A DNA stretch of 64,000 nucleotides from Promethearchaeati archaeon SRVP18_Atabeyarchaeia-1 (GTDB taxonomy: Archaea > Asgardarchaeota > Atabeyarchaeia > Atabeyarchaeales > Atabeyarchaeaceae), in contig CP147779.1 in NCBI GenBank assembly GCA_037308085.1, forward strand, positions 928,001 to 992,000, given 5' to 3'. Within the stretch, counting starts at the first letter, position 1. Each line of letters starts with the position of its first letter. Below the pieces are notes generated by a model. It did no database searches and was not told the DNA's origin. It saw only the letters and a program-made list of their open reading frames with translations. Both the position numbers and the translations under genes were made by a program. This document shows, piece by piece, positions 1 through 64,000 of the stretch.

Positions 1-39
1 GCCCTTGCCTGAAGAAGCTATCGTTAGACCGTTCTTCAA
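1..39 (-). CDS. 5' end of a MinD/ParA/CooC-type P-loop ATPase (runs off the window)
   Basis: AGGTG RBS, then TTG-start MKNGLTIASSGKG, matching the start of the deviant Walker A motif (SGKGG); only 13 codons visible. Confidence 0.45.
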   Translation of the reverse strand, partial: MKNGLTIASSGKG

Positions 40-384
40 CTTACCCACCTAATAGAAGGACTTCTTCGTCCAGTGATCGTCTAATCTCCAAAGTACCAAG
101 TCGGAATCTTTTAAACATAATCCTCATTCCAGTCAAACGTACATGCAGGCGTAGTGCCCTCTAGGACTTGGGCATCCACTAACTGTCTTTCTGATGATGC
201 CTCTGCGATTCAAGATATGAGAGGAACAGAGGCATTGAAAGGAAGAGGTACTCCAATTCTTTGAATGGATTTGCTTGGGGATAAAGACTCATTAATAGAT
301 TGGTCTCATAGATGTGTAAACAGCATCTTAATGGTCGCTCGCTAGTTAAAAGCATTGATAGATACGAAATTGGTGGCCTTTTCT

Positions 385-1674
385 TTGAAAGCAGTAATCC
401 TAGCTGCAGGGGAAGGCATAAGATTGCAGCCTCTTAGCCTAACCCGACCAAAAGTGATGCTACCGGTTGCCGGCAAGCCACTTCTACAGACTATTATAGA
501 ATCATTGAAGTCAAATGGGATCAATGACTTTTGTATAGTAGTTGGCTACCTGCAGGAGAGAATAAGGAACTTCTTTGGTAACGGCTCGCGATTCGGAGTC
601 GAGCTATGCTACATCGAGCAGAAGAAAGCAAAAGGGACTGCGGATGCAATATCACTAGCAGAGGAATTCGTCAAGGGTGATGACTTCCTGATGTCGAACG
701 GAGACGTTCTCATTAGGAAAGAGGAATACGGCAAGTTGATTGAAGGTCACCTCAATGAGAGATCTGAGGTATCAATGGCTGTTCATCCAGTAGGAGATCC
801 ATCGCAGTTCGGAATAGCTGAGTTGTCAGGAGACGACAAAGTAACAAGGATAATTGAGAAGCCGGCTCACGATCAGACGGACAGTAATTCCGCAAACTGT
901 GGGATCTACGTTTTCTCCAGCAAGATATTCGATGCCATAAAGAGAACTAGCAAATCAAGTAGAGGAGAATATGAGATAACCCAGTCCATACAGCAGATGC
1001 TAGATTATGGCGCTAGCCAAGTGAAAGCGTATAGAATTAGCGATTGGTGGATCCACATCGGTCAACCCTGGGATCTCTTGGAGGCAAATGAGATCCTACT
1101 AAGAGGGAGTACCGAGGAGTATCTTGTAGAAGGAGAGGTCGAGAACTCGGTGTCTATCAAGCCTCCAGTAAGGCTCGGCAAAGGCTCGATTGTTCGGGCA
1201 GGGTCATATGTTGAGGGGCCCGCGGTAATAGGAGAGAACTCCGATATTGGGCCGAACTCCTACATTCGACCCTTTACGTCGATAGGGGATAAATGCCGAA
1301 TAGGAAATTCCTGTGAGGTTAAGAATAGCATAGTCATGAACAATAGCCGCATCCCGCACTTATCCTACGTCGGGGACAGCATCATCGGCGAAAACGTTAA
1401 CTTGGGAGCGGGTACAGTAATCGCAAACCTGCGACTCGACGAGAAACCGATCTATGTCACAGTTAAAGGGCAGCGGGTAAATAGTGGGAGAAGAAAGCTG
1501 GGTGCTTTGATTGGAGACAACGTCAGAACAGGGATAGGAGTTATGATCATGCCCGGAGTCACGATAGGACCCGACAGTGCAATAGCAGCGAACATCAGCG
1601 TGAACTTCGACGTCCCTAGGAACACCTTTGTAGATGCGGAGATCGCGGGCTCAACCAGAAGCTGGCCGTCGTAA
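385..1674 (+). CDS. glmU: Bifunctional sugar-1-phosphate nucleotidyltransferase/acetyltransferase (archaeal GlmU-like)
   Basis: KAVILAAGEGxRLxPL..PK nucleotidyltransferase motif; C-terminal hexapeptide repeats with HLSYVGDS and GAGT.IANLR; TTG start inferred. Confidence 0.85.
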   Translation: MKAVILAAGEGIRLQPLSLTRPKVMLPVAGKPLLQTIIESLKSNGINDFCIVVGYLQERIRNFFGNGSRFGVELCYIEQKKAKGTADAISLAEEFVKGDDFLMSNGDVLIRKEEYGKLIEGHLNERSEVSMAVHPVGDPSQFGIAELSGDDKVTRIIEKPAHDQTDSNSANCGIYVFSSKIFDAIKRTSKSSRGEYEITQSIQQMLDYGASQVKAYRISDWWIHIGQPWDLLEANEILLRGSTEEYLVEGEVENSVSIKPPVRLGKGSIVRAGSYVEGPAVIGENSDIGPNSYIRPFTSIGDKCRIGNSCEVKNSIVMNNSRIPHLSYVGDSIIGENVNLGAGTVIANLRLDEKPIYVTVKGQRVNSGRRKLGALIGDNVRTGIGVMIMPGVTIGPDSAIAANISVNFDVPRNTFVDAEIAGSTRSWPS

Positions 1675-1871
1675 AGGCAAGGACATAGCTTGGTTCCTCT
1701 CATTTCCCTTCATTGATTGGCTCCTCAATCCGCTACAATTTATAAGTGTCATTTACAGCTCTTATCTATTCGCTAAAGGCAATATTGACCAGAGCGTTGC
1801 CAGCAGGGCTAAGATGCGGATTGCCGTATGCCGGATCCAGCGAAGTCCGGCAAGGGGGGCGTGACAACCAT

Positions 1872-2552
1872 TTGGCTGAGAAACTGATAACTCTCAAGGA
1901 TGTTTCGAAAGTCTATCACCTTGGCGCCGTGAAAGTCAATGCTCTGACAGGCATCAATCTCGAGATAGCCGAAGGGGAGTTCGTTATTATTCAAGGCCCC
2001 TCTGGAGCAGGCAAGACAACTCTGCTAAATATCATTGCAGGGCTAGACAATGTAACAAGTGGAACGATCAAGGTACGCGGCGTAAGAATAGACAGTGCAA
2101 CTGAAGACTATTTGTCTGGCTTCCGCTGCTTGAATATTGGTTTCGTGTTTCAGATGTACAATCTGATCTCCACTTTTACTGCGATTGAGAACATCGAGTT
2201 TCCCATTGAGATTGCGGGCGGCAGTGCCGAGAAAGCTGCTAGGTTCGCCAAGAGTATCTTGAAGCGACTAGGTCTGACAAGTAGGGCATTCCACCTACCA
2301 GCCCAGCTCAGCGGAGGCGAGCAACAACGTCTTGCCTTCGGTAGGGCAATAGCGAACGATCCTCCGATCATACTAGCCGATGAGCCCATAGGGAATCTGG
2401 ACAGAGCATCAGCGCAGAAGATAATTTCCATTTTGGATGAGCTGAAGAAGCAACGTAAGACTATTGTTGTCGTTTCACATGATGAGAGTACCCTGAAACT
2501 AGCCGACCGCATTCTGAACCTCGAAGATGGAAGGATAGGACATGCCCGTTAG
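1872..2552 (+). CDS. ABC transporter ATP-binding protein (LolD/MacB type)
   Basis: GPSGAGKTT, LSGGEQQR, ILADEP, VSHD; TTG start after G-rich RBS. Confidence 0.9.
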   Translation: MAEKLITLKDVSKVYHLGAVKVNALTGINLEIAEGEFVIIQGPSGAGKTTLLNIIAGLDNVTSGTIKVRGVRIDSATEDYLSGFRCLNIGFVFQMYNLISTFTAIENIEFPIEIAGGSAEKAARFAKSILKRLGLTSRAFHLPAQLSGGEQQRLAFGRAIANDPPIILADEPIGNLDRASAQKIISILDELKKQRKTIVVVSHDESTLKLADRILNLEDGRIGHAR

Positions 2553-4425
2553 TTCATTAAGAGACTTTTGGAGATCAAAAGACAGGTACCGCTCGAGCAT
2601 GATTGGCGCATTGGCTTCATTTGCTGCCACGACCTTTACAATCATGCTCGGAGCATCATTGGGCGCCCAAATCGGGGTCAACGTCTTAACTCGGGCATCA
2701 CCTGGATTCAGAAGCATATTCTCTACTTATGTATCACTTACGACTGTGTTTTCACTTCTGCTCTCCGTGATTACCTTTACAAATCTGATTGCAGCCGTGA
2801 TGGACAACCGTGCCAGAGATATTGCGATCCTAAAGACTTCCGGCGGTAGCATCGACAAGATCTATTCACACTTTATGACTCAGGCTATTCAAATAGCTTT
2901 CTTGCTGGGTGGTCTCAGTATAGTTGCTGGCGTCATAGTCTACTCTACTAGCATCTTGATCGTGGACTTGCTAGTTGGACTGAACATTCAGTTAGCGATA
3001 CCAACTCTTGAACTTCTCCTCATACTCGGCTTGCTGGTTGCGCTTAGCGTGGTTTTCGGTCACAGGTACGTTGCAAGAGCGGTTCGACTGCCGATCTCCG
3101 AAGTATTCTCACCTGAGATACACGATATTGAACTCCTCAGATCTCAAGGATGGTTGGCAAACAGGATAAGCAAACCAGGTTCACCCCTCAGAGTCGCATT
3201 CAGAAACGTCAGAAGGACGAGACGCTTTGCGTTGAGAGTGGCCACGTGTATTTTCCTTTCGATGGCTCTCACAACATCGATAACACTGGGTGGGGTGGTT
3301 GCTGACCAAACTACCCTCAACTACGCGAACCGGGCATTCAACGATCAGTTCATTTTTGTAGGGCATCAAGATATGTGGGTTCAATACTCCAGTCTGATTG
3401 GCTTCCAAGCCTCTCCCAAATATAATTCCAGTTTTAACTACCTTAATCCCCTGTACAGGATTAATGACTCGATTGTGCAGCAGGTAGCCTCACTGCCAGG
3501 AGTCTTGGCTGTTGATCCAAGACTGACATACGAGACTCAGATCAAGGAATTGAGTGAGCCGTCCTTCTACATTGATGCGAATGGAGTAACAAGAACCATA
3601 ATGATCGGGGACTCTAGATCAGCCCCCGTCCTAGTTAGTGGGGTAGACCCAGAGAGAGTCATCAGCAACTGGTTCGTTTCTGGTCGATTCATCAATTCAA
3701 GCGATTATCCACTCCAATCAGGCGGCTACTCTGCAATCGCTATAGGAGACTCAGTCACGTCGATCTTCGACGACATAAGCATCGAGAAGGCGAGCGTACT
3801 TGGAAAACAACTTGTCATCGTTGGAACCGTATTGGATCCGGTTGACTCTGGATGGACGATATACATGCTACGCAACGTCCTCTGTACTCTGCTTGGATAC
3901 AACGGATCCAACATTCTTCTGATCAAACCCGATCCCAGTAACTATTCAGGCACACTCACACAGGTCCGAAACAACGTAACAAAATACGGTCTCTCAGCTT
4001 ACTCAATGAGCCCAATCGTCCAAAATCTTAACAATTTCCTGAATTTCACGTGGTTAGTGGCTCTTATTCCCGTCATAATGCTAATCCTTACCTTAATGAT
4101 GGGAGTCGTCAGCTACATGAACCTCGCTTTCGAGACAAGCAAGCGGGATTTTGGGATCATGCGGGGAATAGGCGCAACCCCCAAGCATACCAGAAGAACC
4201 ATTCTGAGGCAGGGCGTAATCGTATCAACGTGGCCAGGAATATCTGGAATAGTCGTAGGCCTCATAGTTGCAGTCTATTTCTTCATCCCAGAGGCTGTAG
4301 TCACCCCACTATTGGTGGTGGTTTCGATCACACTGCTAATGGCCCTCCTATACTCCGCTTCCTTGGTAGCGTCGGTCTTCACATCTCGCTTCTCCAGTAA
4401 GCCAGTCATAGACATCATGAGATAG
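2542..4425 (+). CDS. FtsX/MacB-like ABC permease
   Basis: Two FtsX-type motifs (RARDIAILKTSGG; RDFGIMRGIGA), TM segments, one large extracellular domain; overlaps the ATPase. Confidence 0.8.
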   Translation: MPVSSLRDFWRSKDRYRSSMIGALASFAATTFTIMLGASLGAQIGVNVLTRASPGFRSIFSTYVSLTTVFSLLLSVITFTNLIAAVMDNRARDIAILKTSGGSIDKIYSHFMTQAIQIAFLLGGLSIVAGVIVYSTSILIVDLLVGLNIQLAIPTLELLLILGLLVALSVVFGHRYVARAVRLPISEVFSPEIHDIELLRSQGWLANRISKPGSPLRVAFRNVRRTRRFALRVATCIFLSMALTTSITLGGVVADQTTLNYANRAFNDQFIFVGHQDMWVQYSSLIGFQASPKYNSSFNYLNPLYRINDSIVQQVASLPGVLAVDPRLTYETQIKELSEPSFYIDANGVTRTIMIGDSRSAPVLVSGVDPERVISNWFVSGRFINSSDYPLQSGGYSAIAIGDSVTSIFDDISIEKASVLGKQLVIVGTVLDPVDSGWTIYMLRNVLCTLLGYNGSNILLIKPDPSNYSGTLTQVRNNVTKYGLSAYSMSPIVQNLNNFLNFTWLVALIPVIMLILTLMMGVVSYMNLAFETSKRDFGIMRGIGATPKHTRRTILRQGVIVSTWPGISGIVVGLIVAVYFFIPEAVVTPLLVVVSITLLMALLYSASLVASVFTSRFSSKPVIDIMR

Positions 4426-4557
4426 GGTCAGTCTATCCAGGTCTCTGACTGAAACCTTTTGTACTAGGTTTGTCGATCTATTACTTAGGTTCGGGCTCGC
4501 GCCGAGACAATGGAATCTCGACTGAGCTGACGATCGTGTTTCAGTGGGGCGCGTGTA

Positions 4558-5925
4558 ATGGTCAAACTCACTGCTTATGGCGGGGTGTCGGAAATTGGTG
4601 GCAACAAGATCCTCCTAGAGGATGGAGACACGAGGATCTTCCTAGACTTTGGGCTGAGCTTCACTGCCGAAGCCAAGTACTTTGGAGGCGCAATCTCACC
4701 GCGCGGCGTAAATGGAATTGGCGACTACTTGGAGTTCGGCTTGTTGCCAAGACTCGAAGGACTTTATGCTGAAAGCCAAATCAAGCAAACAGGCATTCCG
4801 TTCAAGTCCGCCCAGTACCAGGGTGTGCTGATATCACACGCCCACGTGGACCACGTTGGCTACCTGAAATTCTTGGAAGAATCAGTGCCGGTATTCTGCG
4901 GGCAGACATCCAAGACAATTCTGGGAGCGCTCTATGACTGTAGTGGGACGGATGTAAACCCGTCTTCATTCAGAGCTTTTAGAACCGGAGACAAGATACG
5001 CATAGATAACATCGAAATCTGGCCAATTCACGTCGATCACTCAATCCCGGGCGCCTACGGATTCATTATTCACACGACTGAAGGAGCAATTATCTACACA
5101 GGAGACCTGAGGCTACATGGACCAGTAGGAAAGATGACCGAAGAGTTTGTGGCAAAAGCCGCAGAAGAGCATCCAACTGCGCTAATATGCGAAGGTACGC
5201 GAGTTGGGCAAGGAGAGACACACAAACTCCATAGTGAAGCGGAAGTGAGAGACTCAGCAAACAAGGTCGTATCTGGCACGTCAAAGTTGGTGACAGCATC
5301 ATTCTACGGAAGAGACATCGACCGGCTAAACACGTTGTACTCGATCGCTAAGGCAAACAAGCGCAAGTTTGTAGTTCCAATAAAGATGGCGTTGCTTCTT
5401 AGCAGATTGAGGGGCGATGCCCACTTGGTCGTGCCGGATGTTCTGTCCGATGAGAATATACTCGTCTACAAGAAACGCAAGAAGTCAGGGTCCTTCGACG
5501 AGAAGGACTATTACAAGTGGGAGCGCCCGTTCGTCGAAAAAGCGGTCGATCATAAGTACGTGCATGATAACCAGTCAAAGTTGATAGTCGCCATGGACCC
5601 AAGTTCCTTTGCAGAGCTGATAGACATTAGACCTGACCCAGGAGGACAGTACATCTATTCGATGAGCGAGCCTTATTCCGAGCTTGAAGAAGCAAATGAG
5701 GAAATACAGAGGAGTTGGCTTGAGCACTTCCAAATGAGCTATAACCAAATCCATGCGTCAGGTCATGCCCCACCCAAGGATCTGGGGAACTTGATCAACA
5801 CCATAAAACCGAAAATCCTAATTCCAATCCACACTGAACACCCCGACAAATTTCAAGATTTCGTAAGGAAGGAGTCCACGAGACTCATCATACCGGAGAA
5901 GTCAATCGCCTACAGCGTCCCTTGA
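4558..5925 (+). CDS. MBL-fold/beta-CASP hydrolase (RNase J-like)
   Basis: GGxxEIGGN, SHAHVDH, VDHS, YTGD, HASGH, PIH motifs. Confidence 0.85.
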   Translation: MVKLTAYGGVSEIGGNKILLEDGDTRIFLDFGLSFTAEAKYFGGAISPRGVNGIGDYLEFGLLPRLEGLYAESQIKQTGIPFKSAQYQGVLISHAHVDHVGYLKFLEESVPVFCGQTSKTILGALYDCSGTDVNPSSFRAFRTGDKIRIDNIEIWPIHVDHSIPGAYGFIIHTTEGAIIYTGDLRLHGPVGKMTEEFVAKAAEEHPTALICEGTRVGQGETHKLHSEAEVRDSANKVVSGTSKLVTASFYGRDIDRLNTLYSIAKANKRKFVVPIKMALLLSRLRGDAHLVVPDVLSDENILVYKKRKKSGSFDEKDYYKWERPFVEKAVDHKYVHDNQSKLIVAMDPSSFAELIDIRPDPGGQYIYSMSEPYSELEEANEEIQRSWLEHFQMSYNQIHASGHAPPKDLGNLINTIKPKILIPIHTEHPDKFQDFVRKESTRLIIPEKSIAYSVP

Positions 5926-6119
5926 CTTTGCCATCAACATCCCAATTCGAGGTCACGCCTGGCGCGGGAATCTGAGCTGAGTCAGCAACCCCTTACCGTC
6001 GCCTCCGAATCAATCACGACGCGGTGTCAGAATACCTTAAATAGATCGAGATTTCAATTTGGGATGAGTACTCTCTTAAAGAGAATCTCATGTCGTTTTT
6101 TCGGAGGTCCGGTTCGCGT

Positions 6120-7346
6120 ATGAAACTGAATCGCGGCGTTGCAGTAGTCGGAGCTGGCATGACAAAATTCGGGCGTCACGCCGATCTGTCCTCCAGGGAA
6201 CTCTTTGTTGAAGCTTTTAGCAAGGCGCTGGTCTCAGTTGACCGGAACCTTGACCGGAAAATGATCCAAGCGTTATTCTTGGGCAATTTCACAAGCGACT
6301 TGTTTGAGCACCAGGGGCATACAGCTCCGCTGATGGCAGACTGGGTTGGGCTCTGCCCGGCTCCTTCGACGAGGGTCGAGGGCGCATGCGCTTCGGGCGG
6401 CTTGGCTTTTCGTATGGGGGTCCTTGCAATAGCCTCAGGACTCTATGATGTGGTGTGCGTGGGGGGCTATGAGAAGATGACAGGTTTATCGACCCCTGCC
6501 GTAACCGACGCGTTGGCTTGCGCCAGCGATGTATCTTATGAGGCGATTCCGGGCGCGACTTTCCCAGGGCTGTATGCCGAGATGGCAGTCGCACACATGA
6601 AGAAGTACGGGACCAAATGGGATATGTTGGCAAGAATCAGCCTCAAAAATCACAGGAACGGCTCAATAAACCCTTTGGCACAGTTCAACAAGTCAATCGA
6701 GGACATAGCAAAAGGCAAGGGATTCACAGATGTCATGCAATTCCTGAATGATTCAAAATCCAATCCCGTAGTATCTTGGCCACTGAGGCTATTTGACTGC
6801 AGTCCAATCTCTGACGGCTCTGCTGCAGCGATCTTGGTCGCATCAGATAGAGCGAAAGAATTCACAGATACACCCATGTACATCATCGGAACGGGGCAAG
6901 GGACGGCCTCAATGGGATTACATGATCGCCAAGATCTCACAACACTCCCATCTGCAGTTGAAGCTAGCAGGCAAGCATACAAGATGGCTGGCTTGACGTC
7001 GAAGGACATACAAATAGCCGAAGTTCATGACTGCTTCACTATAGCTGAGCTGATAGCAACCGAGGATCTTGGGTTCTTCCCGAAGGGAGAAGGTGGAAAG
7101 GCTGCCTCGGAAGGAAGAACTGCGAGAGAAGGCGACAAACCAATCAACACCTCTGGTGGATTGAAGTGCAAAGGGCATCCAGTTGGAGCATCAGGCGTTG
7201 CCCAAGTCTTTGAGCAATTCCAGCAACTTCGTGGAACGGCAGGCGGGCGGCAAGTACCTGACGTGGAATTGAGCTTGACACATAACGTGGGGGGAAGTGG
7301 AAGTACAGCAGTGGTCCACATCTTCTCTCGGAGCAAGCGAAACTGA
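6120..7346 (+). CDS. Thiolase (archaeal/SCP2-type acetyl-CoA acetyltransferase)
   Basis: EGACASG, DCSPISDG, EVHDCF, GHPVGASG. Confidence 0.9.
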   Translation: MKLNRGVAVVGAGMTKFGRHADLSSRELFVEAFSKALVSVDRNLDRKMIQALFLGNFTSDLFEHQGHTAPLMADWVGLCPAPSTRVEGACASGGLAFRMGVLAIASGLYDVVCVGGYEKMTGLSTPAVTDALACASDVSYEAIPGATFPGLYAEMAVAHMKKYGTKWDMLARISLKNHRNGSINPLAQFNKSIEDIAKGKGFTDVMQFLNDSKSNPVVSWPLRLFDCSPISDGSAAAILVASDRAKEFTDTPMYIIGTGQGTASMGLHDRQDLTTLPSAVEASRQAYKMAGLTSKDIQIAEVHDCFTIAELIATEDLGFFPKGEGGKAASEGRTAREGDKPINTSGGLKCKGHPVGASGVAQVFEQFQQLRGTAGGRQVPDVELSLTHNVGGSGSTAVVHIFSRSKRN

Positions 7347-7361
7347 CAGTAGGATGGAGGA

Positions 7362-7769
7362 TTGAAAGCCGTGGCTGAAACTCAACCAAGCTTCTCAGTA
7401 AAATCCTTCTACGACTTCTTAATCAAGAGAAAACTGATGGGCGTGAAGTGCACGAAGTGCAACGCAGTCTCTGCACCACCGAGACCGATATGCCCAAAAT
7501 GCGGATCAACAAAAATGTCGTGGGTGGAGCTAAGTGGAAAGGCTAAACTCACAACTTTCACAGTCGTGCACGTGGGACCTTCAGAACTGGCGAGCGAGAC
7601 GCCGTACGTTGTCGGAGTGGCAGAACTCAGCGAAGGGCCGAAGGTGTCTTGCAGAATAACAGGTGTCGATCCGACTAACCCTGAATCCATCAAGATTGGA
7701 TCTCCGATGATCGTTGACTTCATAATCAAGGGTGAGAAAGCGGTGCTGGGTTTCCGCCCAGCCACCTAA
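7362..7769 (+). CDS. Zn-ribbon/OB-fold thiolase partner (DUF35)
   Basis: CxxC..PPR..CPxCG followed by an OB fold; directly after the thiolase. Confidence 0.85.
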   Translation: MKAVAETQPSFSVKSFYDFLIKRKLMGVKCTKCNAVSAPPRPICPKCGSTKMSWVELSGKAKLTTFTVVHVGPSELASETPYVVGVAELSEGPKVSCRITGVDPTNPESIKIGSPMIVDFIIKGEKAVLGFRPAT

Positions 7770-7796
7770 GTGGGGATTCTCTTCATCATCCTTGCT

Positions 7797-8930
7797 CTAT
7801 CCCAGTTCGCCTCTTGATATGATCAGTCTCTGAATTTCTGAGGTTCCTTCAGCGATCTCCGTCATCTTCGCGTCGCGCATATGCCTCTCTACTTCATATT
7901 CCCTGCAGTAGCCGTATCCCCCATGGATCTGGACAGCCTTCGTGGTTGTCCTCATGGCTGTCTCGGCTGCAAAGACCTTGGCCATTGCAGCTTGAGCCGT
8001 AAAAGGTTCGTGCTTATCCATCAGCCAAGCTGCCCTATATGTCAAGAGACGTGCAGCGTCGATTTCGGTAGCCATATCAGCTACCATGAATTGTATTGCC
8101 TCATTTTTGGCGATGGGTTGACCAAATTGTATCCTCTCTTTGGCAAACTTCCTCGCCTTATCCAGCGCCGCCCTAGCTATGCCATTAGCCATCGCTGCGA
8201 CACCAACCCTGCCGCCCTCAAAAGCCGCCATGGCAACCTTGAAGCCATCTGTGCTAAGCAGGTTTTCCTTAGGCACCTCACACTCATGAAACACAAGTTC
8301 GCCAGTAGAGCACCCGCGGACCCCCATCTTATCCTCAATTTTCCCGAAAGAGAAGCCGGGCGTGCCTTTCTCTATAATGAATGCCTGTATACCTTTGTGT
8401 TTCTTCTCGGGGTCGACCGTCGCAAACACCAAATAGATGTCAGCCTCGCCGGCATTTGTTATGAAGGTCTTTGTCCCATTGACGATATATCGACCGTCGC
8501 GTAGCGTCGCCTTTGCCTGTATTGCTATTGCGTCAGAGCCAGCCCCAGGCTCAGTGTAGCCGATTGCGCCTATCTTATCGCCTCTGGCTAGTGGCGAGAG
8601 ATACTTCTCTTTTTGCTCAGAGGATCCAAAGCAATAGATGGGGTTCGTGGCTGCTAACGTATGAACGGACACCACAAACCCAGTCGTAGCACAAGCATAA
8701 GACAGTTCCTCAACAGTGATGGCTTCGCTGAGGTAATCTGCGCCAGCTCCGCCAAACGCGGTTGGGAAAGGAACTCCCATCAGCCCTTTCTCAGCAACTC
8801 TTCCGAGGATACCACGCGGGAAAACGCCCGTTGCATCAACCTCGGCAGCCTTAGGGGCTATCTCCCTGCGAGCGAATTCTCGAACCATGTCTCGCATCAT
8901 CTTCTGCTCCTCGCCAAAACCAAAATCCAT
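7797..8930 (-). CDS. Acyl-CoA dehydrogenase
   Basis: TEPGAGSD, NGTKTFITN, RxQFG, QIHGGYGY, EGTSEIQR. Confidence 0.92.
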   Translation of the reverse strand: MDFGFGEEQKMMRDMVREFARREIAPKAAEVDATGVFPRGILGRVAEKGLMGVPFPTAFGGAGADYLSEAITVEELSYACATTGFVVSVHTLAATNPIYCFGSSEQKEKYLSPLARGDKIGAIGYTEPGAGSDAIAIQAKATLRDGRYIVNGTKTFITNAGEADIYLVFATVDPEKKHKGIQAFIIEKGTPGFSFGKIEDKMGVRGCSTGELVFHECEVPKENLLSTDGFKVAMAAFEGGRVGVAAMANGIARAALDKARKFAKERIQFGQPIAKNEAIQFMVADMATEIDAARLLTYRAAWLMDKHEPFTAQAAMAKVFAAETAMRTTTKAVQIHGGYGYCREYEVERHMRDAKMTEIAEGTSEIQRLIISRGELG

Positions 8931-9165
8931 TCGATGTTCACCCCATAGGTCATTGAAGTGTTCGAACCTAGATTGTTCTTCTTCTCTAGTCAGATGGCTC
9001 AGCTATAAAGATGTTCTGAAGCCATTTCTCAGGTGAGGTAGTGGTTCCAAATCCAGGAAATATAGCCGGTCACCTGGTCACGTAGTACCTCGGGTAACAA
9101 TCATGAACAGAAGAATAAGAAGCGAAAAGTAGGAAGGAGCTGAGTCCGTTGCAAGAAGAGCTGGC

Positions 9166-10359
9166 TCATCTGTTTCCAGGCAAAGGTTCCTTCGCATAGA
9201 ATTTCGCTGAGTATTTCTTCAGCTCGTCTTCGCTCCAAATCCAGCCTTGCTCTTTCTTGTTATCTATGAAGATCATCCGATCTGTGCAACTGAAGCACGG
9301 ATCAATCGCGGCCAATACAATCGGTATGTCCGCGATATATCCTCCTTTAAGCATCTCGCAGGCTGCGGGGATATTTGCGAGCGTGGGTGCTCTTACCTTG
9401 ACCCTCTCAGGCTTGTCAGTTCCATTTGATCTTATGTAGTGGATGAGTTCGCCCCTGGGTGCTTCGACATGGCTAACTGCCTCGTTAGGAGGTATTTTCC
9501 TCGTCAGTTTAGTTCTGAAGTCGCCGTTGGGGAGGTTATCAAGAATCCATTTGCAGATGTTTATCGCTTGGAATGTCTCTTCCACTCTTACTACTACCCT
9601 TCCGGCTACATCGCACATGTCACTCGTTATGACGTCGAACGGAACCTCGTCATATATCCCGTAGGGGTCATCGCGCCTTACATCGTATTTTATTCCGCTC
9701 GCACGTAGGGTTGGTCCCACGGTGCAGAGAGACCTTGCGACGTCAGGCTTGAGCACTCCGATCCCGATGGCTCTCGAGAGTAGCGTCTTCTCTCCTAGGC
9801 ACAGCTTCTTGTAGTATTCTGTTCGCTCTTGGAGAACCTTCAGCGTCTTGTTCACTTTCCTTATCTGCTCCGGCGTTATATCTCTGCGGACTCCTCCAAT
9901 GGTGTTGTAGGCGTAGTTGACACGATTACCGGTCAGCATCTCAAGTGCATCCAACACGACTTCACGGTCTCTCCAGACGTACATTAGGAGCGTGTCCCAG
10001 CCGACTTCATGTCCGGCGACACCCAGCCAAAGAAGATGGCTATGGATCCTGTTTAGCTCGGAAACGAGCGTCCTCAGGTATAGTCCCCTGGGGGGTACCT
10101 GAATCCCTCCGCATTCCTCTACTCCCTGGGTGAAAGCGGTAGTGTGGGCATGGGAGCAGATTCCACAGATTCTCTCAGCCAGGTATATGTCCTGTAAGAA
10201 GGTCCTGGCCTCCATGGCTTTCTCTATGCCCCTATGATTGTAGCCAACTCTCGCAGTAACACCGACTACGTATTCTCCTTCGACATCAAATGTAAAGTTT
10301 GAGGGCTCTTTCAGGGCAGGGTGTTGCGGTCCAACGGGAACCTTAAAGGTCTGAACCAA
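9166..10359 (-). CDS. Group 4 [NiFe]-hydrogenase large subunit (NuoD-like)
   Basis: GPQHP, L1 ERICGICS, EAPRGE, L2 DPCFSCTDR with a cleavable C-terminal tail. Confidence 0.9.
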   Translation of the reverse strand: MVQTFKVPVGPQHPALKEPSNFTFDVEGEYVVGVTARVGYNHRGIEKAMEARTFLQDIYLAERICGICSHAHTTAFTQGVEECGGIQVPPRGLYLRTLVSELNRIHSHLLWLGVAGHEVGWDTLLMYVWRDREVVLDALEMLTGNRVNYAYNTIGGVRRDITPEQIRKVNKTLKVLQERTEYYKKLCLGEKTLLSRAIGIGVLKPDVARSLCTVGPTLRASGIKYDVRRDDPYGIYDEVPFDVITSDMCDVAGRVVVRVEETFQAINICKWILDNLPNGDFRTKLTRKIPPNEAVSHVEAPRGELIHYIRSNGTDKPERVKVRAPTLANIPAACEMLKGGYIADIPIVLAAIDPCFSCTDRMIFIDNKKEQGWIWSEDELKKYSAKFYAKEPLPGNR

Positions 10360-10447
10360 TTCGCTGATTCCTCCACTACTGATGAATAATCGTTACGCCT
10401 TATTCAGATTGAGCAGGCTCTTTTTAACTTCTTGTATCTGTTTCGTG

Positions 10448-10939
10448 TTATTTCTGCTGCTGTTCGGGTGATTTCCAGTCTTTGCGAAGAGGGTAAACTC
10501 CCTCGGGCCAATCGTCGGATAGTTCGAGCCGAGCGAGGTTCGGGTGTCCCTTGAAATCTATGCCAAACATGTCATGAACCTCTCTTTCGTACAGAGTAGA
10601 CCCTGGGATCAGATCCGTAATCGTCTCGATTCTGGGTTTGCTGCGTGGGACCTCAACCCTAAGATTCACTACGACGTTCTTCACGAAGAAGTGAAAGATA
10701 ACTTCGAAGTTCTCGCCAAGGTCCGCACCCGACATCGTTGTAAGATGGTATAAACCCCAATTGTCTTTCATGAACTGAACAGCCTTGCGGTGTGCCCCAG
10801 CTTTGACTTTGAAATAGATCCTACGAGCCCTCTGCACTTTGGATTCGACCAGATCATCACCAAGGGCCTTCTTCAGTTCCTCGACCATCCCATTTTCGAC
10901 GTCAAGCTTCTCGGACACGGTCTTCTTCTCTTCGGTCAT
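10448..10939 (-). CDS. NuoC-like subunit of the hydrogenase complex
   Basis: EREVHDMFGIDFKGHP...YPLRKD. Confidence 0.88.
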   Translation of the reverse strand: MTEEKKTVSEKLDVENGMVEELKKALGDDLVESKVQRARRIYFKVKAGAHRKAVQFMKDNWGLYHLTTMSGADLGENFEVIFHFFVKNVVVNLRVEVPRSKPRIETITDLIPGSTLYEREVHDMFGIDFKGHPNLARLELSDDWPEGVYPLRKDWKSPEQQQK

Positions 10940-10959
10940 TTCTCTCAGATCCTCCTCGA

Positions 10960-11391
10960 CTAGGAGCTTTTCAGCTTAGCCAAAAGCTTGGCAACGCCAT
11001 CAATGATCGCTACAGGCTTCGGCGGGCATCCAGGAATGTACATGTCAACAGGGATTACACTATCCACTCCACCCATCACGTTGTAGCATCCCTGAAGTAC
11101 TCCTCCAGCCATGCCACAACCCGAACCAATGGATACGACGAACTTTGGCTCTGGCATCTGCTCATAGACTCTCCTCAATCTTGGGGCAACTTGGCGAGTT
11201 ATGGGTCCTGTAGTTATTAGTACATCTGCATGTCTCGGTGAAGCCATGAGTACGGCGCCAAACCTCTCAAGGTCGTACCGAGGAGTCAGAGCAGCTATGA
11301 CTTCAATATCGCAACCGTTACATGATCCAGTGTTAAAGTGGAGAAGCCACGGCGACTTTACCCGAGCCCACTTAACGACTTTCTCGAACAA
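10960..11391 (-). CDS. Hydrogenase small subunit (NuoB-like)
   Basis: GSCNGCDIE (CxxC, hydrogenase type), SPRHAD, PGCPP. Confidence 0.9.
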   Translation of the reverse strand: MFEKVVKWARVKSPWLLHFNTGSCNGCDIEVIAALTPRYDLERFGAVLMASPRHADVLITTGPITRQVAPRLRRVYEQMPEPKFVVSIGSGCGMAGGVLQGCYNVMGGVDSVIPVDMYIPGCPPKPVAIIDGVAKLLAKLKSS

Positions 11392-11595
11392 GGTGATCTT
11401 ACCTTCCTCTAGTTCCTTCTAAGAATAGAAAGTATCTTGACTTCTCTTCGCGAGATCAGAAATGGTATTTAACGATTACCGAGTACTTTTGACAAATACA
11501 CTCACTTAACATTATTCCTGTATCAGGTCGCTCGTTATTGTGTTAACCGGCATCTCGTCGGGTCGATTATGAATGATAATACCTGTCCAGTGGCA

Positions 11596-11973
11596 CTACC
11601 ACTTCCTTTCTTCTCCCGCCTTCCAGATGGGGACAGCGATCAATGCTACGAACAGCAGGATCGTATAAAATAGGACAAGCATCAAGCCCAAAGGTGTGAA
11701 GGTGCCAGCAGTGGCTGCCGTAATTCCAAGGAAGATCATGAATGCCGCTGACTCGAATATGACGAAAAACACTGCGTAGTAGAATCTGTGGATGTAGAAC
11801 TGAACGTTGCCAGCCTGCACTTCCTCACCGCATGCATAAGTGGATTCCTTGTCCTTAGTCTTCTTTCCTTTAGGCGCCATTCTACGTCCTACGGCATAGA
11901 GCAAAAGTGTAAAGGTAAGAACGAGGAGAAACGCGATGACAGGAATTCCAAGTATCTCGGTCAATGAAATCAT
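11596..11973 (-). CDS. NuoA-like membrane subunit
   Basis: Three TM helices with a K..YACGE loop and YYAVFFVIFE. Confidence 0.8.
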   Translation of the reverse strand: MISLTEILGIPVIAFLLVLTFTLLLYAVGRRMAPKGKKTKDKESTYACGEEVQAGNVQFYIHRFYYAVFFVIFESAAFMIFLGITAATAGTFTPLGLMLVLFYTILLFVALIAVPIWKAGEERKW

Positions 11974-12171
11974 ACCTCTATTTCATGTTTCCAAGTCCCG
12001 TTGTTGTAGAGTGAGATTTTGACCACATATAATAACCTTACGCTTGCTTTTGACGATGACAGACTACGACAGGAAAACGTGATTTTCAGAATACGGTCGA
12101 TTACGCTTTTGGGTAATGATAGTCTCGGAATCGTTCTCGCTGAAAATCCTTTGCTTCCCTACGTCACTTTT

Positions 12172-12190
12172 ATTATCTCTCAGAGATAAT
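12172..12190. promoter_or_regulatory. Perfect palindrome (putative operator) at the selD promoter
   Basis: ATTATCTCT-C-AGAGATAAT overlapping an AT-rich TATA-like box about 40 nt upstream of the selD start. Confidence 0.45.
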
Positions 12191-12231
12191 GATGATGTAC
12201 TGCAAAGTATGCGACTAAGGAGGAATAGAAC

Positions 12232-13266
12232 TTAGACAAGTTTAGACTGACAAAGCTAGTTAGCGAGCATGGTTGAAGCTGCAAGATCCCACAGAGCGAC
12301 CTAAGGCACCTTCTGGAGAGTGCTGGGCTTTCAAGTGTCATTGGAAACCCCAATATTCTAGCGGGTCCGTTGCCAGCGGAGGACTCAGCGATAATCAAGC
12401 TCAACGAAGATACGTGCCTGGTGCAGACGGTTGATTTCTTCACACCAATCATAGACGAACCGACGATCCAAGGTCAGATCGCGGCCTGCAATGTGACCAA
12501 CGATCTCTACGCGAAAGGGGCCACAGATATTCTCGGTGTGCTAGTCATAATGGGCTTCCCTCCGCAAACACCCAATCAGGTTGCTGTCGACTTGCTGAAG
12601 GGCTTCAGTGACTTCCTTCAAGAACTTGGTACACAAGTGGTAGGTGGGCACACGATCAGCAATCCCTGGCCAATTCTAGGCGGTGCTGCCACAGCCACAA
12701 TGAAAATTCAGGACGTCGTATACAAGAAGGGTGCAAAGGCTGGTGATAATTTGGTCTTGACTAAGCCTCTGGGGGTACAACCAGTAATGGCAGCGTACCG
12801 CCTCCTGAAGGAAGAGGCATCCGGTGACGAACTACTCGGCAAGATTAGCCGCAAAACCATCAATGACGCCATTAGGAAGACAATCTCGATGATGACAACA
12901 AGCAACAAAGCCGCTGCAGAATCGATCCTTGAGGTCAAGGTGAACGCGGCAACCGATGTCACTGGCTTCGGTTTGCTGGGGCACGCGGCGGAGGTGGCTG
13001 AACAGAGTTCCGTGGACCTGGAGATTACCAGTATCCCTGTAGTCAAAGGAAGCCTCGAAATCTCGGACATCTTGGGCTACTCACTCAGAGCCGGGAGCGC
13101 ACATGAGACCGCCGGCGGCATGCTACTTTCAGCTGCCGAAGACAATGTGGAGCAACTTCTGGAGACTCTGCGTAGGCACCGCGTGAATCCGTACGTGATC
13201 GGGAAGGCTCGCACAGGTAAAGGCAAGGTCAAGCTATCGAGGGATCTGCAGTTCATCGAGGTGTGA
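12232..13266 (+). CDS. selD: Selenophosphate synthetase, selenoprotein (Sec at TGA 12274-12276)
   Basis: Frame upstream of ORF 12370 reads DKFRLTKLVSEHG-TGA-SCKIPQ (G-U/C-x-C-K motif); TVDFF, NDLYA, GGHT, LTKPLG, TDVTGFGL; SECIS downstream; start codon non-canonical (TTA 12232 or CTG 12247). Confidence 0.93.
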
Positions 13267-13348
13267 AGCAGCGCTCTATGAGGGGAGAAACGAAACTACG
13301 AAAGTAGAGTTCTCTCTGAAAGAAGCCAAAAGCAGGCTGGCTGCTTCA
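13264..13348 (+). promoter_or_regulatory. Eukaryote-like (type II) SECIS element in the selD 3' UTR
   Basis: ATGA(13278)-GGGGAGAA-ACGAAA-CTAC-GAAA-GTAG-AG-TTCTCTCT-GA: GA quartet, stem, unpaired AAA, apical mini-stem; basal stem TGAAGCAGC/GCTGCTTCA. Confidence 0.85.
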
Positions 13349-13643
13349 ACAATTCCTACCTCTAAGGGTCCAATTTGGCTGCATGTTGTTTTGTTCCAGA
13401 TTAGTCTCAGCCGCGAGCTAGCATCAGGCTGCTGGTTCTCCAAGCGCATCATTTTCGACATAGACCAGTTTGCTGCCAAGTCAACTGAGGTCAGAGAGAA
13501 GACTTAAATATCACATGTAATCTCCAATTGCAATCGTTAAAGTTAAGGATACTGTCACACATCAAGCAGATTATCATTAGACGCATGGCGCACGAGTATT
13601 CCTGCATGAACCGCGCGGATCAATCGTGGGGTTGAGAAGGAAA

Positions 13644-13898
13644 ATGGATCCAGCATCTCTGATCTTGGAGATCATACTGCTCGCTTTCATCGCTGTATTC
13701 GGAGTTCTTGCGGTTGAACTGAAGCGCTTGGTTTATGCAGCTGTTTCCCTTGCACTGATGAGTGTGTCGATAGCGCTAGTATTCTTCTTATTCACAGCCC
13801 CCTACGTCGGGCTACTGCAGCTACTGATCTATGCGGGGGCGATAACCATTCTGTTTCTTGCCACAATCAGTTTAACGAAGGGAGAAGAGGAAGAATGA
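13644..13898 (+). CDS. NuoJ-like subunit, N-terminal half
   Basis: APYVGLLQLLIYAGAI motif, three TM helices. Confidence 0.82.
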   Translation: MDPASLILEIILLAFIAVFGVLAVELKRLVYAAVSLALMSVSIALVFFLFTAPYVGLLQLLIYAGAITILFLATISLTKGEEEE

Positions 13899-14200
13899 CC
13901 GACAAAGGCTCAATTGCCCCAAGGGTCATAGGCGTAATACTCGCCGCACTTCTTTTCATTGCGATAGCGGCAATGATCTTGACGACAATAGTACCCTTCA
14001 ACTTAGATGTGGGCCCGGTTCTCAGTACACTGATTACAGCGAATGACTATTCGCAGGCGGGACTTAATGCTAGCTATGTACTGTGGAGCTATCGCGGGAT
14101 CGATGTCATGGTGCAGGCGCTTCTCCTCTCCGCGGCAGCAATAGGCGCTGCGGCTCTATTCCGGCTTGAGAGTGGGAGGAAGGAAGAGAAGGAGGCATAG
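13895..14200 (+). CDS. NuoJ C-terminal half / MnhB-like subunit
   Basis: LWSYRGIDVMVQALLL motif; ATGA-coupled to the preceding gene. Confidence 0.7.
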   Translation: MTDKGSIAPRVIGVILAALLFIAIAAMILTTIVPFNLDVGPVLSTLITANDYSQAGLNASYVLWSYRGIDVMVQALLLSAAAIGAAALFRLESGRKEEKEA

Positions 14201-14205
14201 GAACT

Positions 14206-14523
14206 TTGGAGCTAGATCTTGCATTATATCTGGGCACTGCCGCCTTTCTATATGCATTGGGCATCTACTGTGTGGTCACTAAGAGAAACCTGATCAAGCT
14301 TACAATCGGTATAGAAATACTCCTCAGTGCGGGTAACCTAAACTTGATGGTTTTCAGCGCATTTCGAGTTATTGGTTTTGCAGACCCGCTACCACAAGCC
14401 CTCGTAATCCTGTCTATCATAATTGGCGCGGCTATCGCAGCTGTAGCCCTTTCCCTGGTAATCAATATCTACCGACATTACGGCACTCTGGACGTTCGGA
14501 AAATAAGGAAGCTCAAATGGTAA
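14206..14523 (+). CDS. NuoK-like subunit
   Basis: KRNLIKLTIGIEILL; ends ...IRKLKW. Confidence 0.85.
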   Translation: MELDLALYLGTAAFLYALGIYCVVTKRNLIKLTIGIEILLSAGNLNLMVFSAFRVIGFADPLPQALVILSIIIGAAIAAVALSLVINIYRHYGTLDVRKIRKLKW

Positions 14524-14551
14524 GCACAATCCAAAGAGGAGGCACAAGACG

Positions 14552-16549
14552 GTGTTAACACCTTACGACCCATGGCTCGTCTGGATAATCCCGATGATAG
14601 GCGCATTAGTCGTACCCCTAATTGGGCACTTCGCCAAGTCAGAGACAAGTGGAAGAATCCGAGACATAATAGCAGTCGCCTTCTCTGGAGTCGCCGTCGT
14701 CTTCGCCATATTCATGATTCCTAGTGCGCAAATGAATGCCGACTTCCAGATCACTTGGATTCCGACCCTTGGAATAAAAGCTGGAGTGCTCGTGGATCCC
14801 CTCAGCGTCTTCGTCACTAACGTGGCGGCTGACATCGGCTTTCTGATAATGCTCTATAGCATCGGGTACATGAAGAAAGAGCAAGACATGGACCGATACT
14901 GGTTCTTCATGCTATTCTTCATAGGTGGAATGATCCTTCTCGTCATGTCGGACAACCTTCTGCAACTATTCCTTGGCTGGGAGATAGTGGGAACATGCTC
15001 ATGGGGGCTTATTGGGTACTGGTACAAGAAAAGCACGGACTACGATGACCCATGGATAGGGCAGATGGCTGAAGGTGACTACAACGCCCACGCAGGAATG
15101 AAGGCATTCATAACGACGCGCGTTGGAGACATTGCTCTTCTCACAGCCATTCTACTGATCTTCGTGTTTTCAGGTACCTTCAACTACGCTCAACTAGCAA
15201 GCAGTGCGACTTGGGCAGTCAACTTAGCTTCCGCTGGCCTCCTAATTCCAGTGGCACTGATGTTCTTTGGTGGACCAATTGGCAAGTCCGCTCAGTTTCC
15301 TCTAGACGTTTGGCTTATGGAGGCAATGGCTGGTCCAACAACGGTTAGCGCGCTCATCCACGCCGCCGCAATGGTCAAAGCGGGCGTCTACCTTGTTGCA
15401 AGGTTCCTTCCGATTTTTCTTATTGCGGCAGCAGGAATACCGGGCGCTTCACTATTCCCCATGGTTGTAGCTGGCATCGGAGCGTTCACAGCCTTCCTTG
15501 CCGCAACAATGGGAACCGTGCAAAGGGAAATAAAGAAGGTACTCGCTTGCTCAACGATAAGTCAACTCGGGTTCATGTTCATGGCGCTTGGTGTTGGTGG
15601 ACTTCTACCCGACTTCCAGTCAGGATATGCAGCGGGCACGTTGCAGCTAGCCGTTCACGCGATCTTCAAGGCGCTCCTCTTCTTGGGCGCAGGAGCGGTT
15701 CTTCACTCTGTGGAGTCAATCTACATGGACGATATGGGTGGTCTGAGGAAGAGGATGCCGATCACCTTCATCTGTATGCTGGTTGGCGCGCTCTCCCTGT
15801 CTGGCATACCGCCATTTGCAGGGTTCTTCAGCAAAGAAAGCATATTCGATGTGCTATGGGCTGGAGGGCAAAGCAGTATCTTCATAATGGTAGTGTTCAT
15901 CATGGCTGCATTGACTGCCACTTTCACAGTGTTCTATAGTTTCAGAATGATCGGTCTTGCATTCTTTGGTCCTGAGAGCAAACACATCAAGGAGCTCGTA
16001 CATGAAGGGCATGAGGTTCACGAGGCACCCAAGATAATGTGGATTCCATTAGTGATCTTGGCTGCATTTACAGTATTCTTTGGATTTCTGGGTCCCCAAT
16101 TTGACAGCTACATAACTGGTCTTCCTCCAGTATCGCTTATTGCGTGGCTGACAGAGATCTTTGTCTCTCCGACGTTCGTGATCACCCTGCTAATAATAGC
16201 TGTAGGGTTCATACCCGCATTCTTCCTGTACATCAGGAGAAGCGTCGCCGCCGAGAAACCTACAAAGAGAGGTGGGGTCCTCGGGGGGATCCGCAAGTTC
16301 TTCTTCAGCAGGTGGTACATTAACGCTTTCTACTACAAGGTCTTCGTCAACGGGTTCCTATCACTGTGCAGGAAAATAAGGGGCACAGTTGAAGAAAAGG
16401 GAATTGACCGGTTCAACTACCGTTCGGCTCGAGGTTTTGGACGCATAAGCAACGCCCTCAGAAAGATACACACAGGCATCCTAACCGTAAACCTGATCTA
16501 CATAGTCGCTGGCGTGCTGCTGTTCCTCCTCATATTGTTACTTGCTTAG
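14552..16549 (+). CDS. NuoL/MrpA-like antiporter subunit
   Basis: GWEIVG, TRVGD, KSAQFPLDVWL.EAM.GPT.VSALIHAA.MVKAG, HAIFKALLFL. Confidence 0.9.
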   Translation: MLTPYDPWLVWIIPMIGALVVPLIGHFAKSETSGRIRDIIAVAFSGVAVVFAIFMIPSAQMNADFQITWIPTLGIKAGVLVDPLSVFVTNVAADIGFLIMLYSIGYMKKEQDMDRYWFFMLFFIGGMILLVMSDNLLQLFLGWEIVGTCSWGLIGYWYKKSTDYDDPWIGQMAEGDYNAHAGMKAFITTRVGDIALLTAILLIFVFSGTFNYAQLASSATWAVNLASAGLLIPVALMFFGGPIGKSAQFPLDVWLMEAMAGPTTVSALIHAAAMVKAGVYLVARFLPIFLIAAAGIPGASLFPMVVAGIGAFTAFLAATMGTVQREIKKVLACSTISQLGFMFMALGVGGLLPDFQSGYAAGTLQLAVHAIFKALLFLGAGAVLHSVESIYMDDMGGLRKRMPITFICMLVGALSLSGIPPFAGFFSKESIFDVLWAGGQSSIFIMVVFIMAALTATFTVFYSFRMIGLAFFGPESKHIKELVHEGHEVHEAPKIMWIPLVILAAFTVFFGFLGPQFDSYITGLPPVSLIAWLTEIFVSPTFVITLLIIAVGFIPAFFLYIRRSVAAEKPTKRGGVLGGIRKFFFSRWYINAFYYKVFVNGFLSLCRKIRGTVEEKGIDRFNYRSARGFGRISNALRKIHTGILTVNLIYIVAGVLLFLLILLLA

Positions 16550-16566
16550 GATGGTGATACCCCAAA

Positions 16567-18075
16567 ATGGTGTTAATGGAATACTTGGGCTTGGCTCCTA
16601 GCTCAACACTAGTGCTTGCATTCCTCACATTGTTTGCAGCAGCTCTGATAGTGTACGGAATAGGTCACCTTGCTGGAAAATACACTGGCTGGATAGCTGC
16701 CCTTGCGTCACTGATCTCGACTTTGCTTATGCTCGACATAGTGATGCCCGCATCCACAACTGGCGTATTGGCAGGACCATACACGTGGATTCCAGCATTC
16801 TTGAATGTCGGACTCTACGCGGACGGTCTAAGCTACCCGATCGTCCTGATGATAAGCGCACTTGGCACGATAACACTGTTCTACTCAGCAATCGATATGA
16901 AAGAGAGTGAAAGTCCGAGAGCCTACTACGGGAACATGCTTCTCTTCATAGGAGGAATGATCGGAGTCGTATTGTCAACCAACCTTATTGAATTCATCCT
17001 ATTCTGGGAGGTAATGCTGCTTCCGTCCTTCATCATTATCTCGATGTTTGGTGTCACCGAAGAGAGGAGAACAAGCGCCCTCAAGTACTTCCTCTATACG
17101 CACTTCGGGAGCGCTTTCCTGTTTGCAGGAGTCTTTATTATCGGCTTTCTTGCTAGCCCCTATACGGTTCCGCCGTCTAACGCGTTTGACTTGTCTGCGA
17201 TTGGGGCAGCTATGCCCACAATGCTATCTGTCGCGCGGGGAGCATTACTAGGTGCTGCACTTATGATTCTCGTAGCATTCGCCGTGAAGATGGCAATCTT
17301 TCCACTCCACACATGGTTGCCATCAGCATACTACGACGCGCCAATACCTGCGACGCTTCTCTTAAGTTCAGCTATGACGAAGACTGCGGCGTACGGAATT
17401 GTTAGGATACTGATCCTGTTCTTGGCGCCCCAGCTCGTCGACTGGAGACTTGGACTGATGATAGTTGCACTAGTAACAATGTACTACGGAGGAATACTCG
17501 CGCTAGCCCAGGACAACTTGAAGAGCATGCTTGCCTACTCGAGCATGAGCCAAATGGGGTACATACTCTTCGGACTGGCCACACTGACACTCTACGGCGG
17601 TCTCGGAGGGGTGTTTCACATAATTAACCACGGAATCGCCATAGCGGTTATGTGGCTGACCTGCGGGATCCTGCTAAAGCAGGCAGGCTCATTCGAGTTC
17701 AACAAGCTAAGAGGACTGGGCGCGAAGATGCCTGTGACCGCAATGTGTGCCGTGATTGCGGGGCTTGGGTTAGCAGGAACTCCACCCTTAGCTGGATTTC
17801 AGAGCGAAGTGCTCATCTTCCTTGGAGGAACCATCTACCCTGTACTGCTCCTACTAGCAATAATAGCCACAGCGCTCACAGCGGGATACTACCTTTGGGC
17901 CGTGAGGCGAATCTTCTTTGGTCCGATAAAGGCTAGTCTGAAGGGAGTTGAAGATGCTCCAAGAGGAGTTCGGCTGTTGCTACTCATCCTGACGTTCTTC
18001 ATTGTCGTCTTCGGAATAATACCAAATCTGATCCTAGGAGTGATAAACCCAATACTGGCTACGGTTCTGCACTAG
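16567..18075 (+). CDS. NuoM-like antiporter subunit
   Basis: FWEVML, AFAVKMAIFPLHTWLP, LAYSS.SQMG. Confidence 0.88.
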   Translation: MVLMEYLGLAPSSTLVLAFLTLFAAALIVYGIGHLAGKYTGWIAALASLISTLLMLDIVMPASTTGVLAGPYTWIPAFLNVGLYADGLSYPIVLMISALGTITLFYSAIDMKESESPRAYYGNMLLFIGGMIGVVLSTNLIEFILFWEVMLLPSFIIISMFGVTEERRTSALKYFLYTHFGSAFLFAGVFIIGFLASPYTVPPSNAFDLSAIGAAMPTMLSVARGALLGAALMILVAFAVKMAIFPLHTWLPSAYYDAPIPATLLLSSAMTKTAAYGIVRILILFLAPQLVDWRLGLMIVALVTMYYGGILALAQDNLKSMLAYSSMSQMGYILFGLATLTLYGGLGGVFHIINHGIAIAVMWLTCGILLKQAGSFEFNKLRGLGAKMPVTAMCAVIAGLGLAGTPPLAGFQSEVLIFLGGTIYPVLLLLAIIATALTAGYYLWAVRRIFFGPIKASLKGVEDAPRGVRLLLLILTFFIVVFGIIPNLILGVINPILATVLH

Positions 18076-18090
18076 GGGTGAGATCAATCA

Positions 18091-19614
18091 ATGGTTATCG
18101 ACCCATACATACTGCTGCCAATAATAATCTCGGGCATTTCGGCAATAGCAACCTTCACACTAGGAACGCTCGCTGAAAAATACAAGATCAGGCGGGTGCC
18201 GGAGGCACTCAGCTTCATTGGTCTTGGGGCGACCTTTGCCTCAGTTCTGTACCTCTTATATAGATCGGCATCTCAAGTTCTAACATACTCCTACGTCTTC
18301 GGACCGCCGTCGGGGGCTATGCTTGAAGCAGACCTCGCGAGTCTATTTATGGCGGCTCTCATTTCTGGGCTCGGTTTCGTAGTAACGATCTACTCGATCG
18401 GCTACATGAAGCATGATACAGGCTTGCCGAAGTACTATTCTTTGCTTCAGCTACTCGTTACGGGCATGACTGGCGTGGTCTTTGCTGGCGATCTGTTCAC
18501 ATTATTCGTATTCTTCGAAATGATGGCCATCTGTTCATACGTCCTCGTTGCCTTCAGGAAATCAGAGTGGGAGCCGGTTGAGGCTGGAATGAAGTATCTA
18601 TTCATGGGCGCCCTCGGAAGCACAACCGTGCTCTACGCTATATCTTTTCTTTACGGAATCACTGGAACGCTAAACATAGGAATGATCGGGACGCAACTAC
18701 GAAGTGGACTTGTCACCCCTGGTGTGGTCTCCATAGGCACACTTCTGATCGTGTTGCTGATAGGAGGATTTGGGGTCAAAGCTGCCATAGTGCCGATGCA
18801 CACGTGGTTGATAGACGCTCACCCAGCCGCACCGAGCGGGATCTCATCAATGTTATCTGGTGTAGTCATAGAGACTGCCCTATTCGCGCTCATTAGAATA
18901 CTCTTTGTCGACTTCCCGTACGCCACCTTCGACTGGCGACCTCTGATCGGCTTCATAGCAATTATCACGATGATTGTAGCCTCGATATCGGCACTGATGC
19001 AGACTGACCTCAAGCGTTTACTTGCATATTCTAGCATCCTGAACATAGGATTCATATTGATAGGTTTTGCCGTCGTCACAAGTTCCAACAACCTAGGTCC
19101 AACTGCGAGTTTCTTCCAGATCCTAAATCACGCAATAGCGAAGGGTCTCCTCTTCTTGTGCGCTGGGGCATTTCTCCACGCTGCTGGGACGAGGGATCTG
19201 GGTCAGCTGAGTGGCATTGGGAAGAAGATGCCTTGGACGGCCCTGGCCTTTGGCATTGGCGCTTTTGCAATAGCTGGGGTTCCCCCGCTGAATGGCTTCT
19301 ACAGCAAGATTCTGCTGCTCTGGTCCGCCGCACAGTTGGGAGGTCTCATCGGGTACTCACTACTTATATTCGGACTGTTCAGCAGCGCGATCGCCATATA
19401 CTTCTACCTGAGGATCGTCCAGACCATAGCCTTTGGAGAGCCGTCGAGAAAACTGTCTGATGTCAAGGAAGCACCGAGAACGATGCTCTTCGGAATGCTG
19501 GTCTTGGCTGCCTTATGCATAATAATCGGCGTTTACCCGACACCCTTCTACAACTTCGTTCAACAGGTGGCCTCAGCCCTAGCAAACTTCACTAGCTACA
19601 TTACCCCGCCGTAG
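18091..19614 (+). CDS. NuoN/MrpD-like antiporter subunit
   Basis: FFEMM, EAGMKY, KAAIVPMHTWL.DAH..APS, KRLLAYSSI, NHAIAKGLLF. Confidence 0.85.
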   Translation: MVIDPYILLPIIISGISAIATFTLGTLAEKYKIRRVPEALSFIGLGATFASVLYLLYRSASQVLTYSYVFGPPSGAMLEADLASLFMAALISGLGFVVTIYSIGYMKHDTGLPKYYSLLQLLVTGMTGVVFAGDLFTLFVFFEMMAICSYVLVAFRKSEWEPVEAGMKYLFMGALGSTTVLYAISFLYGITGTLNIGMIGTQLRSGLVTPGVVSIGTLLIVLLIGGFGVKAAIVPMHTWLIDAHPAAPSGISSMLSGVVIETALFALIRILFVDFPYATFDWRPLIGFIAIITMIVASISALMQTDLKRLLAYSSILNIGFILIGFAVVTSSNNLGPTASFFQILNHAIAKGLLFLCAGAFLHAAGTRDLGQLSGIGKKMPWTALAFGIGAFAIAGVPPLNGFYSKILLLWSAAQLGGLIGYSLLIFGLFSSAIAIYFYLRIVQTIAFGEPSRKLSDVKEAPRTMLFGMLVLAALCIIIGVYPTPFYNFVQQVASALANFTSYITPP

Positions 19615-19752
19615 AAGACTCGTGCAAGAAACCACTCACTTCTCTTTGTTCACTAGCTTCCCTAGGTGTGAAGTTCCATAAGCGCCGTCGGGCTTCCGAA
19701 GGCAATAGATTCAGGAGAAACCGTATAATACGTTTCGTGGCTGTAGAACACT

Positions 19753-20031
19753 ATGGCAAGCAAGGAGAGTCGGAAGCGGCGTCGAAGACCTGTGAAGCTA
19801 CCAAGCGTCTACAGATATATGGCGCTGGGTTTTCTACTGCCCATCTTGGTGTTCAGTGGGATGGTCTTGGGGTACAACTATGGGAAGCCTTATGGCGATT
19901 TCAGCGCAACACTCTTTGCCGCCTTGGGTAGCATAGCAGGTCTGATCATAGCAAGTACGATGATCGTTGAGATTGCCCTCTTCTGGGACAGAAAGATACT
20001 CCGCCAAACAAAGGCAAGAAAGTCCAGCTAG
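19753..20031 (+). CDS. Small two-TM membrane protein, AtpZ/AtpI(Q)-like
   Basis: Basic N-terminus, two TM helices with a G..LGY pattern; family assignment by eye only. Confidence 0.45.
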   Translation: MASKESRKRRRRPVKLPSVYRYMALGFLLPILVFSGMVLGYNYGKPYGDFSATLFAALGSIAGLIIASTMIVEIALFWDRKILRQTKARKSS

Positions 20032-20268
20032 CCTAGGGGAAAGGATAGACGACATCTGGCAAGGCATTCTGGATCTAGGTTGACTGCCAAGCGCGTCAGG
20101 GTTCTAACAATATGTGAATCTGTAGACAAGTTGAGGCGAGAAAAGGGAAATTAGCGCGCTAAGTGCTAGGAATCGCCCGTGTATTTTAGTTACCGGAGAA
20201 TTCTAATGGTGTTTAAAAGCGAGGGTCGCCTATTGTCCTTGCTAAAACCGACAACGAGGGAGTTAGAT

Positions 20269-20556
20269 TTGTCTAGAGAATCAAATATCGTATACGTGGG
20301 TACAAATCCGCCGATGGATTACGTTTTGTGGATTATAAGAGGTTTCAGCGGGGCGAACGTCAAAGAAGTCACTGTTAAGGCGAGAGGGCAAGCAATATCT
20401 ACTGCAGTCGACGCTGTCGAGATAACCAGAAACAGATTGATGACAGGTCTGGAGATAGGCAATATCACTATAGGTACCGAAGAAATGCCGCCAAGAGAAG
20501 GCGAAGGCAGAGCAAAGCTGGTTTCAACGATCGAAATTATTCTGACACGAAAGTAG
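20269..20556 (+). CDS. alba: DNA/RNA-binding protein Alba
   Basis: VYVG..P.MDYV, VKARGQAISTAVD..EI, VSTIEI.L; TTG start. Confidence 0.92.
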   Translation: MSRESNIVYVGTNPPMDYVLWIIRGFSGANVKEVTVKARGQAISTAVDAVEITRNRLMTGLEIGNITIGTEEMPPREGEGRAKLVSTIEIILTRK

Positions 20557-20751
20557 ATGTGAATAGTACGTACTTGATAAAATAGCTCTTCAATTCCTTC
20601 TCGTCAGGTCTGTTCTCGAATCGGTTCAGCTTGGCAAACTTATGGCGCGCGCTGTCTCAAAGAAATTCTAGAAACCATAGAGAAGAAGTAATGATCAATC
20701 CTAGTACCAGGTAAGCTGACTTCCGTTTAGTTGATGTTGGAGATGTATCGT

Positions 20752-20916
20752 ATGACCAGACTGGGTAATAATCCACTCAGAGAGCACCTAAGTATTATCA
20801 AGTACCAGATTCAGTATGCCAAAATGAAACTCAATCACTGCAACTGCCTCGCCGATTACAACTACTACCAGTCACAGATAGAGTCTCTTCAAGAAGAGCT
20901 TAAGCTACTAGAATAA
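20752..20916 (+). CDS. Small hypothetical helical protein (54 aa)
   Basis: GGAG RBS + ATG; coiled-coil-like end (QIESLQEELKLLE). Confidence 0.45.
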   Translation: MTRLGNNPLREHLSIIKYQIQYAKMKLNHCNCLADYNYYQSQIESLQEELKLLE

Positions 20917-21305
20917 GCTCCTTGACTGCCTTCTCCCTTTTTAGATAGAGTTAGAATAGCTAGGAGACTCTTAGACTTCAGTACCACCCACACTCTTTCT
21001 TTGTCATCCGCTATGCTACGTACGTCAATATACCTGTCGATCTTCTCTTGGCGCGCATGTGTGGTGCTGACTCCCAATAACGCGTTTGGCACCATTTTGA
21101 GGTGTGATCGAAACTTCTTTCCGACCCAATACCCTTATATCTGAAAAAAGTCTTTAGAAATAAAGCTGCTGGAGGCACGTTCTCTTTCTAGAAAGGCTCG
21201 GAAACCTTGCAGAACTGTGATGCAGGACGTTCTTTGTCTTTTTCAGGAGAGGAATGTACTCAAGAGCTTGTATAAAGAAAAACGAACTGAGGTGTGAAGT
21301 AGAAG

Positions 21306-21614
21306 ATGTCTTACAGAAGAGGGTCAGGCGGCGACTTCCGCGGTGGTTATGGCGGCGGAGGCAGGTCTTTCGCACCCAAACCCGTCGAAGTTGGCAAAGT
21401 ATACGACCTTGAAGTGACCGACACCAGCAAACGCGGTGAAGGTGTAGCGAAGGTCGAGGGACTTGTGGTTTTCATCCCAGGTGCGAAACCTGGGCAGAAA
21501 CTTAAGGTTAAGATAACCCGAGTTAGCCAACGCTTTGCCATCGGCGAACCGGCTGGAGCTGGCGGAGAAGAAGAAGCCGAGGAAACTGGCGTTAAAACCG
21601 CAGAAGATGAGTAA
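21306..21614 (+). CDS. Single TRAM-domain RNA chaperone with RGG N-terminus
   Basis: PKPVEVG..Y...RGEGVAKVEGLVVFIPGAKPG. Confidence 0.9.
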   Translation: MSYRRGSGGDFRGGYGGGGRSFAPKPVEVGKVYDLEVTDTSKRGEGVAKVEGLVVFIPGAKPGQKLKVKITRVSQRFAIGEPAGAGGEEEAEETGVKTAEDE

Positions 21615-22176
21615 GCTCTCCAGAACCAAGGTTTGCGAGAGCAACTCCCAGTAGTTTGTGAAGGTAGGGTCATACGGTGGATTCTTTTTTTGGACCGGCA
21701 ACCCTTCACTATTTTTTAAGACCCTGCTGACTAAGATGACCCCATAGGTAAATATGACTTTGATTGAAGTTTAGCGGTTCGAGATCCGATAACGGGTTTA
21801 TGCAAGTCCCGTCGTTTTACCCTTTCCTCTACGCATGGATTCCTCTACTCTTCGACTTCGCATCTAGACCATCCTAAATCGCGCTGGATGCGCGATTAAC
21901 GCGCTTACAAAGTGTTCAGGGGTCCGCGATTTCCTGCTGCAGCCAAGAAATCAATAGCATTAGGAACGTCACGAATAACTCTTTTGCAAGTAAAGAAATT
22001 GTGATAGTCCGCACCAATTATCTGAGCCGAGATACTCTCTTAGATTTGTCAACTTGGTTATTACGCGAGTTACAAAAGAGTAAAGGCCAGCATACCAAAA
22101 AGCAGACTGGGCGCGTGTTTCGAAGCAAATCTCTTCGATGTCGATAATATCGCTTTTCCCAGAGCTTACAAATAAG

Positions 22177-22200
22177 GGTCCTGTTACCTCTTCGGTTGGT
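22177..22200 (+). repeat. Left terminal inverted repeat
   Basis: GGTCCTGTTACCTCTTCGGTTGGT. Confidence 0.8.
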
Positions 22201-22234
22201 GAGTTTAAATAAGAGCTTTGGGTTGTCTAGTTTT

Positions 22235-23458
22235 ATGCAGGCAGCTAAAGCGGTGCAAATACCGTACGAGCCCAAAAGTTGCGTTCTCAGCCTCCTCGAA
22301 ACCTTCAGAGATATGGTTAACTATTGTATCCAAGTTGGCCTAGAGAGGAATATGGCCTCAAGGTTCAGGCTACAAAGTGAGGTATACCACCAGCTAAGCC
22401 GTTTCGGACTCCACACCTGGTACACCCTCTCAGCCGTCGAGGTTGCCTGTGCTATTTTGAAGAACTACCGGAAAGCGAAGAGAAAGCGGCAGGACGTTAG
22501 GGTGCCGAGAGCCACGAAACTCACGGCTAAACTGGGAAATCAGGGTTATAGAGTTGTTGAAGGCGAACTGAGAATACCGATCAAGCCAAGAGAGTTCTTC
22601 TACGTCCCCTTGCACAAGAGGGCAGCGCAGTTCCTATCGGACGCCACGCTCAAGTTAGGCTCAATAACCTTGACTAGCACGGTTTCAGTGGTCTTCTCGA
22701 AGACCGCTGAGGTCACCGAACCGAGAAGCTATGTGGCGTACGACACGAATGAACGCTCAATAGATGGAGCCTACGTAAACGATGAGGCGGAACTGACTGT
22801 TGAAAGCCATGATTTATCGAGGGTTTCCGAGGTTAGGCACGGGTACTTTGAGCGAGTGCGGAGGACTCAAGCCAAGTACGCGAGAGATAGGCGGGTGGCA
22901 CGGAAAATCCAGAGGAAGTGGTTCGCCAACCAGAACAACAAGGTCAACACGATCTTGCATCAGGTGAGTTCAGCGATAGTTGGAAAAGCGAAAACCAGGG
23001 AGCACGGTATTATCCTCGAAGACCTTAAATATATTCGCAGGGCAATTAACAGAAGAATCTTGGGCGTCAACAGCTTCAACGGGAAAATTCAGAAGATAAG
23101 TAAGCACTCTAAGAAACTTAAGCGAAGACTGAACTCATGGAGCTTCCGCAAGCTGCAAACCTTCATTGAATACAAGGCATTGTGGACGGAAGTCAAAGTA
23201 GTCAAGGTGAACCCTTGGAATACTTCTGGGGTCTGTGCGGTGTGTGGGTGCGTTATGCGAGACCCGAAAGCGAAAACCCTGGAATGCTGCGGGATAGGCC
23301 GCCACGTAAATGCCTGCTTGAACATGCTGAAAGCCCAAGATGAAAGCCTGCGGTTCAGGCTGGATCGCTCCGCACATGTAGCCGTGATTAGTCCCCTAAG
23401 CAAGGCTATGAGCCAAAGCGGAGAAGTTAACCCAAACGGTTATCAAGCGCAGAGGTAA
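22235..23458 (+). CDS. tnpB: TnpB-family RNA-guided endonuclease (RuvC-III D to H)
   Basis: RuvC-I AYDTN, RuvC-II ILEDL, W.F.KLQ.FIEYKA, VNP.NTS..C..CG, GRHVNACLN; TTTAAATA box 24 nt before ATG (leaderless). Confidence 0.92.
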   Translation: MQAAKAVQIPYEPKSCVLSLLETFRDMVNYCIQVGLERNMASRFRLQSEVYHQLSRFGLHTWYTLSAVEVACAILKNYRKAKRKRQDVRVPRATKLTAKLGNQGYRVVEGELRIPIKPREFFYVPLHKRAAQFLSDATLKLGSITLTSTVSVVFSKTAEVTEPRSYVAYDTNERSIDGAYVNDEAELTVESHDLSRVSEVRHGYFERVRRTQAKYARDRRVARKIQRKWFANQNNKVNTILHQVSSAIVGKAKTREHGIILEDLKYIRRAINRRILGVNSFNGKIQKISKHSKKLKRRLNSWSFRKLQTFIEYKALWTEVKVVKVNPWNTSGVCAVCGCVMRDPKAKTLECCGIGRHVNACLNMLKAQDESLRFRLDRSAHVAVISPLSKAMSQSGEVNPNGYQAQR

Positions 23459-23485
23459 CAGAACCTAAATAGGTATTAACCACTA
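23340..23485 (+). ncRNA. Putative omegaRNA (scaffold overlapping the tnpB 3' end, guide from the right flank)
   Basis: Stems AGCCTG/CAGGCT, CTCCGC/GCGGAG, TAGCC/GGCTA, TAACC/GGTTA in the non-conserved tail after RuvC-III; position typical of TnpB omegaRNA. Confidence 0.5.
23442..23465 (-). repeat. Right terminal inverted repeat (contains the tnpB stop codon)
   Basis: Reverse complement GGTTCTGTTACCTCTGCGCTTGAT. Confidence 0.8.
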
Positions 23486-23536
23486 CTTTCCTACATCGCC
23501 GCTACGTTTGGATGCACAGAGAGAGGCGACCTCGCA

Positions 23537-24601
23537 TTGTACATAGGGATGCCACGGAAATATGCGTATCTAAATGCGAAGATCAGGGCATTGATATCTA
23601 AGATGCTTAGTGCAGGAGACTACGAGAAGATCCTCCAATCCGACACGTTCGAGGAAAGCGCTAGGCTGCTGAGCACAACGGTCACTGGTGGCGAACTTGT
23701 TGAGGCGCTCACCAGACCGCAGGTAGACCTGTTTGAAGTTGACCAGGCCCTCTCCAACATCTATGCAAAGTCATTCAAAATGATATGCGAATATGCACCC
23801 AAGCAAGCTAGGCTTTTCCTAGCGACTTACTACAGCAAGATAGATGTGGACGCCCTCAAGACGATAATTCGCGCAGTGCACAGCGGAATACCGAAGGATG
23901 AGGCACTAAGATATGTTATAACGACTTCCGAGAAGAAGCGGAACGAGTATTCGAAACTCTCCGAGTCACAGTCCGTGGCTCAACTGGTGGAAGAGGTTCA
24001 AGATAGAGTCCTGAGGCAAGCAGCGATAAACGCGCTTCCTCTATACGAGTCCACCCATTCGAGCGTTCCCTTGGAGGCATCCCTCGACAGGACACTTTAC
24101 AGTCTGTTATGGGAACAGATCATCAAACTCCGTTCGATAGACAGAACCCATGCAAAGAGCTTGGTTGGGGCGAGAATAGACCTGACCAACATGCTAATCG
24201 CTTTGAGGTCTCGAGAGCTGAACTTTGGTCCGAGTGTGTTGGAACTTGTCACGATACCAGTCAGCTACAAGTTGAAGCTCAGCATGGATGACATAGCAAA
24301 AACACGCACCGCGGGAGAGTTGCTAAACATCTTCTCAGGCACCGCATACAGGGAAGTGGCTCAACAGGCACGGGAACTATTTGAGAAGGAGCCCGACCTG
24401 ACTCAGATAGAGAGCCTGGCGGACCGCTACATTGCCCACCAGAGTTTCCGAGAGTTTGCTGGCTACTCATTCCATGTCGGTATTGCCTTAGCATACCTAA
24501 ACCTTAAATTCTATGAGTTACGTAACATCAAGGCGTCAATAATAGGAAAATATGAGAAAATCCCCGCGCAGAGAATCCGTAACGTACTAATATTCTTCTA
24601 A
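23537..24601 (+). CDS. atpC: A/V-type ATP synthase subunit C (d)
   Basis: YAYLNAKIRA..SKML, IDLTN...LR, YL..KFYELRNIK. Confidence 0.88.
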   Translation: MYIGMPRKYAYLNAKIRALISKMLSAGDYEKILQSDTFEESARLLSTTVTGGELVEALTRPQVDLFEVDQALSNIYAKSFKMICEYAPKQARLFLATYYSKIDVDALKTIIRAVHSGIPKDEALRYVITTSEKKRNEYSKLSESQSVAQLVEEVQDRVLRQAAINALPLYESTHSSVPLEASLDRTLYSLLWEQIIKLRSIDRTHAKSLVGARIDLTNMLIALRSRELNFGPSVLELVTIPVSYKLKLSMDDIAKTRTAGELLNIFSGTAYREVAQQARELFEKEPDLTQIESLADRYIAHQSFREFAGYSFHVGIALAYLNLKFYELRNIKASIIGKYEKIPAQRIRNVLIFF

Positions 24602-24653
24602 TTGAAGTAGACAAATCTTGTTTCCGATGCAAATAGGAGGTTTGCGAGAAACT

Positions 24654-24989
24654 ATGCCAAAGAATCAGAAAGGTAAGAAGCCCATCATTACCCACAAGAC
24701 GCTGATTCTGCTAGTCGCAGTAATAGCCGCAGTGTCTGCAACGGTGACGATGGTTAGCGCCCAAGAGGATCCGCTTTACAGAGGCCTGATAGGAGTCGGA
24801 GTAGGTTTAGCTATGGGTCTGGCTGGTCTAGGCGCAGGTTTAGGCATGGGATCGGCAGGCGCTGCCGCAGTTGGCGCTATTAGCGAGCGGCCAGAAGTGT
24901 TCGGCAAGGCAATGATCTTCATAGTCTTCATTGAGGCTATTGGAATCTATGGTCTGCTGATAGCATTCATGCTGATAGGCAAGATATAG
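24654..24989 (+). CDS. atpK: A/V-type ATP synthase proteolipid subunit K (c) with signal peptide
   Basis: GLAGLGAGLG...GAISERPE...FIEAIGIYG; cleavable N-terminal signal (VSA/QE). Confidence 0.92.
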   Translation: MPKNQKGKKPIITHKTLILLVAVIAAVSATVTMVSAQEDPLYRGLIGVGVGLAMGLAGLGAGLGMGSAGAAAVGAISERPEVFGKAMIFIVFIEAIGIYGLLIAFMLIGKI

Positions 24990-25112
24990 ACCAGATTCAG
25001 CCTGCCTGTTTTTCCATCTTCCTTAGTCTTATTTTTATTTCTTCCACCCGGGAGATATATGCTACATGATGAAGTTTGAGCATTGCGAAGCAACGTGGCT
25101 ATGCAAGTCGGC

Positions 25113-25793
25113 TTAATCAAATAGTAGCTTAGCCACCCGAATCCTTATCTCACGAATTGCTCTATCGATTCTGGCCTCAAAAGTGTTGTCAATCATGATT
25201 GTTGCATCAGTTTTTCTGACTACAACTCCGCCGATCGACTTGGACTTTTCTTGGGACAACTTGACGGTCGTCTTCCTTCCAGTTTCCTTCTCTATGTTGC
25301 TCGAGATGGAATTGAGATCAAGGTTGGTCTTGGTACCCTTCCCAGCGAGAACTATTTCAAGCTCTCCGCCACCCAACCCTATTCCGCCTTCCTCTATTAG
25401 TTTCTGAAGTATCTTCTCGTAACCCTTTGAAGCTGTCAGTTCAATCAGTTTCTGTCTGGCTTTATCCATAGTCTCATTGATTAGTTGCTCCTTGCTTGCG
25501 ATGATCATCTGCTTTGCTTTGAGTCTTGCTTCGGCGACTTTCTGCATTTTCAGCGAGTCGGCTTCCTCTGAGCCACTCCGAGCGATCTTCTCCGCTTCCC
25601 TTTCGCCTTCTCTTCTAAGTTCTTCAATCGTTTCTTTCTTGCTTTTGTCGGCTTCCTTGAGGATCAGCTTTGCCTTATCCTCAGCCTCGTCCATGATCTT
25701 CTTCTCAATCTTCTTTATGCGTTCAGGTTCACCAGTGACTTCTATCTCCTCTATTCTCTTCTCCATCGATTCAGTGGCTTCTGCCTTGCTCAT
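25113..25793 (-). CDS. atpE: A/V-type ATP synthase subunit E
   Basis: N-terminal coiled coil, IGGVVV....IDNTFEARI. Confidence 0.88.
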   Translation of the reverse strand: MSKAEATESMEKRIEEIEVTGEPERIKKIEKKIMDEAEDKAKLILKEADKSKKETIEELRREGEREAEKIARSGSEEADSLKMQKVAEARLKAKQMIIASKEQLINETMDKARQKLIELTASKGYEKILQKLIEEGGIGLGGGELEIVLAGKGTKTNLDLNSISSNIEKETGRKTTVKLSQEKSKSIGGVVVRKTDATIMIDNTFEARIDRAIREIRIRVAKLLFD

Positions 25794-25807
25794 TATTGAT
25801 CACCAAC

Positions 25808-26125
25808 TTACTTCTGCTCGCCCATGGCGATACTAACCATGGCGTCGACAGCTAAAGGGATCTGTGATGAGGACTTACCCTTGAGTTCGTCGACCTCTTG
25901 CTTTGCGTTATTGAGGATTTCATTGCTTTCCTTTTCGGTCTCTTTATCTTTCTTTTTCCTGTAATCAGCGGCCTTCTTCTGGGCATCATCGATCAACTGT
26001 TTCTTGACCTTATCCCCCTCTTCGAGTGTCTTTTTCTTCGTCAACTCGGCCTTCTTGTTGGCGTCCTTGATGATGTCCTCCGCTTCAATCTCGATTTTTC
26101 TTATAGCTTCCAACGCGTTAGTCAT
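25808..26125 (-). CDS. A/V-type ATP synthase subunit H/G
   Basis: About 105-aa coiled coil (LEAIRKIE.EAEDII..A) upstream of subunit E. Confidence 0.75.
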   Translation of the reverse strand: MTNALEAIRKIEIEAEDIIKDANKKAELTKKKTLEEGDKVKKQLIDDAQKKAADYRKKKDKETEKESNEILNNAKQEVDELKGKSSSQIPLAVDAMVSIAMGEQK

Positions 26126-26371
26126 GGCTATCACGGTTCTTAGCTCTATACCGTCGAACGACGTTTCATATCTATTCGATTCTATTTATACGTTTTCCAA
26201 GGTGCTAGCCCTTGTTTTCAGGCAAGAGGTATCATGTGTCTCGACCTAAACCTCATGCAATAGGTTTAAATCTCGATTATTATCGACATGATAACAATTT
26301 AGTCTGTGGTCTAAAACGGGCTAACTGACTCTGAGAAGCGCTCAAGATACTTCATCCGGAGAGACGCACAC

Positions 26372-28651
26372 ATGTTTACGCCAGCAAAGATGAACATTGC
26401 GAAGATAATTTGCACGAAGGACAACGAGAGAGAGGTTGTAAGAGCGCTTCATGAATCTGGGCTCGTGCAACTCATAGATGTTGAGAAGCGAGAGGGCTCG
26501 GCCGCTCGAAGCATCGAATACGAGAAGGACATCACGGCACTGCTTGCCCGAGTCGCCAGGATCAACGACTTTCTGAGAGTAAAGAAGACTGTAGCTCCCA
26601 AATTGAGGAAACCTGTCCGTGTCTCGGACAAGACGGTAGAGGAAGCAAAGAAGTACGCGGAAGAAATCTGCGAAGCGACTGAAAAGAAGATTGAGGATCT
26701 CAGGACGTCGGTTGCCGCTGTTCAACAGGGAAAAGACGAGCAAGTAGGGTTGCTCAAGGTTGCCCAAGCGCTTGAACCGACTGGAATCGATCTATCTCAT
26801 ATGGGTGGTGGACGGGATCTCCACGCAGTAGCCGGGTTAGTGAAGTCTTTAAGGGTCAGAAGGCTGGAGTGGAACATTAAGGAAGCAACAGATGATTTGT
26901 ACATATTCAATGAGGTTCAGATCGGAAAAGCAGAGAGCGTAGTTATCATAGGCGTTTTGAAGGAGAAACGCGAAATCTTGGAGCGGGTTCTGACCTCCTT
27001 CGGATTCCAAGAGTTCCGCGTCCCACAGGGTGTCAAGGGAAGTGCAAAGCAGATCGTTTCTGCCACTCAGAAGAAGATTTCTGACTTTGAGAAGCAGGCT
27101 GCTGATTATGAAGACCAGATAGACAAGCTCGGGAAGAAGTACGGAGAAGAGTTGCTCGTTGCAGAAGAACTTCTCCTTGTTGAGAAAGACAAAATAGAAG
27201 CCCAACGTCTGTTCCGAGAAACCGCTAATACTATCGAGATCTGGGGCTGGGTTCCACAGAAATCCAAAGGTAAACTCGAACAGATAATCGGCAAGGCAAC
27301 CGGCAATACTGCCATCTTGAGTTTCACCGACCCTCAATTTCCTCCTGAAGAGTATCCTTCTTTGATGAAAGTTCCCAAAGCTGCCTCCTCATATGAGCAA
27401 CTCGTGAAAGCTTATGGAAACCCAACCTATCATGAAATAAACCCAACGGACTTCTTCCTCCTGACATTCCCAATAATATTCGGTATCATGTTCGCGGATA
27501 TTGGTCACGGAACCGTTCTGCTCTTTGCAGGACTCATAGGGTACATCTTGCAGAAGGCAAGGTACCGTGCAGGTGAGGCGATGAATTACCTCCTCAAAGG
27601 ATGTTATATGCTGATAGCATGTGGCTTCGCGTCAATCATATTTGGGCTACTGTTCGGATCAGTCTGGGGATATCATAACCCTGCATATTGGTTCACCCCA
27701 GAAAACTTGGTGGGGCAGACATACCTAATAGAACTCTCAGTGTGGATCGGGGTATTCCAAATATCATTTGGATTGATCCTGAACCTGATTAACAGAATCA
27801 TGGAGCGGAAATTCACCGAAGCAGTCTTTGTGCCATTGATGCTGCTGATCACGTATTGGTCCGCCGCGCTTCTGATATTCGGCGTTGGCACGCACGTCAC
27901 AAACGGAATATACTTCATGAATTGGTTCCTGCCCGGACCATCTCTTGTATTAAAACTGCTATGGGTAAGAGTTCCACTGCCATTCCTGTCTCCCGTCACG
28001 GTCTTCCTTCTTGGCATGATCGCCCCTGTCGTTCTCTTTATCACATATGAGATAAGGCACCGCGGCGTGGAGGGATTCGGCGAAACTCTCGATTACCTGA
28101 TATCTCTTCTGAGCAACTCTGTGTCTTTTGCTCGGATATTTGCGCTGAATATAATTCACACGGTCATAAGTGTACTGTGCTTGGAGTTGGGTGTATTCCT
28201 AGTGCCTCAAGGCCAGTCTGGTGTACTCTCGACGGAGATAGGATTCAGTATCTTCCTAATGTTTGCGATAGGGTTAGTCGCAAGGCTGCGAATCGGATTT
28301 CGCAAAGGTTTGCTGGTCGGATTGGCCATAGGGATACCGGTGGCGGTTGCTCTGATCCAGATAGGGATAGTGCAGCCGATCTTCACTCTTCCAAACTGGT
28401 TCCCGAGCGCTTCAAGTGTGAGTAGTGTTCAACTCCCAGATGCTCCCCCCGTGCTAAACCTCACTTTTATTGGGGTTCTGATTGGTAGCGTCGTTATAGT
28501 TCCGTTTGAGGGGCTACTCTCGTTCCTTCAAACCCTGCGGCTCCACTGGGTTGAGTTCTTTTCGAAATTCTATATGGGTTCTGGTGAAGAGTTCAAGCCA
28601 TTCAAAGTCGAGCGGCATTTCACGCAGGTGGCGGTGAAGGCTGAGAAATAG
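26372..28651 (+). CDS. atpI: A/V-type ATP synthase subunit I (a)
   Basis: MF.PAKM, YG.P.Y.EINPT, FGIMFADIGHG, SFARIFAL..H, LRLHWVEFFSKFY. Confidence 0.92.
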   Translation: MFTPAKMNIAKIICTKDNEREVVRALHESGLVQLIDVEKREGSAARSIEYEKDITALLARVARINDFLRVKKTVAPKLRKPVRVSDKTVEEAKKYAEEICEATEKKIEDLRTSVAAVQQGKDEQVGLLKVAQALEPTGIDLSHMGGGRDLHAVAGLVKSLRVRRLEWNIKEATDDLYIFNEVQIGKAESVVIIGVLKEKREILERVLTSFGFQEFRVPQGVKGSAKQIVSATQKKISDFEKQAADYEDQIDKLGKKYGEELLVAEELLLVEKDKIEAQRLFRETANTIEIWGWVPQKSKGKLEQIIGKATGNTAILSFTDPQFPPEEYPSLMKVPKAASSYEQLVKAYGNPTYHEINPTDFFLLTFPIIFGIMFADIGHGTVLLFAGLIGYILQKARYRAGEAMNYLLKGCYMLIACGFASIIFGLLFGSVWGYHNPAYWFTPENLVGQTYLIELSVWIGVFQISFGLILNLINRIMERKFTEAVFVPLMLLITYWSAALLIFGVGTHVTNGIYFMNWFLPGPSLVLKLLWVRVPLPFLSPVTVFLLGMIAPVVLFITYEIRHRGVEGFGETLDYLISLLSNSVSFARIFALNIIHTVISVLCLELGVFLVPQGQSGVLSTEIGFSIFLMFAIGLVARLRIGFRKGLLVGLAIGIPVAVALIQIGIVQPIFTLPNWFPSASSVSSVQLPDAPPVLNLTFIGVLIGSVVIVPFEGLLSFLQTLRLHWVEFFSKFYMGSGEEFKPFKVERHFTQVAVKAEK

Positions 28652-29453
28652 TGTGGGCTGTGGCCCTACTCCCTTCTAGGAGTTTTCGCGCGAAAGTGAT
28701 GTAGCCTGTGTGACCCACCATGAACGTCTCTGGGCGGGTTTTTCCTTCCCTGACCAATATCTTTCTCACAAGGCACTCGTAAGTCTGGATATCCTCGAAG
28801 AGACTCTCTTTCAGGGCCAGTACTGTCTTTTGAGTCTGCTCTATAGTCGGAGAATAAGACGAGATGATCCCGCTTCCCTTTAGCGCCTCCCGGGCATGTG
28901 AGACGACTAGCCATGGGGTAGCCAAATCCAAGATTACCGCATCCGCATCCTTCTCTTCAATTCCCTGAGTCACATCCTTGTTTTTGATCTCAACCCAGTT
29001 TGAGACGCCACAAAGTTCAAGGTTCTTCCTAGCCGAGTTTATGAATTCATTTCTTAACTCGTAGCTGTAGACAAACCCGGTTGGTCTGACAGAATTTGCC
29101 AGCATGGCTGTCAATGATGCACTCCCAGTGCCTGCCTCCACGATTCTGCTTCCGGGACCTAACCCACATTGGACAAGTATAAGGGCGGAATCCTTTGGGT
29201 ATACTATCTGAGTCGACCTAGCTAACTTGAGAAGAGCGAAGTCGGGTATGGTCGGCTTGAATACAAGGAATTCCTTGTTCTCAGTGCTTTCTACAATGAT
29301 TCCGAATTCCTTGCCCAATAAATCATCATGTCTGATAATACCCCTGTGAGTGTGAAGCTGGCCCCCTGGCTCAACCTTCACTATCCATCTCCGCTTATCA
29401 TCTAGGACTACGAGTGCATAATCCCCGCCATGAATAATGTTATCTTCTCGCAT
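28620..29453 (-). CDS. trmI: tRNA (adenine-N1) methyltransferase
   Basis: TQIVYPKD, EAGTGS, ILDLATPW, MVGHTGY. Confidence 0.92.
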   Translation of the reverse strand: MREDNIIHGGDYALVVLDDKRRWIVKVEPGGQLHTHRGIIRHDDLLGKEFGIIVESTENKEFLVFKPTIPDFALLKLARSTQIVYPKDSALILVQCGLGPGSRIVEAGTGSASLTAMLANSVRPTGFVYSYELRNEFINSARKNLELCGVSNWVEIKNKDVTQGIEEKDADAVILDLATPWLVVSHAREALKGSGIISSYSPTIEQTQKTVLALKESLFEDIQTYECLVRKILVREGKTRPETFMVGHTGYITFARKLLEGSRATAHTISQPSPPPA

Positions 29454-29603
29454 CTGACATCATTGGAACCAATTCGTTCAAAACAGGTAATCCCTTAGAG
29501 AGGTGTAATAACCGTAGCATCCTTTTAAACGTTAAAGAATAGTTCCAAGACGCGCTCTCTGCGACTCGTGACCCCATCTTCGAACTGGTGATAGTTCCAC
29601 GTG

Positions 29604-30116
29604 CTATCTTGGCTCTCCGATTACTAGCATGTCAACCATGTCGCTCTCCCATTCGGCGTCGCTGAAGACCCAGACCCTCTTCCCCAGCCCAAGATTGGCC
29701 TTCCTAATGATTTCCTTGGCCTGAGAAGTCTTCTCCGCATCTGGAAAGACCACTATGACACCTCTCATCGACGCGTTGTCCTTAATCGCCTGTAACCAGT
29801 CATCGATTTTCTTGCGTATTGCTCCCTCGGTCACGGGTTCAAACCAGTACTGCCACATGTAGATGTCCCTGTGTTCCATTTGATCGAGGAAAGACTCACA
29901 GCAGAAGCCGTTTACGAAAACCCTGCCTTCACAATCCCAGGCTCTGAATGTAAATGGGTCGAGCTTACAGCGGGAGCTGAGATCATGGCTGTAGTATCTA
30001 CACTCGTCCTTACTAGATGTGTGACCATAGATCAGGGCCCAAATCCTATCCTCTTTCACTCTAGGATCGGGCTTTTCTTTCGGTTTGTCCCCAGTGCCAA
30101 ATGTGGAGTTCGTCAT
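29604..30116 (-). CDS. Hypothetical protein with Cys cluster
   Basis: Long ORF; C..C..C..CC pattern; start chosen at ATG 30116. Confidence 0.55.
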   Translation of the reverse strand: MTNSTFGTGDKPKEKPDPRVKEDRIWALIYGHTSSKDECRYYSHDLSSRCKLDPFTFRAWDCEGRVFVNGFCCESFLDQMEHRDIYMWQYWFEPVTEGAIRKKIDDWLQAIKDNASMRGVIVVFPDAEKTSQAKEIIRKANLGLGKRVWVFSDAEWESDMVDMLVIGEPR

Positions 30117-30404
30117 CAGCCCCAGCACCGTGCCAGACGCTTTGCCTGAGAAAGCTTTGCTCACAGAAACTAGACAGAGAGAAGATGCATGATAGGTATA
30201 TATAAATCTCAGTCTATACTGAATTTGAGGAAACCAGTTCTGCCCCTCTTTCAACAGGTATTCAGTATTCCTTCGAGCAGCTCGCTACGGTACTAGACAA
30301 CTGATCATACCCATCAACTTATACTTATTGGTACAACATGGGCTGAAAGCAAACACACATTGCGGACTCCACTACTCTCGAATCGACATCACAGCGGACG
30401 TGTG

Positions 30405-31517
30405 CTAAGAGCATTTCCCACTTATGTCTATTCTATGGTGGCAGTTAGAACAGTGATTGTCCGTCCTATCGATGTCGTGATATTTCGTGTTCAGTCCGAC
30501 GCGCTCTATTAGAAGTCTCTTACAAACTGGACAGTAGGTATTCTCTCCTACGTGCCCAGGAATATTCCCAACATAAACATACTTCAGACCTACTTCTAGA
30601 CCGATCTCCCTAGCTCTCTCCAGCATATTGACTGGCGTCTGCTCAGGGAGGCCGAATTCCGACGCTCTGTAAGCTGAGTAGTACCTCGTACAATGCCACG
30701 GAACTGTTGACCCCAGCTCATCTTTGATTCTTGTGGCAATTGATCTAAGTGTATTCTCATCGCCGTTGACTTGGGGAATCACCAGCGTGACTATTTCAAC
30801 ATGCCTTCCGCGCCTCTTAACTTCTCTCAGGTTGCGCCACACCAGCTCAACGTTGGCACCGCAGTACTTGCTGACAGCTTCGGCATTCCCCTTCACGTTA
30901 ACACAGAACGCGTCGCAACCGCTTCCGATAATAGCGCTGAGCGCCTCAGGAGTAGAATACAGGTTTGTCACGTAGGTGTTATAGAGACCTGATTGCTTGG
31001 CTATACCCATAACATCAAGAGAGTACTCGAAAAGTGACGTGGTTGGTTCATTGAAGGAGAAGGACGTCCCGCGGCAACCAGATTTCTTAGCCATTCCAAC
31101 GAGTCTCTCAGGGCTAATGTAATTCGCCTTAGAAGGGTCTGGGCGAGCTTTGCTGATGTCCCAGTTCTGACACCAGGGGCACGTGAAGTTGCAGCCGTAA
31201 CTTCCAACAGTCAGCGCTATGCTCCCTGGAGAAAAATGGAAAAACGGTTTCTTTTCAATAGGGTTCTCGCTAATATGTGATATGTCACCATACGTCAAGG
31301 CATAGAGCCTGCCTTCGATATTCAATCTTGCCCTGCAAAAGCCTGTCTTGCCTCTTTCTATCACGCATCTTCGTTCGCAAGTTTCACATTTGACGTCCCC
31401 TCTTGAGAAGGGTTCGTACAGTAGTGCCTCCTTTAACTGACCTTTCCAGAGAAGCTCGCAGTCTGAAGCCAAGTTAACTCGTCCCCTACTTGCGTCTGGA
31501 TCTGTCCTTGAGTTCAT
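30405..31517 (-). CDS. AmmeMemoRadiSam radical SAM enzyme
   Basis: CxxCxRxC, PIEKKPFFHF, GCNFTCPWCQNW, VYVGNIPG...CPxC. Confidence 0.88.
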   Translation of the reverse strand: MNSRTDPDASRGRVNLASDCELLWKGQLKEALLYEPFSRGDVKCETCERRCVIERGKTGFCRARLNIEGRLYALTYGDISHISENPIEKKPFFHFSPGSIALTVGSYGCNFTCPWCQNWDISKARPDPSKANYISPERLVGMAKKSGCRGTSFSFNEPTTSLFEYSLDVMGIAKQSGLYNTYVTNLYSTPEALSAIIGSGCDAFCVNVKGNAEAVSKYCGANVELVWRNLREVKRRGRHVEIVTLVIPQVNGDENTLRSIATRIKDELGSTVPWHCTRYYSAYRASEFGLPEQTPVNMLERAREIGLEVGLKYVYVGNIPGHVGENTYCPVCKRLLIERVGLNTKYHDIDRTDNHCSNCHHRIDISGKCS

Positions 31518-31968
31518 CGACGATCAGCTTCACAACTCTGTCGATGCTATTGTTGACCCCCTTGCTGAGCTCGGTCGAATAAGCCTTCAGTTCAGTAATC
31601 TCAATTCCGTAGATCACGATTTCTCTGGGCATTTCGTCAGGGTACAGGGTCTTTCCTATCTTGATCATCTCGGCTAGCCCAATATCGTGAAGGGACATCG
31701 GATGCAACGAGGTCTTGACCTTCTCTTCTAGGTCGTTTTGGGTAAGCCGGTGTATTCTGCCCGGTTTGGCACCCGCAACTGCATCAATGAACAAGGCGCG
31801 CTCAACACCCTTAATGAAATTAAGAAGCGCTATGCCACCAACCCCACCTTCAATGAGTTCGACCTCATCAGGCAGTTTCTCGAGGCGCAGCCTGTTCAGG
31901 ACGTGGACTCCGACTCCTTCGTCCCCGAGTATTATGTTTCCAATGCCTATGACGACCACACGTTTCAT
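31486..31968 (-). CDS. Hydrogenase maturation protease (HyaD/HycI family)
   Basis: GIGNIILGDEGVG, IDAV, SLHD. Confidence 0.9.
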   Translation of the reverse strand: MKRVVVIGIGNIILGDEGVGVHVLNRLRLEKLPDEVELIEGGVGGIALLNFIKGVERALFIDAVAGAKPGRIHRLTQNDLEEKVKTSLHPMSLHDIGLAEMIKIGKTLYPDEMPREIVIYGIEITELKAYSTELSKGVNNSIDRVVKLIVDELKDRSRRK

Positions 31969-32039
31969 TCCGTCGCATCACCTGTGGAATGGCAGAAACC
32001 CGCTCACTCAAAATAGGGGTTTCAGGCCCCTGCCTGAAA

Positions 32040-33245
32040 CTATCTTCTCCCTACTCTTCTGAAACTAATCACAAGAATAACGAGAAACAACGCAGAGGCG
32101 GCGAATAGTACAATCGTTAAGACACTTGCAATGTTCAGCGCATTGGTAAAGCGGAAAACGAAGTCAATTGCAAAGAAACCTATCAAGAAGATGAATCCCC
32201 AAGGGGAACTTCTCTCACCGGATCTGCGCAGGCCTCTAAACGTCGATAGCAGGAATATGATTGCCACAATCGCCAGACAGACTGGATTGATGTAGTTCAT
32301 GAGTAAGGAATGGGTGAGGTCGCCTCCAGCTGGGGTCCAACCTATCTGAGGAATTGGCAGATAGAGCAGGACACCCAAGTACACGAAGACAAGGAAGATG
32401 GCTGCCTCAAACAGCCATATGAGTTTTGCAGGGGCTCTAGTCGAATACATTCCATACTTCTGGAACTCAAACTCAGCCGCCCCCGCGTAGATGAACCATA
32501 TCAGGGAGCCAACGGCTAGGGCATCGCCCAAGCACAATGAGAATACGTAGATTATGGGGACATTGATCTCCCAAGAGCTCCAAATAAGGCCCAGCGCGTC
32601 AATGTAGGGTGTGATGATGCGGATTAGAAGAATCCCTGGCACACCTATGAAAACAGCCGACAGCAAGATGATGAAGAGGATTTTTCTGCGCCTTCCCCCG
32701 CTTCTGATGTAGTCCCGTCCATAGTATATCCTGCCTACAAGCACGGCGCCGCCGATAACGGCTAAGACTGGTGAAAAGAACGGGAGCGCAAAGAAGACGA
32801 GAATTATCAATGTGTTGAAGCCGTAGAAAGTCCTATACCTTACCGGAATGATCGTCGTCGTCTCGCTCATGTGCTGGATCGCGTCTGCCAACCTGTCTTT
32901 GTTGAGGTAGATGAAGAGGACCCAGGGTATTGAAAAGAATAAGGGTGCCACGAAGAGTCGCGTAGGCCAGTAGAAAATGGAGCTTCCGAGCACGGATCCA
33001 ATCCCCCACAGATCAACAAGCGCACCAAGGGTCCAGAAATAGACAAGTATTCCTATAGTCCCCAACACGACCCCCAATCTAGAATACTGCATGCCCATGT
33101 TTCTATCTACCCACTTGAAGTAGCTCTCTTTTGAGCCAAAACTAGTTGTGTTCAGCAGATATTCTTTTCTCTCGCTAGATACTAATGGGTTCGTATCCAA
33201 GGTCACCTTCAGTCTCTCAGTAAAGCCTGGAAAGGCATCGATCAT
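32040..33245 (-). CDS. Hypothetical multi-pass membrane protein
   Basis: 401 aa with about 10 hydrophobic segments; no recognised motif. Confidence 0.7.
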   Translation of the reverse strand: MIDAFPGFTERLKVTLDTNPLVSSERKEYLLNTTSFGSKESYFKWVDRNMGMQYSRLGVVLGTIGILVYFWTLGALVDLWGIGSVLGSSIFYWPTRLFVAPLFFSIPWVLFIYLNKDRLADAIQHMSETTTIIPVRYRTFYGFNTLIILVFFALPFFSPVLAVIGGAVLVGRIYYGRDYIRSGGRRRKILFIILLSAVFIGVPGILLIRIITPYIDALGLIWSSWEINVPIIYVFSLCLGDALAVGSLIWFIYAGAAEFEFQKYGMYSTRAPAKLIWLFEAAIFLVFVYLGVLLYLPIPQIGWTPAGGDLTHSLLMNYINPVCLAIVAIIFLLSTFRGLRRSGERSSPWGFIFLIGFFAIDFVFRFTNALNIASVLTIVLFAASALFLVILVISFRRVGRR

Positions 33246-33296
33246 ATTCTTTCAAGAAGATAGAATTGACGGGTCGACTAGGAGGCCCAGAGAAAT

Positions 33297-33881
33297 ATGC
33301 CTAACAATGCGAAACTGCATCAACTGGAATGCTTGAACGGTAGACGAATATATCTGAGAACTTTCTCCAAGGATGACCTCCGCCACACCCTGAGGTGGTC
33401 CAGTGATCCTGAAATCAGAAGGTTGATAGGCGAAGTCACTGCCGCGACTCAAGCGGAGGCCAAGAAATGGTACAGAGAGTTGCGCGCTGACAAGGATCGG
33501 ATATGGTTCGCAATCGTACTCAGAGAAAGTGACAGGGTAATAGGAGAGGCCGGACTGCTACGCATGTTCAGACCTTGGCGCTGCACAGACATGACAATAA
33601 TTATCGGGGAGAAAGATACCTGGGGGAACGGTTATGGCAGAGAGGCAGGTCTTCTTCTCCTCGACTACGCCTTCAAGGTGTTAGGCTTCCACAGGATCTC
33701 GATAGGAGTTGTCGGACTCAATGAGCGAGCTCTTCGGTTCTGGGAGAAGCTGGGGTTCAAGAAGGAAGGTATCGAGAGAGATGGATATTTCTGTGATGAC
33801 AAGTACAGCGATTTTGTCATGATGAGTATCCTCGAAAACGAATTTGAAGCACTGGAAAAGCTGAGACAGCCCTCCACTTGA
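33297..33881 (+). CDS. GNAT N-acetyltransferase (RimJ/RimL type)
   Basis: WGNGYGREA, N.RA.RFWEKLGF..EG. Confidence 0.88.
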   Translation: MPNNAKLHQLECLNGRRIYLRTFSKDDLRHTLRWSSDPEIRRLIGEVTAATQAEAKKWYRELRADKDRIWFAIVLRESDRVIGEAGLLRMFRPWRCTDMTIIIGEKDTWGNGYGREAGLLLLDYAFKVLGFHRISIGVVGLNERALRFWEKLGFKKEGIERDGYFCDDKYSDFVMMSILENEFEALEKLRQPST

Positions 33882-33971
33882 CCTGCTATCCTGAGTGTGA
33901 GAAGCTTAAAAAGGAAAAATACATGAGAAATCTAATTAACCAATAACAAGCAGACGGGGTTTAGGTGTCTT

Positions 33972-34301
33972 ATGTCCCAAGTAGTTCCCATAACCGAATT
34001 CCAGAAGCTCGATATAAGAGTCGGCAAGGTCACGAAGGCGGAGAGAATTGCATCCTCAAAGAAACTAGTCAAACTGAAAGTCGACATAGGAAATGAGACG
34101 CGAGAGATAGTTGCAGGAGTAGCGGAGTTCTACAGCCCAGAAGATCTTCAAGACAAGAACCTCATAATTCTGACGAACTTGGAACCAAGGAAGGTCATGG
34201 GTGTCCAAAGCCAAGGCATGATACTCGCTGCTGATGTCAGTGGAAGGCCGTATGTGATCTTCGCTGAACCGTCAATCCCTCCGGGCGCCAAGGTTCGCTG
34301 A
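33972..34301 (+). CDS. tRNA-binding OB protein (MetRS C-terminal/CsaA/Trbp111-like)
   Basis: F.KLDIRVG, NLEPRK.MGV.SQGM. Confidence 0.88.
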   Translation: MSQVVPITEFQKLDIRVGKVTKAERIASSKKLVKLKVDIGNETREIVAGVAEFYSPEDLQDKNLIILTNLEPRKVMGVQSQGMILAADVSGRPYVIFAEPSIPPGAKVR

Positions 34302-35129
34302 AAGATGAGCCTCTTTGCGCCTGTTGAGATTTGTCAGTATGTTCCTGCAGAGGTAAGCGTTCGCTGCTGCGATAAATGATAGCCTAGAGGTTGGCAACAA
34401 CTCAGCATCTACCTCGGCTCCTTTTTCATTCACAATTACTCCGCCAGCTTCCTTGAGGATCAGGTACGCTGCGGCGATGTCGGTGACCCTGCCTACTCCC
34501 CTTAGATCCACGAAGGCATCATATTTCCCTGATGCTACGAAGCACATTTCCAAAGCGTTTGTGCCAAGGTGTCTCTTCCTTTTAGCTATGTTAAGGATAC
34601 CCATGATATTCTTGGTATAGCTTCGCAAGTCTACTATGTTAAGGTCTATTCCAATCGTGCTGTCTGAAAGCCTTTTGCTCTTTGAGGGCGTTATTGTCTG
34701 CCCGTCAAGCTTTGCTCCTTTGTGTAGCTCGGCCTCGTAGATGATTCCGCCGGGTAGGTCAGCTACGAGAGCCTCATTCACATCAATTAGGCGGTTGCCG
34801 TCGGCGAACGCCACTGAAAACGAGTATCCGCGGATCCCGACTATCGCATTGTAGCTTCCGTCAATCGGATCCAGAACTATCCTTTCGTTCTTCGCTTCTC
34901 CATAGTCTTTCATTCCCAGCTCTTCGCTTATCAGCGTGAATGGCTTGCCATGTTGCCGGAGGACTTCGATTGCAGCCTTCTCAGCTACCGCGTCTATCCT
35001 TCTGGTAACGTCTCCGTCCCCCCTGACGGTTAGCGGCTCGGCGGCCCTCCGGGTTCCGACAAGGGGTTCAATGGCGTCCCTCACTGCCTTCGATGCCTCT
35101 TTGAATGATGGGAGCCAGCCACTTGTCAA
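34272..35129 (-). CDS. suhB: Bifunctional FBPase/inositol monophosphatase
   Basis: SEE, LDPIDGS.NA, DIAAA.LI..EAGG. Confidence 0.85.
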   Translation of the reverse strand: MTSGWLPSFKEASKAVRDAIEPLVGTRRAAEPLTVRGDGDVTRRIDAVAEKAAIEVLRQHGKPFTLISEELGMKDYGEAKNERIVLDPIDGSYNAIVGIRGYSFSVAFADGNRLIDVNEALVADLPGGIIYEAELHKGAKLDGQTITPSKSKRLSDSTIGIDLNIVDLRSYTKNIMGILNIAKRKRHLGTNALEMCFVASGKYDAFVDLRGVGRVTDIAAAYLILKEAGGVIVNEKGAEVDAELLPTSRLSFIAAANAYLCRNILTNLNRRKEAHLSANLGARRD

Positions 35130-35265
35130 GATTTGGTCAACTCCAGATCGCGACTGATAGAAGATAGGGGCACATGATTCAGATTGAAGTAGATCGTTCA
35201 GCCTAATAATACGGCTTGTAGTTATTTATAGTGAGGAGCCCTAAAGAAGAGTGGGTGATGCTCCC

Positions 35266-36078
35266 ATGAGTAAAAGGCCGACTAGTTTCAAAGAAGTTAT
35301 GGAGGCAAGCTCGCTTTCGCGTGGAACTAGAGTGGTTTTGGCTCTCGACATATCCGCCAGGCTTCCCAAGGACGGTATGGAGAAGGTTCGCAATGAGCTG
35401 CTGAATAAGGCTTCAAGTACTTTGGATGCCGCAAACAAACACATTGCAGCGCTTAAGATCAATCACCAGCTCGTATTGCCGTTGGGTCTCTACGATATGA
35501 TGCAGGTTATTATTAAGAAGGCGAAGAAATACGGGCTACCGTTGATAATGGACTGCAAAGCCAATGATGTCGAACACACGAACAGGTGGATTGCCCTCCA
35601 CTATTTTGACGCGGGATTCGACGCGATCATAGCGAATCCCTTCGTTGGATGGGAAGGTGGAATAGAGCCGATCATGAGTGAGTCTAAGGTGGAAGGAAAA
35701 GGAGTGATCCTGTTGACCTATATGTCCCACAAGGGAGCAACCGAGGGATATGGTCAGCGAGTGCTGACAGCGGATTCAGCGAAACCAAGACCACAGTACA
35801 TGCTCTTCGCAGAGAAAGCCGTCAAGTGGGGAGCCGATGGTGTCGTGGTCGGAGCCACCTATCCTGAGAGGATTAGAGAAGTCCATGAAGTAACAAAAGG
35901 CAGAGTCCCTATATACTCACCGGGAATAGGCGCCCAGGGCGGCGAAATAGATGCAGCGTTCAAGGCTGGGTGCGAGTACGCGATAATAGGCAGGTCGATA
36001 TATGAGTCTGATAGCCCAGAGAATGCGGCAGCCGAAATCAAAGACAAGATAAACGGGGTACTATCCAAGCTCAAATGA
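35266..36078 (+). CDS. pyrF: Orotidine-5'-phosphate decarboxylase
   Basis: LALD, DCKANDV, SPGIGAQGG, IGRSIY. Confidence 0.92.
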   Translation: MSKRPTSFKEVMEASSLSRGTRVVLALDISARLPKDGMEKVRNELLNKASSTLDAANKHIAALKINHQLVLPLGLYDMMQVIIKKAKKYGLPLIMDCKANDVEHTNRWIALHYFDAGFDAIIANPFVGWEGGIEPIMSESKVEGKGVILLTYMSHKGATEGYGQRVLTADSAKPRPQYMLFAEKAVKWGADGVVVGATYPERIREVHEVTKGRVPIYSPGIGAQGGEIDAAFKAGCEYAIIGRSIYESDSPENAAAEIKDKINGVLSKLK

Positions 36079-36164
36079 CCGGTGTCGGGTCTTCACCCAA
36101 TCAATCTAATCAAATTGCGTTCTGGGTTTTCCTAAACGCCATGATATAGAAAACTAGTTCTAGG

Positions 36165-36256
36165 AGCTGGGAGCAGGAATCGAACCTGCGTGAACGGGTT
36201 TCTATCAGCTCTTAGTTCCTCTGCAGCCCGTTGCCTCTCTCCTAGGCTATCCCAGC
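36165..36256 (-). tRNA. tRNA-Cys(GCA) with a 21-nt intron at 37/38 (36200-36220)
   Basis: Acceptor GCTGGGA/TCCCAGC, U73, anticodon stem ACGGG/CCCGT around CT-GCA-G, T arm GCAGG-TTCGATT-CCTGC. Confidence 0.92.
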
Positions 36257-36446
36257 TCACACAAGGGGGAATCGCTGATGAGTCCGGTACCAAGCACATA
36301 TCCAAGACCTGTTCTTTAAAGTTTTGTCGAGCATGTGAGGACAGACTGAAAACTCTAATAATTGAAGAATTATAGTGTCATTAGAGCAGCCCTTAGGCTG
36401 GCAGGTGCCATTGTTTATTCGATGGCAGTAGCGAGGTAGTTCTCCA

Positions 36447-37685
36447 TTGTGGTTCGATTCAATTGATCTTGATCGATACAGGAACCTCCACAGAAGGATT
36501 AGTGGAAACCTCATCAACGTCAACCCGATTCAAACGGGTGGCGTCATACCCCTTGAGGCACGGAAAGCGTTACAGGAATTTCTGGATGGCTACTCTGTAT
36601 GCGATTTTTGCAGTGTGCCTGGCGGTGGAAGGCTTGACTCAATCAAGGACCCTCCTATCAGCAATTTCATGATCGATTTGGCGAAGTTTGTAGATATGGA
36701 CGAAGTTCGCGTTGTTCACGGGGCAAGGGAGGGGATATTCGCGGTAATGCATTCAATCGCAAGACCAGGTGAAACAGTAGTCGTCGATAGTCTCGCTCAC
36801 TATACGACCTACGTTGCCGCCGAAAATGCGGGGCTTAACGTTGTAGAGGTGCCGCATAGCGGTCCTCCATTCTTCCGGCTCACATCAGAAGGTTTCGCCG
36901 AGAAGGTAGAGGAAGTAAGGCAGACAACTGGCAGGAACCCTTCCTTAATTGTGCTCTCCCACGTCGACTACGAATATGGCAACCTAGCAGATGCTGGCGG
37001 TATTGGCAGAACCGCAAGAAAGTATGGCATACCATTCCTTCTAAACTGCGCTTACACCGTTGGAAGAATGCCCGTCTCTGGTCGCCAGCTCCAAGCAGAT
37101 TTCCTGGTCGCGTCGGCACACAAATCCATGGCCACTTGTGGTCCTGCCGGTCTCTTGGCAGCCACGTCTGACTTCGCAAAGCGAACCTTCAGAAGATCCA
37201 CAAATACAGGCACCTGGTCTGGGAAGAAACTTGGTAAGAAAGACGTTGAATTCCTAGGTTGCACTTTAAGGGGTCTTCCAGTGGTTTCGATGATGGCGAG
37301 CTTTCCTCATGTAGTTGAACGAGTGAGGAAATGGGAGGATGAAGTCAACAAAGCTAGATGGTTCGCCAGTCAGCTTGAGAGGATTGAAGGAATCAAACAA
37401 CTCGGCGATAAACCACACAACCATGACATCACCTTCTACGATTCTCCCCCCTTGGCGAAAATAGCTGAAAAACACAAGAGAAAAGGTTTCTTCCTCTACG
37501 ATGAACTTAAGGAGAAAGGCATTATGGGTCTTGAGCCTGGGCTCTCAAAGTCCTTCCACCTCAGCACGTACATGCTGACATGGGATCAGGTCAGGAGTGT
37601 CGCCGATGCCTTCAGATTCGTAGCCGAGAAGTACTCCATGCCTCACGAGAGAGAGAACATCAAGTCTCAATTGTTGTCAAACTAG
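36447..37685 (+). CDS. pscS: Sep-tRNA:Cys-tRNA synthase (SepCysS)
   Basis: NPIQTGG, DGYSVCDFC, GAREG, AHYT, LNCAY, SAHKS, LGCT. Confidence 0.92.
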   Translation: MWFDSIDLDRYRNLHRRISGNLINVNPIQTGGVIPLEARKALQEFLDGYSVCDFCSVPGGGRLDSIKDPPISNFMIDLAKFVDMDEVRVVHGAREGIFAVMHSIARPGETVVVDSLAHYTTYVAAENAGLNVVEVPHSGPPFFRLTSEGFAEKVEEVRQTTGRNPSLIVLSHVDYEYGNLADAGGIGRTARKYGIPFLLNCAYTVGRMPVSGRQLQADFLVASAHKSMATCGPAGLLAATSDFAKRTFRRSTNTGTWSGKKLGKKDVEFLGCTLRGLPVVSMMASFPHVVERVRKWEDEVNKARWFASQLERIEGIKQLGDKPHNHDITFYDSPPLAKIAEKHKRKGFFLYDELKEKGIMGLEPGLSKSFHLSTYMLTWDQVRSVADAFRFVAEKYSMPHERENIKSQLLSN

Positions 37686-37735
37686 GTCGAAAGGTTATGA
37701 AAACGAGAGCGTGCTAGCCTGATCTTGACCCGCAA

Positions 37736-37900
37736 TCATTGTATTCCTTTTGGCTTACCTCTCACCCACAGCTCCTTCTTCAACATGTCTCTGATGGCGA
37801 CCCTCATTGCCTCACTGCGATTAGGATAGATTCCTGCGCTGACCAACTGATCGATACCGGTAAGGTAAACCTCAGGCAGTTTGACCGTAATCAACTTCAA
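37736..37900 (-). CDS. Ribbon-helix-helix (CopG family) regulator
   Basis: ITVKLPE..L..ID.LV..G.YPNRSEA.R.AIRD; TTG start. Confidence 0.88.
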   Translation of the reverse strand: MKLITVKLPEVYLTGIDQLVSAGIYPNRSEAMRVAIRDMLKKELWVRGKPKGIQ

Positions 37901-38125
37901 AAGGACAACATCCCCCATCACGGAAGAAGGGTAATACCACCGTAACACACGAGAACAGATGCCATTTTTCCATAATAAGATTTTCCTATGGAGCCAGCGG
38001 GAACAAACGGAAGAACAAGGTGTGGAGGCAAAGCTGGTGAATAGTGGAGTAGGATTAATAACATGGCTCCATAATATAGTAGCTTGTTTCTCTCGCAAAC
38101 CTGTACTATACGAGGGCGGAACCAA

Positions 38126-38944
38126 ATGACTGCAAGTTCGGAGAGGGTTGGATACTTCAAGACTGGCATCAAAGCCTTGGATCTTTCCCTTCCAGAGGGT
38201 ATTCCGCGCAATAGTTTTGTGCTGGTTAGTGGCGAAGGGGGAACGGGAAAATCAGTCTTGCTGACACAGTTGATTTATGAACGTCTCAAGCAAGGGGAAC
38301 CTTGTATCCTGCTTTGTCTGGACGACTCTCCGCGAGGATTCATGCAACAGCTAACAAGTTTCGGCTGGTTTCCAGAGCCATTTCTAGAGAAGAACCTGCT
38401 TCACTTCATCGACTGCTACTCTTACAGGATGAATCCAGATGAATCATCAATACCCAGCTACACAACGTACATCAAGGCACCAACAGATCTCGACAACCTC
38501 CAAGCTAACGTAGCTGACGCAGTTGACAAACTTGGTATGCACAATCGTGGTGCGGTCTTCATCGACTCTATAACTGAACTCTGGTTCCTTAACCTGAAAG
38601 AACCCTATGCAACCGTCGAGTATGTGAAAACATGGAGAGCAGAATTCTCAAAGGAGCGCCTAGTCCCGGTCTTCTGCTCTCATCACTACGGACTCAAAGT
38701 CTTCGAAGTCTACGAAGAACTGTTGGAGTATATTGTCGACGGCGTAGTGGATCTACGTTACGAACCCAACCTGATGAAGATTGGAATGCTAGTCAAGCAA
38801 CTAAGAATCAGAAAGTTGAAGGGTGTGCACCACGACTCCAACTGGGTCACTTTTACCGTCTCTGGCGAAGGAATAGACCTGCTGAAGCTAAGATCGAGAC
38901 CACCGAAGAAACAAGAGCGCGAAGAGTCAACCGCCGCCGAATAG
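38126..38944 (+). CDS. KaiC/RAD55-family ATPase
   Basis: TGI..LD, GEGGTGKS, FIDS, VDGVV.L, LRIRKLKG. Confidence 0.85.
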   Translation: MTASSERVGYFKTGIKALDLSLPEGIPRNSFVLVSGEGGTGKSVLLTQLIYERLKQGEPCILLCLDDSPRGFMQQLTSFGWFPEPFLEKNLLHFIDCYSYRMNPDESSIPSYTTYIKAPTDLDNLQANVADAVDKLGMHNRGAVFIDSITELWFLNLKEPYATVEYVKTWRAEFSKERLVPVFCSHHYGLKVFEVYEELLEYIVDGVVDLRYEPNLMKIGMLVKQLRIRKLKGVHHDSNWVTFTVSGEGIDLLKLRSRPPKKQEREESTAAE

Positions 38945-39237
38945 ATTCTGTAGCTTGCCCTTCCAGTTCTCGTAAAGAGGATGGCTTGTTAGATACCCAT
39001 CGGCGAACGAACGAGGCATCGTCTTCTACTTCTGGCTGTAACGACGAGATGTTACAGATTTCATACTCACCATAAGATAACAGATATGGAAATTCATTTA
39101 TATCCGCAAAAGACTCAATGCCTAAAGTCAAGAATGCCGGAAAACTGGGTTCCACAAGTCGCTGGAGCCTCTACGATGAGGTTCCGGAAGACGAGACTTG
39201 TAGGGAGCATAGCAGTTATCAAAAGAGATGAAGAAAA

Positions 39238-40776
39238 ATGTCGTGTTCAGGCGGCTACTCACTTCCATATACTACAAAAAGCATATGCCCTGAGTGCCTC
39301 AAGGTAATCGACGCGGAAATAAAAGAAGAAGACGGAAAAGTAATCATTGAGAAGACATGCAAGAAACATGGAACCTTCACTGATACGTACTGGGGAGACG
39401 CTGACTATTTCAGGAGAGCCACTTGTGATGACTACGTTGGTGCTGGAGTAAAGAATCCTAGAACGAAGGAGAAGCTAGGATGCCCCTATGACTGCGGGCT
39501 GTGTCCTAACCATAAATCTCACACAGCGCTGGCACTCATCGATGTCACTAACAGGTGCAACCTTCGCTGCCCAATCTGCTTTGCCAATGCTGCTACTTCG
39601 GGTTACGTCTACGAACCTACAATAGAAGAAATACGCGGCATACTCGTTAACTTCAAGAGTAATATGCCTGTTCCAGCGCCGGCTGTTCAGTTCGCAGGCG
39701 GAGAGCCAACTATAAGAAAAGACTTCCCTGACATCGTTAGAACTGCAAGGGAAGTTGGATTCACTCACGTCGAGGCTGCAACGAACGGATTAAGGATTGC
39801 CCAAGACCTCGAATTTGCAAAGGCGATAAAAGATGCGGGCATGAGTACTCTTTACCTGCAATTTGATGGTGTGACGCCAGAACCATACATAGCTGCGCGT
39901 GGAAGAAACCTGCTGCCGCAGAAGATGAAAACTCTTGAGAATTGCAGGAAAGCAGGTCTGCACAGCATCGTCCTAGTTCCCACAGTTGTAAGAGGAGTCA
40001 ATGACAACCAGATCGGAGACATCATACGCTTCGCCATCAAGAACAAAGACATCGTCAGAGGGATAAACTTCCAGCCTGTCTCAATAACGGGTCGTATCGA
40101 CAAGGACGAACGAGGGAAGATGAGAATAACAATACCCGACGTGGTCAAGCTCATGGAAAAGCAGACAAACGGAATGATAAAGGAAGGAGACTTCTATGCC
40201 TGCTGCTCAACAGTTCCACTCAGTAGGGTTCTCGGACCACTGACAGGAAAACCCGGAGTTGAGTTCTCATGTCACCCAGCATGCGGAGTTGCAACATACC
40301 TCTTCATAGAAGAAGACGGAACTGTGAACCCCATAACCCACTACGTTGACTATCAAGGTCTAATCAGAGAACTGGGCGAACGGCAGAAAGCAGGGACACT
40401 CGAAGGGCAGCTTCTGGACGTTGTTGAGAAGTACGTCAAAGACGAGAGCATCGTTGACATGCTACAGACACTCTTCACAGAGCCCTCCTACGAGGCGCTT
40501 GGAAAGTACAGCAGATCGTCTATTCTCGTTGGCTCAATGCACTTCCAGGATCCATACAACTTCGACCTTGCCAGAGTCAGTAGATGCTGCATCCACTATG
40601 GCGTTCCTGCCAAGAAGGGAGTTCCAGGACCAATAATCCCGTTCTGCTCCTATAACTCGATACACCGCCCAGTGGTTGAAAAAGCTCTGGGGATACCGCT
40701 TGACAAGTGGGCCAAGGGCCACCAAGGCGTAACAATCGGCCCGAAGGAAGTTGGCGGTATCGTAGAGAAAGCGTAA
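39238..40776 (+). CDS. tes: Tetraether lipid synthase (radical SAM, GDGT-MAS)
   Basis: N-terminal SICPEC...C.KHG, CPYDCGLC..H, TNRCNLRCPICFA, CHPACG, RCCIHY, IPFC. Confidence 0.85.
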   Translation: MSCSGGYSLPYTTKSICPECLKVIDAEIKEEDGKVIIEKTCKKHGTFTDTYWGDADYFRRATCDDYVGAGVKNPRTKEKLGCPYDCGLCPNHKSHTALALIDVTNRCNLRCPICFANAATSGYVYEPTIEEIRGILVNFKSNMPVPAPAVQFAGGEPTIRKDFPDIVRTAREVGFTHVEAATNGLRIAQDLEFAKAIKDAGMSTLYLQFDGVTPEPYIAARGRNLLPQKMKTLENCRKAGLHSIVLVPTVVRGVNDNQIGDIIRFAIKNKDIVRGINFQPVSITGRIDKDERGKMRITIPDVVKLMEKQTNGMIKEGDFYACCSTVPLSRVLGPLTGKPGVEFSCHPACGVATYLFIEEDGTVNPITHYVDYQGLIRELGERQKAGTLEGQLLDVVEKYVKDESIVDMLQTLFTEPSYEALGKYSRSSILVGSMHFQDPYNFDLARVSRCCIHYGVPAKKGVPGPIIPFCSYNSIHRPVVEKALGIPLDKWAKGHQGVTIGPKEVGGIVEKA

Positions 40777-40968
40777 ACTCTGGGGAAGGCGCTGATCCGC
40801 CGCACCCCTTTCTTGTTTTTCGGGGCATGCTCTCAAGAGTATTGAAGGCATGATTTCTAGGTCGGACAACGTCGTCGTTCCATACCTAGCAAATAGTATA
40901 TCTATCGTAAGCGCATAAAGAATTCGATCCGCTCTCTTCCCACAGAAAAGGAGGGTGTAGTTCAAGTT

Positions 40969-41910
40969 TTGCTCGTCACAGCGCTCAGTGGCGGGGTCGG
41001 AGGCGCCAAACTAGTTCTAGGGCTGTCCAAGATCCTGAAACCGGGAGAGCTAACAGTCATAGTCAATACTGGAGACGATTTCAAACTCTTTGGGCTGCAC
41101 ATCTCCCCCGACCTTGATATAGTAATGTACACCCTTGCCGGAATTGTCGATGAGCAGAAGGGGTGGGGGATCAAAACTGACACATTCAACACGCTTGACG
41201 CCCTAAATGGAAACTACGGGTTGGAGAAGTGGTTTAATCTAGGAGATAAGGACATGGCCACTCATCTGTACCGAACGTCATTGCTCGCTCAAGGTCATAG
41301 CCTCTCAGATGCGACAGCGACAATCTGCTCAGCACTTGGAGTGAAAGGCATAAGAATACTGCCAATGACCGATGACACCGTGCAAACGATGGTCAAGATA
41401 CCGGGCGGCAGGACAATCCACTTCCAAGAATACTTCGTTAAACGCGGATGCAGTGACAGTGTGGCAGGAGTATCGTACAGTGGTTCGAAGACAGCGCGCC
41501 CGGCAAGGGGAGTACTTGAAAGCCTGCGGAAAGCTGACAAGATAATAATATGCCCAAGCAACCCAATCGCCTCCATAGGACCCATGCTGTCAATTCATGG
41601 AATATATCAGGCTCTGAGAAAGGTCAACTGTCCCATCATCGCCGTCAGCCCGATAGTAAAGGGGAGACCTGTGAAGGGACCTGCAGACAAGTTCATGAAA
41701 GGTGCGAAGCTCGACGTCTCTGCCACTGGCATAGCCAAATACTATAAACGATTCTTAGACTATCTCGTAATAGACGAATCAGATGCAGAACTCAGCGACG
41801 AGATAAGATCAATTGGGCTAAAGGCGATCGTTACAAATACAGTTATGAGGACCTTAGAGGAAAAGGTTGAATTGGCAAGGACCCTTCTGAGAGTAGGAAG
41901 TGAGAACTGA
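40969..41910 (+). CDS. cofD: 2-phospho-L-lactate transferase (F420 biosynthesis)
   Basis: [35 protein letters not shown]. Confidence 0.92.
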
Positions 41911-42572
41911 TTCTGCGTGCAGACATTGTCATACCAGTTAAGAGATTATCGGAGTCCAAGACCAGACTTTCAGAGATTCTCAGCTTAGATCACCGAAAAA
42001 TCCTAGTTCTCACAATGCTAGAAGATGTGGTGAATGCTATCAGTGAATCGAGCTTGGTCGAACGGACAACCATTTTGACTCCTGACAAGCAGGTCATGGA
42101 CCATGCTGCCGCACTGGGCGTAATGACCATGGCTGACCAGACCGAGCAAGGCATCAATGAATCTATTGCGATTGCGACGAAGTACGAGATCGAGGAAAGG
42201 AGTGGCATTCCTCTCTTGGTCTTACCTGTAGATGTCCCCTTGGTTAGATCGAGCACAATTGATGCCATAGTAAGAAAAGTCGATAGATCGCATGGATCCC
42301 TCGTCGTGATTTCGCCTTCAGCAACTAAGGGGACAAATGCGTTGCTTAGGAACCCACCAGATCTGATCCCTACTCGCTACGGCGCCAACAGTTTCGGGGC
42401 TCACGTTCAGGAAGCTGAGAGAAAGGGGATCCACCTGGAGATCTACCGTTCTGAGGACTTGGAGATTGATCTCGACACGCCACGTGATCTTTACGAGATT
42501 CTGAGGAAAGGAGATTCCACTAAGACCGCAACCTACCTGCAAGGTATTCTTCGAAATAGGGTGGACCAATAG
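41907..42572 (+). CDS. cofC: 2-phospho-L-lactate guanylyltransferase
   Basis: IPVK..SKTRL upstream of ORF 42015 in the same frame; GTNAL, YG.NSF..H, DLDTP.DL; CTG start inferred. Confidence 0.88.
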   Translation: MILRADIVIPVKRLSESKTRLSEILSLDHRKILVLTMLEDVVNAISESSLVERTTILTPDKQVMDHAAALGVMTMADQTEQGINESIAIATKYEIEERSGIPLLVLPVDVPLVRSSTIDAIVRKVDRSHGSLVVISPSATKGTNALLRNPPDLIPTRYGANSFGAHVQEAERKGIHLEIYRSEDLEIDLDTPRDLYEILRKGDSTKTATYLQGILRNRVDQ

Positions 42573-42585
42573 TAGAGTTGAGGCA

Positions 42586-43608
42586 TTAGGTGAACATTGA
42601 TGATACGTCGAAGTTCTCGTCTGCTCGCCTGAAACCCAACTTGGGGCTCTGGCTCGTGCTATTGTTCTCGAGGATACCCTGACCATTCTTGACTCTGTCT
42701 AGCACTTCGTAACCTAGTATGTAGAGGGCATTGATTACGGGGGTTGCTGATGAGACGCCAACTTCTCCGCATAGCTCAACTACGTAGCTCATAAGAGTCT
42801 CTTTCCCGTCGTCTATGAAGAAGGTCTTTCCAAAACCATCAATGGCGGCCTCTATAACGTTGGCTTGAGCAGGGTTTGCGCTGTGTGAGAATCTTCCCAC
42901 CAAGCCCAAAGAGGCCTGTCTAATGTCATGGAAAACGCCGTAGGTTCTAATTACACAGCCCGGGACAAGCTTCCTGACTTTCCAATCACTCAAGATCTGC
43001 TTTGTCGAAGTGAAGACGGCAGCTATGTCTCTAATCCTCTCAAGCTTCCCAACTTCTCCTTCATCTAAAGCAGCAGTCTTGCCAATCGGAACAGACAGTT
43101 TGATTCTCTCTCCAATGCTGCTTCTCCAATGAGGAGAGGAGGGGTAGCATGTAACGTCATCTATTGCCGGCGTGTTGACGTAAAGCATGGTGGGCCTAAT
43201 CGATCTGTAGAATTCCTCGTAGGAAGCTTTGGTGAGACTGTCAGTGTCTATGCCACCATACTGCTTGAGAGATGCCCTGGTTTCTTCACTTGCCTCAATT
43301 GATTTCGCAGCATCGTGACCCTTTTCAGTGAACTGCACAACATGGTAGCCGCGGAATTTCTCATCGGAAATCCGACGGATCTGCACGTATCCCTTTTGGC
43401 TGAGCTCGGTCAAGGTGTCCATGCAGTCGGTGCTGAAGGGCCCTCTAAGGTACGGCGCAAATGTGAACTTGCCTTCGTCGGCGATTGCCCCCCTGTGCTG
43501 AAAAAGGAAAATTAGTTTCTGGAGTCTTTTTATTCCTCTGATCTGTCCGCTGAAGCATTTCAATACTAATAGAAGAGTCATCTCTTGGGGGCTGAAAATA
43601 TCATTCAT
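42586..43608 (-). CDS. SocA/Panacea(YwgA)-like winged-helix domain fused to an unknown beta-rich domain
   Basis: G.KRLQKLIFL, F.PYLRGPFS..L..L...G; C-terminal half unrecognised. Confidence 0.6.
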   Translation of the reverse strand: MNDIFSPQEMTLLLVLKCFSGQIRGIKRLQKLIFLFQHRGAIADEGKFTFAPYLRGPFSTDCMDTLTELSQKGYVQIRRISDEKFRGYHVVQFTEKGHDAAKSIEASEETRASLKQYGGIDTDSLTKASYEEFYRSIRPTMLYVNTPAIDDVTCYPSSPHWRSSIGERIKLSVPIGKTAALDEGEVGKLERIRDIAAVFTSTKQILSDWKVRKLVPGCVIRTYGVFHDIRQASLGLVGRFSHSANPAQANVIEAAIDGFGKTFFIDDGKETLMSYVVELCGEVGVSSATPVINALYILGYEVLDRVKNGQGILENNSTSQSPKLGFRRADENFDVSSMFT

Positions 43609-43719
43609 TTTAGCATCGCTCTGGGGCTCCGTTGGTGGTTTGTGTCATATGGAAGGTATTTAAACTGCCCTATCGCGATGCCCATCGTCTGACGCGGGTG
43701 GAAGAATCCATCAAGTTGT

Positions 43720-44625
43720 TTATCTCTTGATTCCTCTTGCTATGGCAGGGGCAGCGCTGACGTAACTGATTACGGAGGGTATGGTGTCCGATCCAACAAC
43801 CATCTCTGCTCCGGCCTCGTACACTTTCATTAAGGCATTCTCTACTAGGACGGGATGGCTAGTCGCAACGTAGACTTTGTTAACGCCATTTCTCTTAAGA
43901 ACATTTACAGCCTGCACTATTGTTCCACCTGTCGATATTATGTCGTCTATTATCAGAGCGTCTCTTCCCTTCAGTGAAAGCTCGCGAGGTTTTATTTCAA
44001 CTTCACCGAACTTCCCGCCTTCGTCTGAGGTGACTCTATGTTTCTCAAGAACATCATAGTCTGCCTCCAGTTCCTTAGCGGCTACCCTCGCCCACTGCTC
44101 CGCCTCCTCATCGGGTCCTATGACTGCGGGATTCTTCATTTTAACAGTTTGCTTTATGTATCTCGCCAAATCGGGAACGACTGTCAGGTTGGTTGAAGGA
44201 ATTTTGAAGAGTTCTGAGATGCTGCCGATTCTGTGAAGGTGCAAATCGACAGTGTACACCTCACTTGTTCCGACCGACTCGATCATGTTGCATACTGTTT
44301 TCAGCGAGAATGCTTCCCCTGGATTGAAGCGCCCGTCCTGTCTTGCGTAGGCGAAATAGGGGATTATTCCCCTGACCTTGGAAGCGCCCAGATCTCTCAA
44401 GTTGTCGACTATAAGGAAGTACTCCAGAAGGAAATCATCCGGTTGCATATACATCGACTGAACAAAGTTGACAACTTTCCCTTCAACATCTCCTAGGACG
44501 CGTATGTATCTCTCGCCATCAGGGAACTTTTTGAGATCAAGCTTTAGAAGAGGGATGCCTGACTCTCTGGCGAGTTTCAAAGCGAATACTTGGGCAGATG
44601 ACCCGCCAATAACGACTTCTTCCAT
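43720..44625 (-). CDS. prs: Ribose-phosphate pyrophosphokinase
   Basis: FPDGE.YIR, PYFAYARQD, IIDDIISTGGT. Confidence 0.93.
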   Translation of the reverse strand: MEEVVIGGSSAQVFALKLARESGIPLLKLDLKKFPDGERYIRVLGDVEGKVVNFVQSMYMQPDDFLLEYFLIVDNLRDLGASKVRGIIPYFAYARQDGRFNPGEAFSLKTVCNMIESVGTSEVYTVDLHLHRIGSISELFKIPSTNLTVVPDLARYIKQTVKMKNPAVIGPDEEAEQWARVAAKELEADYDVLEKHRVTSDEGGKFGEVEIKPRELSLKGRDALIIDDIISTGGTIVQAVNVLKRNGVNKVYVATSHPVLVENALMKVYEAGAEMVVGSDTIPSVISYVSAAPAIARGIKR

Positions 44626-44710
44626 GATTGAACACACACTCTATAAGATCCCTGTTTTTTCAGAAATAGTCTAGCCTGGGAACTAAATAAAAATCTTCTG
44701 TGTTTCCTGC

Positions 44711-45664
44711 CTAGCTTGTGTCTCTCCATGATTCGAGAGCCTTATCAAGAGCCTGCTTGTCTGGGCTGCAGCGGGTTTCAGCTTTCGAGGCCTTCAGCCC
44801 CCCCGCGATCGTGGCTCTCTCCAGAGACTGCGCCACGGAAAACCCCTGCGCCATTGAAGCAGAGAGTACACCTAGGAAGGCGTCTCCGCATCCAGTCGTA
44901 TTGACGACTTTCAAGCCGAGTTTCTCGAGTGGTAGTGCAGGCAGTCTCAAGGTCTCGCCGTCTCTTCCCGCGTAGGCGCACCCTTTCTCTCCGAGCTTGA
45001 CTATTACGCCCATATCTAAGTCGTGGTTCTTCAGCTTCCTCCTCACTTCTGAAGGATCGTCTGAGCCTGCGAATTGTTGGCTTTCCACAGAGTTCAACAC
45101 GAGAATAGATACGTTCCTCAGGACAGTCTTGAGCTTCTCTGCGCCAGCCTGAAGTTTCGTCCCCGCGTCATATAGAATAGTGGCGTCGTGTTCGGTTCCA
45201 AGGGCAGAGATTCTCTCAGCTGTGGACACGAGTGGGTCACTTATGGCAATCACCTTGCAGTCACTGATCGTCGCGAGGTTCTCCGGTCGGACAAGATCTT
45301 CGGGTAGAAGGTGATGGTTCGCCCCAAATAGGGTTTCTATGAAATTCGATCCGTTTCTGTCAATCGTGATATACGCTTGGCCTGATTCGATGCCTCGCAC
45401 AACTTTGATGTGAGAGACATCAATTCCTTCCTCGGCAAGGGTCTCGACCTGCCCCCTCCCAATGTCGTCAGTCCCCACGGCTCCGAATACTGCAACCCTG
45501 TTTCGGTGGGATACCCTCGCAGCTGCGACCGCGGTGTTTGCAGCTTTGCCTCCCGGAACCCTGGTGACTTGCCTTACCGTTACCTCCTCCCCGACGACCG
45601 GGAAATTATCCACCCATATGTTGATGTCCCAGTTGATTGCCCCTATGGTGATCACTTCGATCAA
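44711..45664 (-). CDS. PfkB-family kinase (ribokinase-like)
   Basis: PGGKAAN.A, G.VG.D..G, NTTGCGDAF. Confidence 0.88.
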   Translation of the reverse strand: MIEVITIGAINWDINIWVDNFPVVGEEVTVRQVTRVPGGKAANTAVAAARVSHRNRVAVFGAVGTDDIGRGQVETLAEEGIDVSHIKVVRGIESGQAYITIDRNGSNFIETLFGANHHLLPEDLVRPENLATISDCKVIAISDPLVSTAERISALGTEHDATILYDAGTKLQAGAEKLKTVLRNVSILVLNSVESQQFAGSDDPSEVRRKLKNHDLDMGVIVKLGEKGCAYAGRDGETLRLPALPLEKLGLKVVNTTGCGDAFLGVLSASMAQGFSVAQSLERATIAGGLKASKAETRCSPDKQALDKALESWRDTS

Positions 45665-45886
45665 TTACGTCACTCCTCCAGGCATTCATACTTGGGTCGC
45701 GTGACTGAAATAGGTTTCCAAAGCACGGATGCCTTGACCCGTAAGCTCGTCGGCGCCGGCCAAAAGCAAAAAAACGGCAACTTCGAAGTTGTTGTACCCC
45801 TAAGCGAAAGTATTTAACGGACGATGGTTCAGAGTTCATTGCCATAATGCCAGCTTGCAGCGCGGACTCCTGGAACCCCCGTACAT

Positions 45887-46708
45887 ATGGCGCCAACCAG
45901 ATTCCAAGGGGGGTTAGTACAAATTCCATATGAAAAGCATCTGAGCAGCAACAATGTCGAACTCCTCCTGATCGATATGGATGGAACTCTTGGCTTTTCC
46001 TTGATTCCAGAGGAGCAGGCCATTTCGGCTGCAATAAAGTGGATCTCAGATGAAGTCACCAAGTTGGCTGGGCTCCCAGTCAGCGAGGAAGAAGTTAAAC
46101 AGATCTACAAGCAGACAAAACTCAAGCAGTACAAGTTGTACCCGCTTCAGACACGTAGACATGACAAGACTCTCCGCTTCACGCTCCTGCTGGAAGACAT
46201 CTCGCGTGTCAAGCGAATAAAGATCCCCAGGAAAATGGTTGAAGACGCCATGAAGATATATTGGCAGGTTTTTGAGAGAAACGCCGCGGCCTATCCAGGC
46301 ACTCATTCGACGCTTGAAGCCTTGAAACAGCGTCACAGGATTGTCGTGATAACGAATAATGGAAAAGTCGAAGGTGAGAAGAAGCGCAGGATCTTCGGTC
46401 TGGAGCCTGACAAGCACTACGACCTATTCATAACATCCGATGAGCTCGGAGGGACCTGCAAGCCATCAGAAGCATACTTTGACAGAGTCTTGAAACGGAT
46501 AAAGTCATCATTACAGCTAGACGTGCCTCCTGAAAGAATCATCGTTATTGGGGACGACCCTGCCGGGGATATAACCCTAGCAAACATGTGCGGAGTCCAG
46601 AGCATCAGGGTGAAGAAAGACCTCCACTCAACAGAAGAGCCGAAGAACGACCTGGAAAAAGCTTCCAGAGAAATCAACGAAGTAGACGAGTTGCTAGAGA
46701 TTCTCTGA
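45887..46708 (+). CDS. HAD-family hydrolase
   Basis: DMDGTL, ITN, KP, IGDD..GDI; start uncertain. Confidence 0.85.
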   Translation: MAPTRFQGGLVQIPYEKHLSSNNVELLLIDMDGTLGFSLIPEEQAISAAIKWISDEVTKLAGLPVSEEEVKQIYKQTKLKQYKLYPLQTRRHDKTLRFTLLLEDISRVKRIKIPRKMVEDAMKIYWQVFERNAAAYPGTHSTLEALKQRHRIVVITNNGKVEGEKKRRIFGLEPDKHYDLFITSDELGGTCKPSEAYFDRVLKRIKSSLQLDVPPERIIVIGDDPAGDITLANMCGVQSIRVKKDLHSTEEPKNDLEKASREINEVDELLEIL

Positions 46709-46835
46709 ACACGCCTAGGTACCTGGTAGCTTCTTGGGTTGTCCTCTTAAGCGAGATTCCAAAAAAATTGTTGAGGAAAGGCTGGATTCGCTCTTTTCCT
46801 CCAATCAACTACAGCCATACCTTAGGTTTGACCCT

Positions 46836-47321
46836 CTACCTTCTTGGTGGTCTTCTTCCGCGACCTCGTCCGCCGCGGTCATCTAGGTCTCTGTAAAGTG
46901 GTCTGAACCTCGGCTTGAAATCTCTGCCGCCACCGCCACCAAAGCGTCTCGGCTGCTGCTCCACAACCCTCTCCGACAGATTGTTCTCGGTGTTTACGTT
47001 TGCAATCTCAGCGTTGCTGTCTGAGATCTGACCAAACCTTCCAATGTTCAACCTCATGGAGCCCTTGAAAACTGAGACATAGCCGTTCTTTATGTCAACG
47101 TTCTTGCCTTCGGAGACCTTGCCGATAGCGTCGTCCCAAAGCGTCAAGAGAATTGATCCAGAGTCGTCACCAACCAGAGCTTCGGTGACTTTGTGTGTCG
47201 AACCATCAGCTCTGGAGCTGACTTCCCTGGGCTGGCTCACGTTGGAAACATGAACCACCACGTTTACTTGCCTAGAGCGCTCGTTGAGTTCGCTTACCTT
47301 CATGCTTCTTTCTTCAACCAA
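46836..47321 (-). CDS. ssb: Single OB-fold SSB with G/R-rich tail
   Basis: VGDDSGSI.LTLW, NGYV..F.G.MRLNIGRFG, NNLS; disordered RG tail. Confidence 0.88.
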   Translation of the reverse strand: MVEERSMKVSELNERSRQVNVVVHVSNVSQPREVSSRADGSTHKVTEALVGDDSGSILLTLWDDAIGKVSEGKNVDIKNGYVSVFKGSMRLNIGRFGQISDSNAEIANVNTENNLSERVVEQQPRRFGGGGGRDFKPRFRPLYRDLDDRGGRGRGRRPPRR

Positions 47322-47645
47322 TGCTAAGATCCTTCTTGCTAAACAGCTTGCTTCTCCTCTTGTCTACCGACCAGCTACTCATAACAAAACGAGTCCGGTG
47401 GTTTGAAAAACAACTCCCTTAACGAATATTTAAACGTGTCGCGTATGATCATTCTCTTCTCGACGATTCTGATGGCTACTCATCGCTGCCTCCACCGATC
47501 CTGATGTTCTCCCATTGCGAATTGAACGTGAATCTTGCGATGTTCCCATTGATAACAACAACCTAAATATGCAGACAGTTCGAAGTATCATTGAACTAGG
47601 CAACCATTTGAAGTCTACATCGGAAATGACGGGGAGAAGAATACC

Positions 47646-49037
47646 ATGGCAAAGTGGGACGGGTTAGCGATAAGGCGTCTGGCGACCTTTGCATTTATCT
47701 CAATGATTCTCTTGGTCTCCATAGTTCCGGTTGTACAGACAAGTAACGGGTCCCTAAATCCTCAGACTGCTAACACGGGTGCAAACACCGGAGTTTCTCC
47801 AAGCCCTTCGTCATTCTCAATAGCCTCACAGAAGTCTCCTTCTCCAAAAGAAGAGAAAGTGATCGTAGTTCGGGCAGTGTTCCCAGACCACCCCTCCTTC
47901 GCTGACGTGAACGCCATGAGTTCACTGTTTGTGGGCGGGGTTAAGAGCTACTACCAAGAGGTCTCCTACAACCAAGTCTACTTAAACACGACGTTCATAA
48001 GCAAGCCCTACCCGATGAGCCAGAACGAAGCGGACTACATACCTGGAAATGGATTAGAACTCCTTGTTCGAGAGGCTTTGACTGATGCGCTGGCTGACGT
48101 TAATGCCTTAGGAGGGTACCAGATCTTTAAGCACATCGTTATCGTACACAGTGGACCGGATCAAGCTGCGACTGGCAATCCGTCTGACATTATATCGGAG
48201 TTCATTTACAGTATGAACCTGTTTGTGGGCGGCGTTAAGATCACGAATGCTTGTATGGTATCTGAGAGCGATCCTCTTGGTGTTGTTGTTCATGAACTTG
48301 GTCACAGTCAGGGCTTGCCTGATCTCTATAATTATGCCACCTCGGGCATTGACAACTTCGTCGGTGAATGGGATTTGATGGCCACGGGTTCTTGGAGCCC
48401 TGGTGGGCAGGGAAGTTCTCCAACTCATTTGACAACGTGGTGTAAGATCGAACTGGGCTGGATTGGGCTAACGCAGATCGTCAATTTGAATCAGTCATGG
48501 ATAGGCAGCGGGCACAATGCAACAGTATTCCTGGATCCTCAGGAGCTGCTTGGGAATACGCTGGCAATAAAGATACTGCTGAACAATGGTACGTTTTACT
48601 TGGTAGAGGCTAGGATGATGGTGGGATACGACGTATCGATTCCCGCGAACGGTGTTCTCGTACTTTTCTGCGACAATTCAAAGCAGAGCGGTCACGGCAT
48701 AGTCAGAGTCATGAGCGCCAACCCGCCCAGCTTGGGTGCGGGGGCCGCATTCAACGTGGGCTGGTTTGCCCAACCCTTCTACGGAGACAAGCTCACTGAT
48801 ATAGGAGTTAAGGTGCAGAACAAGTGGAGCAATGGAACCTACAAGATATTCATCGGAACCTACAACGAAGCGCGTAGCGCGCCAGTAGAATATCAAGATA
48901 CGTCAATTCCACTCTTGGTTCTAGCGGGTTTCGTCTTTGCTCTCGTGATTATTGCAGTGACTGTCTACGTAAAGAAAGGAAGACAGAGAAACAGTAAGAC
49001 CGGATATGAGACCGTTCCCATGATAAAACTATCTTAG
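47646..49037 (+). CDS. Secreted, membrane-anchored M6 (immune inhibitor A-like) metalloprotease
   Basis: Signal peptide, HELGH..GLPDLY, WDLMA.GSW, C-terminal TM. Confidence 0.85.
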   Translation: MAKWDGLAIRRLATFAFISMILLVSIVPVVQTSNGSLNPQTANTGANTGVSPSPSSFSIASQKSPSPKEEKVIVVRAVFPDHPSFADVNAMSSLFVGGVKSYYQEVSYNQVYLNTTFISKPYPMSQNEADYIPGNGLELLVREALTDALADVNALGGYQIFKHIVIVHSGPDQAATGNPSDIISEFIYSMNLFVGGVKITNACMVSESDPLGVVVHELGHSQGLPDLYNYATSGIDNFVGEWDLMATGSWSPGGQGSSPTHLTTWCKIELGWIGLTQIVNLNQSWIGSGHNATVFLDPQELLGNTLAIKILLNNGTFYLVEARMMVGYDVSIPANGVLVLFCDNSKQSGHGIVRVMSANPPSLGAGAAFNVGWFAQPFYGDKLTDIGVKVQNKWSNGTYKIFIGTYNEARSAPVEYQDTSIPLLVLAGFVFALVIIAVTVYVKKGRQRNSKTGYETVPMIKLS

Positions 49038-49183
49038 GGACCAAGTTCCCTGGCTTGGAGCAACACAATTGTGAGTAGCGACAGACGAGCTGCTCCCCCT
49101 TCTACTATTTTTTGTCTCACTAAGGCGCTACGAGATAGCGAAGAGGCGATAGCCATTCTATGGGCCAGCCGCTCTCTGATTCC

Positions 49184-50470
49184 TCAGAGTCCTTGAAGTG
49201 GTGAGGACAAACCCCATTCCTTCAGGTTCTCGCTGACCTTCTCATCGATCTTCGACTTGGTGAGTCTTCTGATCTGGTTCGGCTTGTATGAGCCGATGTC
49301 TGTTAGGATTTCGGTGACGTTTTCCGGTGGCGTTACATCAAAGGCTGGGTTGTAAACCAAGACTCTGCCACTTTCCGGCTTACTGCCCTTCACCAACTTG
49401 TCGCTTGGCGGCCATTCGTCCAGTGCTTGCGCGGAGATAATCCCTCGCCGTTTCTTGTCCTCCGCCTCAAGCCTATACGGGTAAGTGAATTCCTCTATGT
49501 TCCTTACTTCAATTGGTATGTCCCTACCGCGCTCAGTGCCCAGGTCTATCGTGGAGTAGGACGTGCAGTAGTAGAAGGGAAGTCCATACTCGTGAAACAC
49601 TGATGCCGCATCCGCCGACCCGATCTTGTTCGCGACAGATCCATCCTTTGCGACTCTGTCCACTCCAAGCATAGCTTTATTCAATCCGTATTTCCGAATT
49701 GCGGCGTTTGTCATGCCATCAGTTATGGCAATAACTGGCAGACCGCAGCGCAGCGCCTCCCAGATGGTAATCTTGAAACCCTGAGATCTGGGTCTGGTCT
49801 CGTGGGAGACCAGCACGACGTCCACGCCATCAGCGTAGGCCTCTTCAATCCCGCATGTGGCATGAGCCCCATAGGAACCCGCTAGGCCGGCATTGCAGTG
49901 GTGGAGGATTACGTCGCCATTTTTCAGGTGCTTCCTAATTTCCTTCCTGGTGAAAGCGTTAAGCGCCAAGTCGGATGCCAGTATGTAGTCTGCCACGTCC
50001 CTTACGGCTTCAACGATACCATCGACTGTCATACCTTTGCTGAAAGCCCTCTCTGCCGCTTCCATCGCCAGGTTCACTGCCCAGGGTAATGGCTGCGCAG
50101 TCGGTCTTGCGTTTGCTATGAACTCTCCCTTGGGCTTGAGTTCCTCCATGAAACTCTGGGGAACTTTGGTTGCCTTCGCCGTGCTTACTGCAGCAAGGAG
50201 CATACAGTATCCACCCGCGACGCCGATGGCTTGGCTACCTCGAATTATCAGCTCCTTGATTCCAGGATCAGCTCCTTGTTTCCAGTCTTTTGTAGCCCAC
50301 GTTGTCACCTCGAAGGGGAGTTTTGTCTGATCTAGGTAAATGAGTTCCTCTTTCTCATGGTTATAGAATATCGTCAATGGTATGTGCGTCTTTTCATGAA
50401 CGTGGATCCCAACCGCTCCGTCATACTCCAAGCCGATCTTCCGAATCACGCCGTCAACGTCAATGGGCAA
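49184..50470 (-). CDS. mtnA: Methylthioribose-1-phosphate isomerase (eIF2B-like family), divergent
   Basis: LDQTKLP, RG..AIG, ARPT, HCNAG, ETRP, G.DR, NKIG, NPAFDVTP; TTG after GGAGG. Confidence 0.8.
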   Translation of the reverse strand: MPIDVDGVIRKIGLEYDGAVGIHVHEKTHIPLTIFYNHEKEELIYLDQTKLPFEVTTWATKDWKQGADPGIKELIIRGSQAIGVAGGYCMLLAAVSTAKATKVPQSFMEELKPKGEFIANARPTAQPLPWAVNLAMEAAERAFSKGMTVDGIVEAVRDVADYILASDLALNAFTRKEIRKHLKNGDVILHHCNAGLAGSYGAHATCGIEEAYADGVDVVLVSHETRPRSQGFKITIWEALRCGLPVIAITDGMTNAAIRKYGLNKAMLGVDRVAKDGSVANKIGSADAASVFHEYGLPFYYCTSYSTIDLGTERGRDIPIEVRNIEEFTYPYRLEAEDKKRRGIISAQALDEWPPSDKLVKGSKPESGRVLVYNPAFDVTPPENVTEILTDIGSYKPNQIRRLTKSKIDEKVSENLKEWGLSSPLQGL

Positions 50471-50670
50471 GTAGCTTATTCCTCCTTCATGAGTAAACCG
50501 AGCTGTACCGTGGGCAAACAAAACTAGTTCTCAGCATGGGTGCCAGCCTTAAGTTGATACTTGCACATTTCCTTTAAACCTTACGATCCACGGAAAAGAG
50601 AAAGTACTAGCCAACTAAGAGTCCATCATGAGCCAGTTCAGACACGCTAGGATGGAAGTGGCTTCTGCTG

Positions 50671-51765
50671 TTATTCCTTCTCGTCAGTCTTCTTTTTTTC
50701 GATTATAGGCTCTCCCAGAGCCAGTTCCTCTAGCTTCTTCAAGGCCTTCTCCAAGTCTTTTTCAAGTTCCCCTTCCACCACTTTAGCAAAAGTGTCAGAG
50801 TCAGAGACTATCGTCGTCCTCTTAGTCTTGTCATACGCCCCCTTAGCTAAGACATCGATTGCTTTCTCGGGCTCCCTCACAATTACCTCTTGTGTCTCCT
50901 TGGGCGCTGGTACTCCCTTCATTCTGACAAGCTTCTCCCCCATCTTCTTGATCCTTACAACTGGAGTAGATGTTGCAATCCCCTGCTTTACAGGTGCGAC
51001 AACATCTGTTAGCCTTCTTTTTTCTCTGAACGCTTCGAAAAGGATGTGAGAAATCGATAGTTCGCTTATTATGGATGCAGGCTTATCAAGCTCGAAGAGA
51101 AGATCATAGTTGTCATTGATGCTTTCAACTTCTTCTTCGGACTTCCCAGTACGGAGACCGTTCATGATCATCTCCGCTCTTTCGCGTGCCCTCTGCTTCT
51201 CGACGACAAACAATTTTGACGCATCAGTTGGGGTGAGCCCTGTGATCATAGTCGTGAAGAACACCGCGGTATCAGCTGTCGTAGCAAGGGGGTGGTAAGC
51301 TCTCCATTCGGTAACAATCGGCTGAATGAAGCCTTCAATAATCTCCTTGGACTTGTTCTGAAACTCCAAAGCCGCTTTCGGTCCCTCTCCAATTCTCTTC
51401 TCATCCAGTGCAAGCAGCTCAATTGCCTTGCCAACATAGGTGGAGAATATGGAGAGAAGAAACTTGTCCCACATCGCTTCCTTCTGGATCGAGGTCATTT
51501 CAACCGCGCTTATGTCCCCATAGAGACTCTCCATGAACCTGAGGTTTTCTTCGACATCGGCTCTCCCGCTGTCTTCGAACAGCTGCAGGATGTAAGCCTT
51601 CTGTGGCGCGGTTTGGAACTTTCTAGTAAGCTCCTCAAGCACTCTGCTTGGTATCGGCTCAAGCTGTATCGGCACCTCATCCAGCATGGACTCGGACTTT
51701 GCCTTTGCCGTTGATATCCTGCCGATTGCCAGCAACTCGTGCTTCAGACTGTCGTCGTCCTCCAT
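50671..51765 (-). CDS. Hypothetical helical, charged protein (364 aa)
   Basis: Long ORF with GAGG RBS; no recognised motif. Confidence 0.7.
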   Translation of the reverse strand: MEDDDSLKHELLAIGRISTAKAKSESMLDEVPIQLEPIPSRVLEELTRKFQTAPQKAYILQLFEDSGRADVEENLRFMESLYGDISAVEMTSIQKEAMWDKFLLSIFSTYVGKAIELLALDEKRIGEGPKAALEFQNKSKEIIEGFIQPIVTEWRAYHPLATTADTAVFFTTMITGLTPTDASKLFVVEKQRARERAEMIMNGLRTGKSEEEVESINDNYDLLFELDKPASIISELSISHILFEAFREKRRLTDVVAPVKQGIATSTPVVRIKKMGEKLVRMKGVPAPKETQEVIVREPEKAIDVLAKGAYDKTKRTTIVSDSDTFAKVVEGELEKDLEKALKKLEELALGEPIIEKKKTDEKE

Positions 51766-52015
51766 TGCATCCTCAACTTCTCACGCATTTTGTCAATTTG
51801 AATCTAGGTAATCTTCGCAGTATAGCCTTTTGCACGATTGGGATTACAATACACAGAAGGCATAATCATAAAATAAACACTACGCTCGTTGCTTATAAGT
51901 CGTACAACTGTTATTGTGAACTTCGGGGTTTGTTGATTTCTCATTTCCCTGAAAAAGAGGAGTTCTGGGAGGCAAGAATATACGCCCGTCGGCTATTCTC
52001 TGCCTCTCGTTCCAC

Positions 52016-52893
52016 CTACATCTGCGCCGTCTTCAGAGCGTCCTTGCATTCACAGGCTCTATCCTTCGGAATTCTTGGTATCACGCTGAAAAGCAGCTTA
52101 TTCACATTCTCAATGTTCTGCTTCATGGATCTGACAACCTGCTCGGCTGTAACGGGTTTCAGACCATAAACATCAGTGTCGGTGGGCATCGCTATGTTTG
52201 CAAAACATATTTCTGCTTCTCTAGCAAGAGCGCACTCAGGGTAGGCCGTCAATGCGGGGCGGGCAGGCCCTACTTGCTTCACGCCTTTCCGACGACATCC
52301 CATCCCTGCCTCTTATAGAACAGCGACTCCGCCCTCGTGGAGAACCTTGGTCCCTCGATGCAAACATACTCGAATGAGTCATGATCCTTGGAGTTCTCCT
52401 TGGAGTGAATTTTCATGCCGAGTTTCACAGCCGTGTCCACAACGATCTTCCTCAGCTCCGGACAAAACGGCTCAGCAAAGGAAACATGCCCTACCAGCCC
52501 TCCATCGAAGAATGTTTGGTTCATTCGTGGCGCAGCCGTGAAACTTACTATCTGGTCACAGACAACGAATTCACCTGGTTTGATTCGCTCAGGCTGTAGG
52601 CTCCCAACTGCAGCCGGGCTTATTATTCTGGAGACTCCGAGAGCTTTCATAGCCCAGACGTTGGCCCTGAAGTTGATCTTGTGCGGCGGAATCCGATGAC
52701 CCCTTTGGTGGCGAACCAAGAACGCCACTTTCCTTTCTCCAACGTAACCTACTATGACGTTGTCGCTTGTCGCTCCGTAGGGTGTGTAGACTTTGAGTTC
52801 TTTTGCTTCCTTTATTATCTTTGGGTCGTAGTTGCCCGAACCTGCAAAAACCCCGATTTCTGCAGTTTCACCTGGATCTATTAAACCAATCAT
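52016..52893 (-). CDS. mtnP: 5'-methylthioadenosine phosphorylase, two exons (52893-52287 and 52251-52016; 280 aa spliced)
   Basis: GSG, TPYG, RH...H..PP, AVGSL, EGPRFST.AES, then VVG|MTAYPE..LARE and TD.D after removing 35 nt. Confidence 0.85.
52252..52286 (-). other. Putative 35-nt archaeal (BHB/BHL) mRNA intron in mtnP
   Basis: Contains an in-frame stop and shifts the frame; excision GGA A|TG ACG restores GMT; AAA bulge, CGG/CCG helix, GGCG/CGCC intron stem, about 13-bp exon-exon stem. Confidence 0.75.
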
Positions 52894-53131
52894 ACGGATT
52901 CTCTCTCCATTTTGACGTTACGCGCATACATACAGACTTTTTCAATCCAAAAAATAGCCACATCTGAATGTGAAAGGTACCGAATATTTAATGCTATCGC
53001 CATGGTCGGACTTCTAACGAAGCTGTAGAAAGACTCTACAATCAGAGAAGGAGTTGTTCGATTTCGTCTACTTTGCAGAATTTGCTTTTTGTTTTGGCAA
53101 ACACTTGGCTCACTGCAGATACGAAATGGTT

Positions 53132-55124
53132 TTAGTTAGTGGTTGCCATCGTCCCCGCATCAAGTCGGTTTTTCTGCTCATCTGGTAGTGTATGGGTTAC
53201 GTCAATGCATCTCGGGAGCTTTACTAAGCCGCGATGGGGGCCAAGGTGATCCTTCGTCGCCGAAGGCTTGTCTTAGCCACTCTCGTTTCATCTCCTTTGA
53301 TCCCTGCAGTATGAATGTAGGTGTGTCTGGGTTCTGCTTAACGACTTCGCCAGTTATTTCCCCTGACCTTCGCAGTGTGTGTCCAATGATTTCAGTTGAT
53401 GTGCGCACATTCGCAGCTCTGCCATCATCATATTCTCTATTGAGTATGTTTACTCTGCCGAAAATGTTCGTTAATGATTCCACGATCCTGATTCTTTGTT
53501 CTGTATCATTGTTCACATAGGCGAATATTGGTCCTCTGCCTTGAGATTCGGAGAGTGAACCGTCTGAGAATCCTGCTGCTACCAGTCTCGCTCCGTCGAA
53601 GGTATCCAGTCTAAAGGGGAGTTTCGGGTTCTCAACCGCTCTTTGATGTCCTATTGCTTTGATGGAGCTGTTAAGCTCGTTGAGATTTCTGTCGAGGTAT
53701 GTCAGGATTGGAATTAGTTTATCAACCCTCATACTGTCCAGTCGATCATTTAGCTGCTCTCTCAGGTAATTGTTGCACAAGTGTGTTCCTCTCTCTTCTA
53801 ACTCTTGGACGAGTGCGGTTTTTCCCCCTGCCTTATCTATTGCAGCCATAAGTAATTCATGTTTGTACTCTTTGTCAAGAAATACTTCAACAGTTGGTGG
53901 TAGTGCGTACCATGGTGTTTCGTAGGGTGGGCTTATCCTTTCTTCTCTTGGTATGTGGAGGAATTCTTCTCCCTGACTTGTTTTGTATCTGTAGAGGTCT
54001 AAGTCTCCTATCCGCTCCTTCTCTATTGTTGTGATTTTGTAGTTCTGGTTTTCATCGGTTATTGTGAATCCGTCTCCTTCATTGAGCTTCAACGTAGTCT
54101 TGTCCCGTGGCTTTTCTCGTACGCTTGCTTTCTCCTTTGGCGGTTCTGGTGATAGGACTATGCTGTCAGTTTTCACCCTCAATTTATCGGGTTCTTCTTC
54201 TCCTCTTCTCGTCAGTAGTTCGGCTGTGATGCTCTTGCCGAGGCCTATTGCTCCCTCTTCAATTCTTCCCGTTGCGAGTCTTTCTCCTCTATCTGTCTGG
54301 ATAACCATCTTCGCATGGTTGCCGTCTCTTGCGTTGAGCCCGAGTTCTCCAAGTATGCCGTGGACTTGTATCTTCATCTCGCCGTTGGTCGTGGTCGGTG
54401 TGATTAGGATGCATTGCTTCCAAGGTGGGTCCTCAGGTTTCCTCACATTTAGAACCTTAACATTTAGTTTGTCTCCTACCTTGATGTCCATGCATTCAAC
54501 GTATGCTTTCATGATGTTTGCTCTTGTTCCCTTTCCCAATGTTAGCCCAGCGATGGCTTGAACCCCCTGCTTCTCGAGCAGTGCCATCATTATGTCCCCG
54601 CGGTGGAACTCCACGTTTGCCATAGGGTTGAGCTTCAAGTAGTATGTCTGCCGGGCTTGGCTGTAATTCACTGTTGCGCCGGGGTTTAGGGTGCTCTTAG
54701 TAAACGCATCTAAACTGTAGACTGCTCCCTTCCACTTTACGGCTATGTCTTGGTCTTCTGGTGATTGAAGGTCTCTCAATGCTTCCCCTAAGTCCTTCCC
54801 AGCCATGCCTGATAGTCTTTGTAGATCCTCTAAGGTGATGTGTATTCTGTTGCTTTCCCAGCAGGTTACCTCGCTTTGAACGTATCTAAGCTCATCAGCA
54901 AGCTCGCGTCGGTTGAGGCCCATTTCTGTGCGCCACTGTCTAACTAATTCGCCTGCACCAACCACCCTAGCATCCTGAACTCTTATCTTGTTCAGTTCGG
55001 TTGCATCGGTTGCTTGTTCTCGCGCCGTTCTGTCGGGGTCATTGAGGCGCCTTATGTTAGTTCTTGAAGAAGCATCGCCTCCGCCTCTGGCAACGCTGCT
55101 CCTAAACTCGACATGGCGGGTCAT
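53132..55124 (-). pseudogene. XRE-HTH + repeats + LAGLIDADG-like protein, frameshifted near the 3' end
   Basis: HTH (LVRQWR...LNRRELA...WES), LAGLIDADG-like ARLVAAGFSDGS and WLRQAFGDEGS; a protein-like frame continues after the 5-G run at 53236-53240. Confidence 0.6.
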
Positions 55125-55450
55125 TCTGCCCGCGATATTGGAATCCTCCCGTCTGGTGATGAGTATGTCGTTTCTCGTTATTCACCAGCAGCGTCAGCAG
55201 GCGATCCCATTTAAAGCTCAATAATACGGTTGGTCAGAGGGTTCCTGCTTGCCTTCCGAGGATGTTACTCAAATCGAGTGGAGTCTCTCAGGTAGCTCGT
55301 TGGCAAAGAGTCGCTTGATTTCCAACTCTCACCGTTCCAGTCATGCAGGTTCTCTTCACTCCTGTCTTCCCAAGTTCTCTCTCCGCCGCGGCATCGGCGC
55401 TCTTCCATTCGTTCTTCCTTCCCATAAGTCAAAGCTTCACCGATAGTTCC

Positions 55451-56044
55451 CTATTCTGGCAGCGTGGCCCCAGTCTGAGATTTGTGAATAGTTCTTGCCA
55501 ACAGCCTAGCCAACCTGAGCGGCTCCGGAACGCCGCCCTCAAGTGTGAAACTATCTAGTACCCTTACGGCCTCGTCAAATTCGATTCCCAGTTCGCGTAT
55601 GAAAACTCGGTACCCTGTCCTAAGCTCTGCTGCATTCCTGGTGCAATTCCTGTTGAAAGTACTTAGGCGCTTCTCCCAGTCCTGTGGAAAGTACTCTTTG
55701 AAGTACTTCTCTAAACCCTCGGATTCCTCGTAGGTTACGCAGATCAGTGGTAGATGCACTTCTTCGCTGACTCTGGCCAGATCCAGGACGTTGAACCACG
55801 CTATCACGCACCCGGCGATCATAATGAGGTTGACATCGGTTCTCTCCAGAGACTTGTATAGCTGCAGTACACCCTCGGTCGCATCCATTCCACCCACCGT
55901 GATGCCTGTTACTGCGAACCCATCGATCACGAGATCTTTTCTCATGACGATCCCGGCGAGGACAGATCTGCCCCCTTCTCCTTTGGAGAAACTCTCGGCT
56001 ATCCCCAAAACCCGCATGCCTTTCTTGAATGGATGCAGACGCAA
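55451..56044 (-). CDS. DUF99 family protein (endonuclease V-like fold)
   Basis: RVLGIAESF, DG......VGG.DAT, G..IAWFN.LD, PEPLR.A. Confidence 0.85.
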   Translation of the reverse strand: MRLHPFKKGMRVLGIAESFSKGEGGRSVLAGIVMRKDLVIDGFAVTGITVGGMDATEGVLQLYKSLERTDVNLIMIAGCVIAWFNVLDLARVSEEVHLPLICVTYEESEGLEKYFKEYFPQDWEKRLSTFNRNCTRNAAELRTGYRVFIRELGIEFDEAVRVLDSFTLEGGVPEPLRLARLLARTIHKSQTGATLPE

Positions 56045-56258
56045 CAAGCAAGCACCTCCAGACCGAAGCAGAGTACGGTGTTCCACTTCCACTCGAATTG
56101 ATGCCAATCAGAGAATTGACTTCCTCAACTATTGAATTATTCGGTAAGCGACCAACGACGATTCCCAGGCGACTCCCCGTCTCGAGTGGAAGCATACATT
56201 TATATTTTGAGACCTACATTCAAGTAGATAGGGATAGTGGGCGGAAGGCGGTCTAACT

Positions 56259-56819
56259 TTGGCAATCCGCGGCATCGATGAAGGCAAACTAGATAGACTG
56301 AGGAGTCTGCTTCAGAACCTTCCTCAACTTGGAATACGGTTCTACTTAGTGGGAACCAAGGAAGGACTTAGCGTGGTCAGTGATAGTACTGGTAACATGC
56401 CCGATCCAGATCTTCTCTCTGCAGCTACCGCAACTATGCTATCCACCGGAGACTTTCTGAGCGACAAATACAAAGAAGGCGTGACAAGAGAGATAATGGT
56501 TCGAGTGGAGCGCGGCTATATTCTGCTTTTCAGAGTTGGCGCCAACCACAACCTCGCTGCCGTGGTCGGGGATGTGACTAACCTTGACTACTACTTGGAT
56601 ATACTCAGAAAGTATAGCAAGGCAGTGGAAGAGGTTGTAATTCCTGGCGAAGAAGTGAGGGAAGCAGAGGAGATGTTGAGAAGGGAACTCGAAATGATCG
56701 GCGTCTCCGCTGAAGGCAGAGCGCGCTCAGAGAAACCAGCCAGCGCCGAAGCGATGGATGATAAGCCCTCGTCGCCGACGAAGACAGGCAAGAAGAAGCG
56801 TGCCAAGGAAAGCCCATGA
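56259..56819 (+). CDS. Roadblock/LC7-domain protein with charged tail
   Basis: LVGTKEGL.V.S......D.LSAATA......EIMVR.E.GYILL. Confidence 0.75.
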   Translation: MAIRGIDEGKLDRLRSLLQNLPQLGIRFYLVGTKEGLSVVSDSTGNMPDPDLLSAATATMLSTGDFLSDKYKEGVTREIMVRVERGYILLFRVGANHNLAAVVGDVTNLDYYLDILRKYSKAVEEVVIPGEEVREAEEMLRRELEMIGVSAEGRARSEKPASAEAMDDKPSSPTKTGKKKRAKESP

Positions 56820-56993
56820 CCATATTGGCACGTTCTTGGCTGATTCCTGCTCTCGATTGCCGATTCGATGCGTATTATTGTTTTCTAGGCAAGACTGGTT
56901 TTGCGATTCTTCTCGCAGGTTAGTCCAGGGAATCTGCGTGGAGTTATTTAATGCTCGAATGATTCACTGACTAGTGTGGCAGCCGAAGAAGAA

Positions 56994-57067
56994 GAAGGAT
57001 TGCGGTGACAGTGGGGAACTGAGGATGTGCCCCGAGTGTCCTCTGCATAATACCTTCGCAATCTTTT
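56994..57067 (+). ncRNA. Candidate structured RNA (three-way junction with kissing loops) upstream of top6B
   Basis: P1 GAAGGATTGCG/CGCAATCTTTT, P2 CAGT-GGGGA-ACTG, P3 AGGATG..CCCC..TGTCCT. Confidence 0.35.
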
Positions 57068-57139
57068 CGTGCGATTATCGCAAGTCTATAGAAATCTTAT
57101 TAGATGTGTGGTAAAATACTACTCGTGGTGAGTGTTACT

Positions 57140-58843
57140 GTGGTTACATCGCCTGCGGATCAGATTACGGAGCTCAGTCCTTCTGAGTGGTTCATTAGAA
57201 ACAGGAATATCGCGGGTTTTGACAACGCGGCTAGGGCACTTTACACTGCGCTTCGCGAGCTAGTGGAGAACGGGCTTGACGCCTGTGAGGCATCCAAGAC
57301 GTTACCGGAAGTGCAAGTTTCAATAAGAAGAGAGCAGCAGGATAAGAAAGACCCAACAGTATATGTGATACGTGTCGAGGATCATGGGGTTGGCGTCGCG
57401 CCTGACTCTGTCCCAACACTGTTTGGAAAGATCCTCACTGGGACGAAAATGTCCTTGAAGCAACACAGGGGGCACTTTGGACTTGGGGGGAAAATGGCTT
57501 TCCTATACGCTCAAGTCACCACTCAGTCTCCAATTAAGGTGATTACCTGCCGCATGAATTCTCACAAAGTCGCCACGTTCATGCTCAAGATAAACATCCA
57601 GAAGAATGAGCCTTCAATAATAGAGAGAAAGATAATTCCCGTTGCCAAGTTCATGGAGTCCCTAAAGAAACAAGAGGCTAGGACTGCTGACCAGAGCAAG
57701 GAGAAGAAGCCTCCCCGGAAACCGTCAAAGAAGGATGAAACTTGGCACGGTACCATAATTGAGTTATCACTAATGGGTGATTGGCAAAGGAGCAAATCGA
57801 AGATCCTCGAATACTTCAAGAGAACTGCGATAATCGTTCCCTATGCTAACCTTACGCTTGAAACCCCAGACCTTGAGACCTACCATTACAGTCGTGCGAC
57901 GGAATCCCTTCCCGAGCCGCCAATCGAGATCCTTCCTCATCCCCACGGGGTTGATACCGAGACCCTAGCACGTATGATCCTGATCTCGAAATCGAGCACA
58001 CTCAGTGACTTCCTGCTCGAAAACTTCCATAGAGTTGGGGAGAAGACTGCGGAGGATTTCCTGAAATTCGCCGAATTGAATGGCAAGAAGAATCCAAGGA
58101 AACTCAGCAGGGACGAGATCGTCAAGCTGATGGAGAGCATGGAGAAGTATGACAAGTTCCTTCCCCCTGATCCAAGATGCCTGAGCCCTATAGGTGAGGA
58201 AATACTAATAACGGGAATCAAGAAGGAACTTTCACCTGCCTTCGTAACTGCAGTAAGCAGATCCCCTTCGGTCTACGGTGGGCATGCATTCATCGTTGAG
58301 GTCGCGCTTGCCTACGGAGGGCAGATAGCGAATGGCATAAACCTTTACCGATTCTCCAACCGGATTCCTCTGCTATATGATGAAGGTAGCGACGTGACCT
58401 CGAAGGTCTCTAGGGAACTTGATTGGAGGAGGTATCACATTTCTCAGGAAATGCCGATAGCAATTTTCATCCACCTTGCGTCGACAAAAATCCCATACAA
58501 GACAGTTGGAAAAGAGTACATCGCTGAGGTTGATGAGATCAAGCGAGAAATAGACCTTGGGCTAAAAGAGTGCGCGAGACGCCTCTCGATATGGCTAAGT
58601 AAGAGGGAGCGCTCCGAATACGTGGCGAAAAGGTTGACAATGCTGAGGGACTTCTACGCTTTCATTGCCTCCACTCTAGAGAGATCCCTTTCCCGAAAAG
58701 TTGAGATCGAGAAACTCTTCAACAACAATAACCACGACAAGTCCAGGGTAGCCGAAACAAAGCGAGAAGAAGGAGGCGAATCCCTTGTCAACGGACAAAC
58801 CGTCATCGAAAAAGTTGCAGCAGACGAAAAAGGAGAAGCGTAA
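57140..58843 (+). CDS. top6B: DNA topoisomerase VI subunit B
   Basis: RELVEN.LDA, ED.G.G, RG.FGLG, WHGT, PHP.GVD, RF.NRIPL, K. Confidence 0.93.
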   Translation: MVTSPADQITELSPSEWFIRNRNIAGFDNAARALYTALRELVENGLDACEASKTLPEVQVSIRREQQDKKDPTVYVIRVEDHGVGVAPDSVPTLFGKILTGTKMSLKQHRGHFGLGGKMAFLYAQVTTQSPIKVITCRMNSHKVATFMLKINIQKNEPSIIERKIIPVAKFMESLKKQEARTADQSKEKKPPRKPSKKDETWHGTIIELSLMGDWQRSKSKILEYFKRTAIIVPYANLTLETPDLETYHYSRATESLPEPPIEILPHPHGVDTETLARMILISKSSTLSDFLLENFHRVGEKTAEDFLKFAELNGKKNPRKLSRDEIVKLMESMEKYDKFLPPDPRCLSPIGEEILITGIKKELSPAFVTAVSRSPSVYGGHAFIVEVALAYGGQIANGINLYRFSNRIPLLYDEGSDVTSKVSRELDWRRYHISQEMPIAIFIHLASTKIPYKTVGKEYIAEVDEIKREIDLGLKECARRLSIWLSKRERSEYVAKRLTMLRDFYAFIASTLERSLSRKVEIEKLFNNNNHDKSRVAETKREEGGESLVNGQTVIEKVAADEKGEA

Positions 58844-59987
58844 ATCAGGACAAGAATTGACCTCATTCAGCATGAAGACTATGGACACGCTGATTGAAGG
58901 GGCTCTCGCCAAGATCGCCGATCAGATTGACAGAGGCATTTTTCCAGCCATAGAGTATTTCGGAGCTTCAAAGAAGAACGTTCAATTCAACAAGGAACGC
59001 GGCTATGTATCAGTTGACAACGTAAGCTCGGAAATTGACGGCAGCCTTGTTGCAAGTGCGAAAACGCTATCCATGGTGACTTATGGATTAGCAAGATTCA
59101 AAGAACACATAGACAATAATATGTCGATGAGCCTGAGGGACTTCTACTATCTCTTCAAGGTGAAGGAGATTATTGACCTACTGAAGATAGAGGATCAGCA
59201 CGAGACTGATTCAATCATCAACTTGTCGGAACGTATCATAAGGCATGGAGGACAGTCTGTTCCAAGAGAGGAGTTCGGGGTAGTATCGTCTCCGAAGGGC
59301 ACGTTCTATGGAGACATCGCGATAACAGACTCAAGCGGCAAACGAGTCAGGTGCTCAGAAGTCGGAGAGTGGGGTTACTTCATAAGCAGTCGCCCCTTCG
59401 ACATCGCAATCCACGAGATCAATATAAAGGCCGCCGTATTCGTGGAGAAAGAAGCTTTTGCTAGAACTCTCATTGAGCTTAGAATACCGGAGCTACTGAA
59501 GATAGGTGTTGGCGCTCTGTTTGGGCAACCAGGCAGGAATATGCGCGGCTGGATCAGGCGACTAGCAGACGAAGGTGTTCCGATCCTAGGCATGGTGGAT
59601 CTGTCGCCATGGAGTATTCGAATATTCTCAACAATTAGGAATAATAGCATAGAGCTCTCCAATATCCGGGGACTTGCAACACCTGAGGCCAAGTTAATTG
59701 GTCTACATACATCCGATTTCTTTGGGCAGAACGCGCCGCTGAAAGGGATAATCCATGCGCTTGAGGACTTGGATGAACAAGACACGAAGTGCGCAATCCA
59801 GAACCGAGAGGTACCCGCCATAAGTGAAGACGAGTTCCTCAACAAGGAGAATGAGACTATCTTGGAAAAGAAGAAGAAGGGCGAACTTGAATCTTTCAAA
59901 GCATTCGGAGTGTCGTTGAAGGCCCTAAAGAAGAAGTATATTGACTATATTACTCAGAAGATTCAGAACGCTGGCGTGAAACTATAG
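58785..59987 (+). CDS. top6A: DNA topoisomerase VI subunit A (Spo11 homologue), divergent
   Basis: LRDFYY catalytic Tyr, VEK, GQP, DLSPWS, KGELE; overlaps top6B. Confidence 0.85.
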   Translation: MSTDKPSSKKLQQTKKEKRKSGQELTSFSMKTMDTLIEGALAKIADQIDRGIFPAIEYFGASKKNVQFNKERGYVSVDNVSSEIDGSLVASAKTLSMVTYGLARFKEHIDNNMSMSLRDFYYLFKVKEIIDLLKIEDQHETDSIINLSERIIRHGGQSVPREEFGVVSSPKGTFYGDIAITDSSGKRVRCSEVGEWGYFISSRPFDIAIHEINIKAAVFVEKEAFARTLIELRIPELLKIGVGALFGQPGRNMRGWIRRLADEGVPILGMVDLSPWSIRIFSTIRNNSIELSNIRGLATPEAKLIGLHTSDFFGQNAPLKGIIHALEDLDEQDTKCAIQNREVPAISEDEFLNKENETILEKKKKGELESFKAFGVSLKALKKKYIDYITQKIQNAGVKL

Positions 59988-60101
59988 TTGACTTCATGCG
60001 TGTCAACATCTAGCAGGACTTCCTTTATTCGGGGTTTGCGTTAGGAATTCCTGACACTCTTATTGTCGCGCGAGTGGCTTGCTGGCTAGCCAAAAAGGTG
60101 G

Positions 60102-60701
60102 TTGCTGAGGGTTCGTAACTTGGGTGTTGTACTGATTTCGGGAACGCCTGGCACAGGGAAGACCACGCTTGCCTCGGGACTTGCCAGGAGACTAGGTTAT
60201 GAGTTCATAGACATTGGCAAGCTTGCAGAAGCTGAGCACATCTATCTGAGAATCGACGCTCGGAGAAATACGAAGATCATAGACGAGAAAAGACTAGCGA
60301 AACGCCTTGAAAAAGAGGTAAGGGCGACACACGGGAACATCGTTATGGCAAGCCATTACGCGGAGATAGTCAACCCCAAGCTGGTCGATAAGGTAATAGT
60401 CTTAAGAACCCGCCCGGAGGAACTGAGGCGGAGACTTCTCCAGCGCGGATGGAGTGTCTCCAAGATCGGCGAAAACTTGGAAGCGGAGATTGTGGGCGTA
60501 TGTTCAAGCAACGCTCTATCAAGATTCGGGAGTCATAGGACCTACGAGATCGACACGACAAGGCTCCAGCCAGATCAGGTTCTCAGAATAGCACTGGAGA
60601 TCTTCGAATCCAAAGACGAATCTCACACTGCTGGGTCAATAGATTGGTTGGCAGAGCTGGAAAAGGAGGACAAGCTCGGAATGTACATGCGCGAAGGATA
60701 G
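60102..60701 (+). CDS. Adenylate kinase AK6/Fap7 family
   Basis: SGTPGTGKTT, ASH, RGW...KI.ENLEAE. Confidence 0.88.
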   Translation: MLRVRNLGVVLISGTPGTGKTTLASGLARRLGYEFIDIGKLAEAEHIYLRIDARRNTKIIDEKRLAKRLEKEVRATHGNIVMASHYAEIVNPKLVDKVIVLRTRPEELRRRLLQRGWSVSKIGENLEAEIVGVCSSNALSRFGSHRTYEIDTTRLQPDQVLRIALEIFESKDESHTAGSIDWLAELEKEDKLGMYMREG

Positions 60702-60735
60702 AAGAGGATTATCGCCACAGGCAGGGTGGTCCGAG

Positions 60736-61833
60736 CTAACGCTTAGCTTTTCGCGTCTCCTCCGCTACTTTGCTTAGATTCTCGAGTCTCTTGTACACCG
60801 GTGGGTGCGTGGAGAAGAGTTGGTTCAAGCTCAGGAAGCTGTTCTTTCTTCTCCCGGTTTCCATGGCGGTGGCTATCTCTTTGTCCGTCAACATTCCATG
60901 GTCTCTGAGTTGTCGAACCTCATTCTGTGAATTCACCGGGTCAGCTATGAAAAAGGCACGTAGGCCCGACGCTTCGCCTTTGCTCTGCGTCAGTTTCGTC
61001 GATATCTTGATCAAGGCACTCTGAAGGCTCTTGGGATCCTTAGTTGTGACAGCGGAGTACCTGTCAGCCATGAACTCCCGGGTTCTACTCACGGCTCTCA
61101 CTATCATCATGAAGATGAAATAGACGAACAGCGAGAGAATACCAGCTGCCAGAATCAATGTCCCCGCATTGTTGTTCTTAGAGTTCTGCTGTCCACCGCC
61201 ATAGTATGCTGACATGAACGCCACTCTTGACACCATGAAAGCAAGGAGTGGTAGGGCGCTTAGAATAGTTATCATTATGTAGTCCTTGTGCTTCACGTGT
61301 CCAAGCTCGTGCCCTATTACACCTCGAGTCTCTTCCTCGCTAAGCGTCGTGAGTAATCCTTCAGTGACTGCCAATGTTGCGCCTTTTGCCGTCCTGCCAA
61401 AAGTAAATGCGTTGGGTTCCTTCATGGGGCTTACAGCTATTTTTGGATTAGGAAGGTTGCTCTTCTCCGCCAGCTCCTTGACAGTTGATTCTAGCCATGG
61501 GTTGTCGCCAGGCTTTAGGTACTTCAGCTTCATAACCCTTCCTACGATACTAGGACCCGTGAGATACTGTATCAGCACAAATATGATTGTGATTATGAAT
61601 GGGTAGAAGAGCGGTCCCATTATCGCGTTAACGAAGAGGACAAGCACATTATTCAGGGGCACGCCTATGAACGGTATCGAACGAATAAGTGGAACATGCG
61701 AAATTGTCAGTATCTGGGCACTCGGCAAATACCCCTGCAGCAGATAAGTTATTCCCCACACGAAGAGGAAGAAAACTATCGAGGACAATAGGAAAGCAAT
61801 GAACATTCTCAACTTTAATCTAATATATGCCAA
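60736..61833 (-). CDS. htpX: Zinc metalloprotease HtpX (M48)
   Basis: PNAF.FG, HELGH, SR.REF.AD, FSTHPP..KR. Confidence 0.92.
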   Translation of the reverse strand: MAYIRLKLRMFIAFLLSSIVFFLFVWGITYLLQGYLPSAQILTISHVPLIRSIPFIGVPLNNVLVLFVNAIMGPLFYPFIITIIFVLIQYLTGPSIVGRVMKLKYLKPGDNPWLESTVKELAEKSNLPNPKIAVSPMKEPNAFTFGRTAKGATLAVTEGLLTTLSEEETRGVIGHELGHVKHKDYIMITILSALPLLAFMVSRVAFMSAYYGGGQQNSKNNNAGTLILAAGILSLFVYFIFMMIVRAVSRTREFMADRYSAVTTKDPKSLQSALIKISTKLTQSKGEASGLRAFFIADPVNSQNEVRQLRDHGMLTDKEIATAMETGRRKNSFLSLNQLFSTHPPVYKRLENLSKVAEETRKAKR

Positions 61834-62116
61834 CGCTTACTCCTCCTTCTCAATGAGCAAAGGTTCAGGCGGTATTAAATCTTTTTATGCTAACATTCGT
61901 GATCCCTCACAACATTAAAATAATCAAGTTAAGCCTTTAATGCTGCCTACAGTTAGGAGAGAAAGCCGTAGTCCGTGAAGCAAGTAGCGCCGGCGGGTAA
62001 GTCGCAAAGTGTGTTTTTCACACGGTGCACCTATGAAGAAGACCAAATGAATCGTCCTCACATGCGTGTAATTGAATTCGAGCCGTTTTCAAATCTAGCC
62101 CTCGAGGTGGTAGTCG

Positions 62117-64000
62117 CTGACAAGCATTCCAGAGAGAATATTCAGCCCTTCAGCATTAGCGGTCATTGGCGCTTCAAGGAGTTCCGAGAAGATAGGGAAT
62201 GTTGTTCTTCGCAACATAATCCAAAGCGGTTACAAAGGAAGAGTCTTTCCGATAAATCCGAACGCACCTGAGATCCTCGGTCTGAAAGCGTACCCGAAGA
62301 TCTCTGATGTCAGCGAAGCGGTTGATCAGGCTGTCATAAACATTCCAGCCGAGTCTGTTCCTGAATCATTAGTTGAGTGCGGAGAAAAGGGCGTAAAGAG
62401 CGTTGTCGTAATTACAGCCGGCTTCAAGGAGGTCGGGTACGAAGGCGCCCAACTCGAGAGGCAGACAGTAGAGGTTTGTAGAAAGTACGGCATGCGCATG
62501 CTTGGGCCGAACGTAGTAGGGTATATAGATACATGGACACCAATCAACGCGACATTTGCCCCAAATATGGCCTTAAGGGGGAATATTGGTCTCGTCTCGC
62601 AGTCAGGAGCCTTATGCACATCCATTCTCGACTGGTCTCGCGAAGTGGGGATAGGATTCTCGAAGTTCATCAGTGTAGGCAACAAAGCTGACCTCACGGA
62701 GTCAGACATGCTTGAAATCATGTCCTCAGATCCCAAGACGCGCGTCATAGTTCTCTACATAGAATCAGTTGTCAATGGACCCAGGTTCATCGAAGTTGCT
62801 CGAAGAGTTACTAGGAATAAACCGGTTGTAGTACTGAAGTCAGGGGTGTCAGAGGCAGGTGCGCGAGCTGCGTCATCACATACAGGCGCCCTTGCAGGTA
62901 GCGACATCGGGGTAGAAACCTCCTTCAACCAATTAGGCGTCTTGCGGGCACACTCCTTAGGTCAGCTATTCGATCTCGCAATCACACTATCGACCCAGCC
63001 AATCCCGAAAGGGGATGATGTGGCAGTAGTTACGAACGCTGGGGGCCCAGGTGTTCTGTCTGCGGATGCCGCAGAAATGATAGGATTGAGAATGACATCA
63101 CTTACGACGGAAACGATAACGGCTCTGCGCGAGAACCTGCCTTCAGAGGCTGCGGTCAATAACCCCGTTGACGTAGTCGGTGATGCCGACATCAAACGCT
63201 ATGAGTTTGCGCTCAGAACAGTTCTGAAAGATCCAAACGTACACAACGTAATCGCGATGATAGCTCCAGTTGCCGTCCTTCCACCCGAGAAGCTGGCTGA
63301 GCTCCTCATATCAATAAAGAAGGAGGGCGTCGACAAGCCACTGATAGGCGTACTCGTGGGAGGAGGAACAATGAGAAAGGCTCGCGAGAGCCTCATGTCT
63401 TCGGGTGTTCCAACATTTACGTTTCCAGAGGAAGCCATGCAGACGATCCTCGGTCTGACAAAATACGCGAAAATCCTAGAGATCCCAGCTGAGGAGGAGA
63501 CACCGAAATTCAGCATAAACAAGGACAAGATAAGGAGCATAATAGACGGCGCATGGAAGGATGGTAGGACATCGCTCCTTGGGTCTGAATCCTTCGCAAT
63601 CGCGGAAGCTTGTGGCATGAGCGCTCCCCCAACCAGACTTGCTACCACATCGAAACAGGCAGCAGAATTGGCAGAAGAGATGGGCTACCCTATCGCCCTC
63701 AAAGTATCTTCACCGCAGATTCTGCATAAGACAGATGTCGGGGGAGTCAAACTCAATCTGGGCTCCGCCAAGGAGGTCGAAGTCGCATTCACACAGATAA
63801 TGGATCTCGTATCGTCAAGATTCCCCGATGCTAGGATATATGGCTGTGACCTGCAAAAGATGGTTAAGCCAGGCTTTGAACTGATAATGGGCTCCACAAA
63901 AGACTTGGTATTCGGTCCTCTAGTCATGTTTGGTTTAGGAGGAATATTCGCCAACTTCCTGAAGGATGTCGCGTTTGGGCTGGCACCAATCAGCCAGAGG
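62117..64000 (+). CDS. acd: ADP-forming acetate-CoA ligase, fused alpha/beta (3' end outside the window)
   Basis: AVIGAS, GPN..G, SQSGA, S.GNKAD, SSHTGALAG, TNAGG.G, NPVD, HKTDVGGV, FGP.VMFGLGG; CTG start after GAGGTG. Confidence 0.9.
   Translation, partial: MTSIPERIFSPSALAVIGASRSSEKIGNVVLRNIIQSGYKGRVFPINPNAPEILGLKAYPKISDVSEAVDQAVINIPAESVPESLVECGEKGVKSVVVITAGFKEVGYEGAQLERQTVEVCRKYGMRMLGPNVVGYIDTWTPINATFAPNMALRGNIGLVSQSGALCTSILDWSREVGIGFSKFISVGNKADLTESDMLEIMSSDPKTRVIVLYIESVVNGPRFIEVARRVTRNKPVVVLKSGVSEAGARAASSHTGALAGSDIGVETSFNQLGVLRAHSLGQLFDLAITLSTQPIPKGDDVAVVTNAGGPGVLSADAAEMIGLRMTSLTTETITALRENLPSEAAVNNPVDVVGDADIKRYEFALRTVLKDPNVHNVIAMIAPVAVLPPEKLAELLISIKKEGVDKPLIGVLVGGGTMRKARESLMSSGVPTFTFPEEAMQTILGLTKYAKILEIPAEEETPKFSINKDKIRSIIDGAWKDGRTSLLGSESFAIAEACGMSAPPTRLATTSKQAAELAEEMGYPIALKVSSPQILHKTDVGGVKLNLGSAKEVEVAFTQIMDLVSSRFPDARIYGCDLQKMVKPGFELIMGSTKDLVFGPLVMFGLGGIFANFLKDVAFGLAPISQR

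Follow-up and report, generated by a model that had tools for sequence, protein, structure and literature searches.

An archaeal tnpB element with IS6-like ends and 8-bp target duplications, probably moved in trans by a DDE transposase

TnpB is the ancestor of Cas12, and its accepted role, worked out for IS200/IS605 and IS607 elements, is to restore the transposon after scarless excision. A recent review takes this restoration role as the explanation for the rarity of OMEGA linkage to DDE transposases (PMC13565253). Cases of such linkage have been described by Altae-Tran et al. (2023, PNAS, PMC10691335), who, in the part of their paper drawn on here, report the DDE-associated TnpB branches DDE-1 to DDE-6 along with solo TnpBs that have the same ends. 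The archaeal branch of the IS6/IS26 transposases has a longer terminal inverted repeat (TIR) consensus, of at least 18 bp, and according to Harmer and Hall may fall outside the IS6/IS26 family altogether (PMC6807381). The replicative copy-in (cointegrate) mechanism is known for IS26 and a few relatives only.

We analyzed a tnpB locus in a window of 64,000 nucleotides (the whole stretch of DNA under study, positions 928,001 to 992,000 of contig CP147779.1) from the genome of Promethearchaeati archaeon SRVP18_Atabeyarchaeia-1. The locus is a tnpB-only mobile element of 1.29 kb (window 22177-23465) with tnpB and a putative guide-RNA scaffold as cargo, and its insertion point lies 71 nt upstream of the gene for A/V-ATPase subunit C (AC39). 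A first-pass annotation of the window had proposed inverted ends of 24 bp with 20/24 identical positions (22177-22200 against the reverse complement of 23442-23465), flanked by CAAATAAG (22169-22176) and TAAATAGG (23466-23473) with 6/8 identical positions, and both matches were confirmed. It had also reported that there was no transposase inside, and this was borne out by an ORF and domain search, in which no IS6-type DDE transposase was encoded within 22177-23465 and tnpB was the sole long ORF between the ends. The ends are short and begin with GG, the TIR consensus of the tnpB-only family (c-family) being GGTTCTGTTACCTCTGCGGTTG(A/G)T. The features of the locus, in window coordinates, are as follows.

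22165-22168, plus strand: CTTA, immediately external to the left duplication copy; putative TAM and candidate target-site motif.
22169-22176, no strand: left copy of the 8-bp target-site duplication (TSD), CAAATAAG, with two mutated positions; one TAAATAGG is present at the empty site of the sister genome G001.
22177-22200, plus strand: left TIR, IS6-like, beginning GGTCCTGTTACC, 20/24 against the right end; boundary of the repeat family, with ends common to the transposase-bearing element at genome 614149-618567.
22204-22211, plus strand: TTTAAATA, a candidate TATA box of archaeal type that precedes the tnpB ATG by about 24 nt and is conserved in the left ends of c-family copies.
22235-23458, plus strand: tnpB ORF, 407 aa from ATG, with its stop codon inside the right TIR.
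23339-23459, plus strand: omegaRNA-like structured region that overlaps the tnpB 3' end, its last stem being formed by the right TIR core and the sequence just upstream.
23442-23465, minus strand: right TIR, end of the repeat family.
23466-23473, no strand: right copy of the duplication, TAAATAGG, identical to the G001 empty site.
23466-23485, plus strand: predicted guide template, comprising the duplication and about 12 nt of right flank, on the model of IS200/IS605 omegaRNAs, which take their guide from the right-end flank (PMC10691335).

Judged by the archaeal promoter consensus, TTTAAATA is a candidate promoter, and the tnpB transcript may be leaderless.

About 11 copies of the tnpB-only element, roughly 80% identical, are present in the genome, and all of them start and stop exactly at the inverted repeats. 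Flanking 8-bp repeats, matching at 6-8 of 8 positions, were found at 9 of the 11 copies; the two copies with internal deletions have no such repeats. Close matches to the 24-mer end sequence fell almost exclusively at element ends in a genome-wide scan, and in one copy (c7) the TIR core differs from that of the other copies and is changed alike at both ends. This pattern of ends and duplications is far beyond chance. In the sister genome G001 the element is absent from the orthologous site and one TAAATAGG stands between AGAGCTTA and TAACAATC, which establishes that the duplication is real and that the left copy was mutated afterwards at two positions. Inverted repeats and 8-bp duplications are kept in this genome and its two class relatives, and of 72 distant loci in genomes of Bathyarchaeia, Nitrososphaerota and Asgard archaea about 30 show both. 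The first-pass annotation had named the flanks of homologues and an empty site in relatives as the places to look; the homologues keep TIRs and duplications, with boundaries at the inverted repeats and not elsewhere, and the empty site is the one in G001.

These results bear on the possibility of an ordinary tnpB-only element of the IS200/IS605 type (IS1341 group) that is mobilized by a Y1 TnpA, the inverted ends and flanking repeats being coincidental. The genome does have three Y1 transposase genes and about 40 TnpB genes, some of which adjoin a Y1 gene. However, TIRs and 8-bp duplications accompany every intact copy and occur in distant relatives, the empty site proves a true duplication, and none of the three Y1 genes is near any copy of the TIR-bounded tnpB element; neither a Y1 nor a serine transposase was linked to the tnpB copies examined. 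We consider movement by a Y1 transposase refuted as far as sequence analysis can refute it, and give it practically no chance of being correct.

Six of the 11 copies are pseudogenes and the divergence of all copies is about 20%, which gives no hint of recent movement. The window copy, with four TIR mismatches and two TSD mismatches, is old and perhaps immobile by now. A joint skipping the element was absent among DNA contigs from four wetland and sediment runs, the contigs breaking inside the repeat, and loose contig ends at 23465/23467 came from other copies or other genomes.

An IS6-family transposase with matching ends had been predicted to exist elsewhere in the genome, and two larger elements of this kind were found, each encoding an IS6-type DDE transposase between the same kind of ends and each with an 8-bp duplication. 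The transposases match PF13610 over its cut-off, their best NCBIfam model is transpos_IS6, and the DDE residues are invariant in the transposase alignment. At genome 614149-618567 the ends of the element match the c-family consensus at all 24 bp, and the transposase of this element is without the N-terminal 126-residue zinc-binding region present in all relatives. The element at genome 549276-555829 has ends of the type found on a second tnpB family, and a 383-aa transposase is encoded at genome 549899-551047. One full-length transposase is left in the genome, and the ends of its element differ at a few core positions. TIR-bounded tnpB and an IS6-type transposase co-occur in four genomes (G000, G001, G002 and G115), and no transposase match was obtained in two genomes that have no such TIR-bounded ends (G005 and G113). 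Transposase and tnpB were never carried together by the 28 metagenomic transposase-bearing elements with defined ends. Since the window element has no transposase inside and two are encoded elsewhere on the same ends, it is a non-autonomous relative and not an IS. The proposal that tnpB was moved in trans by an IS6-type DDE transposase is supported by these results; none of the three counter-indications named beforehand (TIR loss in homologues, shifted boundaries, consistent linkage to Y1 or serine transposases) spoke against it.

The protein encoded by the window copy matches PF07282 (4.3e-13, over the model's cut-off) as well as the NCBIfam models guided_TnpB and TIGR01766, and its PDB matches are TnpB and Cas12f chains. 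It has a split RuvC domain and a C-terminal zinc-ribbon (TNB) domain. The canonical D-E-D triad is incomplete: the RuvC-I Asp (YDTNE) and the RuvC-II Glu (ILEDL) are present, and RuvC-III is altered. Across the whole clade RuvC-III reads [D/N/G]-R-H, compared to D-R-D in relatives, and in the window copy it is G-R-H, the catalytic Asp having become His and the preceding Asp being lost as well. With both changes in RuvC-III, nuclease activity is treated as an assumption in what follows. Intact copies are 88% conserved at codon positions 1 and 2 compared to 70% at position 3, indicating that purifying selection acts on the TnpB protein.

The altered RuvC-III would suit an explanation in which the IS6-like transposase moves the element in trans with TnpB along as a passive or exapted passenger that, in the manner of the TldR repressors, is nuclease-dead or regulatory, and the motif beside the element is a target preference of the transposase with no TAM role. 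The many decayed copies, and the lack of an empty donor site after IS6-type replicative transposition (PMC6807381), would suit a passenger as well. The purifying selection on TnpB argues against it. The change from Asp to His is, moreover, clade-wide, and His at RuvC-III is a published conserved variant of the 'RuvC-III rearranged' class, described as probably active.

A covarying RNA structure occupies the last ~120 nt of the element, and its final stem uses the right inverted repeat. The structure has 32 pairs, with 96% of cells paired compared to 34-50% after sliding the partners, and six of the pairs show compensatory changes that altered amino acids on both arms. Invariant G-U pairs set its strand as tnpB-sense, and third-codon conservation reaches 0.83 within this region of tnpB. 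No Rfam family matches the structure. The covariation suggests an omegaRNA-like scaffold that overlaps the tnpB 3' end and ends at the right boundary. The genome also contains MITEs of 257-262 bp that keep the ends and the scaffold, the latter being their only conserved internal part. Transposase-bearing elements yielded nothing significant with an nhmmer profile of the scaffold and a motif scan, a weak negative, as the alignment behind the profile was a loose one. Of 37 elements, 30 have exactly GGTTCTG at the right tip and 12 at the left tip, and the transposase-bearing relatives are without such asymmetry (21/28 and 22/28). A covarying scaffold, its retention by MITEs and the extra constraint at the right tip are further arguments against a passive TnpB.

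Just outside the left duplication stands YTTA, and YTTG in the second tnpB family. When the 37 TIR/TSD-confirmed elements were oriented by tnpB, TT[A/G] occupied this left-side position in 22 and the mirrored right side in 4; T was present at -3 in 30 and at -2 in 32. With TTA, TTG and ATG counted together, 25 of the 37 elements had the motif beside the left end and 6 beside the right (p ~9e-4), compared to 9 and 13 for the tnpB-less transposase-bearing relatives (Fisher p = 0.004 against tnpB elements). The T-T-purine motif was also found, on either side, beside 22 of 31 transposase-bearing elements with no tnpB and no detectable scaffold. The presence of the motif beside these tnpB-less relatives indicates that it is primarily a target preference of the transposon clade and is by itself no proof of TnpB action, and we dropped the notion that it signals TnpB alone. 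It is solely the fixed orientation of the motif in tnpB elements that points to TnpB. For the passenger explanation, the motif beside 22 of 31 tnpB-less elements is a point in favor and the restriction of the orientation bias to tnpB elements (25 and 6, compared to 9 and 13) a point against; on the whole we consider a passenger TnpB unlikely.

The last base of the motif is A in one TnpB clade and G in the other, even with the same TIR core. This difference, the orientation of the motif in tnpB elements and its zero spacing from the staggered cut could also be accommodated if TnpB helped to choose the insertion site, with TAM-bound TnpB recruiting the DDE transpososome so that integration occurred beside the TAM in a fixed orientation, as a guide-independent analogue of CRISPR-associated transposons. 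The same motif is, however, found on transposase-bearing elements without tnpB, though TnpB could act there in trans; there is no evidence of protein contact, and selection after insertion is a simpler account of the orientation bias. We therefore regard site choice by TnpB as very improbable.

Our preferred explanation, to which we assign a probability of roughly 0.8, is that 22177-23465 is a non-autonomous representative of an archaeal clade of IS6-like (DDE) transposons, carries tnpB and an omegaRNA-like scaffold as its only cargo, is moved in trans and has an orientation-selected TAM/guide geometry. An IS6-type transposase would move the element in trans, or would once have done so, probably by replicative copy-in as known from IS26. 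Insertion by the transposition machinery would take place beside a T-T-purine motif, and tnpB-bearing elements would persist only in the orientation that places the motif by the left end. In that orientation the motif would serve as the TAM of a guide whose template is the right flank, and YTTA does sit at the position that such a guide would require of its TAM. With the motif as TAM and a right-flank guide, the duplicated 8 bp would fall inside the guide, as its TAM-proximal part. The proposal of the first-pass annotation that the duplicated target supplies the first 8 guide nt fits the RNA structure and the flanking motif as a predicted layout. The TnpB-omegaRNA complex would then recognize the empty site (TAM, 8 bp and right flank) and not the occupied one, and by cutting uninterrupted or reverted alleles it would help the element to be retained or to home. 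A homing nuclease has a less evident advantage here than in IS200/IS605, because no excised donor site is left behind by IS6-type replicative transposition.

We put at somewhat below even odds a broader proposal: that a widespread archaeal TnpB-omegaRNA clade resides in replicating, non-excising IS6-like DDE transposons with an 8-bp stagger beside T-T-purine, that the duplicated 8 bp is the guide seed, that TnpB homes into or eliminates empty and reverted alleles, and that the omegaRNA-only MITEs exploit both transposase and TnpB in trans. If true, OMEGA function would not depend on scarless 'peel-and-paste' transposition. In a large group of archaea (Asgard, Bathyarchaeia, Nitrososphaerota), tnpB and its putative scaffold are maintained under selection in IS6-like DDE elements that make 8-bp duplications and probably replicate without excision. 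This group is a natural setting in which to ask what role a guide-RNA nuclease plays for a non-excising transposon. It offers a concrete geometry (TAM, then duplicated 8 bp, then flank), a three-way split of functions among transposase-only, tnpB-only and scaffold-only elements, and a source of compact TnpBs with a His-type RuvC-III and the simple candidate TAMs YTTA and YTTG.

The idea of a TnpB in a DDE transposon stands, and is less novel than the first-pass annotation had assumed, since TnpBs carried by DDE transposons, including trans-mobilized solo copies, have already been published (PMC10691335). In common with those elements, as far as that paper was drawn on here, the tnpB gene lies inside an inverted-terminal-repeat transposon with its 3' end at most 250 bp from the transposon end, and the ends of solo tnpB copies are almost the same as those on elements with a transposase, implying that the solo copies are moved in trans (PMC10691335). 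In the portions of the DDE-associated TnpB reports considered, the named partners are IS630, ISL2 and IS1031, whereas here the partner is IS6-like; the transposase is usually in cis, whereas here the two genes never share an element (0/28); and an 8-bp variable duplication between motif and element is not described. The new aspects are the IS6-like partner and the predicted duplication-inside-guide layout, neither of which is named in the published texts to the extent considered. A whole-word search for TnpB together with IS6 in the literature returned only unrelated resistance-plasmid papers, and TnpB and IS6 are both unmentioned in the Atabeyarchaeia mobile-element paper.

The ends of the GG..CTGTT type, the 8-bp TSD and a DDE transposase matching PF13610 and the NCBIfam IS6 model are common to the archaeal branch of IS6/IS26 (Harmer and Hall 2019, PMC6807381). 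Unlike IS6/IS26 insertion sequences, the window element encodes no transposase, and the related transposases have an extra N-terminal SWIM and zinc-ribbon region and lie in elements of 2.2-6.5 kb with passenger genes, compared to the 0.8-kb ISs of IS6/IS26. Movement in trans through shared ends is common to MITEs and PATEs, and the 257-262 bp derivatives here keep the ends; unlike known MITEs and PATEs, they keep an omegaRNA scaffold as the only internal conserved part. With the IS1341-group of IS200/IS605 the window element shares tnpB as sole gene cargo, an omegaRNA-like scaffold that runs over the gene 3' end to the right boundary and a short T-rich motif on the left. That group has no TIRs, no TSD and a Y1 (HUH) transposase, whereas the window element has TIRs and a TSD and no Y1 nearby, and the IS200/IS605 TAM directly abuts the left end, whereas 8 duplicated bases intervene here. 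Fanzors in DDE transposons (Bao and Jurka 2013, PMC3627910) are likewise TnpB-family nucleases carried as cargo of TIR/TSD transposons that DDE transposases mobilize. They are eukaryotic or viral and belong to other transposon superfamilies, whereas the present element is archaeal and IS6-like, and the TAM is said to include their short fixed TSDs (TA, TTAA), whereas the TSD here is predicted to lie within the guide.

We confirmed that a tnpB gene lies between IS6-like terminal inverted repeats (TIRs) with an 8-bp target-site duplication (TSD) and no transposase gene between the TIRs, as the first-pass annotation had described. The features of the element are as follows.

22177-22200: left TIR, identical at 20/24 positions to the reverse complement of the right TIR
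22235-23458: tnpB, the sole long open reading frame (ORF), filling the interval from its ATG at 22235 to its stop codon (23456-23458) within the right TIR
23442-23465: right TIR, its reverse complement being compared with the left TIR

The octamers flanking the element, CAAATAAG and TAAATAGG, match at 6/8 positions, and the ORF product was identified as TnpB by Pfam PF07282, the NCBIfam TnpB models and TnpB/Cas12f chains in the PDB. At 23270-23300 (residues ~334-352) the second Cys pair of the TnpB zinc finger has shrunk to an adjacent Cys-Cys (E-C-C-G) in the element's own family, the c-family, unlike Bathyarchaeia members of the same TnpB clade, which retain CxxC. In the region of 23466-24601, the insertion point is 71 nt upstream of the gene for A/V-ATPase subunit C (AC39); the element has the same orientation as that gene and also precedes the gene for the proteolipid subunit. 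Read-out of tnpB or of an omegaRNA would enter the leader of the A/V-ATPase operon, whose former promoter region is spanned by the predicted guide.

We searched the whole genome (2.81 Mb, single contig, the window being 928001-992000) and recovered about 11 c-family copies of roughly 80% identity, in which the alignable part is bounded exactly by the TIRs. With copies oriented by tnpB, nine proved to be flanked by 8-bp repeats that agree at 6-8 of 8 positions, three of them perfectly; the two copies that had no duplication are both internally deleted, as expected after recombination between copies. The TIR core of copy c7 differs at both ends, indicating that the two ends co-vary. The sister genome, Candidatus Atabeyarchaeum deiterrae Atabeyarchaeia-2, is empty at the orthologous position, which reads ...AGAGCTTA-TAAATAGG-TAACAATC..., with the octamer present once, showing that TAAATAGG was duplicated when the window element inserted.

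The genome gave two matches to the IS6/IS240-type DDE transposase family (Pfam PF13610), each within a larger element with similar ends and an 8-bp duplication. In the 4.4-kb element at genome positions 614149-618567 (L018:550-4968; duplication TGAAAAAA/TGAAAAAC), both 24-bp ends match the c-family consensus at every position; a winged-helix regulator is among its passengers, as are ORFs that belong to no known family. The 6.5-kb element at 549276-555829 (L019:577-7130; perfect duplication TGGAGAAC) has ends of the type borne by a second tnpB family, x, a 1.26-kb family with perfect duplications and a TnpB of 38% protein identity to that of the c-family. One passenger of the 6.5-kb element is a 995-aa type IIG restriction-modification enzyme, and a TnpB-like ORF lies directly beyond its right end, near 556653-556793. 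For both transposases the top NCBIfam model was IS6, slightly below its cut-off, and the DDE residues are invariant. The transposase of the 4.4-kb element is missing an N-terminal stretch of 126 residues (SWIM and zinc ribbon) found in every relative; one full-length copy is left in the genome, the 383-aa protein of the 6.5-kb element with its N-terminal SWIM and zinc ribbon. Genomes with TIR-bounded tnpB also have the IS6-like transposase, and a search of two relatives with no such tnpB ends gave no match to it. The three Y1 transposase genes of the genome are away from the c-family copies and adjoin other TnpBs. About 40 TnpB-type genes of several families are present, and only some adjoin Y1 transposases (near 478195, 1573364 and 1955413). 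With matching ends, 8-bp duplications and the Y1 genes elsewhere, sequence comparison gives good support to the earlier proposal that an IS6-type DDE transposase moves the tnpB element in trans.

The bases immediately outside the left duplication, read in the orientation of tnpB, are YTTA in the c-family and YTTG in the x family. Among 37 elements with confirmed ends, T was found at -3 in 30 and at -2 in 32, and the mirrored right side gave no comparable signal. Position -8 is A-rich on both sides (23/37 and 20/37); this symmetrical signal probably reflects the target choice of the transposase itself and is separate from the T-T-purine motif, which is one-sided. The last base, A or G, tracks the TnpB clade on the TnpB tree even where the TIR core is identical. 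In the empty site the motif, the octamer and the right flank directly adjoin in that order, so the motif is where the target-adjacent motif (TAM) needed by TnpB would have to be if the guide begins with the duplicated octamer. An occupied site would then escape for two reasons: the full target is preceded by the transposon tip and not by the motif, and the left octamer copy would match the guide over 8 nt only.

To see if the motif is a property of TnpB or of the transposase, we examined 80 metagenomic loci encoding close transposase relatives, 28 of which had clear ends and duplications. These 28 transposase-bearing elements are 2.2-4.4 kb long with variable passenger ORFs; tnpB is absent from all of them, and no scaffold was detected. 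The relatives (L151-L230, e.g. L166 and L182) are 'transporter' elements whose long ends, of ~45 nt, contain a second, subterminal copy of the TIR core. TTG, TTA or ATG stood on exactly one side in 22/31 transposase-bearing elements (the 28 and three genomic ones) against a background of 5.7%. Relative to the transposase gene the motif was on the left in 9 and on the right in 13, and one element type has it on either side. Since the motif also stands beside tnpB-less elements, on either side, it is primarily a target preference of the transposon clade. Its orientation is special to the tnpB elements, where it is on the left-end side in 25 and on the right in 6 (p ~9e-4; compared with the transposase-bearing elements, Fisher p = 0.004). 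All of these counts somewhat overstate independence, since orthologous insertions may be present among the metagenomic loci.

Among the intact copies, conservation is 88% at codon positions 1 and 2 against 70% at position 3, pointing to purifying selection on TnpB; in the final 40 codons the position-3 value rises to 0.83. The final 160 nt align without gaps and give a consensus fold in which 96% of cells are paired, compared to 34-50% with the partners slid. Compensatory changes occur at six pairs; two stems swap CC/GG for GG/CC, or UA/UA for CG/CG, in different subsets of copies, altering amino acids on both arms. From its invariant G-U pairs the RNA can be assigned to the tnpB sense strand. 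In the last stem the right TIR core pairs with the sequence directly upstream, and where the core differs (c7 and relatives in the further genome G002) the upstream arm changes to match. The exact GGTTCTG tip is present at 30/37 right and 12/37 left ends of tnpB elements, compared to transposase-bearing relatives, in which left and right tips are alike. Four miniature elements (MITEs) of 257-381 bp, bounded by ends of this type, lie outside the window, on contig C1 of the same genome (G000:C1).

673143-673403: MITE
868840-869096: MITE
2198749-2199010: MITE
763237-763617: MITE

Those of 257-262 bp consist of the ends and the final ~135 nt of an x-type element, the scaffold, with little else; across the 257-381 bp set only the final ~135-270 nt are retained, with compensatory stem changes. 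Such scaffold-only satellites would need both transposase and TnpB in trans. No Rfam family matched the scaffold. Selection, covariation, the right-tip constraint and the MITEs fit a predicted omegaRNA that would take its guide from the right flank; TnpB activity, the guide layout and a biological role we infer.

Flanks of homologues carried the same signature, IS6-like ends with 8-bp duplications being present at ~30/72 distant TnpB loci, where they bound a tnpB-only element of 1.2-1.5 kb, in Bathyarchaeia, Nitrososphaerota (including Nitrosotalea and Nitrosopumilaceae) and another Asgard genome. A RuvC-III His is conserved throughout the sub-clade that holds the window copy, Bathyarchaeia members included, and D-R-D is retained there in the sister clade.

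Altae-Tran et al. (2023, PMC10691335) described six TnpB branches that are associated with DDE transposases and have inverted ends, together with solo TnpBs that share those ends and are moved in trans. They also reported a conserved replacement of Asp by His in RuvC-III. The DDE partners listed for TnpB are ISL2, IS630 and IS1031, and the rarity of the association has been argued to reflect the little gain that homing brings to cut-and-paste elements (2026 review, PMC13565253). IS26 moves by a copy-in cointegrate route with an 8-bp duplication, and membership of the archaeal branch in the IS6/IS26 family has been doubted (Harmer and Hall 2019, PMC6807381). Our literature search found no text naming an IS6-like partner of TnpB or describing a duplication between motif and element. 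The present analysis contributes the observation that tnpB-less, transposase-bearing relatives share the flanking motif.

What the first reader, a model, noticed from the sequence alone, without database searches (positions are those of the whole stretch)
52230..52310. Candidate BHB/BHL intron inside a protein-coding gene (MTA phosphorylase)
Seen: the minus strand reads ...GAT GTC GTC GGA A [AGGCGTGAAGCAAGTAGGGCCTGCCCGCCCCGCAT] TG ACG GCC TAC CCT GAG. Unspliced, the frame stops (GKA*) and the C-terminus lies in another frame. Removing 35 nt gives DVVGMTAYPE, restoring the conserved substrate-binding GMT and a 280-aa protein. The RNA can fold into an exon-exon stem (CAGGG/CCCTG, TGGG/CCTA, TGTC/GACG), a central CGG/CCG helix, a 3-nt AAA bulge and an intron stem GGCG/CGCC. 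Cutting after the second nt of each bulge (AA|A, AT|T) yields exactly the Met codon. Known: EndA cuts such motifs, and cbf5 is the main described archaeal mRNA-intron case. Inference: a spliced mRNA in a metabolic gene of a probable Asgard archaeon.
Basis: partly seen in the sequence, partly recalled or inferred. Interest (0 to 1): 0.9.

Follow-up and report, generated by a model that had tools for sequence, protein, structure and literature searches.

The report
Spliced intron inside an Asgard enzyme gene
A 35-base insert that breaks the only methylthioadenosine phosphorylase gene of this Asgard archaeon has the shape cut by the tRNA-splicing enzyme. It is one of at least ten such inserts in this genome's protein-coding genes, so these genes are probably spliced rather than dead.

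Summary
On the minus strand, 35 nt (window 52286-52252) split the Met codon (A|TG) of the invariant G-M-T motif of the genome's only MTAP gene. Unspliced, the frame stops two codons later.

Removing the 35 nt gives a 280-aa protein that aligns without a gap to 26 uninterrupted homologues. Five further Atabeyarchaeaceae sequences carry an insert at the identical site. Its length varies (37, 37, 37, 38, 39 nt), its ends are conserved and its interior has diverged. Exon 2 is under strong purifying selection (dN/dS 0.01-0.07, dS up to saturation), so the gene is neither a pseudogene nor an assembly error.

All six sequences fold into the same relaxed bulge-helix-bulge. Cuts after the second bulge base rebuild ATG exactly. 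The intron stem shows compensatory changes. The genome encodes a two-subunit EndA and RtcB.

A homology census found similar inserts in cbf5, pcm, glyA, ahcY, gatE, valS, a RIO kinase and a RuBisCO-like gene (two inserts). Other first readers of this scan had already flagged several of these in the same genome.

No RNA data could be reached, so splicing itself is inferred. I found no paper reporting mRNA introns in Asgard archaea. Confidence 0.87, interest 0.8.

The parts
52287..52893 (-). mtnP (MTA phosphorylase) exon 1: ATG at 52893 to the first base (A) of the split Met codon at 52287
   Evidence: NCBIfam PRK08564 E 4e-70 and TIGR01694 profile positions 2-178. PDB 1v4n MTAP E 9e-64.
52252..52286 (-). 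35-nt intervening sequence (candidate EndA-type intron), AGGCG...CGCAU on the RNA strand
   Evidence: It is unique in the genome and has no Rfam match. DNA contigs from two studies hold it with no differences.
52016..52251 (-). mtnP exon 2: TG of the Met codon, 77 codons, and the stop at 52018-52016
   Evidence: TIGR01694 profile positions 181-239. dN/dS 0.010-0.069.
52289..52292 (-). Central helix H, exon strand (UCGG). It pairs with 52254-52257 (CCGC): three Watson-Crick pairs plus a U.C mismatch in this genome, and four pairs (U.G) in two metagenome orthologues
52254..52257 (-). Central helix H', intron strand (CCGC)
52286..52288 (-). 5' splice-site bulge AAA. The inferred cut lies between 52287 and 52286 (AA|A)
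   Evidence: The bulge is invariant in six orthologues and is a 3-nt bulge in all six MFE folds.
52251..52253 (-). 3' splice-site bulge AUU (ACU in G002). The inferred cut lies between 52252 and 52251 (AU|U). The site is relaxed: an extra unpaired G (52293) lies opposite, or a G.U pair shortens the bulge to 2 nt
52282..52285 (-). Inner intron helix h', 5' strand (GGCG). It pairs with 52258-52261 (CGCC)
   Evidence: the helix is 94% paired across six sequences, and 3 of 6 pairs changed on both sides (G-C / G-U / A-U).
52258..52261 (-). Inner intron helix h', 3' strand (CGCC)
52294..52308 (-). Exon-1 strand of the outer exon-exon helices (UGUC 52297-52294, UGGG 52302-52299, CAGGG 52308-52304)
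   Evidence: Helix 1 is 94% paired.
52237..52250 (-). Exon-2 strand of the outer exon-exon helices (GACG 52250-52247, CCUA 52245-52242, CCCUG 52241-52237)

Best explanation
The 35 nt are a tRNA-type (bulge-helix-bulge class) intron in the pre-mRNA of mtnP, the only MTA phosphorylase gene of this Atabeyarchaeaceae genome.

The inferred mechanism runs as follows. In the transcript, the last bases of exon 1 pair with the 3' end of the intron to form a 3-4 bp central helix. A 3-nt AAA bulge holds the 5' splice site. An intron hairpin stacks beneath it. A relaxed AUU bulge holds the 3' splice site. Exon-exon helices close the structure. The host's heteromeric (alpha-beta)2 splicing endonuclease EndA cuts after the second base of each bulge. 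RtcB joins the exons (GGA-A + UG-ACG), recreating the Met codon of the substrate-binding G-M-T motif. The result is an mRNA for a full-length 280-aa enzyme. The intron was gained in the stem of the family and has been kept since.

Shown: the sequence anatomy, its conservation and covariation, selection on both exons, and the presence of the enzymes. Inferred: cleavage, ligation and translation of the spliced form.
For: - Same-site insert in six orthologues with lengths 35, 39, 38, 37, 37 and 37 nt. All carry early in-frame stops. The ends are conserved (AGRC... ...CCCGSAY) and the interiors have diverged.
- The spliced product aligns without a gap to 26 uninterrupted homologues. Met and Thr at the junction are invariant in 27 of 27. 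The profile coordinates are contiguous, 178 then 181.
- dN/dS is 0.015-0.06 in exon 1 and 0.010-0.069 in exon 2, with dS 0.2 to above 2. There is one MTAP copy per genome.
- All six orthologues fold independently into the same architecture. Across them, 92% of cells are paired against 34-54% when the partners are slid. Three of six inner-helix pairs changed on both sides. Two orthologues complete the 4-bp central helix.
- The geometry score at the homology-fixed junction has P = 1.3e-3. It was also the best BHB solution among all frame-restoring excisions within +/-40 nt.
- The genome has an EndA catalytic subunit (Tyr/His/Lys present), a second subunit lacking the His, and an intact RtcB. Asgard EndAs are reported as (alpha-beta)2 with the L1 loop that goes with broad specificity (PMC5829648).
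- In this lineage 92-95% of tRNA genes carry introns (PMC11291895).
- Nine more inserts of 22-49 nt in cbf5, pcm, glyA, ahcY, gatE, valS, a RIO kinase and an MtnW-like RLP (two) have contiguous profile coordinates across the break. Seven of the nine have BHB geometry at P < 0.03.
- DNA contigs from two separate studies hold the insert with no differences.
Against: - There is no RNA evidence. No spliced junction, circular intron or junction peptide was seen, because no RNA run holding the locus was available.
- The motif is not a strict hBHBh'. In this genome the central helix has a U.C mismatch, and the 3' bulge faces an extra unpaired G.
- The region's fold energy is not lower than that of shuffles (z = 0.55).
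- With six related sequences, the column-shuffle control for covariation is not significant.
- In five of six orthologues the last intron base plus UG spells TTG directly before ACG. A separately initiated C-terminal fragment starting M-T-A-Y is therefore conceivable.
Confidence: 0.87

Rival explanations
1. Split enzyme. The gene is translated as two polypeptides: an N fragment of about 204 aa that stops inside the insert, and a C fragment of 78 aa started at the TTG formed by the last insert base plus TG. The two fragments then assemble non-covalently.
For: TTG lies directly before ACG in five of six orthologues and would give M-T-A-Y.... Both halves are under purifying selection, which this model also predicts.
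Against: - G002 has CTG at that place, yet it keeps its only MTAP copy with exon 2 under dN/dS 0.02-0.04.
- By eye, no Shine-Dalgarno-like motif precedes the TTG, and the TTG is buried in a conserved helix-bulge structure.
- The model does not explain the conserved BHB geometry or the compensatory changes in the insert.
- It cannot explain the sister cases where a codon is split mid-way without any start codon, such as cbf5 G|AU.
Confidence: 0.05
2. Pseudogene. A frameshifting insertion killed mtnP and the gene is decaying.
For: The unspliced reading frame is broken, and gene callers would report a truncated 204-aa product.
Against: - Exon 2 has dN/dS 0.01-0.07 across synonymous divergence up to saturation.
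- Six lineages keep the insert at one site with different lengths, and there are no other defects.
- It is the only MTAP copy.
- Essential genes (valS, gatE, cbf5) in the same genome carry the same kind of insert.
Confidence: 0.02
3. Recoding at the ribosome. Translational bypass (as in T4 gene 60) or programmed frameshifting carries the ribosome over the insert.
For: A stop codon lies 2-5 codons after the GGA codon, and a hairpin lies in the gap. This loosely resembles the gene 60 arrangement.
Against: - The insert lengths are 2, 0, 2, 1, 1 and 1 modulo 3, so no single frameshift fits.
- No GGA landing codon precedes the resumption point.
- The invariant Met codon exists only if A and UG are joined in the RNA.
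Confidence: 0.03
4. Assembly or sequencing artefact: the 35 nt are not in the organism's DNA.
For: None found.
Against: - Logan contigs of runs from two studies (X1, 2022; X2, 2024) span the site with 0 differences and 0 gaps. At most one of the two can be the source of this assembly.
- Five other assemblies carry an orthologous insert.
Confidence: 0.005

Closest known systems
Crenarchaeal cbf5 pre-mRNA intron (Watanabe et al. 2002; Yokobori et al. 2009, PMC2738675)
   Same: [quoted passage not shown] It is linked to hetero-oligomeric EndA, sits inside a conserved motif and has a lineage-specific distribution. This genome also carries a cbf5 intron splitting the TLDP Asp codon.
   Different: The host gene is a metabolic enzyme (MTAP) and the host is an Asgard archaeon. 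The intron is one of at least ten in one genome. PMC2738675 states that no archaeal pre-mRNA splicing had been confirmed for genes other than cbf5. Splicing is not shown experimentally here.
[quoted passage not shown]
   Same: The size range (tens of nt), the helix-bulge geometry with cuts after the second bulge base, many relaxed or non-canonical sites, unrelated intron sequences, and the presumed enzymes (EndA, RtcB) are all the same.
   Different: The substrate is an mRNA, so excision must be exact to the base to keep the frame. The exon helices are built from coding sequence. Neither paper mentions protein-coding genes with introns.
Eukaryotic unconventional cytoplasmic splicing of HAC1/XBP1 mRNA (IRE1 cut, tRNA-ligase/RtcB joining; mentioned in PMC4090602, otherwise my own knowledge)
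   Same: A very short, frame-changing intron is removed from an mRNA by a protein endonuclease at stem-loop or bulge sites. The exons are joined by the tRNA ligase without a spliceosome.
   Different: The endonuclease there is IRE1, not EndA/TSEN. The event there is a regulated stress switch. No regulation is shown here.

Membership tests
Archaeal EndA-dependent BHB intron (strict hBHBh') | Two 3-nt bulges on opposite strands, separated by exactly 4 bp and flanked by helices | tested here: not met
   In this genome the central helix is 3 bp plus a U.C mismatch, and an extra unpaired G faces the 3' bulge. Two orthologues (L174, L175) do have 4 bp.
Archaeal EndA-dependent intron, relaxed motif (HBh' / BHL class) | At least one canonical bulge next to the central helix and an inner helix, with the second cut site in a bulge or loop at the symmetric distance | tested here: met
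   The 5' site has H (CGG), bulge AAA and inner helix GGCG/CGCC. The 3' site is AU|U directly after H'. This holds in six orthologues. Geometry P = 1.3e-3.
Archaeal EndA-dependent intron | Cuts after the second base of each bulge give exons that join into the functional sequence | tested here: met
   AA|A and AU|U give GGA-AUG-ACG, i.e. G-M-T. Met and Thr are invariant in 27 of 27 homologues.
Archaeal EndA-dependent intron | The host encodes a splicing endonuclease able to take relaxed motifs ((alpha-beta)2 or epsilon2 type) and an RtcB ligase | tested here: met
   There are two PF01974 genes. One has the Tyr/His/Lys catalytic residues and one lacks the His. RtcB scores E 2e-175. I did not inspect the L1 loop myself; the statement on Asgard EndA is from PMC5829648.
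Archaeal EndA-dependent intron | Spliced RNA and excised (often circular) intron observed; cleavage by EndA in vitro | not testable with these tools
   No RNA run holding the locus was listed. The one metatranscriptome-labelled run laid nothing.
S-methyl-5'-thioadenosine phosphorylase (TIGR01694 / PRK08564) | Full-length match above the curated equivalog cut-off | tested here: inconclusive
   The halves were scored separately: 235.9 + 81.5 bits against cut-off 382 (NF006334), and 201.5 + 46.8 against 274.85 (TIGR01694). Coverage of the profile is collinear. Solved MTAPs are the best PDB matches. The spliced protein itself could not be submitted.
Translational bypass (T4 gene 60 type) | Matching take-off and landing codons flanking the gap | tested here: not met
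   The take-off codon would be GGA. No GGA precedes the resumption point, and the Met codon is split by the gap.
Self-splicing group I / group II intron | A ribozyme core of hundreds of nt that matches the Rfam models | tested here: not met
   The insert is 35-39 nt. No Rfam match at E <= 1.

The most novel reading that the evidence does not exclude
Atabeyarchaeaceae routinely splice messenger RNAs with the tRNA-splicing machinery, and for cbf5 and gatE other Asgard families do too. This one 2.8-Mb genome has at least ten short introns in at least nine protein-coding genes: essential ones (valS, gatE, cbf5) and a cluster in methyl-cycle and methionine-salvage metabolism (mtnP, an MtnW-like RLP, ahcY, glyA, pcm). 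The introns differ in age. Those in cbf5 and gatE are shared between families. Those in mtnP and glyA are family-wide. The one in ahcY was found only in this genus. That points to continuing gain of mRNA introns in the closest prokaryotic relatives of eukaryotes.
Probability: 0.75. Interest if true: 0.9.

Novelty: new member of a known kind. Interest (0 to 1): 0.8.

Why it matters
- **Scope of archaeal mRNA splicing.** Protein-enzyme splicing of archaeal mRNAs has rested on one gene, cbf5, in Crenarchaeota. PMC2738675 says no other gene had been confirmed. Here the same kind of intron sits in a metabolic gene of an Asgard archaeon and belongs to a set of at least ten in one genome. Splicing of coding transcripts may therefore be ordinary in this lineage.
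- **Annotation and metabolic reconstruction.** mtnP, ahcY, glyA, gatE, valS and others would be called truncated or pseudogenes. Methionine salvage, the methyl cycle and even translation factors would then be scored as missing.
- **A model for intron gain.** These introns have dated gains and losses in protein genes, in organisms used to reason about the origin of eukaryotic gene structure.
- **Predictions that can be tested now.** The work gives exact junctions, a 35-nt circle and a mini-substrate for EndA.

Tried and rejected
- **RNA evidence.** No RNA holder was listed for the locus. The one run labelled metatranscriptomic (X7) laid nothing. This says nothing about expression.
- **Fold energy.** The 85-nt region is not more stable than its shuffles (z = 0.55). 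This test is uninformative for so small a motif.
- **Covariation shuffle control.** With six related sequences, 124-179 of 500 shuffles reach the observed values. Only the slid-partner control and the per-pair counts are informative.
- **De novo genome scan for BHB geometry plus ORF fusion**. It gave 125,529 raw hits. There was no excess of the true cut register over cuts shifted by 1-2 nt, because junctions between adjacent genes swamp the signal. I dropped it in favour of a homology census with the 1.42-Mb genome G003.
- **Census hits I rejected:**
  - The cluster of +/-1 'frameshifts' at 455-457 kb. It gave hits on both strands, and I read it as rRNA without confirming this.
  - nuoC/nuoD at window 10368-10475 are probably two adjacent genes that are fused in G003.
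  - The in-frame 198-nt extra at window 28315-28445 lies inside an intact 759-aa ORF that I read as V-ATPase subunit I without a family search.
- **Mobile element family.** Rejected: the insert has no other copy in the genome.
- **Known RNA family on either strand.** None found.
- **Literature**. I found no paper in the held library that reports introns in Asgard protein-coding genes. That is an absence from the library, not proof of novelty.

Full report
**1. The observation**

On the minus strand the window reads GAT GTC GTC GGA A, then 35 nt (52286..52252), then TG ACG GCC TAC CCT GAG. The upstream ORF (52893..52279, 204 aa) ends GKA-stop. The downstream 77 codons are in another frame.

Both parts are MTA phosphorylase. 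The N part scores PRK08564 E 4e-70 and covers TIGR01694 positions 2-178. The C part covers positions 181-239. The best solved relatives are archaeal MTAPs (1v4n, E 9e-64). The two missing profile positions are the G and M of the G-M-T motif.

**2. The organism**

The window is G000:C1:928001-992000 of a closed 2.81-Mb genome. Its nearest named relative at this locus is the Candidatus Atabeyarchaeum deiterrae Atabeyarchaeia-2 chromosome, followed by an Asgard MAG, LC30. The genome is therefore very probably the other complete Atabeyarchaeia genome of PMC11291895.

That paper reports that 92-95% of the tRNA genes carry introns, often at non-canonical places. It says nothing about introns in protein genes, about MTAP, or about frameshifts. 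A 2026 preprint puts the count at about 2.2 intervening sequences per tRNA gene in this family, again for tRNA only. In line with this, aragorn recognises only 22 tRNA genes here.

**3. The insert is real DNA and is inherited**

Logan contigs from two different studies span the site with no difference and no gap (X1, freshwater sediment, 2022; X2, wetland, 2024). At most one of them can be the source of this assembly.

The two other species representatives of the family (G001, same genus; G002, other genus) and three metagenome contigs (L174, L175, L177) carry an insert at exactly the same site. The lengths are 39, 38, 37, 37 and 37 nt. The ends are conserved (A-G-R-C at the 5' end, C-C-C-G-S-A-Y at the 3' end). 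The interior is largely different.

All other Asgard genomes searched have uninterrupted frames of about 254-303 aa. The insert was therefore gained on the stem of Atabeyarchaeaceae.

**4. The gene is alive**

Removing the insert gives a 280-aa protein in this genome. In the four other orthologues whose contig covers the whole gene, the coding part from the Met start has the same length; L177 is cut at its 5' end. The spliced protein aligns without a gap to 26 uninterrupted homologues, and Met and Thr at the junction are invariant in 27 of 27.

Pairwise dN/dS is 0.015-0.06 for exon 1 and 0.010-0.069 for exon 2. Synonymous divergence runs from 0.2 to saturation. Each genome has one MTAP copy. 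A dead gene would not keep exon 2 in a shifted frame under such constraint.

The insert lengths are 2, 0, 2, 1, 1 and 1 modulo 3, and each has an in-frame stop 2-5 codons after GGA. No single ribosomal frameshift can serve. A hop cannot make the Met codon, which is split as A|UG.

**5. The RNA structure**

For a canonical BHB I use the geometry that follows from tRNA introns at 37/38. Each strand reads 5'-helix(4)-bulge(3)-3', with the cut after the second bulge base.

In this gene:
- The exon bases UCGG (52292-52289) face the intron bases CCGC (52257-52254). This gives three Watson-Crick pairs and a U.C mismatch.
- The AAA bulge (52288-52286) carries the 5' cut, AA|A.
- GGCG/CGCC forms the inner helix, stacked directly on the central helix.
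- AUU (52253-52251) carries the 3' cut, AU|U.
- The outer exon-exon helix UGUC/GACG is displaced by one unpaired G (52293), which may instead pair with the first exon-2 U. Two more exon-exon helices follow.

The 5' site is therefore canonical and the 3' site is relaxed.

All six orthologues adopt this architecture in unconstrained MFE folds. L174 and L175 complete the fourth central pair (U.G). On the six-sequence alignment, 92% of cells pair, against 34-54% with slid partners. The inner helix has three of six pairs changed on both sides (G-C, G-U, A-U series). One-sided exon changes keep pairing (C-G to U-G). The column-shuffle control is not significant with six relatives, so I rate the covariation as modest support.

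With boundaries fixed by protein homology alone, the geometry score at this site is reached by 1.3e-3 of random positions. It was also the best BHB among all frame-restoring excisions nearby.

**6. The enzymes**

The genome has two tRNA_int_endo genes. The 209-aa product keeps the catalytic Tyr, His and Lys. The 241-aa product lacks the His. This is an alpha plus beta arrangement. PMC5829648 reports that Asgard archaea carry the (alpha-beta)2 type with the L1 loop that goes with relaxed-motif cleavage. RtcB is intact.

**7. It is not alone**

I used the ORFs of a 1.42-Mb Asgard genome (G003) as probes. A tblastn census of G000, combined with leads from earlier notes of this scan, gave the following frame-breaking inserts:

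| Gene | Insert (nt) | Junction in G000 (exon 1 end / exon 2 start) |
|---|---|---|
| pcm | 28 | 305603 / 305632 |
| cbf5 | 41 | 383797 / 383839 |
| valS | 31 | 443947 / 443979 |
| ahcY | 34 | 488225 / 488260 |
| glyA | 38 | 654016 / 654055 |
| RIO kinase | 49 | 781928 / 781978 |
| mtnP | 35 | 980287 / 980251 |
| gatE | 41 | 2219067 / 2219109 |
| MtnW/RuBisCO-like gene | 22 | 2712782 / 2712759 |
| MtnW/RuBisCO-like gene | 28 | 2712487 / 2712458 |

For every family that NCBIfam names on both sides (all but the RIO kinase, whose exon 1 matched no kinase family), the profile coordinates run on across the break with at most the split codon missing. Examples are valS 88|89, gatE 86|88, glyA 50|52, ahcY 350|352, pcm 63|65 and cbf5 69|71.

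Eight of the ten junctions show BHB geometry at P < 0.03, down to 3e-5 for gatE. Several are textbook hBHBh' in plain MFE folds.

Only about 1,320 probe ORFs had a match, so ten is a lower bound.

Distribution differs by intron:
- cbf5 and gatE are also interrupted at the same places in other Asgard families (G037, G008).
- glyA and mtnP are interrupted in all three family genomes only.
- ahcY is interrupted in G000 and G001 but not in G002.

Because valS, gatE and cbf5 are indispensable, the cell must have a way to remove such inserts.

**8. Rivals**

The only rival with something in its favour is a two-piece enzyme. In five of six orthologues the last intron base plus UG spells TTG before ACG, which could start a fragment M-T-A-Y. 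Against it:
- G002 has CTG there, yet it keeps its only copy under strong constraint.
- By eye, no ribosome-binding motif precedes the site.
- The site lies inside the conserved structure.
- The model explains neither the structure, nor the covariation, nor the sister introns that split codons with no possible start.

Pseudogene, artefact, frameshifting, bypass, self-splicing intron and mobile repeat are each contradicted.

**9. Comparison with what is known, and novelty**

The mechanism proposed is that of the crenarchaeal cbf5 intron and of tRNA introns, so this is a new member of a known kind.

What is new:
- the host gene, a metabolic enzyme;
- the host lineage, Asgard;
- the number of such introns in one genome.

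PMC2738675 states that no archaeal pre-mRNA splicing had been confirmed outside cbf5. Five literature searches found no report of introns in Asgard protein genes.

In function, the closest eukaryotic parallel is HAC1/XBP1 splicing. There too, a short frame-changing intron is removed by a protein nuclease and the exons are sealed by the tRNA ligase.

**10. What remains open**

- Direct RNA or protein evidence.
- Whether splicing is constitutive or regulated.
- How the introns arrive.
- Why five of the nine host genes serve SAM and methionine recycling. This may be chance.
- The valS insert, which has a conserved fold but does not obey the canonical cut rule.

Noticed in passing
G000 genome coordinates outside the window; loci L254-L261: Nine further short frame-breaking inserts lie in protein-coding genes: pcm 28 nt, cbf5 41, valS 31, ahcY 34, glyA 38, RIO kinase 49, gatE 41, and an MtnW/RuBisCO-like gene with 22 and 28 nt. 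NCBIfam profile coordinates are contiguous across each break. Most show BHB geometry.
   Followed up: yes
L256:548-578 (G000 443948-443978); L275; L276: The valS insert is 31 nt in all three family genomes. It has conserved ends and a conserved CGGA/UCCG helix with UAA and GAA bulges. The canonical cuts would remove 29 nt and create a UAA stop. The frame-restoring 5' cut lies 2 nt upstream, and a GGA direct repeat hides the exact boundaries. Unexplained.
   Followed up: partly
L265 (G037 cbf5), L268 (G008 gatE): cbf5 and gatE are interrupted at the same sites in other Asgard families. G037 cbf5 folds as a textbook BHB. mRNA introns are therefore not confined to Atabeyarchaeaceae.
   Followed up: partly
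L269, L270 (ahcY in G001, G002); G037:C1:1876395-1877580: The ahcY intron is present in G000 and G001 but absent from G002, which has a 420-aa open frame. This suggests a recent gain. In G037, ahcY lies in two pieces 262 nt apart at a different position.
   Followed up: no
window 49184-50521 (-): A 445-aa IF-2B-family protein (PF01008, E 6e-49) lies two genes downstream of mtnP on the same strand. I read it as an MtnA-type methylthioribose-1-phosphate isomerase, but no equivalog search was made. If so, this is a methionine-salvage neighbourhood. The 364-aa protein between the two genes has no Pfam match.
   Followed up: partly
window 10368-10475 (-): A NuoC-like ORF ends, and a NuoD-like reading frame begins 106 nt later in another frame. 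The two are fused in G003. They are probably separate adjacent genes here, but no clear start codon was checked.
   Followed up: partly
whole genome G000: aragorn finds only 22 tRNA genes, several with implausible introns. This agrees with published reports that the tRNA genes of this lineage are too interrupted for standard callers (PMC11291895).
   Followed up: no
G002:C1:82882-83910 and G037:C1:608963-610039: A second glyA-like paralogue contains one in-frame stop in each genome (TGA in G002, TAA in G037). Not examined.
   Followed up: no
window 53202-55124 (-): A 640-aa protein has only a weak HTH_3 match (E 1.3e-4) and is otherwise without a family.
   Followed up: no
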